From Perkinsela sp. CCAP 1560/9 (Eukaryota > Protista > Euglenozoa: Kinetoplastea), in NCBI GenBank assembly GCA_965644495.1, contig CBFFSA010000004.1, positions 930,001-994,000 on the forward strand: DNA of 64,000 nucleotides, written 5' to 3'. Shown here piece by piece: positions 1-64,000 of this stretch. The notes beneath the pieces were generated by a model. That model worked only from the letters and a program-made list of their open reading frames with translations, was not told the origin of the DNA and made no database searches. Numbering within the stretch: position 1 is the stretch's first letter; every line of letters begins with the position of its first letter. The translations under genes were made by a program, and so were the position numbers.

Positions 1-824
1 CCCCGTTGTTGGAGTACATCCGACTGGATCATAATCAATTCACCGGACCCGTGGAGCTGCGGAATTTGCCCAAGACCCTGCAGGATTTGTATCTGGACCA
101 CAACGCGCTGAGCGGTCACCTGTGCCTCAGTGCGCTCCCCCCGTCGCTGGAGTATGTCCGGCTGGAGCATAACGCGTTCGAGGGAGCGGTGGATTTCACC
201 CGACTCCCGGAGGCGCTGAGTGATATCTACGTGGACCATAACCGGTTAAGCGGGGCGTTGGATTTGACCCATCTCCCGCCTCGATTGGCGTATGCGCACC
301 TGGAGAAGAATGAGTTTAGTGGAGGGTTGGGGCTGGATAACCTTCCGCCGGGTTTATCTTTTCTTCGGGTCGATCATAATAATTTGACCGGGGGGCTGGG
401 TTTGCGACATCTGCCACTGGAGATGGAGACGCTTTATGTGAACCATAACGAGTTCGAGGGGGGCGTGGATCTAACCGGGCTACCTGGCCAACTTCTGGAT
501 CTGCGGGTGGACCACAATAGGCTGAGTGGGCCGGTGCAATTCGAGATACTTCCCGGTGGGCTGCAGATGCTTCGACTGGACCATAATCGGCTCACAGGGC
601 CGGTGAATTTGGCGAACCTGCCGCCCGCCCTTACATCGCTTCGGTTAGAGTATAATCAACTCGACGGGATCGCGGATCTGCGACATTTGCCCAACGGAAT
701 GCTAGAGGTGAACTTGCGAAATAATGACTTCGTGGCGTTTGAGAAACCAGAGATTCCCCCTTTGCTGTGCGTATTCCGATTGGGATCATCACACTCCAAA
801 AAAAAGAGGACTGTGAAGCGATGA
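1..824 (+). CDS. Leucine-rich repeat protein, 5'-truncated at the window edge
   Basis: About 11 tandem 24-aa repeats of the form LPxxLxxLxLDHNxLxGxVDLxx. The ORF has no ATG at its start and runs off the window edge. Confidence 0.9.
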   Translation, partial: PLLEYIRLDHNQFTGPVELRNLPKTLQDLYLDHNALSGHLCLSALPPSLEYVRLEHNAFEGAVDFTRLPEALSDIYVDHNRLSGALDLTHLPPRLAYAHLEKNEFSGGLGLDNLPPGLSFLRVDHNNLTGGLGLRHLPLEMETLYVNHNEFEGGVDLTGLPGQLLDLRVDHNRLSGPVQFEILPGGLQMLRLDHNRLTGPVNLANLPPALTSLRLEYNQLDGIADLRHLPNGMLEVNLRNNDFVAFEKPEIPPLLCVFRLGSSHSKKKRTVKR

Positions 825-1061
825 GGTGCATAGGGGTACGACTGCGCATAGGGGTACAACCCTAATTTTGTAGAGTACGTTGTTTAAGAATAATGGATAC
901 AGGTTTACAGAAACGGAGTGAGAAATGGGGATTTTGGTATTGTGTCAACAAGTTTCATTGTTTGTGTAATTGATTCTCTTTGTATTATCTTGCTCATGGT
1001 TTTCGGTTTGTCCTTTTACAAACCATAGACTTCTGCCTACTTGCATTGCTTCGCTAGGACA

Positions 1062-1676
1062 ATGCCGACCTTGGAGCCTGTCTTGGAATATCTTTTCGGT
1101 CCCGCTCCTGGACATGAGTACGATGACGATGGACAGACGTGTTCTGTTTGCATTGACTTTTGCGCCGCCGAAACCGACCGTTTCGAGAGAGAGCTGGGTG
1201 TTGTCCCCTGGGGAAGTGCTTTCTCTCGCCAACGTGAGGCCACGCGAGGGAGGCTGCGCGAAGTTGAGCGCTGTCGTCGCTATTGTCAGCAATATCTTAC
1301 ACTCTGTAAAACACAAAATGTAGAGCGAAACGAGCTGCAGAACTCCAAAAATGAAGAAAAAACGTCACTGGAGACTACCAGCGAATGTGCTTCTTCATAC
1401 CGCTTGTGGAAAAATTATCTTTTTGTCCTGCGTAACCGACCCACGACTATGGAGATTTATGCTCCTACCAATTTGTCGCCCAACATGCGTGGACGCGATG
1501 CATTGCCAAATCAGAAACCCACTCAAGAACAGCAACCGAGGCCTGACTTTGCAAAGAGCTTAGCAGAATTAAAGCAAAAACATTTTCGAGCCATTGGAGA
1601 GAATGATACTTCACCTATCACTCTGGCAGATCAACACGCCACAATACCCATTGAAGCGAGGGATCTTACAAAATAA
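1062..1676 (+). CDS. Hypothetical protein
   Basis: Codirectional ORF of ~204 aa from the first ATG, with a CxxC motif; no family recognised. Confidence 0.4.
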   Translation: MPTLEPVLEYLFGPAPGHEYDDDGQTCSVCIDFCAAETDRFERELGVVPWGSAFSRQREATRGRLREVERCRRYCQQYLTLCKTQNVERNELQNSKNEEKTSLETTSECASSYRLWKNYLFVLRNRPTTMEIYAPTNLSPNMRGRDALPNQKPTQEQQPRPDFAKSLAELKQKHFRAIGENDTSPITLADQHATIPIEARDLTK

Positions 1677-1860
1677 TGTGCGAGAAACGTGTTTCGCTGT
1701 GCAGATTGAAAGCACTTTATTCATCATGAATCACAGCGAGATCCACATCCCTTCAATTATTCTTCCGAAATGCTGCACGGAGGTAGTACATTGTATCGTG
1801 TTCCAATGATGTTTTACATACAGGAAACATACCGTCCCCTCACTATTTTCTTTTTCGTAT

Positions 1861-2166
1861 CTGCACCCCTACTTTAAACCAGGGTCCGAAAAACTCCAAA
1901 AACTATTTTCTTTCATTTCAACTCGATATTCAATTACATTGAAGGTTACGCATTGGCTCTTCTCTTATCGAAGTATCGAGCAAAATGACTCTAAGATGGA
2001 TCTTTTAGGTCTTTTTTCGAAGCGGCGCAAGTTTTCTTTTGTCCCCTTTTTCTTCGCGTAGTTTTCGAAAAATCGGACCCCCCTGTTTGTACTTCCAAAA
2101 GTCAGGTTCCCCCTTTGTACTTCCAAAAGTACAGAAACCGGCGGAAGTATAAAGGGGGGGTAACAG
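1861..2166. mobile_element. Possible degenerate MITE remnant
   Basis: Direct repeat TTTGTACTTCCAAAAGT x2 (~2086-2130) and inverted GGGTCCGA/TCGGACCC. The right end, read in reverse (CTGTTAC-polyC-TTTA), resembles the solo end CTGTGAC-polyC-TTTA at 60956. Confidence 0.3.
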
Positions 2167-2328
2167 CAATTAGATCTAGTACCTTAATTTATTTACCTTA
2201 ATATCTGTTTCGACGGTAAGCGACGAAAAATGAAAATTTATTTCTATAGTATCTAATAATAGGGCGGCGGTAATTTCAGTTTTTAGAATCATTTTCTCCA
2301 TTTTGAAAACTTTGCGTCTTCCGATTTC

Positions 2329-3294
2329 ATGCCTGAATTCAACGCCCCTCAATCATGTCCTCCCGATGTGGAGACCAAATATTTTGCCCAACGATATGAA
2401 CTCTGGTCGAAATACGACAGCGGTGTAGCGATTGACACCGAGAGTTGGTACAGCGCCACCCCGGAATCCATTGCGACACACATAGCATCGCGATGTTGGA
2501 AATGGTATGGCAGTCGGTGCACTGAAAGCACAACGCAAGAGTCACGGATAGCGGCACAACCATCTTCCCTAGCACTGGGAAATGAAAAAAATGGACCTCA
2601 GCTCACATTTGTTGACGGAATGTGCGGATGTGGCTCCAACGCTATACAGCTTGCCTTGTTTTTTGACAAGATAATAGCAGTAGACATTGACCCACGAAAG
2701 ATAGAGATGGCGCAACACAATGCAAAAATTTATGGGGTAGCCAAAAAAATTGAGTTTCATACGTCGGACGTATTCGAACTCCTCGAGAACGAACTCTTGC
2801 CAAGGTTTCAGAAATCTAATGAAGAAACCCAACAGGGTGGGCAGGAAGAACTCTGTGGAGTATTTTTATCCCCACCCTGGGGTGGCCCGTTGTATTCTTT
2901 GACTGCGTATTATGATTTGCGAGATACCAACCCTAGCACGCTTGACTTGGTGGCAGCGTGCAGAGGACTCACCCCGAATGTCGTATTATACCTTCCACGC
3001 AACATTCGTGCCGAACAAGCCACCTTGTTGGCCCACCCTCCTACTCAGTTACCTCTGTGTTGCATTGAACATTGTATGATACGTCCCCCGAAAGCAAAGG
3101 CTACCGTGGTGTATTATTTTGACGCTCATTTGCCTACGGAAAGACTCGTACGCAGTGTTCCGACGCCCAGCGACGCCTCCCAGTGGCCCTCGGGTGTCCT
3201 TCCTAGCCCGATTCGTGGAGATGAACTTGAAAAATCCATGCGAGACTATGTTGGTCAGCTGATCCAGAATGTACGGATCAAGACCAACAAATAG
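2329..3294 (+). CDS. TGS1: Trimethylguanosine synthase (RNA cap guanine-N2 methyltransferase)
   Basis: Motifs DTESWYSATPESIA, SAM-binding DGMCGCGSNAIQLA, DIDPRKIEMAQHNAKIYGV and FLSPPWGGP. Confidence 0.93.
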   Translation: MPEFNAPQSCPPDVETKYFAQRYELWSKYDSGVAIDTESWYSATPESIATHIASRCWKWYGSRCTESTTQESRIAAQPSSLALGNEKNGPQLTFVDGMCGCGSNAIQLALFFDKIIAVDIDPRKIEMAQHNAKIYGVAKKIEFHTSDVFELLENELLPRFQKSNEETQQGGQEELCGVFLSPPWGGPLYSLTAYYDLRDTNPSTLDLVAACRGLTPNVVLYLPRNIRAEQATLLAHPPTQLPLCCIEHCMIRPPKAKATVVYYFDAHLPTERLVRSVPTPSDASQWPSGVLPSPIRGDELEKSMRDYVGQLIQNVRIKTNK

Positions 3295-3608
3295 AGATGA
3301 CACGTTGCGGTATCGCACTCTGTTTTTCATCACTTTCGGTTACTGGGGATATGACCCGCATACCGTGAGACTGTCTCTTTGATTGTGATGTGTCAACACT
3401 TGCATTACGGCTTCGCTTGTCCCTTTTCGGTCATCCACATAGGAGAACCAGTATGATGCTTTCTCCACACTTCAACTACTGTAGAGAGGTGGTTTTTCAA
3501 GAAAGTGAAGTGCGGCCGTTTCGCGTCGAATACGGTGGCGTTCAGCGGCATTTCCCAGTACAGCGTTCGTGCCATCTGCCTTATTCATTTTGACATACAC
3601 ATTGTATA

Positions 3609-4316
3609 CAGTCCAGGTATTGGTTTCCCCCCCAGGCTCCAGAGCGCGCCGTAAGAGCTTTTGACCTGATTCCTTCGGCATTCAACAGATCTCGAAAAAC
3701 TAGAGCGTTTCCCACAGTTGCTTTGCCCATCACCCCCCCTGGGTCCTAGGTGGGCGTGGTGAAAGTTGGCAAATTTCAAAAAAAAATATTTTCGAGGGGG
3801 GGTAAAAAATGAAAAAAATGTGTATAGATTCCTATATATTAATACCTACAATGGTCTCCTTGAACGCTCCGCACAATTCGCAAGCGTTTAGGAACTGAAT
3901 TTACACAAATTAAGAATTGGCGTCGATAAGGATGACGCTTAAGCATCACAAATGGCTTTCTTTATCGCCCTCCGGAGCTGTTTTTCGGTCCCTGGTTTCA
4001 AATTTTCTTTTACAATTCGGTCAAGGCGCTCTGGGAGTGCATTTCGTGACGTTTTATGGGTAATAGGGGGTATCTTGCTTTTCGGCGAGTTGTACTGGCC
4101 TTTAGTACTGGTCTTTAGTAGATTTGATGGGAGTATCCCTCGAATTCATAGAATGAGAAACCATATTTGAATGAAAAACTCCCAGTAGGTCTGATAGGCA
4201 AACAAACGGCGGGAAACGCTCTAGTTTTTCAAGATCTGTTGAATGCCGAAGGAATTAGGTCAAAAGCTCTTACGGTGTGTTCTGGAGCCTGGGGGGGAAA
4301 ACCAGTACCTGGACTG
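3609..4316. mobile_element. Tc1/mariner-type non-autonomous element (MITE-1), 708 bp
   Basis: Imperfect TIRs of ~130 bp (CAGTCCAGGTA...TACCTGGACTG), with TA on both sides (3607-8, 4317-8). A decayed HTH-like peptide (LRTIRKRLGTEFTQIKNWRR) lies in the interior. Confidence 0.88.
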
Positions 4317-4498
4317 TATATACATTGTATCCCTGTCAGATAATCTGGTATAATCACTGTTAGATAGGGGAAACCGAAGCTAATTTTCAACGGGCAATTT
4401 ACTTGTACTACGGTTTGATTCTGCAATTCTCTTGGTTCTACGGCTTACTGCAATAGACATTTTCTCATTTTTCTCATACGCGTGAAAAAAGTAGGTTG

Positions 4499-5734
4499 AT
4501 GGATGAGTGCGAGGAGCTGCCAACTCGACGGGGGCGCGTCACGGGTAATCTCCCACAAGAAATTACACTCATGCGGGTGATAGCAGAAATAGAAAACCCT
4601 CACTACAGCTGGTCCGCAGAAACTCCGGCAAGTAAATGGGACGGAGTGTCTTGTGAATCGACGGGTGAAATTTACAAAATCTCGTGGAAAGGATTCGCGT
4701 TTCGTGGCAAACTGCGCTGGGAACTTTTGGCCGAGAAAGCTTGTATCGTAGAGGTTACCGCTGGGTGGCGGTGTAGCCGATACTTTTCCAGCAACTTCCT
4801 GACTGGAGTTTTACCCACGGCGAGCCTTCCGAATAGGTTACATACCTTGGACGCTAGTTATGGTACAGTGATGGGACACGTCGACCTATGTACTCTCCCT
4901 CCTGAACTGTTGTCTCTGAGGAACTGTTGTCTCTAAAGATACAGTTTCTGTACCTTGTTGGTACATTTTCCCTTTAGTTCATCTTTTCTTTCCCCGGCAA
5001 CGGGCATAATCTTACTGTTTTATATGCCCGTTGCCGGCCGGCACTAAGGCCGAAACTGTCCCTCTTTCTCGGCGAAGTAGGGGACGCGCTTCCACCCCAT
5101 CACCCCTCCCCGGCTCACTCCTTGAGTGGGTTTTCTTCCCTCCCCGGCTTTCTTCCCTTCGCGCCCTTTTCTTCCCGGGGAGCCATGCGCCATGGTGGCC
5201 TCCCTTGAGGACCACTGGGCGTGGCTCTGCCTCGCAATATCGCGAGGCAGCGGTCGGTTGCAGTGCGCCCCTCCGGCTGCGTAAAGAGGTGGTGAGTTGC
5301 CTGGACCACCTCTACCGACTAGGACCGAGTCGGTTGCAGTGCGCCCCTCCGGCTGCGTAAAGAGAGGGCGAGTTGCCTGGACCCCCTCTACCGACAGAGT
5401 CCGAGCTAAACCCCCTTGGTGCGACATCCGTCAATACGGATTGTGCCGATGATATCGGCTGTCGCATCAAGGGCTGTATCTCTGCGCCAACGAGCGCATG
5501 AACATCAAAATGAATGAAAATTACCTCGAAGGGCCCCTCGATTTTACAAAATTGCCAGCGAGCTTACTTTTTTTGTCACTTACAAGCTTCTCCTGTAAGG
5601 TAAACTATGGAGTAGTTGACTTTACTGCTTTGCCGAAAAAATTAACAAGTATACTCTTAATTGGTTCCAAGGTCATACCGAAGGACGGCATTATACCCGA
5701 TATTGTCAAAATGAGCTCAGGATATTCACTTTGA
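4499..5734 (+). pseudogene. LRR-family gene split by a ~560-bp insertion
   Basis: The N-half (4499-4936) has a cap homologous to the LRR gene at 52345 (MDE..P.tR.G+V...LPQE). The C-half (5498-5734) continues LRR repeats in the same frame. A 14-bp duplication GAACTGTTGTCTCT (4904, 4921) sits at the left breakpoint. Confidence 0.75.
4937..5481 (+). other. Highly structured GC-rich insertion (candidate mobile structured RNA or retroposon)
   Basis: Bounded by the 8-bp inverted repeat AGATACAG/CTGTATCT. Contains a perfect 15-bp stem (4994-5037), further hairpins, two 67-nt three-way-junction repeats (5253-5319, 5329-5395) and a T-shaped fold (5413-5473). Confidence 0.6.
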
Positions 5735-5778
5735 AGAAGTGTTAGTTGGAGAACAATACATGCATGTATAAAAGAAGA

Positions 5779-5816
5779 GTACATGTATGTACATGTACAT
5801 GTACATGTGTTACATG
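5779..5816. repeat. (TACATG)n microsatellite
   Basis: gtacatgtatgtacatgtacatgtacatgtgttacatg. Confidence 0.8.
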
Positions 5817-5994
5817 CTGTATAGATACTATGTAGTGTAGTAGATACCAAGGTTTAAATTGTTGCAATGCTGTACTGTGTGTACTGTACGTACAACTGTA
5901 CTGTTACTGTTTGTATACAGTAGTGTTTGTATTATTGTATATTATTCCACAATATCATTGTGTGTCATATCCTGCGTATTTAACTATTTTCTAT

Positions 5995-7515
5995 ATGGAC
6001 TCACGTGGATTTCTTCTGTCACCCTCGGTCCCACCTGTTTCATGGTCTTACGAGCTTTCCCCCTCCCCATCGCTTTCCCCGCACGCCGATATTCCCTTAT
6101 GTCACACGATCTCCTCTACGATGCCTCACTATCCATGTGTCCCGACAACCTCATTCGATGCCCCGAACATGAGCTCAGACCCTTTCCAAGAAGGGTATCC
6201 GTGCATAGTAACTCCCATACGTGATTTGTCGCTGTCACCTCCGGTCCCTGTGCAACCGGACCCTGTTCCTCTTGTCGCACTAGCTGGCCGCATCGTCTCG
6301 TTGAGCAAAGAAGAGTCCGGCTCTCGTCTACTTCTTCGTATTCTCCAAGACGCCACTAGGGGGGATATTGAAACCGTTTACTCGGAGTTTCAGGTGCTAA
6401 CGGAAACACAATTAAGCGATCTACTAACCCGGCGACACGCGGCTTCCGTTTTCCAACGTATTTTTGAGTTGTGCGATTGTACACAACGATCCAAATTGAT
6501 TGAACTGCTCGCACCTTCCATACGGATGTTAGGATGCAATGAGCGCGGTACTTATCCAATTCGGAAAGTCGTAGAAAGTCTCGAATCTGTTGATCAAGCA
6601 TCAGTTTTTTTGAAGTACCTGTGTGCGACGAACGAAAACCACACCACTGAGTTTCCTTTACTAAGAACATTACGGGACAGAAATGGAGCCCACGTAATTC
6701 GTAGACTTCTCCAACGGATAAAACATAAGGGTTGGCTCTGTGAGTTTCCTGACCTACTCGACCCCTTTCTGCATCAAATTGTGTCTGCATTAGTGTATTT
6801 GGCTAAATCTGCAGAGGGTTGCAGTTTACTCGAATATCTGTTTTCTATGCTCCCATCCCAGAGCAAAGCTTTTCTTGTGGGACACGTACTCGAGAATACG
6901 GGAGAATTTTTAACTGATCCTTACGGCATCACTCTGCTTAGTTACATTTTAGATTTCTCTTCAGAGTACGTTACTGCTCACATTTCCCGTACTCTATTAA
7001 AATTTGCGGACGACAAGAGTGCTTTGTCTTCGTTCATATCGCGTGATCACAGTGCTCAGTTCGTCATTAAATTATTCGCGTCTGCTTCTACTGATATTCG
7101 GGACTTGATAATACTTTGGTTCGTTGAGCACGCGTCGGAAAGTCATTCTAGCATGGATTTAATGTACTTTGTGCAGAGTATAGCAAACCACTGTACTGAT
7201 CGACAAAAAGGCGTCCTCTATTTGAGCATTTCTTCTGTTCGCGAACATGGAACCTCAGAAGGCCAGACAGGAGTGGTTGAGAATGCTGGCATCCTTGACA
7301 GAAAAAGTAGGGAAGAACATAACTACACTAACGTTCCTCACTCCATTGAACTTCGATACCCTGCGCCCACACTCGATTCCGAAAAGCAGACATCGCACAG
7401 TTTTCCATACTTTGAAGCCAGTACCGAGGAAACATTAAAACCATATTACGTAACATTTTTACCTCCAGAATTTAATAAACGAGCTTTTGCAAGTAACCTT
7501 GCTTTCCAATCATAA
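5995..7515 (+). CDS. Pumilio/PUF-repeat RNA-binding protein
   Basis: PUF-like repeats (LSKEESGSRLLL, LGCNERGTYPIRKVVE, LRDRNGAHVIRRLL, LTDPYGITLLSYIL). First ATG at 5995. Confidence 0.8.
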   Translation: MDSRGFLLSPSVPPVSWSYELSPSPSLSPHADIPLCHTISSTMPHYPCVPTTSFDAPNMSSDPFQEGYPCIVTPIRDLSLSPPVPVQPDPVPLVALAGRIVSLSKEESGSRLLLRILQDATRGDIETVYSEFQVLTETQLSDLLTRRHAASVFQRIFELCDCTQRSKLIELLAPSIRMLGCNERGTYPIRKVVESLESVDQASVFLKYLCATNENHTTEFPLLRTLRDRNGAHVIRRLLQRIKHKGWLCEFPDLLDPFLHQIVSALVYLAKSAEGCSLLEYLFSMLPSQSKAFLVGHVLENTGEFLTDPYGITLLSYILDFSSEYVTAHISRTLLKFADDKSALSSFISRDHSAQFVIKLFASASTDIRDLIILWFVEHASESHSSMDLMYFVQSIANHCTDRQKGVLYLSISSVREHGTSEGQTGVVENAGILDRKSREEHNYTNVPHSIELRYPAPTLDSEKQTSHSFPYFEASTEETLKPYYVTFLPPEFNKRAFASNLAFQS

Positions 7516-7984
7516 AGTCTGTCCCAGAGTCACGCATGAGCATTCAAGGAGAAGTTTATCCGCAACGAAGGGGTCGGATGTCCATGAGCGGGGATAGAGC
7601 TGAGATCACAAGAGATCACACAAACAAACAGCACGAAAAAAAAATGTGCTCTACAGCACAAAAAATGGCGCATAATCTTTCCCATTGTCTCTCTCCCATT
7701 ATGCGCTCCAGATAAAACTCAAACTGAGATACCGTGAGATCACATGAATTTACACCCCTTGCCTAAATGTAATGCAGTTTTCTTAACTTCATGTACCATG
7801 TGTAGTCATAAGTAGGGTCAAATTAGATTTATTTTTAGATGGTAAGAAAAGGAATCGCAACCCTTCTACTAGAAGTGTTCAAATGGGAACAGAAACAAAT
7901 GTATTTAGAAGCATTTTTAATTTCTTCAGAAGACTGTCAATGAAACCCAAGCAATGCACGCCAAAGAAATCAATGCTTTAAAGA

Positions 7985-9838
7985 ATGCCTCGAACAAGAA
8001 ATAAGAAACGGAGACTGTCAGAAACTGAGAACCATGTAAAAGGAAATGTTCTTCTTCGCAGATTGCCTACATTGCAGGAAAGTGACCTCAAAGTTGCTGC
8101 AGATGATGTGCTCTTCGTTACGTGGGAACAGCTTCCTTTACACCCGGATCTTCGTCGAGCACTTCAACGCGCGATTCACCTTTCACATGCGACGCATTGC
8201 CAGGCTTTGTCTTTTTTTGCCCTCCAAGTGATCGGAAGCTCTGCGGTTGTAGAAGCTCACACGGGGTGTGGAAAAACTCTGGGGTTTCTTATTCCCGTTT
8301 TGCACCGCTTGCTGTCGTATAACCTCAACTATGAACGCGCACACGATGGCCAGCCATATCGCCGTAATCAGACCCACGCTGTTGTTGTTTCTCCGTGCAC
8401 GTTTCTTGTGGAACAATCCTACCTCGTGGCAAAGCAACTAACGTCAAGCTTGCCATACGATATTACCCCTGTGCTTCGCACTGGGCATTCAGAAGGTAAA
8501 ACGAAGGCATCGACAACAAAAAACGAACTAGGACAGAAGACCCGGGGAGGTGGTGTGATTCTTTTTACTACACCAGCTGAGTTAGAAAAGTGTATGCGAT
8601 GTTACGACGAGCATGGCGCTAAGACAGACGAAATATTTTCCCGCAGCCACGAAGGGGGGGAGCGTACGCTGTTACTAATCCTTGATGAAGCAGATGTATT
8701 GCTAGAAGATAAACAGCGAATGTCTGATATTCTTAGGAATATTGATATCTTTACAAATGATGGCACAACCGGGGCGACACTCATTGATAATACGAAGCAT
8801 TCGCAACGAATCGATTTTGGGCTTTTTGGTGCCACGTGCCTCCACTCAAACGCCGTGGCTGATTTTCTTAGTTTACGAGGCCTCGATATGTCTGAGCAGA
8901 ACCGCAACATCTTTGTGTCTGATCGAATACTTTCGAATCAAGGAGATAAACCTGAAAACGAAAAAGGCATTTACAGTATCTCACAGAGTTCAAATTTATG
9001 CAGAAATTCAGATATTAATGGTGAAGATCCTGTATTCGAGAGTCTTTGTGAGGTTGTGGACACTATTTTTACTCATAAATTGGACCAGAAAGATCCATCC
9101 ATGCCTCTTGTACGTATCTTAAAACACCCTCCCTGGTCCGTAATACAGCTCCAAAATGAGACAGCGCTGGAAGCCCGTCTATCAAATCGGTACGTGCTGT
9201 TTTCTGCTCCTACGTTTTCTTATGACATGAGTTATCTGGTCCATGTTTTAAATTTGCACCCCTCACAAAAGCACATTGTCTTTTGTGCCAATGGACGGCG
9301 CGCAGAGCTTGTCGGACGAAGGCTTCAGCTGGCGAGTGAGCATAAATGGCTGGCATTTTCAGGAGCTGCAATCATAACCTTTCATGAACAGTTGAAATCA
9401 ACCGTACGGCAGGAGAGATATCTGAATTTTCTTAATCATGAGGTGCACGTTTCAGCGAGGTTCAATAGAGTTAATTTATTTCCTACAACTGATGCAAAAC
9501 ACGGTGCTGTTTTAGTTACAACGGATCTAGCTGCTCACGGTCTCGATATTCGCGATGTAAGCTACGTGATTCATTTTGATATCCCTACTTCAGCAAAGTC
9601 CTATGCCCACCGAGTCGGTCGAGTGGCTCGCATGGGCCTGAGTGGCACAAACATTGTGATGCTTTCACATGGGAGAGTGGGTTACACTTCCAATGAATCA
9701 AATAACATCCGTACATTAGATGCATGTAAAAATCTTGTGGAAGACATGCGTAAGGTCATTGAAATTTGCCCATGGGAGCTTAAGGATGTCATGCAGTTCG
9801 ATTTTCGTGATACTGAAACGAAGATATCCAACAAATGA
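7985..9838 (+). CDS. DEAD-box RNA helicase (SPB4/DDX55-like, divergent)
   Basis: Motifs AHTGCGKT, LDEAD, GLFGAT, TDLAAHGLD and HRVGRVARMG. Confidence 0.85.
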   Translation: MPRTRNKKRRLSETENHVKGNVLLRRLPTLQESDLKVAADDVLFVTWEQLPLHPDLRRALQRAIHLSHATHCQALSFFALQVIGSSAVVEAHTGCGKTLGFLIPVLHRLLSYNLNYERAHDGQPYRRNQTHAVVVSPCTFLVEQSYLVAKQLTSSLPYDITPVLRTGHSEGKTKASTTKNELGQKTRGGGVILFTTPAELEKCMRCYDEHGAKTDEIFSRSHEGGERTLLLILDEADVLLEDKQRMSDILRNIDIFTNDGTTGATLIDNTKHSQRIDFGLFGATCLHSNAVADFLSLRGLDMSEQNRNIFVSDRILSNQGDKPENEKGIYSISQSSNLCRNSDINGEDPVFESLCEVVDTIFTHKLDQKDPSMPLVRILKHPPWSVIQLQNETALEARLSNRYVLFSAPTFSYDMSYLVHVLNLHPSQKHIVFCANGRRAELVGRRLQLASEHKWLAFSGAAIITFHEQLKSTVRQERYLNFLNHEVHVSARFNRVNLFPTTDAKHGAVLVTTDLAAHGLDIRDVSYVIHFDIPTSAKSYAHRVGRVARMGLSGTNIVMLSHGRVGYTSNESNNIRTLDACKNLVEDMRKVIEICPWELKDVMQFDFRDTETKISNK

Positions 9839-10036
9839 GATACATCAATTGTCCATGTAAGCGTGATTTATATCCTCGAAGAGCCCAATTTCGATATGAC
9901 GTATCCATTCAGATTATCGTAAATCTACTCAAATTATCGTTGATTTACGATTTATAAACACCAAAGGAGCAAACCTTTTAAAGCTTTAATTAAAACTCTT
10001 TCAGATTTCTTTGCATTATTTACCTCTACCTTCACT

Positions 10037-12988
10037 ATGAATAGTTTCTGCGCACAGAGTGAGAGCGATATTCTTGACGACTTTTTGCTTTCTTTACGTT
10101 CATCTTTCGGCACCTCCTGGTGTGAGGCGTTATCCAACCAAATTAATGACAGAAACAGCATTCTTGATGTAACAAACGAACAAAACTCAGATTCTTTTGC
10201 CACGTTACCGTGTACTGTTGTAGCAGAACTAAGCCTTGTATCAGTTTTGGATACTCTGTTGGAAAATGAGGATAAAACGGAACAGCAAATCGATATCGGG
10301 TTATGTTTTTCTAGGCTTCATTCCAGAATTAAGTCAAAGTTAGATCAGATGACTTGTTCAGGGTCAAAAAGAAAAACCTATGACGAACTTTTGCATCTGA
10401 TCGAGCGGTACTTTATACTGCAATGGACCGAAGATATGTTTGGCGAAAATACCATTCCGCGGTCCATAAGGCATGGAACAACACCTTTCATTGTGAAAAC
10501 GTTGTCTTTACTCGCGCCACATGAATCACAAAATCGCATCAATTCGAAGCTTCATACTGAAACCCTTCAAATTGAGCATTCCTTTTTACGCTCAGCCTGC
10601 ACGGCTGCCATGAAGCAACAGCGGATGTCGAAAGACTTGGCATTGTTAGTTGACTTTTTGTTTCACGGAATAGACTCAACAAGCGTACACAGCAGCCGTT
10701 GCGTACACATTGTACAGCAAATAATTAATGCAGAACCACAACTCGTATTGCAACACGGGATATTTCGAAACAACGGCTCCGAAATAGTGACACATATTGA
10801 CAACGGTGTAAAATTGTCGAAACTTCCACTAGGACGTTTGCTAAATTTCACGATTGCACCCAAAGAATTCCTGCCTTCCGATGAATCCATATGGAGTGAG
10901 TTGCACGAAATATTACCACAGCTAAATCCGAAGGTCCATGTTCGATTTAATGCGAGCAACCAAATCGTTTTTACTTTGTTCCAGAGTGCATTGCGGTACG
11001 GCGATCGAAATCTCGCCATGCGATCCCTTGACAGAATATATTTCGTCAACGAAATATGGAACCGTGAGCGTGTCGATTATCTTAAAGTATCAACGCCTCA
11101 TTGCCTCCTCAACGTGGCAAGCACAATTTTTCAGCTACTAGAACCCATCCAATCCGATGACGCCAAGCACTTTCCTCGCTTGGATCCAAACTTGTGGGCA
11201 CACTCCGATTGTCCGATAAGAGCCATGCACCTCGAAAGCAAGTCAGACGACGAGAACGTGGTCATTCCTGCCATCAGTAATCTATTTTTTATGGGACTCA
11301 ACTATTTTCATTTGACAGCAGGTTTGATTCGACACCAAGAGACCGTTACCCCCATGCTTCAAAGACAGTATGAACTGGTACGGAACCGCCACACTCCATC
11401 CGATAAAAGCCAAAAGCTTTACATTTCCCACATTCAACGCATGCTCCTCATTCTGATGAGCGTTCTCCACGAAACCACCTTCCTTCGCCATCTCCAGAAT
11501 TTCGCACACTACCTCACACGCTGGCTCTTCTACCTCGCCACCGGCCAACCCAACACCTTCACCCTCCCCCCCACCCCCCACGCCCCCACCACCTGGTCCC
11601 TCCTCCCCCAAGACCTCTTCACCGACCTCGCGGACACCCTCACCCATCTCATCCGCCTCCCCTCCCTCCCTACAGGCGCCCCACAACCCCTCCACCTGCT
11701 CCGTTTCGTCGCGGCCTTTATTGCCCACCCCGCCTACATGACCAACAAGCACCACCGCGGGCGCTATGCCTTTCTCCTGCGCGCGTTGCTGATCCCCGTG
11801 ACAACCACAGCAACCGTAACAACGGCAACTCCTCCTCCTCCTACGAACGCTTCTCCCTCTGCCTTACCCCCCGATCTCCTCGAGTCCCTTCTCTCCACAG
11901 CCCTACGGCTCTATGTCGATGTGGAGTCCTTAGGGGAAGACAAGCTCCCGCCCCGGCACCATCTCAACTGTGTGCTGCGATTCCTCTGGCAGGCCTACCC
12001 GGGGGCCAGAGCCACGCTGGCGCAAGAGGCCGCGGAGAGGGGCATGGACTTTACGAAATTCATAAGTTATGTATTGTCCGATGCGAATAAGATGCTGGAG
12101 GTGGCGCTGGTGAGGCTGCGGGAGATGAATGGTCAGGGGATAGAGGGGACGCGGGATGCAGAGGGGAGTTCGGCTGTCGGGAGTGAACAGAATCCAGAGG
12201 AGAGGACCGATGATGAAGATGGCGAATGGGGAGGTGCGACGGGTGTGGAACGACTGCGGGGGTTGGAGAGTTCGGCGTTGTTTGCGCAGGAGGTGCTGTC
12301 GTTTGTGGCGCTGCTGTGTGGGGAGATTCCGGAGGCGTTGTTGCAGGGTCTGGTTACGGATCAGGTCGCGAGTATGCTGGATTATTTTTTGCTTCACCTC
12401 GCGGGACCGCGGATGAGGGAGATTCAACGTGTTCCGGAATATGTGATGAAACAGGCGGGGTTTCCGCACAGGCAACTGGTGGAGCAGTTGGTCCACTGCT
12501 TTGTCGGGCTCGCCCGCAGTCCGTGTCGTGAGACGTTTGCGGAGGCCATGTGTGCGGATGTACGGAGTTACTCCCCAGAGGGGTTTGATCAGATTTTATC
12601 GTTTCTGCGTGCTAAGGCGGTACTTTCGGATCGACTGCCTGAATTAGAATCGTTTTTTGCGTACGTTCGTACCGTACACGGGAATCGACAAGATCAGGAG
12701 GCGCTGTGGGGAGACCCACCCGAGCGGTTTATGTGTCAAATTACCTATGCAGTGTTGCTGCATCCTGTGGCGTTGCCAGAGATGCCGGAGGACGTTGTGG
12801 TTGAGCGTGACGCGATCTACCGCCATTTACTTTTTGACGAGCATAATCCATTTAACCGACAGCCGCTTACGCCCGCCGAACTCACTGACTTTAATGCTAG
12901 AGACGAGGTGAGGGAAAAATGCGAACGTCTGAAGCATGAAATTGAAGAGTGGAAAGGTGAGAGATTAAGGGAAGGGCCTCGAAAATAG
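10037..12988 (+). CDS. UFD2: Ubiquitin conjugation factor E4 (UFD2/UBE4) with C-terminal U-box
   Basis: Ufd2-core motifs (YMTNKHHRG, LYVDVE, VASMLDYFLLHLAGPR, DVRSYSPE) and a U-box (PPERFMCQIT...HLLFDEHNPFNRQPLT). Confidence 0.88.
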   Translation: MNSFCAQSESDILDDFLLSLRSSFGTSWCEALSNQINDRNSILDVTNEQNSDSFATLPCTVVAELSLVSVLDTLLENEDKTEQQIDIGLCFSRLHSRIKSKLDQMTCSGSKRKTYDELLHLIERYFILQWTEDMFGENTIPRSIRHGTTPFIVKTLSLLAPHESQNRINSKLHTETLQIEHSFLRSACTAAMKQQRMSKDLALLVDFLFHGIDSTSVHSSRCVHIVQQIINAEPQLVLQHGIFRNNGSEIVTHIDNGVKLSKLPLGRLLNFTIAPKEFLPSDESIWSELHEILPQLNPKVHVRFNASNQIVFTLFQSALRYGDRNLAMRSLDRIYFVNEIWNRERVDYLKVSTPHCLLNVASTIFQLLEPIQSDDAKHFPRLDPNLWAHSDCPIRAMHLESKSDDENVVIPAISNLFFMGLNYFHLTAGLIRHQETVTPMLQRQYELVRNRHTPSDKSQKLYISHIQRMLLILMSVLHETTFLRHLQNFAHYLTRWLFYLATGQPNTFTLPPTPHAPTTWSLLPQDLFTDLADTLTHLIRLPSLPTGAPQPLHLLRFVAAFIAHPAYMTNKHHRGRYAFLLRALLIPVTTTATVTTATPPPPTNASPSALPPDLLESLLSTALRLYVDVESLGEDKLPPRHHLNCVLRFLWQAYPGARATLAQEAAERGMDFTKFISYVLSDANKMLEVALVRLREMNGQGIEGTRDAEGSSAVGSEQNPEERTDDEDGEWGGATGVERLRGLESSALFAQEVLSFVALLCGEIPEALLQGLVTDQVASMLDYFLLHLAGPRMREIQRVPEYVMKQAGFPHRQLVEQLVHCFVGLARSPCRETFAEAMCADVRSYSPEGFDQILSFLRAKAVLSDRLPELESFFAYVRTVHGNRQDQEALWGDPPERFMCQITYAVLLHPVALPEMPEDVVVERDAIYRHLLFDEHNPFNRQPLTPAELTDFNARDEVREKCERLKHEIEEWKGERLREGPRK

Positions 12989-13125
12989 TGCAGAGCCCCG
13001 AGATGAAGTCGGATTCTTGTTTAGCACGAAAGTATTCTTAAAGAACTTGTGATTGTTTGGTTACACTGTTAATTTCGTACGGGGTATAAAGTTTATGCTT
13101 TTTTTACAGTTACTATTTGATCTTA

Positions 13126-13707
13126 ATGTCGAAGCAGCGTTCTTTTCAAGCGCCTTCCAAGCATCGAGTAGTAAAGCCTAACCTATACTCGAGAGATACG
13201 CCTCAAAGAAAGTGGCTGACTACCGAATTTTATGTTAATTTTTGGGCTCGATTCACTCAGCAAATTCAAACGTATCGCGTAGTCCAGTTTGCTCTTTATC
13301 TTGCTGCCCCGATGTCTATCTCTTCACAGATACAGGCGGAGAGGTTCGTATCTCGGTTTATTCCTGCTGTCGGATTTCTCGCTTTCTGGTTAGCATTTTA
13401 CTATGACACGTACTTTCTTGCTGTACAGCTCCTGTTTCTCGCTGCGCTCTTGTGTCTAGCACTCATTGTGCCATGCTGGCGTATTTTATGGACAGTTGCT
13501 GATTCTGAGACAGATTTTATTCCCGAAGAATGGGTTCGATGCTATGAAGAAAAAGTAACCGAGGAAAAAGAGTACCAGCGAAATAAGGCACTAGCGGAGG
13601 GTAAGCCCGAGATCGATCTCTCACCCGGAGCATTGGCACAATCAGCGTTCCGACAGGTTATTCGCTTCGTTCAGTCGTGGAGGAAACCCCATAATAAAGC
13701 TGACTGA
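13126..13707 (+). CDS. SPC12: Signal peptidase complex subunit SPC12/SPCS1-like
   Basis: MSISSQIQAE followed by two TM helices ending LIVPCW matches the SPC12 pattern (MDxxGQxxAE...LxLPPW). Confidence 0.65.
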   Translation: MSKQRSFQAPSKHRVVKPNLYSRDTPQRKWLTTEFYVNFWARFTQQIQTYRVVQFALYLAAPMSISSQIQAERFVSRFIPAVGFLAFWLAFYYDTYFLAVQLLFLAALLCLALIVPCWRILWTVADSETDFIPEEWVRCYEEKVTEEKEYQRNKALAEGKPEIDLSPGALAQSAFRQVIRFVQSWRKPHNKAD

Positions 13708-14008
13708 GCGTAGAATACACCGCACTTTTCTTATTTGAAGTTAAAAGTATCACCGACAGTATCACCGACACGTACGTTAGTTTGCAGGAAAGATTACTTT
13801 TGACTTAAAAAGACAATGAATTCTAGTGTACTACTATTGACTACTGTATGTATATGTTGCCATTTACTAATTATTGGAGTGTAGTTCTGAAGTTTTTAAA
13901 TTTACTCTTCTTAGAAGTCCTACTACGATCTTTCTAGTATCTACTTCGATGTGAGAACCAATTTTCCCTTGTCGATTATGAAAATCAATAAGCGCGCGTT
14001 GAAATAAC

Positions 14009-15355
14009 ATGTCCGACGAAAATTTGGTCAGCATTGCAGACATGTATGGAAGGATTCGGTCCGAACAAGCTATTGAGCTGTTAACCACAGAAGGCAGGGC
14101 ACAAAAAATTATTCTTCACAGCCTCGTGCGAGACGTTTTTAGAGGTACTATTCCAAGTAGCTCCCCAGTGAGATTGCTCCTTATTGACCTAGACTATTCT
14201 TTTGATTCGGAAAATTTCTCCAGACAATTATTTCCTTTGCAAGACCATGTAACGGACCTTGGACAAATTCTGAAATCTTGTTTTCATCTCGTTCATCCCA
14301 GCACTTTTTCTGAGATAATTCAAACATTGCGTCGAGGCTGGTGCCGATCCGATGATGTGAAAGTTGAAGACGAAAGGACGGAAGTAGAGTGTAGTGTTCA
14401 CACAGATAGGATTCAGCACCAAACGACGGTGCCCCCACAATCTGTTAAGCCATATACTGTGATTATTCTGAACGGTACCCTATCAGCGGCATATCTCCCC
14501 TACTCGACGTCGTATCCAAACGGTGCGCCTATGAAAGGGAGGCAAACACACTGTTCCCCAAGCATTGGATCTCTGTTTGATGAATGTCAGAGACGCGCAA
14601 GGCGACGTAAGTGTGGCGTGATTTGTGTTACGAGACTCTATGCGCATCGTCTCTCGGCTCTCTGGCCTCCTGCATACACAGAGAATCTCACAAGTCCACC
14701 GCAGCGTTACGAAAGTGTGGCCTCTTCTCTTGCTCATCAAATTCAAGAAACGACAGCGAGTATACATACCTCCCGATTTGGATCTCTACACGGAAAACTT
14801 CCATCTTACTGCTTCGTATATTCTGCGCTGTATTACCCTTGGTGGTATAGAATCAGGTCAGAAAACTGGCTTTCGCATCGGATCTACGTAAGGTTGAAAC
14901 CAAATGTGGCAGAATCCGCACAAGGTCCAACCATGGAGAAATATGACCTCATTGAACTAAAGGGCGAGCGAGAACTTAGCACCCGAAAAAGCGAGACAGC
15001 AAAAGAATTTTTTCATAGTCTTCGTTCTGCAATGAAAGAGCCCGATCAGTTTGTTAATGCGAACATTCAATCAAATCACAGTTCAAATTTTCCTTTGATT
15101 ATAGACACTGTTGCTGGAACAGAATTCCAGTCCTTACACCGTAAGTTGCTTGCGTCGAAAAATATTTTGCGGTGCGATTCGGAAAATAGTTCTCAAGGAC
15201 ATGTGTCCGAAAGTCACATTGCGAGACTGAACGATGAAACTCAACTTTCTTTACCCTATACCAAAGGTAATCAAAATGCAAATATTTCTACCTCTCCTAC
15301 TTTCATAGCTTGGGAGGATGTTATGAAAGGCATCGGAGGTATTCCATCGGTTTAA
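14009..15355 (+). CDS. Divergent RecA/Rad51-paralog-like protein (XRCC2-like) with a degenerate P-loop
   Basis: IELLTTEGRAQKIILHSLV and LLLIDLDYSFD resemble XRCC2 EFHGPEGTGKT...VLFIDTDYHFD, but GKT is absent. Confidence 0.5.
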   Translation: MSDENLVSIADMYGRIRSEQAIELLTTEGRAQKIILHSLVRDVFRGTIPSSSPVRLLLIDLDYSFDSENFSRQLFPLQDHVTDLGQILKSCFHLVHPSTFSEIIQTLRRGWCRSDDVKVEDERTEVECSVHTDRIQHQTTVPPQSVKPYTVIILNGTLSAAYLPYSTSYPNGAPMKGRQTHCSPSIGSLFDECQRRARRRKCGVICVTRLYAHRLSALWPPAYTENLTSPPQRYESVASSLAHQIQETTASIHTSRFGSLHGKLPSYCFVYSALYYPWWYRIRSENWLSHRIYVRLKPNVAESAQGPTMEKYDLIELKGERELSTRKSETAKEFFHSLRSAMKEPDQFVNANIQSNHSSNFPLIIDTVAGTEFQSLHRKLLASKNILRCDSENSSQGHVSESHIARLNDETQLSLPYTKGNQNANISTSPTFIAWEDVMKGIGGIPSV

Positions 15356-15413
15356 ATTGTGCATACTCCTATTTCCTCCGATTTAGCTCAGTATACTCCC
15401 CCTGTCATTAATA

Positions 15414-17006
15414 CTGTCCCCCCCCCTACTTAAGCGCAACCGGGTTTTGGCCGAAAATTGCGCTTAAGTAGCCGGGTCAAAAATATCTCAAGGGGAAAAG
15501 ATACACCCATGGACAGAAGTGTGCCCCCGGCCTGGCAAATGTCATTTTTTTCACCCGTTTTTTCTCATTTTTTCAGCATTCGAAAGATCTCGTTCCCCTA
15601 GCGAAGAGCTTTGCCGCCTTTGCTTCATAGGGACCCCCTGGTACCCCCTGTTTCCAAAAAACATGGTTTTATTGCCCGTTTTTTTGGAACACAGTCAATT
15701 TCTCTAGTATATTATCTTTTTTTCTCCCTGTTTTTCTTCATGAGGACCCCGCCTCGTATAAATCATAAACGATTTGTCGATTTCGGAGCGAATAGAGATA
15801 GTCAAACAGCATAAATCCACACAACTTTGTAGTTTTAAGCCACACAACTCTGTAACCCTGACAAAGGCCACAGAAAAGGCGTTTAATGCTCTAAAACGTG
15901 CACCACATAGATAGAAAGTGTTGAATTCCATCAAATCTGTTCCTAAACGTATGCAAATAGTTATTCAGACCAATGGGGAGCATTGCGGATATTGATACTT
16001 CTTCCTTTTTTCTCATTTTCTCATTGAAAGGGTGATTTTTTTCTAGATGTCTAATGTACCATTTTTTGTTTTTGGTCTACTTTGGGGTCACCACCAGAGC
16101 ACCAGGGGGTCCCTATAAAAAAAAGGCGGCAAAGCTCTTCGCTAGGGGAACGAGATCGCTCGAATGCTGCAAAAATGAGAAAAAACGGATAAAAAAAATG
16201 GCATTTGCCAGGCCGGGGGCACACTTCTGTCCATGGGTGCATTTCGGACAAAAAAAGGCATTGAAAAAAAGTCGCGCCGCTTCGCGGCGCGGATAGCATC
16301 TGTACTTCTTAGTATTTATGTTGTGTACTTATGTTTCGTGAGCCATCTTCTAATCGGTGCCGTCTTCAAACTGTTCCTCACCTTCGTGTCCTCGGTAAGT
16401 GCGGGGGGGGATGGGATGCAACGTGTTTGACGATTCTGTGCATTTGCATATTGTAGCTACGATTCGTTAAAAGAAACAGAAAATAACTAAAAGCGAAGTT
16501 GCTTTAAAAAGGAGACTGCTTGTAAATTATATTTTAACAACTTTTGTAGGCGCAGTAATAAATTTATACATGTATAACCATGTAAATTTATATATGATGC
16601 AGTAGAAGGCTGTAGTAGTACACATCGATACGGGGATGGGGCTCCTGTATCCGTACCCAGTCAGTCAATTTTCTAGTTTGTGCTGAGGATTGAGCTGAAG
16701 GTGGGGAGAGCAATGAAGGGGGTTGAATAGGGGGGGGGTGACATTCTATGCTGAGGATTGAGCTGAAGGTGGAGAGAGAACTATAATGGAAAAAAACAAA
16801 GAAATATAAAAAAGCTAGCCAGAGTGTAATGAGTCGATGAACAAAAAATCGTACATGCCATAAAAAATATATAAAGCCATATTAACAATAAAAAAATCAT
16901 CTAAAAAAAAATCGCGCCGCGTCGCGGCGCCGTGTTCGTCGTGCCTCAATATTGCGCTTAAGTAGCCGTGTCAAACGGTTGCGCATAAGTGGGGGGGGGA
17001 GGGCAG
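15414..17006. mobile_element. TA-flanked TIR element, 1593 bp, hosting MITE-2
   Basis: The left end CTGT-polyC-TACTTAAGCGCAACCG is mirrored by CGGTTGCGCATAAGT-polyG-AGGGCAG. TA at 15412-3 and 17007-8. Subterminal ATTGCGCTTAAGTAGCCG appears near both ends. GCGCCGC-xTC-GCGGCGC hairpins at ~16274 and ~16914; ~30-bp direct repeat at 16681/16749. Confidence 0.8.
15504..16239. mobile_element. Tc1/mariner-type MITE-2, 736 bp, nested
   Basis: TIRs of ~140 bp (CACCCATGGACAGAAGTGTGCCCCCGGCCTGGCAAATG...). TA on the left and CA on the right (probably a mutated TA). Confidence 0.88.
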
Positions 17007-17209
17007 TAATGATGATCTTAAAAAAGTTATTGTTCGAGGTGGTGAAAACTCTTAAAAAATTATGAACTTATTTTCATGCACGCAGGATTTTCTTACAAAA
17101 AATTTTGTGTCTTAAAAAAAACGTTTTTTGAACTAAAAAACTACTCGTAAGGTTTCAAAAACTTCCCAATCGTGTTTTTTGTCGAAAACGATGTACTCGC
17201 CCTGCCAGA

Positions 17210-17276
17210 AATAATGATAATGATAATAATAATCTCAAAAAAATTATCAATCTTGAGGATTATCATTATCATTATT
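17210..17276. repeat. AT-rich inverted repeat built from ATAATG units
   Basis: aataatgataatgataat...attatcattatcattatt forms an 18-bp perfect stem, with an inner ctca/tgag pair. Confidence 0.7.
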
Positions 17277-17467
17277 AATGACAGGAGGAGTAGCTTGTTT
17301 TAGCAACGTTTTGCTTAATTTCCTGATTTGGACCCATTGTACGATTTTGTTACAGCTGAGCACATGTTCTTTAATTTCCTTGACCTTCCTTTCCATTTTT
17401 TTAACACAGTTTTTTACCTTGCAAAATAATAAACTTTTGCCTTACTGTATCTTGCTCGAATTGACAG

Positions 17468-20107
17468 ATGCTTCTTGAGGTTCGTTCGCATAGAACATGG
17501 AGACCTCCGTCCGCGGGCGGGTCACAAATTGAGGTAAGTTCTGAAACACCCGAAGCCTCTGCCTACAGAATGTTGATCACTCAATCCGTTCCTCTTTCTA
17601 TTCAACTTACACGAGGCAGTCTTCTTTTTAGTAATTGTCTAGAGAACCGTTTCTTAGCACATGCATGCGGTCGCCCGAATGTGTGTGAGCGCATTCGTTT
17701 ATCAGATTTCGATATAAAACAAGTGAATTCATCAGCATGCAAAGAACAGGGATATCAAAGTATTGGCACATTTACGGATAACCGTTCTGCCCCTATTCCA
17801 CTCTGCATAACAGGAGTTCCCGGCACGCAGTCGTGCGCGTATCTGGTAGGCACCTTAAATGGGCTTCACGAAATACAAAAAGGGGTTCCGTATTCCACAT
17901 TGAAATACACGCTCTCCGATGAAGTACATGCCATACAATGTGTTAGTGCCACACACGCAGTGCTGGGACTAGGAGACGGAAGTCTTGCGCTGTACTCTTT
18001 TAAAACTGGAATTACAGACACAACCCGCTCGCTTGTCCCTGGGATACAGAAAATACCCATACGTCAGCTTTTGCACCACAGCCGAAATGAAATGATCTTT
18101 GCACTTCATGGAGATTTTTTCATTGGGCTTCAGTATGATTTAACCTCCGAACGGTTTCGAACACAGGAGAGCGATGCTGTACTTTGCCACACATTACTTC
18201 ATGCGCCCCGACTGGGTTCATTTTGTGTTTTAGCTCATTTTAAGATACCCACGTTGACCTTTCTCACATGGGTGGATAAAACGAATCTGCTACAATTTGA
18301 GTGGAATCCAGAGCAGCCCGAGGCGCTTCGAGAAACGAATGTGGCCTGGTTGGAGACGTTCACATCTAGAGATACCTGCAGTGATGTCACCAGCACACTT
18401 GCCTCTGAGGATGCAGTACTGCTCGGAGATGATAGTGGAACACAAAGCTTTAGTAGAATGGGCACAATACAGGGATTATGCACTTCAAAGGAAAGTGATA
18501 AAGGAGTAGCCGTTATTATCCTGTCCAACACGCATATACTCGTACAAAACTATACAGTCGGACGCTGTTTACTTGTGTGTTCGGGTAGCTTGCAAATAAT
18601 ACCATTACATCATCCGTTTGAGGATTCGGTTCTTATGTCGCTGGATCGTGAGAATTACTTTCTGTGGTGCGCCGGATATCATTCCACAGGTCATTTAGCA
18701 CTATGTGCACAAAATCAGAGCACTGGAGCTGTACATTCTTGGCATATTGCACCAAAGGAAGCAATTGCGTTTTCAGGCGACGAAAGTGCATTTGAGATCG
18801 AGGAAAAAATATCCGACTTTAGGAAGCATGATAGAACCATTGGGTCCGCACTAGGGGTCCGCTCTCAAATAGAAACTTGGCGGCGAATAGAAATCATGAA
18901 CATGTTAAAAATGCGAGAATTTCCATTTCAGGAATGGACCGTTTTTGCGGAACAAATACGCTCATCTAGTAACTTGATTTTGCGCCAATCTCATGTGTTA
19001 GATAAAACAGTTGAAGAGCTTCGCATTTGTATTATCGGGGGACATTTAGGCCCGAATTTGCCGATATTCGACTTTGTTTCCAGAACAGTCGAGGAATCAA
19101 TTTCGGCCACACAGGAAACTCATGAAAACAATATTGTAGGGGCATATCAGAGATTGATCCAAAGCTTCCCCGTATTGAAGCCTTATGAAGTGAGGTTAAA
19201 GAAATGCTTATCTGATGATTTTTCGGATTGGGTTCGCCTTGAACTTAGCTCGGAAATGATGAGTTCAATGCGTTCCTCATTAACATCGACAGATTCTTTG
19301 ACGTACTCATTGTGTGCGCTTCGACACGTGCAATTTCTGGTTGATCGCTCTCTATCCCTTCGTATTCAAGTCTTATACGTCTTCTGTGAAACTTATACAT
19401 CCAGGACTGAGATGTGCAGAAATTTGGGTTGGAATGTCGACGAAGCGCTACTATGCACATTTCTTAGACAGGTGGACCACGATCCTAGTAAAATGGACCC
19501 ATTCACTTTCGATTCAGCTTACGGTTTGCCAATGAGTATATTTCCGCTTTCTTTGCGACGGCTGTGTTTTGGTTTAGTTTGGAACGCGTGCATGCAATGT
19601 GATGGTGAACTGAAACATTTGTCGAAACATGCCCCAACTTTAAATACAAGACCTTACGATACTCAAGCAACTTGGACACATTCTTCTCATCACGCGCATG
19701 CCGTCCAAGACTTTGGAAGCTCTCGAAATAAACAACCTGATTGGTTGATTTTTAGATCCCATTCCACGACGATATTGAGCCCTACGGAATTTCACTCTCC
19801 TTCTACCTTTTTTGTTGCTTTGGCTGGAATAGTAGACAAAGATATACGAATTATGCTTTTCGCGTTGTTTGCATCGTGTCTTGAAAAGAATTCTACAGTG
19901 TTGTTCCACACTTGGATTCCACACTTTGGCACTGATGAACTATTGCTTTGCCTAGGAAATGATTCACTGATGAAAGTACTTATACTTTTAGGTCGTGGAG
20001 ATGACAAACGTGCATACGAAATCGCTAAAAGGGACGACAATGCCACACAATCCGAAGCTGTATGTTTGCGTAAGGTGGTAGAGGAATTGGGGAAGAGATT
20101 CTCTTAA
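17468..20107 (+). CDS. Hypothetical protein: N-terminal beta-propeller plus alpha-helical C-terminus (nucleoporin/coat-like)
   Basis: 879-aa ORF with a WD-like blade (HAVLGLGDGSLALYSF) and a helical second half. Confidence 0.6.
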   Translation: MLLEVRSHRTWRPPSAGGSQIEVSSETPEASAYRMLITQSVPLSIQLTRGSLLFSNCLENRFLAHACGRPNVCERIRLSDFDIKQVNSSACKEQGYQSIGTFTDNRSAPIPLCITGVPGTQSCAYLVGTLNGLHEIQKGVPYSTLKYTLSDEVHAIQCVSATHAVLGLGDGSLALYSFKTGITDTTRSLVPGIQKIPIRQLLHHSRNEMIFALHGDFFIGLQYDLTSERFRTQESDAVLCHTLLHAPRLGSFCVLAHFKIPTLTFLTWVDKTNLLQFEWNPEQPEALRETNVAWLETFTSRDTCSDVTSTLASEDAVLLGDDSGTQSFSRMGTIQGLCTSKESDKGVAVIILSNTHILVQNYTVGRCLLVCSGSLQIIPLHHPFEDSVLMSLDRENYFLWCAGYHSTGHLALCAQNQSTGAVHSWHIAPKEAIAFSGDESAFEIEEKISDFRKHDRTIGSALGVRSQIETWRRIEIMNMLKMREFPFQEWTVFAEQIRSSSNLILRQSHVLDKTVEELRICIIGGHLGPNLPIFDFVSRTVEESISATQETHENNIVGAYQRLIQSFPVLKPYEVRLKKCLSDDFSDWVRLELSSEMMSSMRSSLTSTDSLTYSLCALRHVQFLVDRSLSLRIQVLYVFCETYTSRTEMCRNLGWNVDEALLCTFLRQVDHDPSKMDPFTFDSAYGLPMSIFPLSLRRLCFGLVWNACMQCDGELKHLSKHAPTLNTRPYDTQATWTHSSHHAHAVQDFGSSRNKQPDWLIFRSHSTTILSPTEFHSPSTFFVALAGIVDKDIRIMLFALFASCLEKNSTVLFHTWIPHFGTDELLLCLGNDSLMKVLILLGRGDDKRAYEIAKRDDNATQSEAVCLRKVVEELGKRFS

Positions 20108-20342
20108 AGACTTTGTGTCGAATGTGTATTTCGGAGTGTGCAATACGTGCACTGTTTTAGTTTTTTACTCATTTTTCCTTCGTGCTTGTATGGGTTCATT
20201 ACATGTGTAGATTCTAGAATTAATTCAACGGATGAGGATTTACATTTTATTCCTGGGCGATAATGAAAATTACAGAAATTTAGATAATCAAAGTTTATCT
20301 CATATTTCTATTCTTAATTTTCAGTAATCGCAGGGTAGAAGG

Positions 20343-22592
20343 ATGATGACGTTGCGCCTAATCACGAACGCTGCCACATACCACAGCTTTCGCTGTTTGT
20401 TAGTCGCGCTGGAGACGAACTGCCAACTCAGCGTATCAGTGTTGTCCCATGAACAAAGCTTTCATTACTTGCTTAGATTGAATTTACCAACATCATTCCC
20501 CTTGGAGGAAGTGTGGCCTGTCCTTGAGGAGGGTGAGGAAGACGTTCGTACGATAGGTTCAAAAAATGTATATCACCGACTCGCAGAATTGAACAGATAT
20601 TCGGGCAATGAAAATTTACGTCGTTTTCTGGAGTGGGATTCTGAAACCTTTCGAAATACGACTGACGAGGAGTCACAATATGGGAAATTAGATTCTAATA
20701 ATGCGGCGACGATAATTAAAGACCTAGCGGTGAAGTTTCCGTCTGTTTTACAGGATGACACAACCGTTATGAAGTGCTTGCTGTTCGCCTCCGTGATTCC
20801 TCTTGTACCTACACTAGAACACACGAATGCATTGCAGAATGAGGAAGGACACTTTGGTGGGAATCTTCATTCTTGGTTTGAGGCCTTTTTCAAGACGAAT
20901 CAAGCATCAATTCGGTCCGGGTTATCTCTTCTGGGAGTGCCAGAGCTTTCCAAACTGGAGTTTTCGCAAAAAGTCCCTCGCTCCCTATCCGTGGCAAACT
21001 ATCCCTTCTACGTCACAACACCCATCTACTATGTTAATGCTGCGCCCCACATCGGTCACATTTACTCTACCTTAGTAGCCGACTGCCTTGCGCGTTACCA
21101 TTCTTTAATAGGTGAGGAAAGTTTTTTGTCTACCGGAACGGACGAGCACGGGCAGAAAATTGCAAAAGCTGCCGCAGATAAAAATCAAACGCCGCAAACG
21201 TTTACCGACGACGTCGCGCGCTCCTTCCGGGACTGCTTCGATGAGTGGGATTTTAAATACAACCACTTTGTCCGCACAACCGATCTCGAGCACGTTTCCC
21301 TCGTAGAGAAGCTATGGGAGAGGCTGGTCGACCAAGACGACATTTATCTAGGCACCTATGAGGGCTGGTACTGCGTCTCCGACGAGTCATTTCTAACTGC
21401 CACACAGGTGCGTGAGGAGGCATTACCCGAGGGGACGGGTACGCGCTATCTCTCTGTAGAATCCGGTCACCCCGTACATCGTGTCTCCGAGCAGAATTAC
21501 CTGTTTCGACTCTCGAAATATGAAAAACAGCTTTTAGAATGGCTACGCAGCGGTCCGGTAATTTACCCCGAGTTCCGACGACAGGAGGTTATCCAACTCG
21601 TACAAAACGGCCTCTCGGACCTCTCGGTTTCACGAAAGAAATCCGTCTGTGATTGGGCCATTCCCTGTCCAGGAGATCCCGACCACGTGATTTATGTCTG
21701 GCTGGACGCTTTAACCAATTATCTCACCTCGGCGATGCTAACGGATTCGCAAACGTCGCACCGAGAACTCTGTGCGCACCCGAGTGGTTTCGCTCGATGG
21801 CCCGGGACCCATGTGCTGGGGAAAGACATTTTAAAATTCCATGCCGTCTATTGGCCAGCGTTTCTGTTCGCCCTGGGCTACGCCCCCCCTCGAAAACTGA
21901 TTGTCCACGGCTGGTGGACCAATGAGGGTAGGAAAATTAGCAAGAGCCTCGGGAACGCCTTTGACCCGCGGGAAAAAGTCGAGCGCTACGGTCTGGACCC
22001 GATCAAGTACTTCCTGCTCCGGGAGTGCTCGTTTAAGGATGACGGGGACTACTCCGATGGTGCCATGGTCTCTCGGTTGAATGGAGAACTCGCGGATACG
22101 TTAGGGAATCTGGTGTTACGATGCGTCAGTGTGAAGCTTGTGCCCCAACGTGTGGTCCCAACCCCCGGGAGCTACACCCCCCATGATGTACTGATGCGTG
22201 ATGAAACTGAGAGGCTTGTGGGACGCTTTGATGGGGCTTTCCGGATGGGGGACCTGCAGACGGGAGTGAAGGTCGTGTTTGAGGTGCTAAGATGTGTGAA
22301 TGCGTATACAACCCATATGGAGCCTTGGAAAGTGATACGGAAGGATACCGCGAGGGCAGGTACGATACTCTACGTGATGCAGGACTGCCTCCGGATCAGC
22401 GCACTTCTGTTGGGGTGTGTGATGCCTGACGTTTGTGATCGTGTGATGCAACAGCTTGGGGTTTCGGAGAAGCCAGAGTTAATCCGAGGACGTGACGCAC
22501 TTCGGTTTGGCAAACTGCCTCCTGGAACTCCGTTGGGCGAAACACAGCCACCTTTGTTTCAGAAAATTGTGGAAGGCAAAGTTCCAAAGTGA
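20343..22592 (+). CDS. MetRS: Methionyl-tRNA synthetase with N-terminal extension
   Basis: YVTTPIYYVNAAPHIGH, TGTDEHGQKI, YVWLDAL, GKDILKFHAVYWPA and KISKSLGN. Confidence 0.97.
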   Translation: MMTLRLITNAATYHSFRCLLVALETNCQLSVSVLSHEQSFHYLLRLNLPTSFPLEEVWPVLEEGEEDVRTIGSKNVYHRLAELNRYSGNENLRRFLEWDSETFRNTTDEESQYGKLDSNNAATIIKDLAVKFPSVLQDDTTVMKCLLFASVIPLVPTLEHTNALQNEEGHFGGNLHSWFEAFFKTNQASIRSGLSLLGVPELSKLEFSQKVPRSLSVANYPFYVTTPIYYVNAAPHIGHIYSTLVADCLARYHSLIGEESFLSTGTDEHGQKIAKAAADKNQTPQTFTDDVARSFRDCFDEWDFKYNHFVRTTDLEHVSLVEKLWERLVDQDDIYLGTYEGWYCVSDESFLTATQVREEALPEGTGTRYLSVESGHPVHRVSEQNYLFRLSKYEKQLLEWLRSGPVIYPEFRRQEVIQLVQNGLSDLSVSRKKSVCDWAIPCPGDPDHVIYVWLDALTNYLTSAMLTDSQTSHRELCAHPSGFARWPGTHVLGKDILKFHAVYWPAFLFALGYAPPRKLIVHGWWTNEGRKISKSLGNAFDPREKVERYGLDPIKYFLLRECSFKDDGDYSDGAMVSRLNGELADTLGNLVLRCVSVKLVPQRVVPTPGSYTPHDVLMRDETERLVGRFDGAFRMGDLQTGVKVVFEVLRCVNAYTTHMEPWKVIRKDTARAGTILYVMQDCLRISALLLGCVMPDVCDRVMQQLGVSEKPELIRGRDALRFGKLPPGTPLGETQPPLFQKIVEGKVPK

Positions 22593-22863
22593 GATACATT
22601 TGTGTCCATACTTTCCTGACACCAACGGTGTATAGCTCATACTGAAAGAAATTGAAAGCCCTTCTGTTATACTCGAATATTTTAAAGCTTCAAAATTTTG
22701 CTTTTATTATGATGACCTGTAATATGCAGCACTGGAAAAGACCAGAACGCAATGTATTCTCGTTGTAGGAAGAACTTGTATTCATGGTGATCTTCTAGCA
22801 TTTTCCATTACAAACCTGTACAAATTATTGAACCTTTACTTTAAATGCTTGAAAAGGCAAAAA

Positions 22864-23679
22864 ATGGATATGCTAACCGAATCGTCGCCTGCAAACTGCG
22901 ATTTGTGCATATGCGTTTTGTTTCCTAGTTGTCGACCCGATCCTTTTAGACTTGTCCTGCCACAACTTCCTTCCGGCGACAGAATAAATGAAGTGATCGA
23001 AGGAATACAAAAACTCGTACCAACCTCTGGCGATGCCAAATTGTGGAAAATATTCATTTGTCTCTCGATTTCAAATCTTCGCCTCTGTACGTCAGCAGAT
23101 ATCGTACATGGATGTCGTTTATATGTTACCACGATACAGGAGGCGGAAAGCAACTTGATGCTACGAAACCTTGTAAAATCAGGAGGACCTCCCGAAGCAT
23201 CCGAGGCTTCAACTAAAACTGGTGTAATTGAGAGCATAGAAGACGTGAATTCGGAATCTGTAAAGAATGCAGAGTCCCTCAAAACGGCAACCACGCATCT
23301 ATCGATTCCCAAATCAATGATCCATGCCGTGGCATTAGCCCATCGGATGCCTGAAATGAAAATGACGGATCGTCCAGAGGACATAATTGCTCGTCTCACA
23401 ACTCTGAGTGATGTGATAAAAGCGATACCGTCTATTTCTGTTGCATCTCTTCCGGGTCGCTTTCTTTGTGTGCGATGTCGTTCCCTCCGAATGGATCCGT
23501 GGATCGCACATTGTTGTGGTGCCTTTCTGTGCCGTCCATGTGTGATGCTCTCAAAATCATCTTGTGTGGGATGTGAACAAACGAACGTACCGCAATATGC
23601 TCCCACTAGAGACACAGTGAGTCTTAGACAGTTGTATAATTGTCTTCTTGAAAAAGTAAAGTCGATAAATGTAGGGTAA
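22864..23679 (+). CDS. RING-finger protein (possibly Mpe1/RBBP6-like)
   Basis: C-terminal CVRC...HCCGAFLCRPC...CVGC RING; the N-terminus may be ubiquitin-like. Confidence 0.6.
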   Translation: MDMLTESSPANCDLCICVLFPSCRPDPFRLVLPQLPSGDRINEVIEGIQKLVPTSGDAKLWKIFICLSISNLRLCTSADIVHGCRLYVTTIQEAESNLMLRNLVKSGGPPEASEASTKTGVIESIEDVNSESVKNAESLKTATTHLSIPKSMIHAVALAHRMPEMKMTDRPEDIIARLTTLSDVIKAIPSISVASLPGRFLCVRCRSLRMDPWIAHCCGAFLCRPCVMLSKSSCVGCEQTNVPQYAPTRDTVSLRQLYNCLLEKVKSINVG

Positions 23680-23894
23680 TGACCTCTTACGCTTGTGTAT
23701 GCCTTATCCTAGGTTCATGTAGAGTCTCAACTACGTTAGGGTAACTGTAGGGAAGACGTAGTTGTATGTCAAAAAGAAAGTAATTTACTTCTGTGGTACT
23801 AGTATGCAGTTGTACAGGAATTGATTTACTCAGATGTGTTTATGTGTATGCTTATGTAAGTGAACCTCGGACGTATTTTCCTACGTGGCAGAAA

Positions 23895-25478
23895 ATGCGC
23901 GGCTTCCGTCTTCTTTTTCTGACTCTTGTCACCAGGACGTCACTGCTGTTTTTTGCGATCTTGTCGCACAAGGTGTTGGATGACTATGACTTGTCTACAG
24001 CGATGACAATGAGAGAGATGCAACAGGCTCCACATTCGTTTCTTGAAAACGATCCTAAAGAAGATAACGTTTCGGGAGACGTACCTGCATTGGGCTATGT
24101 TGAATTACTCGCCCATACTTTTAACTGGGACAGTGTTTTCTTTACCGATATCGCACATCGAGAGCAGCACATGAGATTGAACTATGAGAAAAATCAAACC
24201 GTTTCTTCCCGTTGCAAGGTCTCTGTATCGACTCTGTATAATTTCTGTTCGCATTACACAGCACCCTACCCGTTTGTACACTACTTTGCCTTCTATCCAG
24301 GATACCCTGCCTTGCTCTCTCGCCTCTGTTCATTCACTTCTTGGTTTCCAATCTGTGCTCTGGGACTCAACATAGGGATGTATTTCTTCTCTGCACTGGG
24401 ACTTTTCAAACTAACCAGTTTGATCTTTCACAGTGAACCAATGTCGGATTTATCAACTCTTTTTTACCTTCTCTCTCCCGCGGGTATATTCACACAAGCA
24501 GCGTATTGTGATGTCATGTACGCATGTCTTAGTAACTGGGGATGTTATTTTTTATTGCTTTGCTGGGAGGCCTATTTTCATCGCTCTACAAGACGACCCC
24601 CAAACAAATGGCGTAAACCTGTGCAATACAGTATTTTTGCTAGCGCGGCTACACTTTGCTTTTTAGGTGCTAGTACAATACGATCGAATGGAATGCTGAA
24701 TGTGTTATATTTCTTCTATGGCGGATATTTAATCGGTACCGAAACGCTGTACTGCTTTTTTCGGTGTCGGAAGGATACGTTTCAGAAATGGAAAGAGCTC
24801 CTTTCTGGGGCTACGGCTATGATCGTCATGGGTGTATGTGCCGCAATTACGACTATTCCTTTTTTCCTGTTTCAGTATTGCGCACAGCGCGAATGTTGTC
24901 CAACAGATGATTTAGTAAATTACAATTCTACAGTTTTCGGAAAGGATGATAGCCACATGCCTTGTGGTGTTCCCTTTTATGCTTTCTATTCCTCGATACA
25001 GAGCCAATATTGGAATGTTGGTTTCTTGTCTCAATTTCAATATTCACAATTGTTAAATTTGGTCATTGCGTTGCCCACCCTCTTCGTGGTTGTGTGGGGC
25101 CTCAAAAGAAAGGGCTTGAGTCTCCCGTTGAATCCAATTATTTTACTATGGAATAGTGTCTGGCGAATAGAAAAATCCAGCATCCCTAATCGAGTGGTTA
25201 TCAAAAATCAGGCACATCTGATATCAGAAAAGGACGTAGAGCAACATTATCACTTGGCGTGCAATCTTATGCTTCTTGTTAACACTGCGATAGCTTTATT
25301 TCTAGTACACTTTCAAGTCATTCCCCGTTTTTTGTTTAGTTTGCCTTCCGTACAGTGGATCTTATCAAATTTGTACATCGGGTCGCCACCACGTGCAAGA
25401 CACGTGTTGTTTTCATATCTTTTGCTATGGAACATTTTGGGGATTGTGTTGCATAGCAATTTTTACCCATGGACGTAA
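23895..25478 (+). CDS. PIGV: GPI mannosyltransferase II
   Basis: NWDSVFFTDIA, FAFYPGYP, SPAGIF...Y, RSNG, YSSIQSQYWNVGFL and multiple TM segments. Confidence 0.92.
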   Translation: MRGFRLLFLTLVTRTSLLFFAILSHKVLDDYDLSTAMTMREMQQAPHSFLENDPKEDNVSGDVPALGYVELLAHTFNWDSVFFTDIAHREQHMRLNYEKNQTVSSRCKVSVSTLYNFCSHYTAPYPFVHYFAFYPGYPALLSRLCSFTSWFPICALGLNIGMYFFSALGLFKLTSLIFHSEPMSDLSTLFYLLSPAGIFTQAAYCDVMYACLSNWGCYFLLLCWEAYFHRSTRRPPNKWRKPVQYSIFASAATLCFLGASTIRSNGMLNVLYFFYGGYLIGTETLYCFFRCRKDTFQKWKELLSGATAMIVMGVCAAITTIPFFLFQYCAQRECCPTDDLVNYNSTVFGKDDSHMPCGVPFYAFYSSIQSQYWNVGFLSQFQYSQLLNLVIALPTLFVVVWGLKRKGLSLPLNPIILLWNSVWRIEKSSIPNRVVIKNQAHLISEKDVEQHYHLACNLMLLVNTAIALFLVHFQVIPRFLFSLPSVQWILSNLYIGSPPRARHVLFSYLLLWNILGIVLHSNFYPWT

Positions 25479-25730
25479 TCACGCCTTTGTATATCACGCC
25501 TGTGTGACATCATCTCCAAAGAGCGGTATCCACTTGAGTATTATTTATTCCTTGTACTGTGCTGACGAACTCGCAAGTGTGAACGTGGGGGACATGGGGC
25601 AGGAATGACCCACCTTCGTTAGTTTCGCCATTTTTTACAAGTTCAGCGTCATGTAAAACATTAATTTTTCTATCGTCGATGCTCTTATTTGTTATTTTCT
25701 TTAATAAATTTTCATAAGAATTTTTTTTAT

Positions 25731-26012
25731 ATGATGCTGCCAATGGCACGTCGTGAAAGCCATCGTGAAAACGAGTCAGAGAATATAGGAATGGCTGGAA
25801 TTCAGTTGGGCCAGCCGAACGTAACAGGATTAGACCCAACGAGAACAATATACGATTTACGTATGCAGGACAGACTAGGGCAGTGCGGTCGCCGAGGCGA
25901 AAATCGCGTTTCCATAGCACTTGAAACCCATAACAACAGCCTAATCGATATTGAATGGAGCGATTATCAAAATCTTCCGGACGAAGTAGATCATCCGGCA
26001 CACCTTGTGTGA
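25731..26012 (+). CDS. Small hypothetical protein
   Basis: Codirectional 93-aa ORF after a T-rich tract; no family recognised. Confidence 0.35.
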   Translation: MMLPMARRESHRENESENIGMAGIQLGQPNVTGLDPTRTIYDLRMQDRLGQCGRRGENRVSIALETHNNSLIDIEWSDYQNLPDEVDHPAHLV

Positions 26013-26340
26013 TTACTTTTATACGAATATTACGTAATGCAAGGAATACAAACATGCGATCATATTATATGGCTATGGTGCATACATCTATTCAATTTGT
26101 GTGCTCTTTTAATTCTGATTTTGTTGCGCGCACGCTACAAGACGTCCCCTGTGCGTCGGGAGGATATACTGTAATATTCATGCTGTAGCTCACCACAATA
26201 GATAAATCTGTATCAAGTGATGTACCTCCATAATGTAGCCCAAAGGTATGATACACTTCACTTACGTGATGAGCGACTCACTTTTATATAGTAAAAAAAA
26301 TATTAATCTTTTTCGTTGAGATGCAGGCTTTCGAGAGTAA

Positions 26341-28710
26341 ATGGATCTTAGCGATCTCGCGAACTCGATAGAGCGATGCGCGTTCGATTCGTTGAGGAAC
26401 TGCTTGCGACCTCCTTGTGCCGACTTAATAACGAAGTTACAGGAGCAATATTATGCGAACAGCTCACTATTTCTGCAGGATAGTTCCGGAATTTTATGCG
26501 ACCTTTCTCTTGTGCTTTTTCCCATTGAAGATAATGTTCCGCTTGATATATTATACGAAACTCTCCAAGTCCAGTTGAAAGATGAATATTCTAGTTCTAA
26601 CACAGCCTTCAGTTGTCCAGTGAATGGCATTTCGAGAGCAACCAGGGAAAGAATGCAGTCCCTATATGACGTCATATTTCCACCACCTTCGAAGATTAAT
26701 CAGAAAGAACTGTCTTATCGTATAGCGAGAGAGAAATGCAAAGCAGCCTATGGGGGGAAACGGCGCAAAATCGTAAATCAAGATTTTTCAATGAATCGTG
26801 AAAACTGTCATTCGCCGAACTCTGAAAAATACAATCAAGATTTTCTCTTTGGATCTTCTCAAAGACTTCGCCGATTTGATGTGAAATCACGAGGTTTGCA
26901 TTATCCTATTGGCAACCTCTCCTCTCTATTTATGTGGGACGTGATTTCTCAACAAGAAAGTAGTGAGCAGCTTCAACACATTGTATTTTTAGACGCTTCT
27001 AAGCATGAGGATTCTGTGTTCTATTTTCTCGAGTTCCTAAGGCATATCCAAGAGCTCATAACGCTTTGTAGCCTTCAAGGCATCCCTACACCTCCGCTTA
27101 AGTTACAATTATGGATCTCACAAAACTCATCCCAGACGGCTGGATGTAATACCAAGTTAGATTCCTATTGGCACATATTTGCTCCTGTTAAGACACCGAA
27201 AACCATCCGTACTCGGTTTCCATCACCTCTATCGGTCTTCCCTCTTTCGTCAATCGTACGTTTTGACTCCTGTCACTTTTTATGTGAATTTCTGGCCCAT
27301 TGGGTATTTCACAGCCCTGTGGTGGTAAGATTTTCCCATGATCTGCTTCGCCACCTGGGCATTACTTTACAGCTCCATGGGGTAACTTCCTTTATTTCAC
27401 TTTGTGTGTCGTGTATTTTGACACATGCATCGGTCTACGGAGTGGTCAGTGGGACCAATGACTCTGAAGCACACAAAAAGCATTCCAAAAGCAGGAAGAA
27501 AGGCAGTAAGGGTAAACAATCACCTTTTAAGAATTCGAATGTCGCTGCGGCGCAAGACAAAAGCCAAACGGACGATGGAACAGAGTCTCTTTGGCTATAC
27601 ACGTTTCACTACTTTCGCAACAGAGAAGTATCCTTACAAATGATGGGTAAAATTATTCTCTGGATTACAGCAAGGGAAAGAGAAATTTCATCCTATTTGG
27701 AAGACAAAGACTGGGATCTCTCTATGTTGGAACAAGAATTTCTTCAGTCTTTCGGTGAACAGCTGATTGAGAACGTAGACTTCAGTCATCTAGCACAGTA
27801 CGAGCGCACAAGTACTCAGCCTAGGATGCCATCGAGTAACGAACGCCGACAAGCTCAAGATTACAACGAGAACGATACATATTCTGCAGAGGATACGCTT
27901 TTGCACGACTTTCTTGCCGAAGCCGCGACGTTGTGCTCTAGGCTGTGCCTGTGCTGCAAACGAACATTATCAGAAAACATTCCTCAACGCTTTACCATTC
28001 GGTGCGATGCGCTACGTTTGCTTTGCCGTCACAGTCACGCCGCCTTTCCCTTTCCTACTGGTGAACCTGAGATGAACACAATGGCAGGTGTAAATGCAGG
28101 ACCAAGCAGAAATCCCGATTTAGTAGAATCCTGTCATGACTTTCACGCTCACGGGATCGGATCCGTTCACTCTACTCGAGGAAGCCGGTCCACTTCACAC
28201 ATACGCGATATCAAACAAATGCTGTGGGAGGGCAACGAACACTATGCATTAGAGGCATTAAAGGATTCTTCGCATAAGGAGGAAGAAGTCTCGTGGTTAA
28301 GATACGTCATCATATGGTTGATTCACAAGAGCCAAGGTTGGAATAGCGCTGCGGGTCAATCGTTCTCTGTAGGTTCTGAAGCAAAAACCGGAGTAAAAGT
28401 TACACACATGCCCTTGGTAGAACTTTTGAAAGCGATCGAAACCGATTATAGTAGTCTGAAACAACGCGAAGACAAGCCAAAAGTGGGACCAAAGAGCAGC
28501 GTGGGAAAGGTTGCTCGGGCGACACGGAAAAAATCTTCAGATCTCAGGAGTGAAACAAGTTTCAGCAATTGGCTGTTTGCCTTGACGTATCTCAGCAAGG
28601 CAATGGAGGGCCTCATAACATGGAGTAGTACAGACACTTTTGTAAGTTCCGAAACTGATCTTGAGAGTGTTGCAGTAGATTGGTCTGCTCTTGCATTCCA
28701 TTTTAGCTGA
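26341..28710 (+). CDS. Hypothetical protein, candidate divergent ORC3
   Basis: 789 aa. The central region follows the order of ORC3 motifs and the C-terminus looks winged-helix-like (see findings). The CDS is solid; the identity is tentative. Confidence 0.5.
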   Translation: MDLSDLANSIERCAFDSLRNCLRPPCADLITKLQEQYYANSSLFLQDSSGILCDLSLVLFPIEDNVPLDILYETLQVQLKDEYSSSNTAFSCPVNGISRATRERMQSLYDVIFPPPSKINQKELSYRIAREKCKAAYGGKRRKIVNQDFSMNRENCHSPNSEKYNQDFLFGSSQRLRRFDVKSRGLHYPIGNLSSLFMWDVISQQESSEQLQHIVFLDASKHEDSVFYFLEFLRHIQELITLCSLQGIPTPPLKLQLWISQNSSQTAGCNTKLDSYWHIFAPVKTPKTIRTRFPSPLSVFPLSSIVRFDSCHFLCEFLAHWVFHSPVVVRFSHDLLRHLGITLQLHGVTSFISLCVSCILTHASVYGVVSGTNDSEAHKKHSKSRKKGSKGKQSPFKNSNVAAAQDKSQTDDGTESLWLYTFHYFRNREVSLQMMGKIILWITAREREISSYLEDKDWDLSMLEQEFLQSFGEQLIENVDFSHLAQYERTSTQPRMPSSNERRQAQDYNENDTYSAEDTLLHDFLAEAATLCSRLCLCCKRTLSENIPQRFTIRCDALRLLCRHSHAAFPFPTGEPEMNTMAGVNAGPSRNPDLVESCHDFHAHGIGSVHSTRGSRSTSHIRDIKQMLWEGNEHYALEALKDSSHKEEEVSWLRYVIIWLIHKSQGWNSAAGQSFSVGSEAKTGVKVTHMPLVELLKAIETDYSSLKQREDKPKVGPKSSVGKVARATRKKSSDLRSETSFSNWLFALTYLSKAMEGLITWSSTDTFVSSETDLESVAVDWSALAFHFS

Positions 28711-28872
28711 ATGCTGACATATCGACCTATCGTTTAACAGCAGCAGCAATCTATATCGCAACATAATTCTACTTTCTTATATATTCCGCACCCCTTTTAT
28801 TGGATCACTAAGTGGTTGCCGTTTTACACACCAAAAATATGCATTTGATGCCATTTTTTTCTCTAATCGGTT

Positions 28873-31041
28873 ATGATGAAAGCAACGATTCAGAAACGCT
28901 TTAGCTTGTATTCCACAAACAACTCTGAGAAATCAGAAGGGAACAGATTCTCCGAAGTCAAAATGGTAGTGATTTTCAACAAAGAAATAGCTCCTCAATC
29001 CTGGGAATGCTTGTTGTCAATAACGCCACGGGCGTGGGCTTACGCTCTTCAAAATCAGGTACGAGTACTTACTCCAAAAGGTAACCAGTTTACTTATACG
29101 GATCATTCCGCCCCGATAACGTTTGTAAAGCAGCTTTATTTCCCAGACTCGCGTTGCTTCCCGAGTAACACGTGCATAGTTGTAAGCTGCGACAGCTCTT
29201 CAAGCTTGCATATCTGGGGATATAATGAAGCTACAGGAAAGCTACACGTTTTTTGTCGACATGTTCTCCCTTCTGCTGCTGCGCTAGGAGACTATGCAAT
29301 CCAAGTAAGAGTTTTGTACCGAGATGAGACGTTGTCGTTGTTTATATTGAGCTCCGAAAGTGGAATTCAGTGCCTCAGATTCCCGCAATCGACTTTGCAG
29401 AATGAAACGTGGGTAATTGACGACATTAAAAGTGTCTTGGAGTTCTACAAGCCGTCGGCGTTGGGTCTGTTGTCTCAATATGTCGCAGTAGCTTCACCCG
29501 GTGTTTTAGGATTATGGTCCTTGGAGACATCCATGACCGACTGCATCGGACTACATGGAACAGAAGGCATGGAGTACAACATAAAAGATATTATACCGCT
29601 AAATGAATCCATGTTTCTTCTGCGTAGTGTTGAGAACTTACAAGTTTGGGACATAACGTCGCGCACATGCAATCAGAGATTTTCTATAAGCTCAGGTAAT
29701 GATCTGATGAGATTGGTGTGCATGTCTCCGGACAAGTGGCTAGTTGTGCTATGTCCTCATATCCAAGAGAAGCGAACTGTGCGGCCCATTCTCCGTGTCG
29801 TGGGAATAACTTGTCAGGAAAACACCTTTCACTTTACCGGAGAATGTAATTATTATGAGCTTATGGACCCCGTTGTGAGCATAGAGAGTGTTCGAGTTTC
29901 GGATGATGAGGTAGACGTGTACACTATGCATTCCTTCTATATTCTTCGATCTCGATTCAAGGTATCTAATTTTAATCAAACAGAAATTTCGTCTTTCAGC
30001 GTACTCGATAGGGCGGTTCTGGAGAGAGGCCTCGACACAGCCAGCCGAGGTAACTCAATTGTTGGTGAAAAAATTGAGGAGCTTCACCATATTTTAGAGT
30101 TACACGAGCAACAGCTAAATGCTATTAACGAGCAGGTAGTAAAGCATTCTGTTTTGGTTCAAAGCATTGCGTCAAATGAAAAGACTTCTCACGAGATAAT
30201 AGACATTGATAACGTTATTACTGCTATTGAGCGTCGACTCACCGGACTTAAGAATCGAATTGCGCAACGGGAATCGAGGGACGAAGAGATAGTTAAGAAA
30301 TGCATTGAGGAATCGACAAGTTTCTTAGTACAGACTTTGCCGGGGGCTATAGCCGAGCTCTTGCGGGGAAATATCGGGCAGGGTGTCGACAATGCCCTAA
30401 GTAAGACTCTTGGGGAATTCGGAGAAAATTTGGACGACAAAATAGGGCAGCACGTGCGGAATTCAGTGGAGTTGATTCTTGGGAAGTACACTGAATTTTC
30501 GGAAGCTTTGCTTAAGAAAGAAGCGGACAAGGTGCAGGTAGAGCGTAACGTCTTAAATGATCAAATTTCGCAGCAGATTCGAAGCGTGAAAGATTATATA
30601 GCGTCTACAAATCCGAAGACGCAAAAAGTGAATAAAGAAATTTTCTCTGAAACAAAACTTCTTCTTCTTTTGCAGGAGAAAAAATATGCGGAAGCAATCG
30701 CGTTGTCATGCGAGTCGCGTGAGACGCTATGCTTAGGACTTAAGATAATAACGAGCAGCCTCTCTGATGACTTTCTATCTGTTATACAACCAAGCGATTC
30801 TCTGTTAAAAGATATGATAAACATTCTAAGCGACTTCTCCGAGTTATCCAACGAATCTATCGCTGATCAAGTGAGCTGGTTACAATCAATAAGTATGTCG
30901 GATATTTTCCTTGCTAAAAGAGACTCTTTGACACAGGTTCGATGTACGTGCTCAAGGCGATTATGCGAACTACAAGATGCTGAGAGCTGGAACAATGTAA
31001 TGCGACACCAAATTAAACTTGCAATTAGAATGTATAATTGA
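28873..31041 (+). CDS. WD40 + coiled-coil protein, EDC4/Ge-1/VARICOSE-like
   Basis: N-terminal WD40 blades and a long central helical/coiled-coil region. C-terminal LLLQEKKYAEAI...QVSWLQSI resembles the Ge-1 C-terminal domain. Confidence 0.55.
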   Translation: MMKATIQKRFSLYSTNNSEKSEGNRFSEVKMVVIFNKEIAPQSWECLLSITPRAWAYALQNQVRVLTPKGNQFTYTDHSAPITFVKQLYFPDSRCFPSNTCIVVSCDSSSSLHIWGYNEATGKLHVFCRHVLPSAAALGDYAIQVRVLYRDETLSLFILSSESGIQCLRFPQSTLQNETWVIDDIKSVLEFYKPSALGLLSQYVAVASPGVLGLWSLETSMTDCIGLHGTEGMEYNIKDIIPLNESMFLLRSVENLQVWDITSRTCNQRFSISSGNDLMRLVCMSPDKWLVVLCPHIQEKRTVRPILRVVGITCQENTFHFTGECNYYELMDPVVSIESVRVSDDEVDVYTMHSFYILRSRFKVSNFNQTEISSFSVLDRAVLERGLDTASRGNSIVGEKIEELHHILELHEQQLNAINEQVVKHSVLVQSIASNEKTSHEIIDIDNVITAIERRLTGLKNRIAQRESRDEEIVKKCIEESTSFLVQTLPGAIAELLRGNIGQGVDNALSKTLGEFGENLDDKIGQHVRNSVELILGKYTEFSEALLKKEADKVQVERNVLNDQISQQIRSVKDYIASTNPKTQKVNKEIFSETKLLLLLQEKKYAEAIALSCESRETLCLGLKIITSSLSDDFLSVIQPSDSLLKDMINILSDFSELSNESIADQVSWLQSISMSDIFLAKRDSLTQVRCTCSRRLCELQDAESWNNVMRHQIKLAIRMYN

Positions 31042-31300
31042 GGTTTTCGTTACATGTCTACTACACAGTCTGCTACACATACAGTCTGTGTGACATACAC
31101 AAGACTGCTTTACAGTCCTTAGTATTTTTAGTACGTGCTCTGTTAGGTCATTGTGACTGTAAAACATACGATAAGAGAGTGTTTTATTATGGGAGTTCTC
31201 TAGAGGTGATAACTTGCCTATGATGTCCATCTCTCCGACCTCTAGCTTCTACACGTATGTGTTATCTTTGTACTTTCCTATTATCTGTACACGCGATCTT

Positions 31301-32176
31301 ATGAGTCGAAAAACTGTTTATTTGGATCGATTGGCGAAAAATATACTTACGGAGCGAATCTCCTATGTGAGTCAATCTGTGGCAAATCTTATTGATTCGG
31401 AGCTTATGGGTCCTGCATGTCAGTACAGTCTTGATCAGTTAATGGAGCTCGCTGGGTTAAGCGTTGCTACCGCGATTGAGACGGAGTATGGGAAATCTGG
31501 CTTGGACCATCCGCTTAGAATCCTTTCTGTTTGTGGCCCAGGAAATAATGGCGGAGACGGACTCGTCGCCGCCCGGCACTTATCATTATTTGGTCACGTT
31601 GTGGATGTGTGGTACCCAAAACCGTGTGCAAGGCTTCCACACATCCTCACTCAGCTACGGGATGTATTTTCATCGAATTCCGACAAAAGTATGCCTTGCG
31701 GAGTCATAAGCACTAATCCACTAGATCCGCCAGGCACTTTGGAATCATACAATATTATTATTGATGCAATATTCGGGTTTAACTTCCATGGAGAAGTACG
31801 GGAACCTTTCTCTTCGATCATCACACAACTTGCAAAAGTTTGCAATCCTTACTGTGGATACGGGAGGCACGTACCGAAAGGCAACACTCATCCCGTAAGA
31901 CTTGTGAGCATCGATGTGCCGTCAGGGTGGGAAGTAGACAATACAAAATGTAGGTCAACCGCGGTTAAAACACCTTTGGAGACTTCAAGTGAAGCCGAAC
32001 AAGATCACACACTGCTCCCCCATATGCTTATCTCTTTAACCATACCGAAGAAATGCGCTGAAAGGTGCAGCGCTATTCATTACCTTGGAGGAAGATTTAT
32101 TTCTACTCGAATCGCTTCGAGCTTTTCTTTGCAAATTCCAACGTATCCGAATAGTGCGCAGTGTGTTCATCTCTAG
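31301..32176 (+). CDS. NAXE: NAD(P)HX epimerase (YjeF_N)
   Basis: YSLDQLMELAGLSVA, CGPGNNGGDGLVAARHL, DAIFGFNF, SIDVPSGW and HYLGGRF. Start codon uncertain. Confidence 0.93.
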   Translation: MSRKTVYLDRLAKNILTERISYVSQSVANLIDSELMGPACQYSLDQLMELAGLSVATAIETEYGKSGLDHPLRILSVCGPGNNGGDGLVAARHLSLFGHVVDVWYPKPCARLPHILTQLRDVFSSNSDKSMPCGVISTNPLDPPGTLESYNIIIDAIFGFNFHGEVREPFSSIITQLAKVCNPYCGYGRHVPKGNTHPVRLVSIDVPSGWEVDNTKCRSTAVKTPLETSSEAEQDHTLLPHMLISLTIPKKCAERCSAIHYLGGRFISTRIASSFSLQIPTYPNSAQCVHL

Positions 32177-32428
32177 CGAAGTCTAATTGGAAAGTTCGGT
32201 TTATCAGTTTCTTTAGGTGTATGTCACTTGCCGCAGCCCTCTTAGCAAGATATAATAACTGCATACATAAATGGATGTTCTGTATATGTTTTATCAGTTT
32301 TGATCAATATCTTTTTAAAGATTGGAGATACAGCAGTAATGTATTTCATAAGGAAATTTTTTTTAATGCTAGGTTGTGATTACATTATATTAGTAATGCT
32401 TTTCTAACAAGCCTAACGTTTACAGCGT

Positions 32429-32683
32429 ATGTCTAGTACCATTTCTGGGAAGGCTTTCACATGCGCGATTTTCTCAATCTGCAGTGCTCTAATACTTCTC
32501 TTTTTGGGTATGCTACTGCAGACACGCTCTGTACACATGGAATTACTGTGCGAACATCATCACTGGGAGTGCACGAAGAAGGCAAAATCTTGTTTTCTGG
32601 CTGCTGCGATGTATTCTTCTATTAGCGCCCTTTCTGTTCTGGCTCTTGGCGTTTCAAGATGGCGTCAGAGTCGTAGAACGTAG
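32429..32683 (+). CDS. RNASEK: RNase kappa / V-ATPase subunit f-like small membrane protein
   Basis: Two TM helices with C..fS.....L..LG and AKSCFLAAAMY (compare RNASEK NCFIAAGLY). Confidence 0.65.
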   Translation: MSSTISGKAFTCAIFSICSALILLFLGMLLQTRSVHMELLCEHHHWECTKKAKSCFLAAAMYSSISALSVLALGVSRWRQSRRT

Positions 32684-33066
32684 TCGCAGTAGCAGTTCCT
32701 TAGATTTGAATTGAAGTGTTTTCTTCTCAAGAGCTTCATCACTGAATACCTCGTTTGTGGGCTGCCACGAAGTACGATGCTGGGATTAGTGCAGCAGGGA
32801 ATTGTGCGTATAGATGGGTTCACGTGTTTTAGATGATTATATCGGTTAATGTATAGTATTCCACCACAACAATTAGATGCATCACCTTTTTCTACACGTA
32901 ATTACTACTTCGTAATTACGGTGTACTTGGTAAAGTTTTAACTTTTTTGATGCGCGAATAATAAAAGATCTACCAACGTTATCATAAGAATCTAGCAGAG
33001 TTGCCTTTTTTACGACGTTTTCGGTACTGACCCTACTGGGCAGCCAATGATTCACACTGTACAGTA

Positions 33067-35370
33067 ATGTTATCTTCCACAGGACTCGTTCTCTTAGTGC
33101 TTCTGGACGTGTCAAATTGTTCACGTGCACGTCCTTTTGCAGGTGAAGCTCTTCCGTTCAATGTGGATTCGTTGCCTCGAGATTCTTCCTCAAGTCTTTC
33201 CACCGCACCAGAAAGCGACTCTCCAATATTTTTTAATTTTCGAAAAGCATATTCAAGGCCTTCTGCTTGCTCGGAAATTTTGCCTTGGGAAACTGTAAAT
33301 CAGGTAGATTTTGTACTTCTTGCTGCCCATAAAAGCTTTGCACAGGCGTTAAATACCACGTCTTTTCAAGCGGCGGATTCAACAAGATACACAGACATGG
33401 CCCAATTAAGTAAACAAGTACAATGGATGTCATCCACAGCAAAAGCTTTGCATGCGCAGCATGTTACATTTCTTGCAACCTTGTTCACTGAATGTGAGTT
33501 GGACGACGACGTTTTGAATGACGTTCATTTCGGTGCAAAATCTATGAATTTTGGCCTGAACGTTCTGCAAGAGCATCTTTTACAAGTACGTGAGACGCTG
33601 ATGCGATCCGTATCTGACAATGGTGAACACGACAGTGTAAATATAACTCAAATCCTCCGAGTGCTTCACCAGGGTATACAAATGGGCATGACGGAGATTT
33701 ACCTGCAGCACGCAATGTCATTTCGAATGACTGGAACGAGGCTAACGTGGAAATCCATTTCTGAGCAATCTGAATTATATTTTCAGAATATTTTTGGGGA
33801 CCTAGACCAAAGGCTTCGATTTTTCGGGACAGACAAGCATTTTGATGATCGTGATGTTTTGCATCCGCACGTGATACAAAGAGGTATGAACGCTGTTATG
33901 ATCGCTCTTATCCGAATGTATATCGGTGGGGATTATATTCGTGATCATTTTTACCGGCATGAGAATGTCATTTCGTTATTCTTGGATTACATTGAAGTTT
34001 TATTGCAACGATATATTGCAGGTAATTGGAAAGAGAATTCGGCTGTGCGTGATCGTAGTGAGCGGTTAATGACCAGTATTTCCAAGCCGCATTCCAATGC
34101 AAAAACAAGTGAGACGTGGTCTCATTTAAAGAGGTTCTTGATACCAAAGAGTATGGGGAAACTCGCAAATGTTCGTCAAACCACTACGACGCTGTACCCA
34201 CATTCCTTTGAAGGTACTGTGGATGATAGATTGTTGCAGCTGATTACCGATTTCACGGAGCTACAGGCAACTATAAATTTTGCTCTCCCTATTGAGAATA
34301 CTTTACAAGGAGCCATGCAACAAACGTCCTTTAACCTTCTTGAGTCTTACGAATCTGATGCGCGAGATACAGTAGAAAATCTTCTTCTTCAGTTCCCCAT
34401 AGTTCACGCGGCATTAGAAACGTATGATCTGCCTTACATACGGTGCAGTATTTGCAATGTCCCAGTTCCTTTTGAGGTGTTCGATTCGATGCAGCAGGAA
34501 ATTTTAAATTCGGAAAGTGTTCTACCAAATGTAGAATATCAGTGTTCATGTTCCCATCACTTTGGAAGATTTTTGCTAAATAAAGCAAAAAAGAAAAGAG
34601 CATTGTTATCATGGTCCCAAATGGTGCAAATCATCAACGCCGTGACCCATGACATGCGGATTCTGTGGAACCTTCATGTTAGTTCACACACCCCTCTAAA
34701 ACTCGATAGCAGAATTAGTAGCAGAGAAGATAGACTTATAGATTGGTTAATCCTTTGTGAAGTCCATGAGCAACATATTGATGATATTTTGGAGACAATG
34801 AGATCCACATCGTCGTTCGAGAACGCCTCATACCACCGTGAATGGTGGCGACGTACCCTCGAAGCAGTAATTGGAAAGGTAATTTACAATGCGATATTGC
34901 ACTTCGACTTCGGAAGCCTTTTTGTTACAAAAGCCGAAGTCGAAAAGAAATTTTCATTGTGCATTCGCCCGTTCCAGCAGAATTCGAGCATCTGGGCTCG
35001 TATAATTCCGAAGAATTTTAACACGGAGGTATGGGGCGAATTTCAGGGTGAATATTCTTTTGTACACTGTACCCTGCAGGACTATCTGCATGTCTTGTTG
35101 GACATTCGCAGTCCAAGAAAGGAGAAAGCACAAATGTTGCACTCGATTCGGGATTCTTACTTAAACTCTGTGGAACGATGGAACGAGAATACTGATCGTA
35201 TCGCCCTGAATTTGCAAGCACTTCTGATGGAGTACGCTGGCTTAGTGAGACAGGACGTTATTTTTGAAACCCACGTGCGAGGTGAATACCAAATTTTGGC
35301 TGATGTTTTCACTGAGTGGGTCTTGCTTTTGTTTGAACAAGGTACTAACGGAAAGGTCATCACCGGATAA
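33067..35370 (+). CDS. Hypothetical protein with signal peptide and a CxxC...CxCxH motif
   Basis: 767-aa ORF with a hydrophobic N-terminus and CSIC...CSCSHH. Confidence 0.7.
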   Translation: MLSSTGLVLLVLLDVSNCSRARPFAGEALPFNVDSLPRDSSSSLSTAPESDSPIFFNFRKAYSRPSACSEILPWETVNQVDFVLLAAHKSFAQALNTTSFQAADSTRYTDMAQLSKQVQWMSSTAKALHAQHVTFLATLFTECELDDDVLNDVHFGAKSMNFGLNVLQEHLLQVRETLMRSVSDNGEHDSVNITQILRVLHQGIQMGMTEIYLQHAMSFRMTGTRLTWKSISEQSELYFQNIFGDLDQRLRFFGTDKHFDDRDVLHPHVIQRGMNAVMIALIRMYIGGDYIRDHFYRHENVISLFLDYIEVLLQRYIAGNWKENSAVRDRSERLMTSISKPHSNAKTSETWSHLKRFLIPKSMGKLANVRQTTTTLYPHSFEGTVDDRLLQLITDFTELQATINFALPIENTLQGAMQQTSFNLLESYESDARDTVENLLLQFPIVHAALETYDLPYIRCSICNVPVPFEVFDSMQQEILNSESVLPNVEYQCSCSHHFGRFLLNKAKKKRALLSWSQMVQIINAVTHDMRILWNLHVSSHTPLKLDSRISSREDRLIDWLILCEVHEQHIDDILETMRSTSSFENASYHREWWRRTLEAVIGKVIYNAILHFDFGSLFVTKAEVEKKFSLCIRPFQQNSSIWARIIPKNFNTEVWGEFQGEYSFVHCTLQDYLHVLLDIRSPRKEKAQMLHSIRDSYLNSVERWNENTDRIALNLQALLMEYAGLVRQDVIFETHVRGEYQILADVFTEWVLLLFEQGTNGKVITG

Positions 35371-36216
35371 AATTCATAGTATGACTACGTCAATCATATA
35401 AGCCGAATAGTACGAATTGCCCAGCACATTGGGAAAACCTTTTTGGGAGAACGCGGTCGTGTTCAGCAATGTAAATTATTGATTGTGCGCAAGATTGCGA
35501 ATTGAATTCGCTGCATTTGATTTGCCTGATGGTAAATTTTGTTCATCTGTTGATGTTTTTTGACTGCCGTTTATGACAGTTGCATCTCGTTCTGTGCCCA
35601 ACAGCACTGACACTGCTCTGATAAGATACTATTCCAAAATTACCGATACATCAATTGAAGAGTATTGGATCGAAACAATTGCTTCTAAAAATAAATAGAC
35701 GTGTGTGCGGGATCAATGATTTGCTAAATCGAAATTTGTACAAAAACAATAACCGGCTCAAGTGTGCATTGTGTGTAATACGTGGTACCGTATGTATCAC
35801 GACCTGTATGTCGACGAGCAATTATGGGAGAGAAGTGTCTAAAAGAGCAGAGTATTTTTTTAATATTTTTCAAGAGGCGCCGTACTTGGCTGCGAAACGT
35901 GAGACTGTTTTGCAATTTCACTATTTTTCCAAATATCATACAGTTAGAATTGTATATTGTACTTCCCTTCTATTGTAATTGCATATTGTCATTCATGTTT
36001 TCGTTTGTATGCAACTCCTAGAACAGTGCCTTAAACCTTCTAAGAGCGTTTTTGATATTTTTTTAAAAGAGGGATACTACATGTATAGCACGCATGGCGA
36101 ATATAAACTTGATAACGTATGCATAATATCAATACGAATGTAAGAATAACAGGTTTTAAAGTGCGCAAACAAATACAAGTACTGCTTGTATATCATTCAT
36201 TCCTTATCAGTTAAAA

Positions 36217-37497
36217 ATGAAAGATAAAAGTGGTGCTGTTCAATCACAAAGACAGACTGAGAAAAATACACATACAAAAGAGCATTGCAGCATATCTACT
36301 AGTCACGATGAGGATACTAATAGTGACTATGGCGCGCCGTTACGATTTTTTGAACATCCCCTTCTTGTGCTACAATTCAGCGCCTATTACCTTCATAGTG
36401 CCCTCCGTCTTCGCCTGGAGTCGATCCTTCAACATTCACTTACCTGGTATCTAATATGGCCCCTATCTATTGCGTACATTTGTATTCCGAGTCTTCGAAT
36501 GCGCGAGTTCGAACTAATTCTTTGGGAATGTGCGCGATGGGTGGCGCTTGGTGTGGCGAGCTCCATTGGGTTCGGTACTGGACTGCACACCGGGATGCTC
36601 TTCATGTTTCCTCACATTTACCACATCTGCCGAGCCGTAGAGAAGTGCGAAGGATACGGATTTGACACATACGGCCCAGTGGCTTTTCAATGCTACACGC
36701 ACATTCCTTCTTCTGTTAATTTTCTTGCAACATGGATGAAAGTGCTTCCGTGGTTAGTCCTATGGGGAACTGGGACTGCGATAGGTGAAATTCCTCCCTA
36801 TGCTGTTAGCTACGCGGCGGCACGAAATCGCCCAAAATTGGCACAGAAAATTAGTGCATCTGAAAACGCGCTCTCTGGCGCGTGGAGTGCGTTGGACCAG
36901 ATGAAGGATTGGATGGTGAAGGTTGTTCGCCGATTCGGATTCTGGGGTGTACTTCTCTTTAGCGCGTACCCAAATGCTGCTTTCGATATGTGCGGCATGG
37001 CATGCGGGCAATCCCTTATGCCTTTTTGGGTATTTTTTACAGCTACATGGCTCGGCAAGGCTGTCATTAAGGTGGCGCTGCAAGGCGCCTTTTTTGTGGC
37101 GCTGTTTAGCGGAGAAACCATTGCTGTCGTTTTGCGCTTTTTGCGTGAATGCTTTCCACTTGCTGGGAAATATATAGATGTCACTGAGCGCGTCATACTA
37201 ACCACACGTAACAGCGTGATTGCAAACGCCAAATTCAATGCTAGTGAGTCACTAGATAGTGATGCGAGCGGTATGGCTTCCTTCCTGCTCTCCCATCTTT
37301 TCTCGATCATAGTTACGATTTGCGTCATCTCTTTTATGATTTCAATACTAGAAGGCTGGGCTCACGAGTATCAAACGCAAAAAACCACTGAACGATCACA
37401 CACGATGAACCTCACACGTGTATGTTTCTTTCTTGCACTTCTGGTCGCGCCATTCTTATTTTTATTTGCGGACCCACGCATACCTTGGTACAATTAA
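36217..37497 (+). CDS. VMP1: Vacuole membrane protein 1 (DedA/VTT domain)
   Basis: WVALGVASSIGFGTGLHT, WGTGTAIGEIPPY, PNAAFDMCGMACG and FFTATWLGKAVIK. Confidence 0.93.
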   Translation: MKDKSGAVQSQRQTEKNTHTKEHCSISTSHDEDTNSDYGAPLRFFEHPLLVLQFSAYYLHSALRLRLESILQHSLTWYLIWPLSIAYICIPSLRMREFELILWECARWVALGVASSIGFGTGLHTGMLFMFPHIYHICRAVEKCEGYGFDTYGPVAFQCYTHIPSSVNFLATWMKVLPWLVLWGTGTAIGEIPPYAVSYAAARNRPKLAQKISASENALSGAWSALDQMKDWMVKVVRRFGFWGVLLFSAYPNAAFDMCGMACGQSLMPFWVFFTATWLGKAVIKVALQGAFFVALFSGETIAVVLRFLRECFPLAGKYIDVTERVILTTRNSVIANAKFNASESLDSDASGMASFLLSHLFSIIVTICVISFMISILEGWAHEYQTQKTTERSHTMNLTRVCFFLALLVAPFLFLFADPRIPWYN

Positions 37498-37688
37498 TAA
37501 TTCGCTTGAGCCATGGGCTGGTTCTTTTCAATCGTTCTACTTACTGCTACTGTTAGGCATGACTCGCTCTAGAACTGAAATTCAATCATCGCAATATCGA
37601 TTCTCCAAAAACCTGTATTCTCACAAAACACTTTCCTCGTCGTTCGTCGATCCTTCCTTTTCCTACCTCTTCCCCTTTCCCCCCTTCC

Positions 37689-39170
37689 ATGACCACCCCC
37701 ACCCCTCCTCCCGTCACCATCAACCCCCGCGTACTCCAAGCCCAGTACGCCGTCCGCGGTCTCCTCCCCACCCGTGCTCTCGAGATCGAAAACGAAATCA
37801 AAGCCGGCAAACCCTACCCTTTCCAAAAACTCATCTACTGCAACATTGGCAACCCCCAGGCCCTACAACAACCCCCCCTGACCTTTCCCCGCCAAGTCAT
37901 GGCCCTGGTGGACTGCCCGAGTCTCTTACAAAACCCCCCCGAGGCCCTCCACGCTCTCTTCCCCCCCGACGCCCTCACCCGGGCCCGGGACTACCTCTCC
38001 GGTCCCATCGGAGCCCGCACCGGGGCCTACACCCACTCCCTGGGCTACGACGGGGTCCGGACCGAAATTGCGCACTTTATCTCCGCAAGGGACTCTTCAG
38101 GAGATCAACCCGACAAGAACCACATCTTTCTCACCGACGGCGCCAGTGCGGGGGTCAAGCTGGTCCTGCAGTGTCTCGTAAGTGACCCCTCCGATGGGGT
38201 CATGATCCCCATCCCGCAGTACCCGCTGTACACCGCCTCGTTGGCCCTCCTCGGGGGCACCGCGGTGGATTACTACCTCCAGGAGAGCAGTGGGTGGAGC
38301 GTGGAGGTGGGGGAGATGGAGCGGATCTATGAGGCCAGTGTGCGCCGCGGGGTGACCCCAAGGGTGCTGGTCGTGATTAACCCGGGTAACCCCACGGGGC
38401 AGGTGCTGGAGGTGGGGGTGATGGAGGGGTGCGTGCGGTTCGCGCACAGGCACGGCCTGGTGGTGCTGGCGGATGAGGTGTACCAGGAGAATGTGTACTG
38501 TAAGCCGGGGAAGGGGTTTCATAGTTTTCGAGAGGTGACGCTGGGGATGGGGGCACCGTATGCGCAGGAGACTATGGTGGCCTCGCTGCACTCGACGTCG
38601 AAGGGGATTCTCGGGGAGTGTGGACGACGAGGGGGGTATATGGAGTTGTTGAACTTCCCGTCGGAGTTGTATGCGCAGATTATGAAGCTCGCGTCGATTA
38701 ATTTGTGCTCCAATGTGAATGGGCAGCTGATGACGGAGTTGATGGTACGACCCCCGCAACCCGGGGAGGCGAGCTATGAGAGCTACACCAAGGAGTACAC
38801 CACGATCTATGACTCGTTGGTTCGCCGGGCCGCGTTGCTGGTACGGGAACTGAATGCTATCCCTGGGATTCGTAGCAATGAGATCGAGGGTGCGATGTAC
38901 GCCTTCCCGCAGCTCATGCTACCCCAGTCGTTTATTGACTACAATGCACGGGAAAACGAACGCAACGGGACGAGCATGCAGCCAGATGTACGATGGTGCC
39001 TGCAGCTGTTAGAGGCTACGGGAATCGTAGTGGTACCGGGATCCGGATTCGGTCAACGTGAGGGCACCTATCACTTCCGTACCACGATCCTTCCCCCAGA
39101 GGAAGACATGGTTTTGTTAACCAAGAGTCTTCGTGTTTTTCAAGGAGATTTCTTGAAGCGCTTTTCTTGA
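37689..39170 (+). CDS. ALAT: Alanine aminotransferase (PLP-dependent)
   Basis: YAVRG, CNIGNPQ, INPGNPTGQV, ADEVYQEN, SLHSTSKG...ECGRRGGY and VPGSGFGQ.GTYHFRTTILP. Confidence 0.97.
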   Translation: MTTPTPPPVTINPRVLQAQYAVRGLLPTRALEIENEIKAGKPYPFQKLIYCNIGNPQALQQPPLTFPRQVMALVDCPSLLQNPPEALHALFPPDALTRARDYLSGPIGARTGAYTHSLGYDGVRTEIAHFISARDSSGDQPDKNHIFLTDGASAGVKLVLQCLVSDPSDGVMIPIPQYPLYTASLALLGGTAVDYYLQESSGWSVEVGEMERIYEASVRRGVTPRVLVVINPGNPTGQVLEVGVMEGCVRFAHRHGLVVLADEVYQENVYCKPGKGFHSFREVTLGMGAPYAQETMVASLHSTSKGILGECGRRGGYMELLNFPSELYAQIMKLASINLCSNVNGQLMTELMVRPPQPGEASYESYTKEYTTIYDSLVRRAALLVRELNAIPGIRSNEIEGAMYAFPQLMLPQSFIDYNARENERNGTSMQPDVRWCLQLLEATGIVVVPGSGFGQREGTYHFRTTILPPEEDMVLLTKSLRVFQGDFLKRFS

Positions 39171-39627
39171 TGGTGCCTTGATGTGGGCATGCCTTGATAT
39201 GGATTCTACAAGATGTGAGAATAATGCGTAATGCGGCGTAATGTAATAAAGAATAGACTTTGAGCGTGATCAACCAGTGACGAATAAAAGAATATGGGCG
39301 TTCTCGTATCTCAATCAGAAAGTTCGCTTAATTTTCGCAATCTTAATTAATGTTTACAGAAACTATGGAAACCTATACATAAAATAGTTATGTATGTGCG
39401 TTCGTATCTAGCGTGCGTTGGTTATCTATGGGAGGTTGCGTTTGCTATTTTTGGTTAATTGGTAATTATCCAACCAGTGTTTATCAAGAGTGGCGTACTA
39501 TGTTTTAAGTTTCGTGTGCTAAAATATGAAATCGGGGTCTGCAGCAGCTGTCTTAATGGATGACTTGCAGCTGAATCTTACGAATAGAATAATCCTTGTC
39601 TTTTTGTTAGTATCTTAATATAGCTTC

Positions 39628-39888
39628 ATGTCTTTGACGTTTCACGCAGAGTTTGCGATGCCTTGCGAATTCTACGCTTACGTAGTGAGAAACGCTCTTC
39701 TCCTGCCGAATAAGGAAGAAAACGGAACGTATTGGTCATGTGATGTCCTTCTGAACACCGCTCTACCCAAAGTGTATGTCACGATTACAGCGAACGACGC
39801 ACGGGCACTTCGCAACACAGTTAATGGTGCATTGGAGCAAATACGTTTGATCGTTCGAACCATAAAGACGTTTGGAGATCAGCATTAG
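39628..39888 (+). CDS. PCC1: KEOPS complex subunit Pcc1/LAGE3
   Basis: 86 aa; ITANDARALRNTVNGALEQIRLIVRTIKTFG matches the Pcc1 C-terminal pattern. Confidence 0.75.
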   Translation: MSLTFHAEFAMPCEFYAYVVRNALLLPNKEENGTYWSCDVLLNTALPKVYVTITANDARALRNTVNGALEQIRLIVRTIKTFGDQH

Positions 39889-40551
39889 AGTAACATTCTA
39901 GTGGTGTATCAGTATGCCAAAGTGCAGAAACGGGATGAAAGCCTGCTTCAGATACTTTTCGTTAAACTGCGTTCGCTGAATAGTTCGTGTTTCTCTGCGT
40001 TTCTCGATGACTCTTGTGGAGACACCCTGCCTCAATGAAAAATGCACACCGTGTATCTTTCGGGCTGGGGAGCAGTGCATAATGTATGGGAAAGGAAATA
40101 CCCCCTGAGCTTTGTACTCTTTAGCTTGTCTACCTTGAACTCCCTTTTATTGAATGGAGCAGATCCTTGAATGCTCATTCAATCTCAATGTAAACTCAAT
40201 ATTCTCACGAATACTCAATATTCTCCGCACGTACTGAGGAAGAAACATTCCTTTTGTGAAGCTGTATGACGCAAAAATTACGAGAAAGTATTCGATCAGA
40301 GGCGTTTCACAACCTTTTTTCCTTTCAGATTCACGTCATTATCTCCTTCGTAAGCCAACTTTAGTGGTTATTGAAGGGAAGTGAAGGGATAGCATATTAA
40401 AGCCGGATAGCACTAGCTTCTTTGTTCTTTTTTAAGTTTGTATTGTGACACTCGCTTCATTATACCTCTTACTGCATTATACGTCGTACAGCATGGTATT
40501 TCATGCACCAACTCTAACCACTAAAATTTTTGGAAGTACTTTTACTGCCTC

Positions 40552-41091
40552 ATGGTGGGAAAGGAACGGAAAAAACTGCAAACGGCATTTGATTGTCCCA
40601 TGTGCGACGGGAGTCAAACCATTGCAGTGCGCCTGCGTCGAACCCAGGGAACTGCCGCGTTGAAGTGTACGCAATGCCCGCGTGCCAAGTACGACACTCA
40701 TATTACTCCCTGTATGAGAGAAATCGACGTTTTCGCTGAGTGGTACCAAAAGTTAATTGTTCCCGGGTTCAATGCTGTACCAAGCGGCGAACTTGGACGT
40801 ACAAGTAATACCTTTGGAATGTTTCTTCCCGAGGATAGTGCACCTGTAGAGTCCTTCTCGAATGACAGAGACCCGCTATTGCGACAAGGCGTGGAATCTA
40901 AACCAGCCTTTGTTGCAAATCCCCAGGTCGGTATCTTTGGCGAAATCACAACGACGACACTAAACCCTGCTTGGGATGATATAGCGAAGAATAATTCAGG
41001 AACGTATCGCAGCATGGACCATGATTCCGACTTCCAGGTACCCGACCCAGGTGACCTTGTGGACAATTATTCAGAGGATGTAGATTTCTAA
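40552..41091 (+). CDS. ELF1: Transcription elongation factor Elf1 with acidic C-terminal extension
   Basis: KKLQTAFDCPMC...CTQC...IDVFAEW zinc ribbon. Confidence 0.85.
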   Translation: MVGKERKKLQTAFDCPMCDGSQTIAVRLRRTQGTAALKCTQCPRAKYDTHITPCMREIDVFAEWYQKLIVPGFNAVPSGELGRTSNTFGMFLPEDSAPVESFSNDRDPLLRQGVESKPAFVANPQVGIFGEITTTTLNPAWDDIAKNNSGTYRSMDHDSDFQVPDPGDLVDNYSEDVDF

Positions 41092-41265
41092 AATCATCAC
41101 CATTTCACGCGTTACAGTAGATACAAAACCAATATGTGGGACACACTTAAATAAATGATAAATTTCTGGTTCCCTACCCAGTTTTACAGAAACAAAATTG
41201 TACGTTAACCTGACAATCAACCTAGTTCCCACTATATTTCATCATAACGACTCTCCCCTCCCACA

Positions 41266-42537
41266 ATGCTACGTTTATCACGTAAATTCACCCGGGCACT
41301 GCAATTTTTTGACGACGCCGCACGTACCCCTGGAACACTCCCTCGGCAAGCGGATCTTCCTCTTTCACGACGAGCCCGGGAGCAACTCGCCATGACACGG
41401 GTCCAGGAGGTGGATCGCGGCACCACACCCCATCACTACCGCGTACAAGATCCCTGGGTGGGGTCCCGACTAGACGCCTTCCTGAGTCATCACCACCCGG
41501 AGTGGAACCCCGAGGTGGTTTACAAGCTCGTGCGCGCGGGACACATCTTTCGTATGAAGTCTCACACGGGAAACACTGTACGAAGCTCTAGTGTAGGAGA
41601 TCGCCTGGAGCGTAATGATGTCGTAGTGCTGCCTCCTCATCTTCCCATGGGCTACGAACGCTTTCTTACCCCCTCCATACCGGAGGTAACTGAAACGGCA
41701 AGAGAGAAGTTCTCCTCCCGCGTACGGAACCTGGCCCAGTCCTGGGTGTTGTTTAAGAATGCCCACGTGATTGTAATTAACAAACCCCCCGGGGTGCCGG
41801 TGCATCAGAGTCCAGACTCTACCGCAGTGAACATTCAGGATATGCTTCCATTGTGGCGCTACACAAACCCTCACCGACCCTCGCTGGTTCATTTGCTCGA
41901 CAAAGAGACGAGCGGATGTTTAATACTGGCACGTACTCCCTCCGCGCACCGTATGTTACACCCCATGTTTGTCCGACGCTGTGTGCCCACAAATGTATAT
42001 TGGGCATTGCTAAGCTCAGCCCCGAAGGCTCGTGTAGGTCGCATCCGTATGCATATGGAGTTCACCCGTCCACTCCAGCACGACGATAAAGGAAACCCAA
42101 CCTCGAAGACAACGCGGCGGGAGGGAGAACGTATTATAGTGCGGCCCATTCCCTCGGAGCACAGCAAAGCAGCCATTGCGGAGTACACGGTGAATGAGAC
42201 GCTGAGTCAGTATGGGGCATGGGTTTCCTTTTACCCACTCACAAATCACCGACATCAGATACGTATCATGGCGGCCCACGCGCTTCGCTCTCCGATTTTA
42301 GGTGATGCGAAATATGGGGGCAATGCAGCCTATCCTGGAGCTTTGCGAACGTTCTGGGATCCGGAAGATCGGGGCATTTCTCTTCATTTACACCACAGAC
42401 GGATTCAGCTCCCTTATAAGCATAAGGCAAGTGGGGAATGGATCTGTGTCGATGCCCCGCTTCCACCTCACATGGAAAGAACCTGGGACACTCTTGGGTG
42501 GAACAAATCAGCACACGACCCCTTCATACAACCTTAG
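41266..42537 (+). CDS. RluA/RluD-family pseudouridine synthase, probably mitochondrial
   Basis: S4-like RLDAFL, INKPPGVPVH, HLLDKETSGCL, HQIR and PILGDAKYG; MLRLSR presequence. Confidence 0.88.
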   Translation: MLRLSRKFTRALQFFDDAARTPGTLPRQADLPLSRRAREQLAMTRVQEVDRGTTPHHYRVQDPWVGSRLDAFLSHHHPEWNPEVVYKLVRAGHIFRMKSHTGNTVRSSSVGDRLERNDVVVLPPHLPMGYERFLTPSIPEVTETAREKFSSRVRNLAQSWVLFKNAHVIVINKPPGVPVHQSPDSTAVNIQDMLPLWRYTNPHRPSLVHLLDKETSGCLILARTPSAHRMLHPMFVRRCVPTNVYWALLSSAPKARVGRIRMHMEFTRPLQHDDKGNPTSKTTRREGERIIVRPIPSEHSKAAIAEYTVNETLSQYGAWVSFYPLTNHRHQIRIMAAHALRSPILGDAKYGGNAAYPGALRTFWDPEDRGISLHLHHRRIQLPYKHKASGEWICVDAPLPPHMERTWDTLGWNKSAHDPFIQP

Positions 42538-42730
42538 GCAATCCGTCTCCAATCTAATTCTGAGACTGGTGAAAGGACGCTGTACATGACACTCATATGC
42601 AGCGTAAAATTCAAATTCAATTTTATTCACGGTTTCTTCACTGACCGATTCTTCCCTAGTACTGACTGTACCCGATTCGATGATTTTCTAATATTTTGAA
42701 GAAATTACGTACGTTATCACGTTTCCTATA

Positions 42731-44380
42731 ATGGACTTAGTCAGCGGAGTTCGAAAGAACCTGCAGGACATCTGTGGCGCAGTCGAAGGCATGAAAATTC
42801 TGTTTTTGGATCGCGACTCAAGCGGATTGGTCTCTTTAGTGCTTACACATACTGAATTACTGGAGTACGAAATCTATCTTATTGAAAGCTTTGGAGAGCC
42901 CAGAGAAGCTGCCTTCATGCCACAACTCAAAGCAATTGTTGTTCTTTATCCCTCTGATTATGCCATCGATGCCTTATGTGTGGAGCTACAATCCGCAAGA
43001 TTTGGAGAATACCATATTCATTTCCTCAGTCCACCCTCTGCTGAAATGCTTCAAAAACTCGCCGAGGCAGACACCGGTTTTTTAGTTCTGACTCTACAGG
43101 AGCACTGCTTAAGTATGTACCCTCTTCGCACCGACCTATTCGTTCTACGCGCTGATCCGAGAGCTACTTCCACGACACGAGCAAAAGATGGGTTACTTTC
43201 CGCCCTTCTCAACTGCAAGGTTCGTCCGGATGTAATTCGATACCAGTACAATTCTCCTGAAACGAAAGAGGTAGCCGAAAACTTGAAGTCTAGTTTACTG
43301 GGCTCTTCAGGGATATACAATTTTCCCTCTCATATCTCTGGCGAAATCCTTATTATTGACCGACTCGCCGATCCCTATGCTCCGTTGTTGCTTCCTGTGA
43401 ATTATGAAGCACTGATTTACGAATTTGTCACTAAAACACCATATTTAGATCTTCCCGCTTCTTTGCACCATGAACTTTCGCCCGATGGAGGACGAAAGAA
43501 CGAAGTAGATATTCTTCGAGACAATTTTTTTAGTGTACATGCCAATGATAGCTTTGTGGAAACATGTAAGCAAATAAAAGAACAAGTGATTGATTTGAAA
43601 GAGGGGAAATTAAACTCCAATTCATTGATCGACGCGAAAGCTCAGTTAAAGGCTCCCGATACCAATAGAAGTAGCAAGGTATTCTCCAAACATCTCGATC
43701 TCATTAGCAATTTATCAAAAGAACTTGAACACACAAGCAACACCCGTAAAGTCCAGCATGAGATACTGAATAACTTTAAATCTGAGGAGATTCTCCAAAA
43801 GATTGAAGAATTGTGCGCCTCATGTTCAATTACTCATCGCGACGAGCTTGCGTACATTATTGTATTGTACAGTCTGAGGTTGGACTGGCAAGGACCCAAG
43901 CTTCATGATTCTCATCGAATAGCGTACCACAACAGACTAAGGGAAGCATTGAAGACATTAAATGGTCCGACCGATACACTCCAACGTATCCGCAGCTCGG
44001 GCATCGTTGGACGCAGAGCTCCAAAATCGCTATTGTTTCCTTCTCATACGCTTTCTAAAACTATTCAGAGTGCAATTTCGGGACTAAGTCGGAAGAATGG
44101 TACTCAATATGTACCGCTTGTAGAGAGGTTATTCGCGATGCTACAAGCCGGAACACTATCCTTAGAAACGTTTCCAATGACCGAAAAGAGGAGCACTCCG
44201 AAATGCTCTACGTTCCTTATTTTTGTAATGGGTGGTCTTTCCTATAGAGAAGCTCATAGCGTACATGAGCTAAATAAGCGTTCTGCTGCCACAGTACTTG
44301 GAGATGAAAAGGATGGAAATTGTTTTTTACTCGGCTCGAATTGTATGTTGAGGCGCCGAGACTTTCTGAACACTCTCTAA
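42731..44380 (+). CDS. VPS45: Sec1/Munc18-family protein Vps45
   Basis: GMKILFLD, YHIHF, LAEAD, IIDRLADPYAPLL...YEALIYE and FVMGGLSYREA. Confidence 0.85.
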   Translation: MDLVSGVRKNLQDICGAVEGMKILFLDRDSSGLVSLVLTHTELLEYEIYLIESFGEPREAAFMPQLKAIVVLYPSDYAIDALCVELQSARFGEYHIHFLSPPSAEMLQKLAEADTGFLVLTLQEHCLSMYPLRTDLFVLRADPRATSTTRAKDGLLSALLNCKVRPDVIRYQYNSPETKEVAENLKSSLLGSSGIYNFPSHISGEILIIDRLADPYAPLLLPVNYEALIYEFVTKTPYLDLPASLHHELSPDGGRKNEVDILRDNFFSVHANDSFVETCKQIKEQVIDLKEGKLNSNSLIDAKAQLKAPDTNRSSKVFSKHLDLISNLSKELEHTSNTRKVQHEILNNFKSEEILQKIEELCASCSITHRDELAYIIVLYSLRLDWQGPKLHDSHRIAYHNRLREALKTLNGPTDTLQRIRSSGIVGRRAPKSLLFPSHTLSKTIQSAISGLSRKNGTQYVPLVERLFAMLQAGTLSLETFPMTEKRSTPKCSTFLIFVMGGLSYREAHSVHELNKRSAATVLGDEKDGNCFLLGSNCMLRRRDFLNTL

Positions 44381-44794
44381 AGTCATTACCTTTAGGGAGA
44401 AGATTGCTGATGAGACCCGAATATATTTTCTTCAAATTTTACTACTGCATTTTTATTACTCCATTGAATGGAGTCTATTCTCTAACGGTTCTATACACTG
44501 TATACGCGACGGGTATTGAATCAGAACCAGAATCATAACCAAACTTTGGTTCCCAAACATTGTAACTAGAACATTGCAACCATCACACTGGTCTTTGTCT
44601 AATTTCATTATATTTCATTATATTCACGCGGCGACGTAGGCATTGAACAAGAATTTCATTTTGACTTTCCATGGATGCGCCAATAGTAGGTTCATGTGAC
44701 GAGACGAGTCAATACGAATACAAGGTACCAGAATTGACCGGGAGTAGAGCGTTACAAGCACAGTAAATATAGAATCGCTTTAATAAGTGAAATC

Positions 44795-46324
44795 ATGCGG
44801 TTCTGTGGTAAAATTCATTGTCGATTTCGATGGAAAGAGAACGTCAAGCCACGCGATCCTTTTCGTCACATCACCGAAGAAGGCTACGGAACACATCTCA
44901 GTGCTGGCAGCAATAGGGGTCCGATGTTTTTTAAACCACAAGTCCCAGAACCCCTACGTGAAATAGAGCTCAGTCAGGTAGAACTCACCGATGGTCAGTG
45001 GGTCTCGGAAAATGACGTCCGTGAGCAAGCGCTGTGTGCTACGCTTGACCCCAACCGAATGGGGCTACCCGAACCCTTGGTGCAGAAACTCGCCTCACGA
45101 GGGGTACGCACTCTAACTCCTATTCAGGCTCGCATCCTACAAAGTGCCTATGCCAGAGAGAATTTTGCGCTATGTGCTGCCACAGGAACTGGAAAGACAT
45201 TGGCGCTGTGCGTCGCTTTGGTGGCACGATTCATGCGAGAGGGACCACCGACGACAGGGAGTACGCTCGTGTTAGTACCTACCTGTTTGCTTGCGGAACA
45301 AGTCAAGGAGTGGATTACGGCCCTATGGTGGTATCCCCTTTCCGAGGACCCGCAGCTGGTTCGGATCTTTCGGCACAGTTCCGATGTGACGCGCTACGTA
45401 GAAGACCTTGCAGGACCGAACCGACGTGAAGCCTACGCAAGGGACCCTTTGCCCTACATTACGATCACTACCCCACAAGTCATGTGGAGTGGACTGGAGA
45501 TGTTCACGAGTATGAACACGGGCACTATCACACACAGTCTCTGGCCTTGGTACGACACCCTTGTGATGGATGAGGCCGATGAGATCTTTCCACTTCGAGG
45601 GACAGTCCCCGATTCCACTTCCCCAGGTAGCCGACTGTTTCAATGGCTTTATATCCCCGAGCCCGCTGAGCCTGCACCCCATTTAATGCTAACCTCTGCA
45701 ACTCTCACACCATGTGTAATCAGCCACATGCGTCGTTGTACGAAGAAAAACATTTTTAATACTTTCGGAGAGCAATCCGTTCCATTGGAGTACTCAGGAA
45801 CGAGCCACGCTGGCACGCCACGCTCCAACCTTCGCTGTCATTCTCCACCACAAGATATCGAGTTCACATTTAGAATGCTGTCCCCCCAAAGTTCAATGCA
45901 AGAAAGCTTGGCAACAGTAAAGGCTTATGTACAAAAGGAGCGCGTGAGCGGGTCTGTCCTCGTTTTGGTTCCTACAAACAGCATTGTCACGGACCTCATG
46001 AATCAAGAGCTGTCCTGGTCAGACCTTCCATCGGCTCGCTTAAGCGATATTCGGAAGCAAAGCGATGCGATTACGACATCAAGGAAGGGCAATGTATACG
46101 TAAGCACCCCGTCACAAATTCGGGGAATTGACATCCCATTTCTCGCTGCCATGCACGTCATTTGTATTCCAAGTAGCGTTCGTGAGTTCGTGCACTGGAG
46201 TGGTCGTGTGGGGCGACTTGGTCGAAAAGGGTCTTGTTCTTTTTACGTGCGACCGGAGAATTGCAGGATTATGCAGGATTTTGCGTCCTTATGCAACCTT
46301 GAAGTTAGCTGGGTACCATCGTAA
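44795..46324 (+). CDS. DEAD-box RNA helicase, probably mitochondrial
   Basis: TPIQ, AATGTGKT, VPT, DEAD, SAT, RGID and HWSGRVGR; Arg-rich N-terminus. Confidence 0.85.
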   Translation: MRFCGKIHCRFRWKENVKPRDPFRHITEEGYGTHLSAGSNRGPMFFKPQVPEPLREIELSQVELTDGQWVSENDVREQALCATLDPNRMGLPEPLVQKLASRGVRTLTPIQARILQSAYARENFALCAATGTGKTLALCVALVARFMREGPPTTGSTLVLVPTCLLAEQVKEWITALWWYPLSEDPQLVRIFRHSSDVTRYVEDLAGPNRREAYARDPLPYITITTPQVMWSGLEMFTSMNTGTITHSLWPWYDTLVMDEADEIFPLRGTVPDSTSPGSRLFQWLYIPEPAEPAPHLMLTSATLTPCVISHMRRCTKKNIFNTFGEQSVPLEYSGTSHAGTPRSNLRCHSPPQDIEFTFRMLSPQSSMQESLATVKAYVQKERVSGSVLVLVPTNSIVTDLMNQELSWSDLPSARLSDIRKQSDAITTSRKGNVYVSTPSQIRGIDIPFLAAMHVICIPSSVREFVHWSGRVGRLGRKGSCSFYVRPENCRIMQDFASLCNLEVSWVPS

Positions 46325-46651
46325 AGACGTAACCGTGTGAGTACTCCGTGTGTACTCGGAACCGTGTGTATGGTGTGTCCCTGTGCCAGCGCAGTAAAAA
46401 ATGTACACTACAGTACGGTATAGTACAGTAGTAAGTAAAATGTACTGTACAGTAGTAAAAATGTATATACAGTACGAATTAGGGTAAGAAAAACGAATAA
46501 ACGGGATTGTGGCGATTATTCGAGTTTTGAACTCTTACTTGCACTATTTTTACTTCACTTTCTTTACTTCGTCTTTGAAGTTATGGCTTCCATAATTGGC
46601 CAATAGAGACTTTTCTTCGCAATATTATAATCGCTTTCATAGCGTATCTAC

Positions 46652-46879
46652 ATGGGTAATCGGCACCTTCTCCCTCCACCAATATCCTCTTTAAGACTAT
46701 TCTGTCTTTGCGTTTTCGTGGGTATTGAATGTCTCCCAGTAGCCATTTGGTGGGCGGGCTTTTTAATGTACCCTCCGACTCGTGAATACGGAAAGAAAAT
46801 AGCAAGTTCACACGTTGAAATTACAGTACCTGAGGTTAAAGTAGAGTGCACTTCTCCAGAAGTTGCTCAGGTTGGCTGA
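46652..46879 (+). CDS. Small hypothetical membrane protein
   Basis: Codirectional 75-aa ORF with a hydrophobic segment. Confidence 0.3.
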   Translation: MGNRHLLPPPISSLRLFCLCVFVGIECLPVAIWWAGFLMYPPTREYGKKIASSHVEITVPEVKVECTSPEVAQVG

Positions 46880-47081
46880 TCATGTACATTTCACGGGTTG
46901 CTTCGATCACATTTTCAATTACTCCTATTGGGTGATGCATTCTCTTTACCTGGTTCTTTTTTAACACAGTTATGATACGGTATGTTATTTTTAATTTCAC
47001 GAAAGATTGCTTTCGTTCTTCGAAATGTGCTACAAAGGTCACTTTTAGTGGAATTCTATAGTTTTACGCCGCCTTCCTAAA

Positions 47082-50000
47082 ATGGTGCACTCGTTATCGC
47101 GCATGTGTATTGGAGGCGTGACGCGAGGTTTTGAGCTTCAGGCAAAGCGCAACATTCCGGAGCTCAATCTTGTGGGGTATACTTTTCTTCACGAGAAAAC
47201 GAAAGCCACATACTATCATTTGGCAGCAGACGACTCTCACAACTCATTTTGTCTTGGATTCTGTACTCCCAATCCCAACCACAAAGGAGTTCCTCACATT
47301 CTGGAACACACGACATTGTGTGGAAGCGATAAGTTTCCTGTACGTGACCCCTTCTTCCATATGACTAGACGTTCTCTTGCCACCTTTATGAATGCCATGA
47401 CGGGCACTGATTACACCATGTACCCCTTTAGTACTGTAAATGCTGCTGATTTTCGCAATTTGCTTCGCGTCTATTTGGATGCGGTTTTTAATCCTTTACT
47501 ACGCGAGATGGATTTTCTTCAAGAGGGGCATCGAATAGAGAAAAACGAGGACGATAAGCTATGTATCAAAGGTGTCGTATATAACGAAATGAAAGGATCG
47601 CGGGCTGATCCTTCGAATTATTTCTTTTCCCAGTTGATGCAGTACGCCTTGGTTGGAACGTCCTATGCCAATATTTTGGGTGGATGTCCTAAGTATATTC
47701 CTGACCTGTTACATTCCGAATTAGTTCAGTTTCATCAGCAGCACTATCACCCTTCAAATGTAACCTGTGTATCGTACGGCAATCTATGTCCTGTAGAGAA
47801 CATGGACCTTCTAGACGATGTTTTCAGTAAATTCTCACCGTCTACTCGTGTAGCAGTTCCATTTCTTGAAGAGAAGCTTGTGAACACGAACCCTTCAAAA
47901 CCTATGGTAGTAGAATATGGGCCTCCAGATGCCACCGACGATCCTACAAAGTGTACTCGTATTCTCCTGAGTTGGGCAGTACCAACACATTACTATCAAG
48001 GTTCTCATGAAGAGATTTTACGAAACATTGTTGAATTGGATGTGTTAAGTACGTTGTTGACAGATGGACCCGCTAGTCCAATGTATAAGGCACTTATTGA
48101 TTCCCATTTAGGGTCAGATTACGCGCCCGGGTGCGGCATTACTACAGAATTTAGAAATGCGTTGTTCTCATTCGGAGTACAAGGCGTTGATTATAATCAT
48201 ATTACAGAGAAGGAAGTTTCGCAAGCTGTCCTAACCGCTCTTGAGAGCGCAGCAAAGGACGGTTTCTCAGAGTCCCGTGTAGAAGGAATTTTGCATCAAG
48301 CTTCGTTAAGCCGACGACATAGGGGAAAGAAGTTTGGCTTACAATTATGCATGGGGACGACAACGCAGAATATTCATCAAATGGATGTGCTAGCACAGCT
48401 TGAAACTGGTCACATCTACAATGCGATCGGCCAAAGGCACAAGGAAGACACTAGGTGTTTCACCACGTTAATAAAGAATTTGTTCCTCTCTCGTCCTCCC
48501 CAAGTTACTCTTGTTGTACACGCCGATCCGAAACACAATGAAAAGTTAGCGGCTGTAGAGAAGATTCGAACAGACAACCTTGAGCACTTGCGAAACAGTA
48601 ATGTCATTCAGAGTGCACTTGAAAAAGCTGAAGGCCTTAAGAAGTTCCAAATGCAGGAACCGAACGTATCGGTTCTTCCCACTTTGCGCGTGTGCGATAT
48701 TCCTGACAAGGTGGACGGAGAGCCGCTAGGCAAACTCCACAATGTTGGGAAGAATACTATCGAAGTGATTATAACACCCTGCAATCAATTGATTTATACG
48801 AATGTGTTCATACCACTTAGCATTTCGGAATTTTCACCCGAAGAGCTGTCTTTACTTCCCGTGTATGCTGCTGTCTTAACGGATGTTGGTACCGAATCCA
48901 TGGACTATGAAGCGCTTTCCGTGGCTACGCGTGCACAATGTAGTGGTTTCTCATGTGAGGTCCACCTAGATGTAGACCCTGATCTGACAAAAATGCTCTT
49001 CGGCATCTACCTGAATTTTTATGCCCTCCCAGAAAAATACGACACCGCACTCAAACTATTAGAAGACATACTAGGCGGGGCAAAGTTTGACCACTCGGAC
49101 GACAAAGTGCGTACACAGTTGTATAGCCTGCTATGTGCCAATGCTTCAGGTGCCATGCAGTCGATCCCACGACAAGGTCACGTATATGCTATGACATCGG
49201 CCGCCAGTTTACTGTCTCAACCAGCTGCCGTTGCAAATAAAATCGAAGGACTTGCGCAAGTAGAGTTCCAACGCACTATTCGAGAAAAATTAGTTGAATT
49301 TCCCGATGGCGAAAAAAGGTCAGAATACCTCACAGGTCTTATTCAGAAATTAAGAATATTGCACGAGAAGGTATGTTTGCATTCAATGCAACTATGGGGC
49401 ATTTGCGAGGCGGAACAAGAAGCTGCATGCCTTTCCAAGCTACAAAAGTTTTGCCATCAACTTAGCGCTACCTCCACACACACGAAAAACCAAACACTCG
49501 TTGGTAGCAATACGCTAGAAAATTACGGTCTTCTACAGCAGCGATCTCATGCTCACTATATTGATCTCCCCGGGGAGGTGGGCTACGCCGCTATGGCCAT
49601 TCCCACCTCTTTGTCTCTCCTAAATCCAGAATCCGCACCGCTCCAGGTAGGGCTCCGCATTCTAAGCAATGAGTTTCTCCATAACAAGGTTCGAGAACAG
49701 GGAGGAGCTTATGGCAGCGGTGCAACGCTGTCTCCCTCCGGCCTGTGCTGTGGGATCACTGGGATGTACAGTTATCGCGATCCCACTCCGATGTCATCTC
49801 TTACAGTTATGCAACAGGCCGCACACTTCCTTTCGGCGCCAGATAACGTTGGTGAACGCCAAGTGCAAGAGGCACTGCTTGGGCTCTTTGGCAGTATTGA
49901 TGCCCCGAGGACACCGCAAATGTACGGCCGTCAGCGATATCTTCGCGGTCTTGACGACGAGAAGAGAGAAGCCATGCGCCGCCGATTACTGCAAGTGACC

Positions 50001-50120
50001 GTCCAAGATGTGGTACAGCGCGTCCCGAAAATATTGCGCGCAGCCGAAACTGCACGTGTGGTGTTGGGTGACCCCCAGCAGAAGCCGCAGTCCGAGGAGT
50101 GGGATTGCTCAAAGTGGTAA
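47082..50120 (+). CDS. PITRM1: Presequence protease (pitrilysin M16C, Cym1/PreP)
   Basis: PHILEHTTLCGSDKFPVRDPFF, FMNAMT, GVVYNEMKG, VREQGGAYG and YSYRDP. Confidence 0.96.
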   Translation: MVHSLSRMCIGGVTRGFELQAKRNIPELNLVGYTFLHEKTKATYYHLAADDSHNSFCLGFCTPNPNHKGVPHILEHTTLCGSDKFPVRDPFFHMTRRSLATFMNAMTGTDYTMYPFSTVNAADFRNLLRVYLDAVFNPLLREMDFLQEGHRIEKNEDDKLCIKGVVYNEMKGSRADPSNYFFSQLMQYALVGTSYANILGGCPKYIPDLLHSELVQFHQQHYHPSNVTCVSYGNLCPVENMDLLDDVFSKFSPSTRVAVPFLEEKLVNTNPSKPMVVEYGPPDATDDPTKCTRILLSWAVPTHYYQGSHEEILRNIVELDVLSTLLTDGPASPMYKALIDSHLGSDYAPGCGITTEFRNALFSFGVQGVDYNHITEKEVSQAVLTALESAAKDGFSESRVEGILHQASLSRRHRGKKFGLQLCMGTTTQNIHQMDVLAQLETGHIYNAIGQRHKEDTRCFTTLIKNLFLSRPPQVTLVVHADPKHNEKLAAVEKIRTDNLEHLRNSNVIQSALEKAEGLKKFQMQEPNVSVLPTLRVCDIPDKVDGEPLGKLHNVGKNTIEVIITPCNQLIYTNVFIPLSISEFSPEELSLLPVYAAVLTDVGTESMDYEALSVATRAQCSGFSCEVHLDVDPDLTKMLFGIYLNFYALPEKYDTALKLLEDILGGAKFDHSDDKVRTQLYSLLCANASGAMQSIPRQGHVYAMTSAASLLSQPAAVANKIEGLAQVEFQRTIREKLVEFPDGEKRSEYLTGLIQKLRILHEKVCLHSMQLWGICEAEQEAACLSKLQKFCHQLSATSTHTKNQTLVGSNTLENYGLLQQRSHAHYIDLPGEVGYAAMAIPTSLSLLNPESAPLQVGLRILSNEFLHNKVREQGGAYGSGATLSPSGLCCGITGMYSYRDPTPMSSLTVMQQAAHFLSAPDNVGERQVQEALLGLFGSIDAPRTPQMYGRQRYLRGLDDEKREAMRRRLLQVTVQDVVQRVPKILRAAETARVVLGDPQQKPQSEEWDCSKW

Positions 50121-50497
50121 GAGAACTCTTCTTTACTGCAGGGAGGATAAGATATATCCCTTTATTATATCTGGGCTCATGCTTCCTGATTCAGCAAGCA
50201 ATGTTGCATTTTGTTTTTTACTGTTTTTCGTACAGTATAGCATGCTTCCGAGAATTCTATTTGGTTGGGTTCTATTAGAAATTTGTTTTCGCATTTCACA
50301 TTTTTAATGGATGCTTGAATAGTTTACCTACGTACTTATTTTTTTTTTGCTCTTCAGAATATACAGAACAATATTCAGAACAAATTTTTGAATGAGCGCT
50401 GTAACTCTAATTAGATGATGGGGTATGACAGCAAAAATTGGTGCTATAATGCTATAATTTTTTTCTATAATTTTTTTGCCCTAGAAGACAAAGACAC

Positions 50498-51334
50498 ATG
50501 AACCTTCAGAGCGATTTTTCAGACAGCGTGAAAACAGTGTGTCAAATTTTGAATATTGATTATGCAACCACATTGGACTCTTTATTTTTCCATCTTAATT
50601 CAAAGGAACGTAGTTCCGGAGAAACACGTTTATCCCAGCCCGAGAACGATGTCACATTTCTAGCCCACATAGATGACTACTTGGATGCTACGCTCCTCCA
50701 CCCCAAAGCCACAACGGAGGAGTACGCAAAGCTATGCAAGGACGCTATTAAGCACCGCATAAAAACCGTGTGCGTTCCAAGTTCTCGCGTTGCTGAGTGC
50801 CGCGCCCTTCTGTCCTCCACACCTGTTGTTATTGCCGCAGTGGTAGGATTTCCACACGGCACGGCTCACCTCGCTGCAAAACTTTGTGAAGCAAGACAGT
50901 GTGTGCTCGATGGCGCCCGTGAGATTGACTTTGTGCCGAATTTAGCCAACATCGCTGAGGGTAACCTTGGGGGGCTCTTTGATGAGGTGACACAAATCGT
51001 ACAAGCGAGTTCCCCCGCCAATGTCAAGGTGATACTTGAAACAGCCTGGTGGGATACACCTCAGCTCGAGCGCTGTTGCGTGACCTGCGTACTTGCGGGA
51101 TGTGAGTACGTTAAGACCTCCACAGGGTATAATACAGAGGGGGCCTCTCGTAGTGCAGTGCAAACTATGGCATCAATAGTCGGAACCTCCGCTAAGGTAA
51201 AAGCAAGTGGAGGAATTCGAGACCTTGAAAATGCGCTTTCTTACCTCCATCTTGGTGCAAGTCGGATTGGCACCAGTGCAGCTGTTTCCATTGCATCCGA
51301 GGCTCAGAGCCGGCTGTCTTCTTGTGAGAGATAA
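50498..51334 (+). CDS. deoC: Deoxyribose-phosphate aldolase
   Basis: DATLL, VVGFPHG, GAREIDFV, VKVILET, VKTSTG, KASGGIR and GASRIGTS. Confidence 0.96.
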   Translation: MNLQSDFSDSVKTVCQILNIDYATTLDSLFFHLNSKERSSGETRLSQPENDVTFLAHIDDYLDATLLHPKATTEEYAKLCKDAIKHRIKTVCVPSSRVAECRALLSSTPVVIAAVVGFPHGTAHLAAKLCEARQCVLDGAREIDFVPNLANIAEGNLGGLFDEVTQIVQASSPANVKVILETAWWDTPQLERCCVTCVLAGCEYVKTSTGYNTEGASRSAVQTMASIVGTSAKVKASGGIRDLENALSYLHLGASRIGTSAAVSIASEAQSRLSSCER

Positions 51335-51632
51335 AGTGTATCTTTGTGGAAAGTAGAGCGCGGTTGAATCATCCAGTTCATACGTCTCCAATCCTTGCAA
51401 GTACGTCTTCAAAAGCAGGACTTAAAATGGCGTACCATCTTTATGGACTTACATGATCATTTATTTAGTCTTAGCATTTATTATAATGCTGAAACGTTAG
51501 TAGGCGTACCCTGTCTCAATTTTCACATACAGTAGCTCATTCGCCCTATTAATCGCTTCTTAGCGTACTACTTTACTAACAATTATTGCAATTAAAATAA
51601 AAATCATTTTTTAGGTGAAAGGACGATTTTTA

Positions 51633-52175
51633 ATGCTGCGGAGTCTATGGTTCCGACAAGCGTTCGCTGGTACCCCTACACAATATCCTTACAAGCCCAA
51701 AAATACCAAATGGCATGTCACAGAAAGGTACCGCAAGCAGCGTTTCTGCTACTTGAAGCCCGGAAAATTCATGAGAAATACATGTCCACTACAGAAACAA
51801 GCGAAAGTGTACTGCGTGGATAATTCAAACTGCAGGCAGTTCTACCTGTTGGAACAAATTGATGAGGCGACACATAATCACCGTATGGTGCCCGTTGTCG
51901 TACGTCGTGTGGCTGTGCTTCGTTTTAAGAGTGGAGAAGAAGCGCAGCCGCGACAAAAACTGATTCCCGGAACTATTATGTATGCAGTTGTATTGACCAG
52001 ACGCCAAATGCAACTGAGGCACAGTGGGCTTGGTATTCAATTTGACCGCAATACAGGTATTCTACTGAACGATAAATATGCCCCTTTAGGGACTCGCATT
52101 ATGTACGCCGCTGGGCGGCACATCAATCATAGGTTTTTTCTTAAAACCGCTGTTATGGCTAATCTTATTGTATAA
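51633..52175 (+). CDS. MRPL14: Mitochondrial ribosomal protein uL14m
   Basis: CVDNS, AVVLTRR and FDRNTGILLNDKYAPLGTRI; MLRS presequence. Confidence 0.85.
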   Translation: MLRSLWFRQAFAGTPTQYPYKPKNTKWHVTERYRKQRFCYLKPGKFMRNTCPLQKQAKVYCVDNSNCRQFYLLEQIDEATHNHRMVPVVVRRVAVLRFKSGEEAQPRQKLIPGTIMYAVVLTRRQMQLRHSGLGIQFDRNTGILLNDKYAPLGTRIMYAAGRHINHRFFLKTAVMANLIV

Positions 52176-52344
52176 TGTGTTGGATGATTCTTCGATTATT
52201 GTGGTAGGTTATCGTGGACTTGTGTTAGGCGTTGAAGTACCTTGTTGAAATATTCTGTGCTTCACACCAAGTGCTAAACTATTCCCGTAGCATAGTTCAT
52301 CAACTACTAGGCCTTTAAGTTGCTTTTAATTTTTATTGTCGTAC

Positions 52345-53169
52345 ATGGACGAGGAAAGTGTTCCATCTACTCGTGGAGGCAAAGTTTGTGGAGCATCGCT
52401 ACCCCAGGAATATTCTATGGATCTTTTTCTTCGCAATGTCACTAATCGTCATTCATCGTGGTCTACCTTGACGCCTGCCTGTAAGTGGAACCTTGTTACT
52501 TGCGCACAGGAAAATCATGTTATTGAAATTGAATGGGACGATCGCGATCTACAGGGGACACTTTCGTGGTCCCACTTACCGATAACCACTACGTGGCTTA
52601 CTCTCGGAACGATGTGGGACAGTGGTGCTCACAATATTCTTGAAGGTGCAATACCGGTCGAAGTCCTTCCTCCCTTTCTCTCGCGGTTAGATTTATATAA
52701 TAATGCATTTAACGGTGAATTTTTATTTACGAAACTTCCTCCAGGTCTCACATGTTTAGGACTTTCGGATAACGATTTATGTGGTGTCGTTGATTGTACC
52801 GGACTCCCACAAGGTCTTTTCTCGCTTAGGATCGATAACAACTCATTTTCAGGCCAACTTGTTCTGACTTCGCTTCCACCACACCTCACCACTTTTTCTG
52901 CAAGGAATAACAATTTTGAAGGTCCGATTATGCTTAACAACCTTCCGTCCGGGTTGACCTACTTAGACGTTTCAAAAAATAATCTCTTGGGAAAGCTTGA
53001 TTTCCGAGGATTGCCTTCCCGATTGACGTATCTATATCTAAATGAAAATAATTTTAGCGGACAATTAGATCTTTCACTTCTCCCTCCATTTATTAATTTT
53101 TTTAATATAAAGCACAACTCCTTTGAACTACTGCTAAGTCCGCCAAATGGCTGCACTTTAATTGTTTGA
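52345..53169 (+). CDS. Leucine-rich repeat protein (intact family member)
   Basis: N-cap ACKWNLVTC followed by 24-aa LPxxLxxLxLxxNxFxG repeats. Confidence 0.9.
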   Translation: MDEESVPSTRGGKVCGASLPQEYSMDLFLRNVTNRHSSWSTLTPACKWNLVTCAQENHVIEIEWDDRDLQGTLSWSHLPITTTWLTLGTMWDSGAHNILEGAIPVEVLPPFLSRLDLYNNAFNGEFLFTKLPPGLTCLGLSDNDLCGVVDCTGLPQGLFSLRIDNNSFSGQLVLTSLPPHLTTFSARNNNFEGPIMLNNLPSGLTYLDVSKNNLLGKLDFRGLPSRLTYLYLNENNFSGQLDLSLLPPFINFFNIKHNSFELLLSPPNGCTLIV

Positions 53170-53696
53170 AATTCAAACATTCTAAATAGCCCTTTTTTTA
53201 AGTGATCATTATGGTCAAATCTCCCCTTTTTTCCCCCGAATATTTAAACGTTTTGAACGGCACTCCAAATACTAAATTTTTAATTGTATTTCATCAGCTC
53301 ATCTTCTGAGGCTGAAATAAAGGCCATTCGTGCTTTCAATTTCCCATTTCTCTCGTTCATGTGTTGTCCATACAGTATCGACACCCTACAGAACTTTATA
53401 AGTGTATCACACCTTTTGTCAACCTGGTGTACCACAATTTGAGCCGTAGAACTCTTATTTTCTATACAATATAATTTTCTATACTCTTATTTTCTATACT
53501 ATAATGTCCCCGAATGTCTTGGTTTAAATAAGTCAATGTCTTCTCTTTTGTCAATACCAATCTAGAAGGCTTGTAAAATTGCTCAACTCGAAAAAACTTC
53601 GACGTATTTTTTTTCGGAAAAAAATGGGGGATAAAAAGGGAGATTCCACCATCATTATCAGTAATTGTTTATTAATAGAAACTTCAATTAAGGGTA

Positions 53697-54842
53697 GGCA
53701 CTTCCTCCTGCAGAATAGGTTACAGTTCAAATGTATTGATTTATGTATTGAGTTCGGTGGGGTGTAGCAAAAATTCCCTTTTCATAGATGGAAGGTCATT
53801 AAAGTGATGGATGAAGATAGGTGGAAGGTCAGTGGGAAAATGTGGTTCACCTACGGGAATGGGTGAAAGCAGTAAAGCGTGAGAGGAGTGTTCTGGGGGG
53901 AAAGGTGGAGGAGAAATCTCAACAGGTACGCTCTTTAACCGAGAAGTGCAACATAAAGTTGGAATTGCAACGGAAAGGTGAACGACAACGACGTGCTACT
54001 AATATTTTTTGAAGAAGTCACCTTTAATTTAAAGATGGGAAGTGGCGTTGTATTTTAGAACGTACTGTGCAACCGCTGTCAACATATAAACCGTTTATTT
54101 ATAACCATTGCTTTTCTTCCTGGACGTGATACTATGTTTGAAAGAACATTATGCAAAGTGTCAAAACTTTCATTTCGAGTGTATACGGCAGCCAAAATCT
54201 CACCAATTTCATTGTGAACCACAAAGTGAGAACGAAACGGTGCTTCTCCACGTAGCCGAATGCACTTTGCGGTCTCGAAAGTATGATACATTGCAAGCAC
54301 TGTACTAGTAAGCTCGGACGTATGATTGTCGCACTCCACCTGGCGCTGCTGGAGTAATGAAATCAAAACATCCTGAAAATGATCCACTGACGGAGTCATC
54401 CATTCTTGTGAAATTCGATTTGAAATCGCTTCCACGCAATTAGGATCCCAGCGAAATCCATATTTTTCCGTGTGCTTTAATTCAGAAAAGTATCTTTCAT
54501 CGCGCTTATTACTCAGATATTGCAACATCCACTGATGGTACCATGAAATTCACTCATATTAGAACCACTAGTTCCTATTTCCATAATGGCCATCGAAAGT
54601 CGTCTAGTCATCCCCAATTTCTCAGTTTTAATAATAGGAAATATGAAGTTCAGGCTCAATAGTACACAACTTTCATAGGAACTACTAAGTTCAGACTCAA
54701 TAATAGAAACACATTTCAGTTACATGTACTACTGAGTTTACTATTGAGTTTTTGCAATCCAGATGCGTACAACTCAATAGAGAACTCACTAGTGACTCTT
54801 CCACTCAATAGTTGCTGTCATTATGGCGGAACAAACACACAC
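53697..54842 (-). mobile_element. Internally deleted copy A of the DUF6729/Mutator-like transposon
   Basis: Shares the left end (GGCACTTCC..., ~310 bp), transposase fragments (54035-54641) and the right end (~200 bp ending GGCGGAAC-AAACACACAC) with copy B. Confidence 0.88.
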
Positions 54843-55448
54843 GGCACTTCCGCCGGCAGAAGAGGTTACAGTTCAATTGTATTGATTTATGTATTGAGTT
54901 CGGTGGGGTGTAGCAAAAATCCATTATTTCATTGATGGAAGGTCATGAAAGTCAAGGATGAAGATAGGTGGAAGGTCAGTAGGAAAATGTGGTTCACCGA
55001 CGGGAAAGGGTGAAAGCATAAAAGCGCGAGAGGAGTGTTCTGGGGGGAAAGGTGGAGAAGAAATCTCAACAGGTATGCTCTTTAGCCGAGAAGTGCAACA
55101 TAAAGTTGGAACTGCAACAGAAAGGTGAACGACAACGACGTGCTACTAATAATTTTTGGAGACATTCATGATTTTTGCGATTGCACTTAAAGGAAGAACA
55201 TGTATATTAAGTTTTTTAGTAAGTACCAAGTTTACTGAGTCAAAAACCGAAAAAGAGGGAAAAGTCAGGGGGCGGAGATCAGTCAGGAAGGAGGTGTAGC
55301 GTTGATGAAGGTGCAGAGTCGTGCGTATTTTTTAAACTATGAAGACAAAATTAGGAACCTAATCTTTAATTTATCCTTTACGTATTCCTTTAACTACTGT
55401 TTTTACGAAATGTTTCTTAAAAAGCAAATTCTCCTTTGCCTCAACGGA

Positions 55449-58400
55449 TTACAGAGCAACATTTTCCGTATTCTCAAAGCCGTCTACTTCTATTCGCGAA
55501 TCTCTATTCGGACATTTGCGTCCTCTCTTTTTTCTAGCATCCTCTTTTGCGCGAAGCTCGCCCATTATCTCATCATGCGACTTCACGTCCTCCGCGCATT
55601 CCTTGTAGCAAAGTCTGTTCTGATACGCAACCCGTAACTGATTAAAATCTCGAGGAAATCTATACTGGTCCTCATTTTCTTTGACGACGGAGCTGAATCT
55701 TGATAAAACTTTCGGCCAAGGTATGTGCCTCGAAGATTTGTCGCGCACTTCATCGATGACACATTGCAGGAGCAAGCGCACTTCAAGGGGATTGAATTTC
55801 ACGATCACGTTTCTTTGGCGAGGATCAATTCTTGGAGCATGTAAATGTGTTGCCAGGTGACATGCGTTGCTATTTCCTGTCGCGGTAAAATGTTGTACAG
55901 GTAAGTCATCAAACATTATGATCTCCTCGTGCGCCCCCAAACTTACATCAAAATCTGTATCAAAAGTTTTAAATATTCCTGCACCAGGGATATCAAGTAC
56001 GCAAACACCGCATATTCTGTGCCTCTGCGGAGTTGGTGATACGGAATCGAAAGGAACCACTAGATATGGTACGTGTGAAAGCTCGTGCAAAACGAGTACA
56101 GTGCTTGAAATGACATTGGCAAGAGAGCGAACTAGGGGAAGAAATAATTGCCCGTGCGAAACCTTGGTTATAACTTCCTCGACGTCGTTCTCGGGCTTGC
56201 TCAAGTGTTCAAGAACTCGTTCGAACGTCGTATCTTTGTCCACCCGCGATGTATCGCACCGCAGAATACAGGGATCTCCCGCACACAAGTATTCAAGTGT
56301 GCTCATCATTGACGCTGCGGTGCACTCTCCACCTAGGAAACGCACCTTTTCCTCGTGCTTAGTTGGTGTAGCCGAAAGTGCGAAGTTAAATTCCACATCG
56401 TCTTTGCCAAGAAATACGGGCTCGCAACCAAACTTATTTTGCGCCCAGCTGCGAACATTACTCAGCTGATTGTCAGACAAGGAATGTGGGATAAGTGCAT
56501 ATCCATCCCCAGATTGAACAGGGTGAACATATTGTGTGAAGAACAGTTCATGAGTCGTTAGTTGTTTCGCCACAGGGAGAAGTGCAAAAGGACTATTACA
56601 TAATCTTGCATCGTCCGCCCCCAGGAAGAGAGAAGAGAAGGTTTCTTTCAAGGTTCGAAACAACAGAGCGTCGAAACACATCGTATCCGGCGCTGATTTG
56701 AATCTCACAGCACATTTCACATTACTTCGATAAATAAAGCTCCTTGTCAGCGCGTCTACAGTTTCTGCTGAGCTACGCGCGCGAAGCTTCACTTTAGCTT
56801 TCAAACGAGAATGAAAACTTTCACAAATGTTGGTTCCTCGGCTGGAACGATACACCATATTCTTATCCACGCGCGTCAAATTCACATCTGTAGGGTCACT
56901 GAGGCAGTCCCGCTCGATGTGGGCTATTGCGTACGGCCAGAGAGAAGCTAACTTGGGGTTCCATGTAAAGATGTCCGAATATTTTTCCTTCAGGAGTTCC
57001 ATTTTGGAAAGTAATTTTGTCGGACGTGGAATAACTTTCTCATGCGCATCAAGATGTTCCTTTTTTGACAAAGCGATAGTAAGAGGCTCTACTACAGATC
57101 GGCAAAGCTCGGTGTAAAACATTTTCTGCCGATTTGATGCTGAAGTGCGTGGGATAACAGCTGCGAAACGGTGCAGCCAATGCCATAAATCGCATTTAAT
57201 ATGTGCAGATGGAAAGTGGCGTTGTATTTTAGAACGTACTGTGCAACAGTTGTCAACATACAGGGGTGGGCGCCTTCAGAGTGGGGGGGTCTAAAATTCG
57301 TAAAACTTGACCAATTTTGGAAAGTAATAGCGCATTCGAGAGCTCTCAAGTAGTCTGGTGTAATGGCAACATCCGTTTCCCGTTTTTAGACATTCGAGAT
57401 AAATGACAGAAAAACAAGGAATTTATTTTTCCCCGAAGATGCAATTTTTCAGTTTTTTTGGCTTTTTTTTAGTTTTTTTGCGCCGTTAATGCCTCAGAAA
57501 CGTGTACGATCGCGAACATCACGGTTTCCCTTCCAGAGAGATGCTTATTCACCACCTGGGAAGGTAAGGCCGTCGCATCGCATGCTTCTCGTAGACCATT
57601 ACTTTCGTTCTGGGTCCTACAATGCTACAGCATTCTCTCTTCTATCGAGAGATAGAAGATCTCCTCTCTTCTATCGAGAGTGCATACGAGGCACTTCAAA
57701 CCGATCTCAAGAGTACTTGCGTGAAGACCATAAAGAGTGTCTCCAAGCGCTTTCAAATCGTTATTGAGAAAAAAGGGGGAAATTGTGGGTACTGAGATTT
57801 TTTTTGGAAAAAAAGGACTTTTTCGCTTAAAAAATAAAGTTGCAATTCGTGTTTGGGACCATTCTAGTTTTCTTTGATTCCCGTAAACTTTCGCAGAGTG
57901 CTTTTTACGATTACACCAGACTATTTGAGAGCTCTCGAATGCGCTATTACTTTCCAAAATTGGTCAAGTTTTACAAATTTTAGACCCCCCCACTCTGAAG
58001 GTGCCCACCCATGTATATAACCATTGCTTTGCTTCCTGGACGTGATGCTATGTTTGAAAGAACATTGTGCAAAGTGTCAAAACTTTCATTTCGAGTGTAT
58101 ACGGCAGCCAAAATCTCACCAATTTCATTGTGAACAACAAAGTGAGAACGAAAAGGTGCTTCCCCACGCAGTCGAATGCACTTTGCGGTCTCGAAAGTAT
58201 GATCCATTGCAAGCACTGTACCAGTCAGCTCGGACATATAGTTGTCACACTCCACCTGGCGCTGCTGGAGTAATGAAATCAAAACATCCTGAAAATGATC
58301 CACTGATGGAGTCATCCATTCTTGTGAAATTCGATTTGAAATCGCTTCCACGCAATTAGGATCCCAGCGAAATCCAAATTTTTCCGTGTGCTTTAATTCA

Positions 58401-59200
58401 AAAATGTGTCTTTCATCGCGCTTATTACTCAGATACTGCAACGTCCGCTGATGGTAATCGACGGCATACACTTCTTGCAGAATACCTTGAAATTCACTCA
58501 TATTAGAACCACTAGTTCCTATTGCCATAATGGCCGTTGAAAGTCGTCTAGTCATCCCCAATTTCTCAGTTTTAATAATAGGAAAGGAATTTCGTGCCTT
58601 GTGGGACAGGCTGGAAATTAAGCTCTTTTCATCACTTGATATTACCTTACGACACTCAGTGCTACGACATTGATACACTTCACAAAGATAGTACATTGGT
58701 GTCGAAAGATCAAAAATCCGACGCACAGGAGAAAGCTTCATGAAAGTCAATCGCTCTTTGCAATGAAGACAGTGTAGGTTTTCTTTTTCGCCTTGGCGCA
58801 TGGGCGCCCATATGATCCATGGCAAGGTAAAAAACGTTTCCAATGAACTCCTAGGCTCCGGAGAAAAGAACCAAAGGGAAGTACATGTAGTTTTTGTTTT
58901 TAATTCTTCGTATGCCCTTCGAATTGCCGTGACTTGATGTGAAGACATTCCTGTTTCGAGCAAATGCGTCCAATATTTTGTCACTTCTGTTCGTTCGTGT
59001 GTGGTTTCTTCTGGGCGAGAAGCGAACCGACAAAGCTCCGAATTTTCGGCTACTACACGCGAAAGGGTGGTTGAAAGTTCGTTGTTCCTTTTTTCCATTT
59101 CCTCAATTTGTGTTTCTAGCTTTTTGATGCTTCCCGTAAGTTGCTTCTTTTCCTTGGCCATTGTTTGGATGACGTTCAGTAGGTCCGTTTCACAAGACAT
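55449..59200 (-). pseudogene. DUF6729/MULE-like DDE transposase interrupted by MITE-3 (998 aa after in-silico excision)
   Basis: CxxC...RRIFDL...YQC...FP region (DUF6729-like), MDHTF, NEIGEI, VIY|VDNCC, CDLWHWLHR, RGTNICESFH, then OTU-like and Myb/SANT-like C-terminal regions. Removing 755 nt joins ORFs 57980-59200 and 55449-57122 in frame. Confidence 0.85.
57261..58013. mobile_element. Tc1/Tc3-like MITE-3, 753 bp
   Basis: TIRs of ~104 bp (CAGGGGTGGGCGCCTTCAGAG.../...CTCTGAAGGTGCCCACCCATG); TA TSD at 57259-60 and 58014-15. Decayed Tc3-like N-terminal peptides (GFPSREM..HLGR; LLSRDRR) in the interior. Confidence 0.92.
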
Positions 59201-59638
59201 GACTTAAATAATCAGAAATCTAGAAATGATTTTTAGAGTACCAGGAAAGTTCAATAGTTTTGTTTGTAAAGTGATCATCTTGAACAGTCAGGGTACAATA
59301 GCTGAGGCTTTAAACTCTCAAACATGTACTAGAAATCGTTTCTGGGAAAACAATTTTGACGAAATCAAAAAAAATTATTGGACTACAAAAAAATTAGGTA
59401 TGAAGTTCAGACTCAATAGTACACAAGTTTCATAGGAACTATTAAGTTCAGACTCAATAATAGAAACACACTTCAGTTACTATTGAGTTTACTATTGAGT
59501 TTTAGCAATCCAGATGCGTGCAACTCAATAGAGAACTCACTAGTGACTCTTCAACCCAATAGTTGCTGTCACTATGGCGGAACTAACACACACACTAAAA
59601 GTAATTAAAATTAAGGCAACTTTAATTAAGGCAACTTT

Positions 59639-59760
59639 AATTTCTTTTTTAGGCTCTTCGTTAAACGCGGTGGTTGTTTTCAACTTAGAAGTCACTCATG
59701 CTGCGCGCTTCGCGTTGAAAACTACCACTGCGTTTAACGAAGAGCCTAAAAAAGAAAATT
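59639..59760. repeat. ~120-bp foldback palindrome (possible mini-MITE GGCTC...GAGCC, 59652-59746)
   Basis: Arms of ~46 bp: AATTTCTTTTTTAGGCTCTTCGTTAAACGCGGTGGTTGTTTTCAAC and GTTGAAAACTACCACTGCGTTTAACGAAGAGCCTAAAAAAGAAAATT. Confidence 0.85.
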
Positions 59761-60383
59761 TAGCCTGGAAAGCTGAAGAAAACGGAAAGATTATAGCCAA
59801 AAATAGCCGATTTTCGGATAAAAATGGGGTCATTTCGCTCTCAGAGCACTGAATCCGACATTTGCGTGTGGGAAATTCGTCGCTTTCTTTATGTTCTGAC
59901 GATGGACTTCAATCGGAAGCATCACCAAACCATTGCTATCAGTAAAAACGAAATCAGTTTCTATGTCAGGGCGTCGACGTCGTCCTCGCGGTCTGAAGGA
60001 TCTTGCGTGATTTGAGGACCTGGGCGATTTTCAGTGTTTAGGACCTCGGCAAGAGTTGCTCTACTTGGGCCAAGTCTTGTAGATCTCGTTCTAGAGCTCG
60101 TTTTCGGGTAGACGTTTACGTTTACTTTCGTTGTAGTGAGATAAGTATTTTGAAAAAAAGGGAAACTGAGTGAAACGCACCATGAACTCTTTCCCATTCG
60201 CGAGAAGCTCTGCTCAGACCTAAGCTTTTCGCCATTTGCGTCATCATGACCTTTTCCGCTAGGGAAGAACGGTACTGCTTTGGGGTCTCTATATAATTTA
60301 GGTCGCCCAAGACCTTCGCTTCAAGGATGGTGAGCAAATATGCATCCATTTTTAAAAAAAAAACGAAATCTACTTTGTAACAT

Positions 60384-60471
60384 ACTTTTGTTCCTCACCA
60401 TCTTTTTCGCATTAATACGACTTTTGTTGACACAACTTTTGTTGCCTCGACTTTTGTTGAGATAACTTTTT
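60384..60471. repeat. 15-bp-period repeats (ACTTTTGTTG-N5)
   Basis: ACTTTTGTT at ~60384, 60420, 60435 and 60450, with a partial copy at 60466; typical of transposon subterminal repeats. Confidence 0.7.
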
Positions 60472-61718
60472 CCCCCCTGTATTGGGCAGGGAATGCGACT
60501 CCAACCACACCATTCTTCCGACCCAAAAAGACCCCTTTTTTGTCCCCGAAAATTACGTTTTCGCATTTTTTGGTCAAAAATGGGTCATTTTGGGAGGCGT
60601 ATCACGGCTTCGGGAAGCTATATCTCGCTAAAGCAATGGCGTAGAAAGCTAGAATAGGTCCCAAGCTATCAAAATACAATAGGCGAAACAATTTTAGAAA
60701 AATATTTTAGATTAATGCCATCGAAAGTGTACCCCAAAATTGATTTTTTTGACTTTTTTATAGTTTTCATTTCTTCACCCCAGATTCATATTCTGGTGCC
60801 TTTGCAACGTTTTTTCACCCATTTTTACATGCTTTCGTATACCTAGTTCAAACCTTCCTCAGTGACCCACTGTCGACGGTGGTTCACGCTTTCCCATTTG
60901 TAGTCCCTCCCAAAGACGAAAATTGTGACGAGCGCATTCTGTCCAAATTCTGGTACTGTGACCCCCCCCCCTTTAATATGGACAGGAGGTATCCCCCCCT
61001 TTATTTAACAATAAATATATTTCTATTTCTAACATCAAAAAATTTCTACAACCAGAAAAATTGATAGAAAAAAATAGAAAATACCTAAATTTGCTTCAGT
61101 TTCACCCTTTTCTCTCACACGTTGAACTGGTTGAAGACCGTAAAGGTAGGCGAAACATGCGAAGCTCGTCTAGAAAAGTTCGAAAAACATGAAAAATGAT
61201 CAGAAATTGAACACTTTTAGCAGAAATGTGATATTTATGCTACAAACGACAATATTTAAATAAGAACTGTTTTGGGCTTTTATCAGCACCACTTTAATTA
61301 AAGCAACTTCAATTAAGGCAATAATTAATTTTTAAAACTGTTCTGCCTTAATTACGTTTATCCTTAATAACCGTTTCACCGGTAATTATTATTAAAAAAA
61401 TATTAAAACAGCTTTGAATTGGATAGGTCTGTTTCGCACTGAATTTTATGGTCAATACTTCATGCCGCTGTACAACTGAACTGAAAATACATCATGTTGC
61501 CTATAATCCTATTTATAACCGGTCGAACTGTATTACTTCGTCTAATTATGCGTATTTCCTTACTACGAACTAGGCTTTCAAAGATGTGCTGTAGTTCAAC
61601 TATAGGTTTAGAAAAAAGTTTCGCGCAAATTAAGTGCGCAAATTAATTATCAAAAATAATTGCAATCGTATTTCTAGAACATTGTTTAAATTACACATTT
61701 TTTATGAATTTGCAATGA

Positions 61719-62684
61719 ATGAGGCTTCGGACAAGCTTGGTGTCTGTCTCCATTTTTTTACTTCTTCATTTGGGGTTTTCCGTATCCATTGGAGTGCAAT
61801 GTTATAGTTCTTCTCTATGTAGGTTCCATCACATTGGGTGTGCTCCAAACAGAACAGTTCTTAATAATGGATTCCCAAAAGCGGATTCCAGTCACAGTTC
61901 AAATGCATATATCATTGTAGACAATTCTCCTCAGACTGCGGACCTCACTGAACCAAATACAATCGCGAATTTTCGGCAACGACACGGCAGAGTCGGAGGA
62001 CATCGAAAGGGAATCTTATTCAAGAACAATGAAACTTCTCCGAATTGTATATTGCTTCGTAATGCGGCAGACGATGTGCTACGTGAATTGGTACTAATGC
62101 AAGATACAATTCAGAAGTATTCAACCTTTGTGGAAGTATTGGAGAGTTTTTCGTCTGAACGTATTCTTCTCTATGGCATAGATTTTGAAAACTTACTTCG
62201 ATGGATGGTGAAATGGTTGATTCTATTTGAAGTTACGCGACTATTTCTTGATATGTGCATCTCGTGCAGCACCTCTAAGAGACAAAATGCTTTGGCCCTA
62301 TCTGCAAAAAAACCCTCTACACCAAAGTTTTGGTTCTATCTCTTCACACATTACTGCCACAAAATTCAGCAACGTGAGCGCAGGTTAGATTTTTGCCTGT
62401 ACATTGCCCAGTTCGTTCCTTTTTGTTTTTACATCATAGCTCTGTACCTCGCGATAAACACTTTGCAAAAGCAGTATGTTACTCTGTCTATTTTTACTAT
62501 GAGTACATCCATCTTTCTCGGAGATTCCTCATTGTTACCGAGTTTTCTTGTTTCGATATTTGGTACCACTCTTTGGCTGATTAAGGATAGCATTGGCAAG
62601 TTCTTTTACTGGACTCCTCATAACGAATTCTTGGCCTGCGAGCTTATTAACCCCGTTGAACACAACGGGATTCACTGGAATTAG
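61719..62684 (+). CDS. Hypothetical membrane protein with signal peptide
   Basis: 321-aa ORF with a hydrophobic N-terminus and 3-4 TM segments in the C-half. Confidence 0.65.
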   Translation: MRLRTSLVSVSIFLLLHLGFSVSIGVQCYSSSLCRFHHIGCAPNRTVLNNGFPKADSSHSSNAYIIVDNSPQTADLTEPNTIANFRQRHGRVGGHRKGILFKNNETSPNCILLRNAADDVLRELVLMQDTIQKYSTFVEVLESFSSERILLYGIDFENLLRWMVKWLILFEVTRLFLDMCISCSTSKRQNALALSAKKPSTPKFWFYLFTHYCHKIQQRERRLDFCLYIAQFVPFCFYIIALYLAINTLQKQYVTLSIFTMSTSIFLGDSSLLPSFLVSIFGTTLWLIKDSIGKFFYWTPHNEFLACELINPVEHNGIHWN

Positions 62685-62927
62685 ATGAATTTGTTATTTA
62701 TAGAATTCCGTGAATACCATGAAGGTCAGTGAAGTATCATGAAGGTCAGCCGATATGCATTTATTGATAAGTGGTGAGCTTAGCACAGAAATTATCTAAT
62801 GCACAAATTTTTCAAATGTTTGATGGCCACGCTTTCGTAGTTTCGTGGCATATTCATACCACTAAATCATCTAATTGTTCATAGAAACATATTTTAAGTT
62901 TGTTGTTTCACCCGACATGAATTGCAT

Positions 62928-63281
62928 ATGCTGAGATTATCTTCAGTCCTTTTAAAAGCGCGTGGATATAAAAATTTGCGATCCGGGCAGAACAATTGGC
63001 GAATCGTTAAACGTCGCAGAGAGCTGGAAAAACGTCGCATTGAGCAAGCCCAGAATCATGTTCCCCCAACAGAGCCGACTAGAGCTCAAGCTCGTGCGCT
63101 TTATCGTTCTTTGCTGCGATATGCTTCAAAATCCCTCCGTCACACATCATTAAACTTCTTTCGTTCAATGCTGCGCCACGAGTTTAGCGTTACGGCTTCA
63201 GCAACATCAGGCCGTGTGCGAGGTATCATGTACGAAAAAGGGTGCTGGTTATTGAGGAACAAACTAGGCGGACTTCTTTGA
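62928..63281 (+). CDS. Mitochondrial LYR-motif protein
   Basis: MLRLSS presequence and ARALYRSLLRYA...FFRSMLRHEF. Confidence 0.8.
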   Translation: MLRLSSVLLKARGYKNLRSGQNNWRIVKRRRELEKRRIEQAQNHVPPTEPTRAQARALYRSLLRYASKSLRHTSLNFFRSMLRHEFSVTASATSGRVRGIMYEKGCWLLRNKLGGLL

Positions 63282-64000
63282 GATACGTGTCCACCTCATT
63301 CCTGTCATTGAGTAATGCTACTTTTTCCATGTGAAGGGTAGTTATAAATTATTTCTTGCTTCACCAGGAAAAAGAGTAAAACAGAGTAGCACAGAATATA
63401 CTGGCTATCTAGTATACCATGTTCTTCGAGATACTTCTGCAAGTTTCCGAATACCTTGTTTTCAAAATTCATTTTTTGAGTGACACGCAACCCAGGGATG
63501 ACACGCACGTACATCAATGTATTCATTATGCTTTCAATTCGTACATGTTTTAACGTGCAACACAGTCGTTTAGCTGCCTTTTTACGGCTTTATGATATTC
63601 CCTAAAGTCCTTTTTGTATTAGTTGGTCTCTTAAGTTATGCACAACTCATTTTCTTACAGTGTTGATCACATCATTTAGTCGTACGGCGCTTCCAAATAA
63701 TGGTGCCTAGCTAATGTGAGCTTATTCATCAGTTCGTAATTATTTCATGCTTCTAGAGACACTTCTGGACAAGCTCTCTAGGTTTGAGAACCATTTTCCA
63801 AAGAGAAAAATGTTGTTGCATCTTCAATTCAATGACTCGGAAGTAAATGATACGAAGCATATTCAGTGGAAACTAATTAGTACAGCCCCTGATGTAGCAA
63901 ACGCCACATTGAGTTCTTCGATTCTTGAACAAGGCTGCATTGGTAATGATGGGTTTTCCTTTACCTACGTAGAGCAATTCGTCGCACTACTGCGAAGTTG

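Follow-up and report, generated by a model that had tools for sequence, protein, structure and literature searches.

Two copies of one transposon family, A and B, lie in the same orientation at one place in the window (the whole stretch of DNA analyzed, 64,000 nucleotides long), and their called ends abut. The arrangement raises the question of how one copy came to occupy the tip of the other. The earlier note had located the pair correctly and proposed a TIR-less element that targets TA without a longer duplication and occurs as head-to-tail dimers whose ends abut, with circular or dimeric intermediates, or targeting of its own ends, as possibilities. The comparison of the pair with other copies of the family and with empty sites indicates that A and B are very probably a nested pair, produced when members of one DNA transposon family inserted on two independent occasions.

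Ends of the element and layout of the pair

The sequence ...GGCGGAACAAACACACAC passes directly into GGCACTTCCGCC... at 54842/54843, as previously described. However, the canonical 3' tip reads ...GGCGGAACTAAC, its position being set by solo copies and by a relative of the element, and it places the end of copy A at 54836 and that of copy B at 59587 rather than at the called boundaries. The called ends abut, but the claim that there is no spacer does not hold, since the six bases ACACAC separate the canonical tips (Table 1). The last two bases of A (54835-54836) together with ACACAC constitute the left copy of the 8-bp target-site duplication (TSD) of B, ACACACAC. ACACAC is absent from both the canonical element and the empty sites in the outer repeat, which continues immediately after the right TSD copy of A (ATTAAAATTAAGG...). 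Transposons have accumulated at this locus, where insertions are tolerated.

The true ends of the element, GGCACTTCCGCC ... GGCGGAACTAAC, form a 12-bp imperfect terminal inverted repeat (TIR) with nine of 12 positions matching in register, and the element is therefore not TIR-less. The 5' tip is identical in all copies, and a relative with a 34% identical transposase shares the ends (5' GGCTCTTCCGGC, 3' GGCGGAACCGAC). In the Mutator/IS256 superfamily, whose TIRs are usually long, a TIR of 12 bp is atypical, but inside the described range. The asymmetry of the ends and the subterminal boxes are borne out, as is the motif TTCCGCC/GGCGGAA, common to both ends in inverted orientation. Six CTCAATA/TATTGAG boxes are positioned at most 50 bp from one end or at most 180 bp from the other, compared to 0.7 expected per whole 4 kb, and one of them is located near the 5' tip in each of A and B. 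The boxes are presumed to be binding sites of the transposase.

Copy A retains element positions 1-320, 2451-2945, 2972-3074, and 3886-4075, and has kept both tips and every subterminal box. Copy B differs from the other copies by an 83-bp deletion near 55240 and by a nested MITE, which is missing from the allelic B and all other copies; the MITE-less joint 57258>58014 is present in a contig of the public sequencing run.

Table 1. Coordinates of copies A and B, their duplications, and their internal features
Feature	Position	Strand	Description
Copy A left 8-bp target duplication, TAAGGGTA	53689..53696	.	Five uninterrupted outer-repeat paralogues read ...caatTAAGGGTAattaaaatt...
Copy A	53697..54836	-	Old, non-autonomous, 1140 bp, interior deleted
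ACACAC, extra bases	54837..54842	.	Between A canonical 3' tip and B 5' tip
Copy B	54843..59587	-	Full-length, 4745 bp here, tips GGCACTTCCGCC and GGCGGAACTAAC
B 5' terminal inverted repeat, GGCACTTCCGCC	54843..54854	+	A counterpart 53697-53708
B transposase, C-terminal part	55449..57122	-	Remaining DDE core and matchless C-terminal region
Nested MITE in B	57261..58013	.	753 bp, 112-bp TIRs, TA duplication at 57259-60 and 58014-15
B transposase, N-terminal part	57980..59200	-	Coiled coil and DUF6729; enters MITE; Pfam DUF6729 E 2e-17
B 3' subterminal CTCAATA/TATTGAG cluster	59399..59560	.	A homologue 54642-54810
B 3' terminal inverted repeat, GGCGGAACTAAC	59576..59587	+	Reverse complement GTTAGTTCCGCC; A counterpart 54825-54836
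B right 8-bp TSD copy, ACACACAC	59588..59595	.	
A right 8-bp TSD copy, now TAAAAGTA	59596..59603	.	6/8 bases retained

The transposase and its superfamily

The element is about 4.08 kb long and contains a single intronless gene for a 997-residue protein, which has an N-terminal coiled coil, a cysteine-rich DUF6729 region resembling a zinc ribbon, and a DDE core with an RNase-H-like fold. Compared to the intact ORF, the N-terminal part of the transposase in copy B is 98% identical over residues 1-398, and the C-terminal part is 97% identical over residues 390-997. The catalytic residues are D333, D398, and E542, and there is an additional D419-x2-H422 motif. All 44 alignment rows have D333 and D398, E542 is present in 37 of the 38 ungapped rows, and D419 and H422 in 40 and 41 of the 44 rows, respectively. 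Among DDE superfamilies, a [C/D]-x2-H motif that closely follows the second aspartate is a signature of Mutator/IS256.

The core, modeled using AF2 with a pLDDT of 93, has its best PDB matches in the transposase of ISCth4 from the IS256 family (PDB: 6xgx/6xg8), with an E-value of 1.6e-6 and a TM-score of 0.5. Cores of the Mutator/IS256 superfamily are characterized by a conserved D, D, E triad with an alpha-helical insertion ahead of the E, and the catalytic residues and fold of the element agree with this pattern. The nearest folds in the ESM Atlas belong to DUF6729, MULE, and Transposase_mut clusters. PDB sequence searches returned nothing for either the protein or a profile used as query, and the Foldseek comparison of the DUF6729 domain model (pLDDT 89) to the PDB gave no significant match, only weak zinc-ribbon-like rows. 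The scores for Pfam MULE (15.6-17.2 bits, cut-off 27.6, with a few relatives reaching an E-value of 2e-5), Pfam ISL3 (14.5-16.6 bits, cut-off 23), and NCBIfam IS256 (14.7, cut-off 150) are all below their cut-offs, and the superfamily placement therefore rests mainly on the fold and motifs. The family probably represents a DUF6729-carrying branch of the Mutator/IS256 superfamily, and the previous description of the element as a DUF6729-bearing Mutator-like DDE transposon is supported. A rolling-circle, Helitron-like element, suggested by the head-to-tail layout, would have a Rep/helicase protein and neither TSD nor TIR; it was rejected because the protein is a DDE enzyme and the element has both a TIR and TSDs.

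The TSDs of MULEs are 8-11 bp long, and MULEs with short TIRs or without TIRs are known (PMC6446971). The element is similar to MULEs whose TIRs are short or absent (VANDAL, Curupira) or whose TSDs are 8 bp long (Spectre) in its DDE core, [C/D]-x2-H motif, N-terminal zinc-binding region, TSD length of between 8 and 11 bp, short degenerate TIRs accompanied by subterminal repeats, and internally deleted non-autonomous derivatives (PMC6446971). It differs from them in its Pfam MULE score of 17 against the gathering threshold of 27.6 bits, in the presence of DUF6729 where MULEs have an N-terminal FAR1/WRKY or SWIM finger, and in a C-terminal region of about 400 residues that has no match. The MULE survey (PMC6446971) lacks kinetoplastids, the group to which the host of the element appears to belong. 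The catalytic core is structurally most similar to that of ISCth4, the spacing of the first two aspartates is 65 compared to 66 residues, and the TSDs are 8 bp in both (PMC7780238). In contrast, the sequence identity to the IS256 family is 13-15%, the NCBIfam IS256 score of 14.7 is far from the 150-bit cut-off, the protein has 2.5 times the length, the 12-bp TIR is imperfect, and the element shows no evidence for circles. No papers on DUF6729 (PF20499) were found in the literature, and we could not find an earlier description of the lineage.

Target-site duplications and relative ages

Six full-length insertions are flanked by perfect 8-bp TSDs: ATTTTTGT, AGTGTGAC, AGTTTTTC, ACACACAC, ACATTTGT, and GTAATATC. 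Two of these sites are filled in ENA ERZ24900291 and exactly empty in G000, where the octamer is present as a single copy. The 8-bp duplication is produced by integration through staggered cuts 8 bp apart. Copy B is flanked on both sides by ACACACAC, whereas the duplication of copy A, TAAGGGTA, is revealed by five paralogous empty sites reading ...TAAGGGTAATTAAAATT.... The right TSD copy of A matches the left one at just six of eight bases, which counts against the two-insertion explanation. The paired flanks of the relative in metagenome contigs were unusable for identifying TSDs, because the contigs share one flank and differ at the other.

The two TA dinucleotides reported at 53695-6 and 59596-7 are present. 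However, the former makes up the last two bases of the left duplication copy of A and the latter the first two of the right one; they are thus opposite ends of one 8-bp duplication, and not a TA target with a single-TA empty site. TA duplications are a property of the nested MITE and the outer repeat, and the DUF6729 element does not follow a 2-bp TA rule. The earlier note had also named, as evidence that would speak against it, solo copies with standard 9-11-bp TSDs and TIRs beyond the called boundaries. Essentially this was found: the solo copies carry standard TSDs, of 8 bp rather than 9-11, and the called 3' boundary had been placed outside the true one.

The mismatch between copy A and every other copy is 5.2-6.0%, while the other copies differ from each other by 0.7-1.5%. 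A and B are 5.8% apart, and B is about 1% from the remaining copies. These distances, together with the perfect TSD of B's own, show that the two insertions were separated in time and speak against the pair having arisen from a dimer or a circle. Ordinary 8-bp TSDs and a short TIR replace the suggested "unusual end chemistry". RIP-like hypermutation was rejected as the source of the divergence of A, the first differences seen being G-to-T transversions. Movement of A and B as one composite unit was also discarded, because the right TSD copy of B is positioned between B and the right TSD copy of A, an order not expected from the insertion of one unit.

In the proposed sequence of events, copy A would have entered the TA-flanked outer repeat at TAAGGGTA, subsequently losing most of its interior and diverging by about 5-6%. 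Much later, copy B would have entered the octamer ACACACAC, composed of the last two bases of A and six AC bases, and the MITE would have inserted into B later still, in one haplotype. Since ACACAC is foreign to both the canonical element and the empty site, the two-insertion explanation needs one extra unexplained step. By analogy to eukaryotic MULEs, the element may move by a cut-and-paste mechanism, or else by copy-out; neither an excision footprint nor a circle was seen.

Position of copy B at the tip of copy A

The adjacency of the copies may have been caused by end-directed targeting, in which transposase bound to the intact terminal repeat and subterminal boxes of A tethered the incoming transpososome. 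This possibility is compatible with two insertions and concerns just the reason for their adjacency. Comparable behavior is known from IS30 and IS21, which insert beside ends of their own and yield tandems, and from P elements, which home to sites where a P element already resides. As in those systems, the new copy is located at the resident tip in a head-to-tail arrangement; unlike in them, there is one case, the copies differ in age, and the spacer is foreign to both target and element. The genome of 21 Mb contains eight independent insertions, and the 8-bp target of one of them shares 2 bp with the tip of a sibling that has the same orientation. We estimate the odds of this at about 1e-5 to 1e-4 if insertion is uniform, and about 1e-3 if approximately 5% of the genome is permissive. 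Copy A also retains both tips and all boxes. However, A/B is the sole tip-to-tip junction in the genome, and a search of metagenome contigs for such a junction in the relative gave only two matches, both of them GC-rich bacterial chance hits (a terminator hairpin and a coding sequence). Furthermore, the perfect (AC)4 target could be the attractant itself, and the locus tolerates insertions.

It may equally be that B selected ACACACAC, or alternating purine-pyrimidine DNA, that happened to be at the tip of A. The TSD of B is exactly (AC)4, another TSD contains GTGTG, and the same tip of a relative adjoins a long (TG)n tract in a metagenome contig (L059), although metagenome flanks are possibly chimeric. 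The remaining TSDs are not AC-rich, and the genome contains about 1,280 occurrences of ACACACAC, so that picking the one at the tip of A would still be about a 1 in 1,000 event. Such a preference also leaves the (AC)3 at the tip of A unaccounted for.

An IS256-style end-to-end junction, in which ACACAC would be a spacer that came into the chromosome with a circular or tandem junction, is an improbable source of the arrangement. ISCth4, the closest solved fold, forms TIR-TIR junctions with 6-8-bp spacers, of which 6 bp is the most efficient, and has 8-bp TSDs (PMC7780238). The 6-bp spacer and 8-bp TSDs observed here agree with these values, and ACACAC is foreign to element and target alike. However, at 5.8% apart the copies do not represent opposite ends of a single molecule, a normal TSD flanks B on either side, six is simply eight minus the 2-bp overlap, and the genome shows no circle junction. 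If the arrangement were nevertheless such a relic, the eukaryotic DUF6729 branch would use copy-out/paste-in transposition via joined-end circles, or capture of its own ends, and this bacterial chemistry would be operating in a eukaryotic nucleus.

The model of a TIR-less, TA-targeting element forming abutted dimers accounts for the TA on both outer flanks and for the abutting called ends, but is contradicted by the filled and empty sites: every solo copy has an 8-bp TSD, and two insertions, as well as A, have exact empty counterparts. Conservation of the 12-bp TIR and the unequal ages of A and B also speak against the model, which is scarcely tenable.

The identical A/B junction is present in contig ctg3998l of ENA ERZ24900291, which originates from a second haplotype or strain of the same organism and is 1.4-1.9% diverged. 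The allelic copy A (L080) is 98.25% identical, and the allelic copy B is 4076 bp long and lacks the MITE. This orthologous locus was found only via the 149-aa ORF of copy A itself, and exact-protein look-ups with four ORFs from the window (two neighbors, one further upstream, and the 406-aa fragment from B) gave no match. Public reads are represented by one run in contig form, in which the family depth is about eight times that of the A-specific stretch. An assembly artefact, which the earlier note had named as a refuting condition, or a recent tandem duplication, can be practically dismissed: no listed contig of the single public run bridges 54842/54843, but the junction recurs in a differently assembled, diverged sequence, and A and B are both 5.8% apart and structurally unlike.

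The two-insertion explanation of the A/B pair has mainly corrective value, since the proposed odd chemistry is not present: the family follows normal Mutator-type rules, with an 8-bp duplication and short end repeats. It also provides the first worked-out anatomy of a DUF6729-type transposon that we could find, comprising ends, TSD, catalytic residues, and fold. The presence/absence alleles include an intact 998-aa gene, which indicates recent movement of the element, in a genome with kinetoplastid-style gene organization. It is this organization on which the assignment of the host rests, since Rfam gave no match in the window, a spliced-leader motif gave only hits with 1 mismatch, and a housekeeping enzyme compared to the atlas pointed to no useful taxon. 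The DNA transposons of kinetoplastids described in searchable papers are only ancient Merlin relics (PMC8101967, PMC12278014). The insertion at a sibling tip, with its six foreign bases, offers a small but concrete hook for studying targeting of own ends or junction intermediates.

Element ends and copies of the family

The window carries two repeat copies of one family, A and B, in identical orientation. Copy A is a 1.1-kb non-autonomous derivative, and copy B is full length, is split by a MITE, and also lacks 83 bp near position 55240. The family occupies few loci in the 21-Mb assembly to which the window belongs (G000). The two copies on contig C11 have identical flanks and are 12,036 bp apart; they therefore represent one insertion that was segmentally duplicated.

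In all full copies, the shared sequence begins at GGCACTTCCGCC and extends no further than GGCGGAACTAAC, and outside these ends each copy has its own eight bases repeated on either side (C18, C11, C1, and copy B). The two tips agree in register at nine of 12 positions (G1, A4, and TTCCGCC at positions 6–12). Therefore, contrary to the earlier proposal of a TIR-less element, it ends in a terminal inverted repeat that is short and imperfect. A relative found on metagenome scaffolds (P0005), the transposase of which is only 34% identical, has the tips GGCTCTTCCGGC and GGCGGAACCGAC at equal offsets, which independently sets the 3′ boundary at ...AC rather than past the AC run. Copy A thus ends at 54836 and copy B at 59587, inwards of the 3′ ends called in the earlier note. 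The CTCAATA/TATTGAG boxes described there are real: a full copy contains six, compared with 0.7 expected from shuffling, and all six are terminal, at most 50 bp from the 5′ end or 180 bp from the 3′ end.

Copies of the transposon family and associated features (TSD, target-site duplication)
Feature	Location	Positions	Description	TSD
Copy A	window (C4)	53697-54836	four blocks kept (element positions 1-320, 2451-2945, 2972-3074, 3886-4075), both ends intact	
Extra bases in A	window	54081-54110	about 13, near-palindromic (ATAAACCGTTTAT)	
Copy B	window (C4)	54843-59587	full length	ACACACAC
MITE inside B	window	57261-58013	753 bp, 112-bp inverted repeats, TA duplication	
Outer repeat	window	about 53678-61385	many-copy element	
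Foldback MITE	window	59640-59876	240 bp, within outer repeat	
C18 copy	G000 C18			ATTTTTGT
C11 copies	G000 C11	459937-464011, 471973-476047	only two in G000 with intact 997-aa ORF	AGTGTGAC
C1 copy	G000 C1			AGTTTTTC
C12 copy	G000 C12		truncated	
C1 array (L032-L036)	G000 C1	2638153-2671624	6,485-bp unit, five times	
Filled alleles	ENA ctg3677l (L081), ctg4008l (L082)		empty in G000 at C3 (about 664280) and C10 (about 421887)	

Separate insertions of A and B

The outer flanks of A and B are both repetitive, and the two copies sit within a TA-flanked outer repeat, the right end of which is near 61385. Five other copies of this repeat are unbroken at the homologous place, where they read ...caatTAAGGGTAattaaaattaagg.... 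In the window, TAAGGGTA precedes A, and B is followed by ACACACAC, then TAAAAGTA, and then attaaaattaagg. The comparison of the empty paralogues with the window flanks shows that eight bases were duplicated when A inserted, six of which are retained in the right copy. The two TAs that had been read as the target are the final two bases of the left and the initial two bases of the right TSD copy of A. The outer repeat has AATTAAGG subterminal motifs, TA flanks, and CCG(G)T.GAAAC-type inverted ends; for its foldback MITE, a first look gave about 700 genomic candidates.

Copy A mismatches every other copy by 5.2–6.0%, and B and the C18, C11, and C1 copies differ from each other by 0.7–1.5%. Copy B has a perfect TSD of its own. 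A second assembly of the organism (ENA ERZ24900291) shares 99.9% identity with G000 at the C1 locus and 98.1–98.8% at the A/B locus; it apparently includes a second haplotype or strain, with a divergence of 1–2% at some loci and an identity of 99.9% at others. Its diverged sequence has the same layout: TAAGGGTA, A, ACACAC, B, ACACACAC, and TAAAAGTA. The unequal divergence, the TSD of B, and the shared layout identify the pair as two events, which speaks against the dimeric origin suggested earlier, and rule out misassembly, recent tandem duplication, and a dimer inserted as a single unit.

The ENA allele of B (ctg3998l) is 4076 bp long, and its MITE site is intact, without a footprint. The MITE thus arrived after the two sequences split, and is a recent, polymorphic insertion of an element that targets TA. 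At the exact, TA-rich position of this MITE, copy A contains its extra bases where other copies have CAACATATATAACC; they may have been left by excision or have arisen as an independent indel.

The ACACAC bases at the tip of A

The string joining A and B is present in the window exactly as the earlier note gave it. The observation made in that note is partly confirmed, and its interpretation is largely unsupported. The target octamer of B consists of the last two bases of A and six AC bases, which are present neither in the canonical element nor at the empty sites in the outer-repeat paralogues. Either the (AC)3 tail arose at or arrived with the 3′ end of A, or an earlier event left it. Eight independent insertions of the family are known in 21 Mb, and the overlap of a random insertion with the tip of another copy is very unlikely (odds of 1e-5 to 1e-3 by our estimate, depending on the fraction of the compact genome that tolerates insertions). 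The low odds would fit the directing of B to the end of A by own-end targeting, which is compatible with two separate insertions and is plausible, if short of an even chance. Target choice by (AC)4 is also compatible with separate insertions, and we consider it equally plausible: the same tip of one relative adjoins a long (TG)n, which hints that this end and AC/TG runs are connected, but the octamer is present about 1,280 times, so (AC)4 alone leaves the coincidence. It is quite improbable that ACACAC is a junction spacer like those of ISCth4, which forms end-to-end junctions with 6–8-bp spacers and has 8-bp TSDs (PMC7780238); the values here are 6 and 8, but six is simply what an 8-bp target leaves once its 2-bp overlap with the tip of A is subtracted, and A and B do not represent the ends of a single molecule.

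Transposase, genomic setting, and mobility

The C11 copy contains an uninterrupted 997-aa ORF, in the product of which Pfam detects only DUF6729 (residues 105–264, E 1e-14); the MULE, ISL3, and IS256 profiles gave weak scores under their cut-offs. An exhaustive search identified 462 relatives; the closest show 34–35% identity, and DUF6729 is also present in 32 of 51 sampled relatives. Added domains in the sample (P0014-P0087) are a 3′-5′ exonuclease (DNA_pol_A_exo1; 8/51) and an OTU protease (3/51). Residues D333 and D398 are invariant over 44 cores, D419-x2-H422 is nearly invariant, and E542 occurs in 37 of the 38 rows that have no gap there. A confident AlphaFold model was obtained for residues 285–640 (pLDDT 93), and its significant PDB matches are all to the ISCth4 transposase of the IS256 family (E 1.6e-6 to 8e-5, TM about 0.5). 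In the ESM Atlas, its nearest neighbours are clusters of DUF6729 (TM 0.74–0.83), followed by oomycete MULE, bacterial Transposase_mut/IS256, and archaeal MULE clusters (TM 0.58–0.63). The DUF6729 region, modelled with a pLDDT of 89, has CxxC pairs on beta-hairpins followed by long helices, and is the predicted DNA-binding part; a structure search returned no solved structure at a significant level, and its weak rows were zinc-ribbon-like. No paper was retrieved in literature searches for DUF6729 or PF20499. MULEs have TSDs of 8–11 bp, which the 8-bp TSD of the family fits, and some MULE families are known to have short TIRs or none (PMC6446971). We file the family in the Mutator/IS256 superfamily on its fold, motifs, and TSD, its scores being below curated HMM thresholds.

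The C1 array, which adjoins one full copy and is also present in ENA ctg4001l (L079), has units 99.94–99.97% identical, each comprising element positions 1050–4075 and 3,459 bp of flanking DNA. One duplication breakpoint is inside the transposase gene, and the array therefore holds four transposase genes with truncated C-termini.

The 25 large ORFs that lie outside the element are all on the + strand, intronless, and tightly packed, with the transposase gene antisense to them; this layout is a kinetoplastid-style organisation. Within the searched literature, only ancient Merlin relics have been reported as kinetoplastid DNA transposons, with none in trypanosomatids (PMC8101967, PMC12278014). 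Two insertions of the family in the ENA assembly, with the TSDs ACATTTGT and GTAATATC, are missing from G000, and the one with ACATTTGT bears an intact 998-aa gene. The G000 counterparts are exactly empty, with the octamer in a single copy. These pairs of filled and empty alleles refute the TA-target reading and show that the family moved recently.
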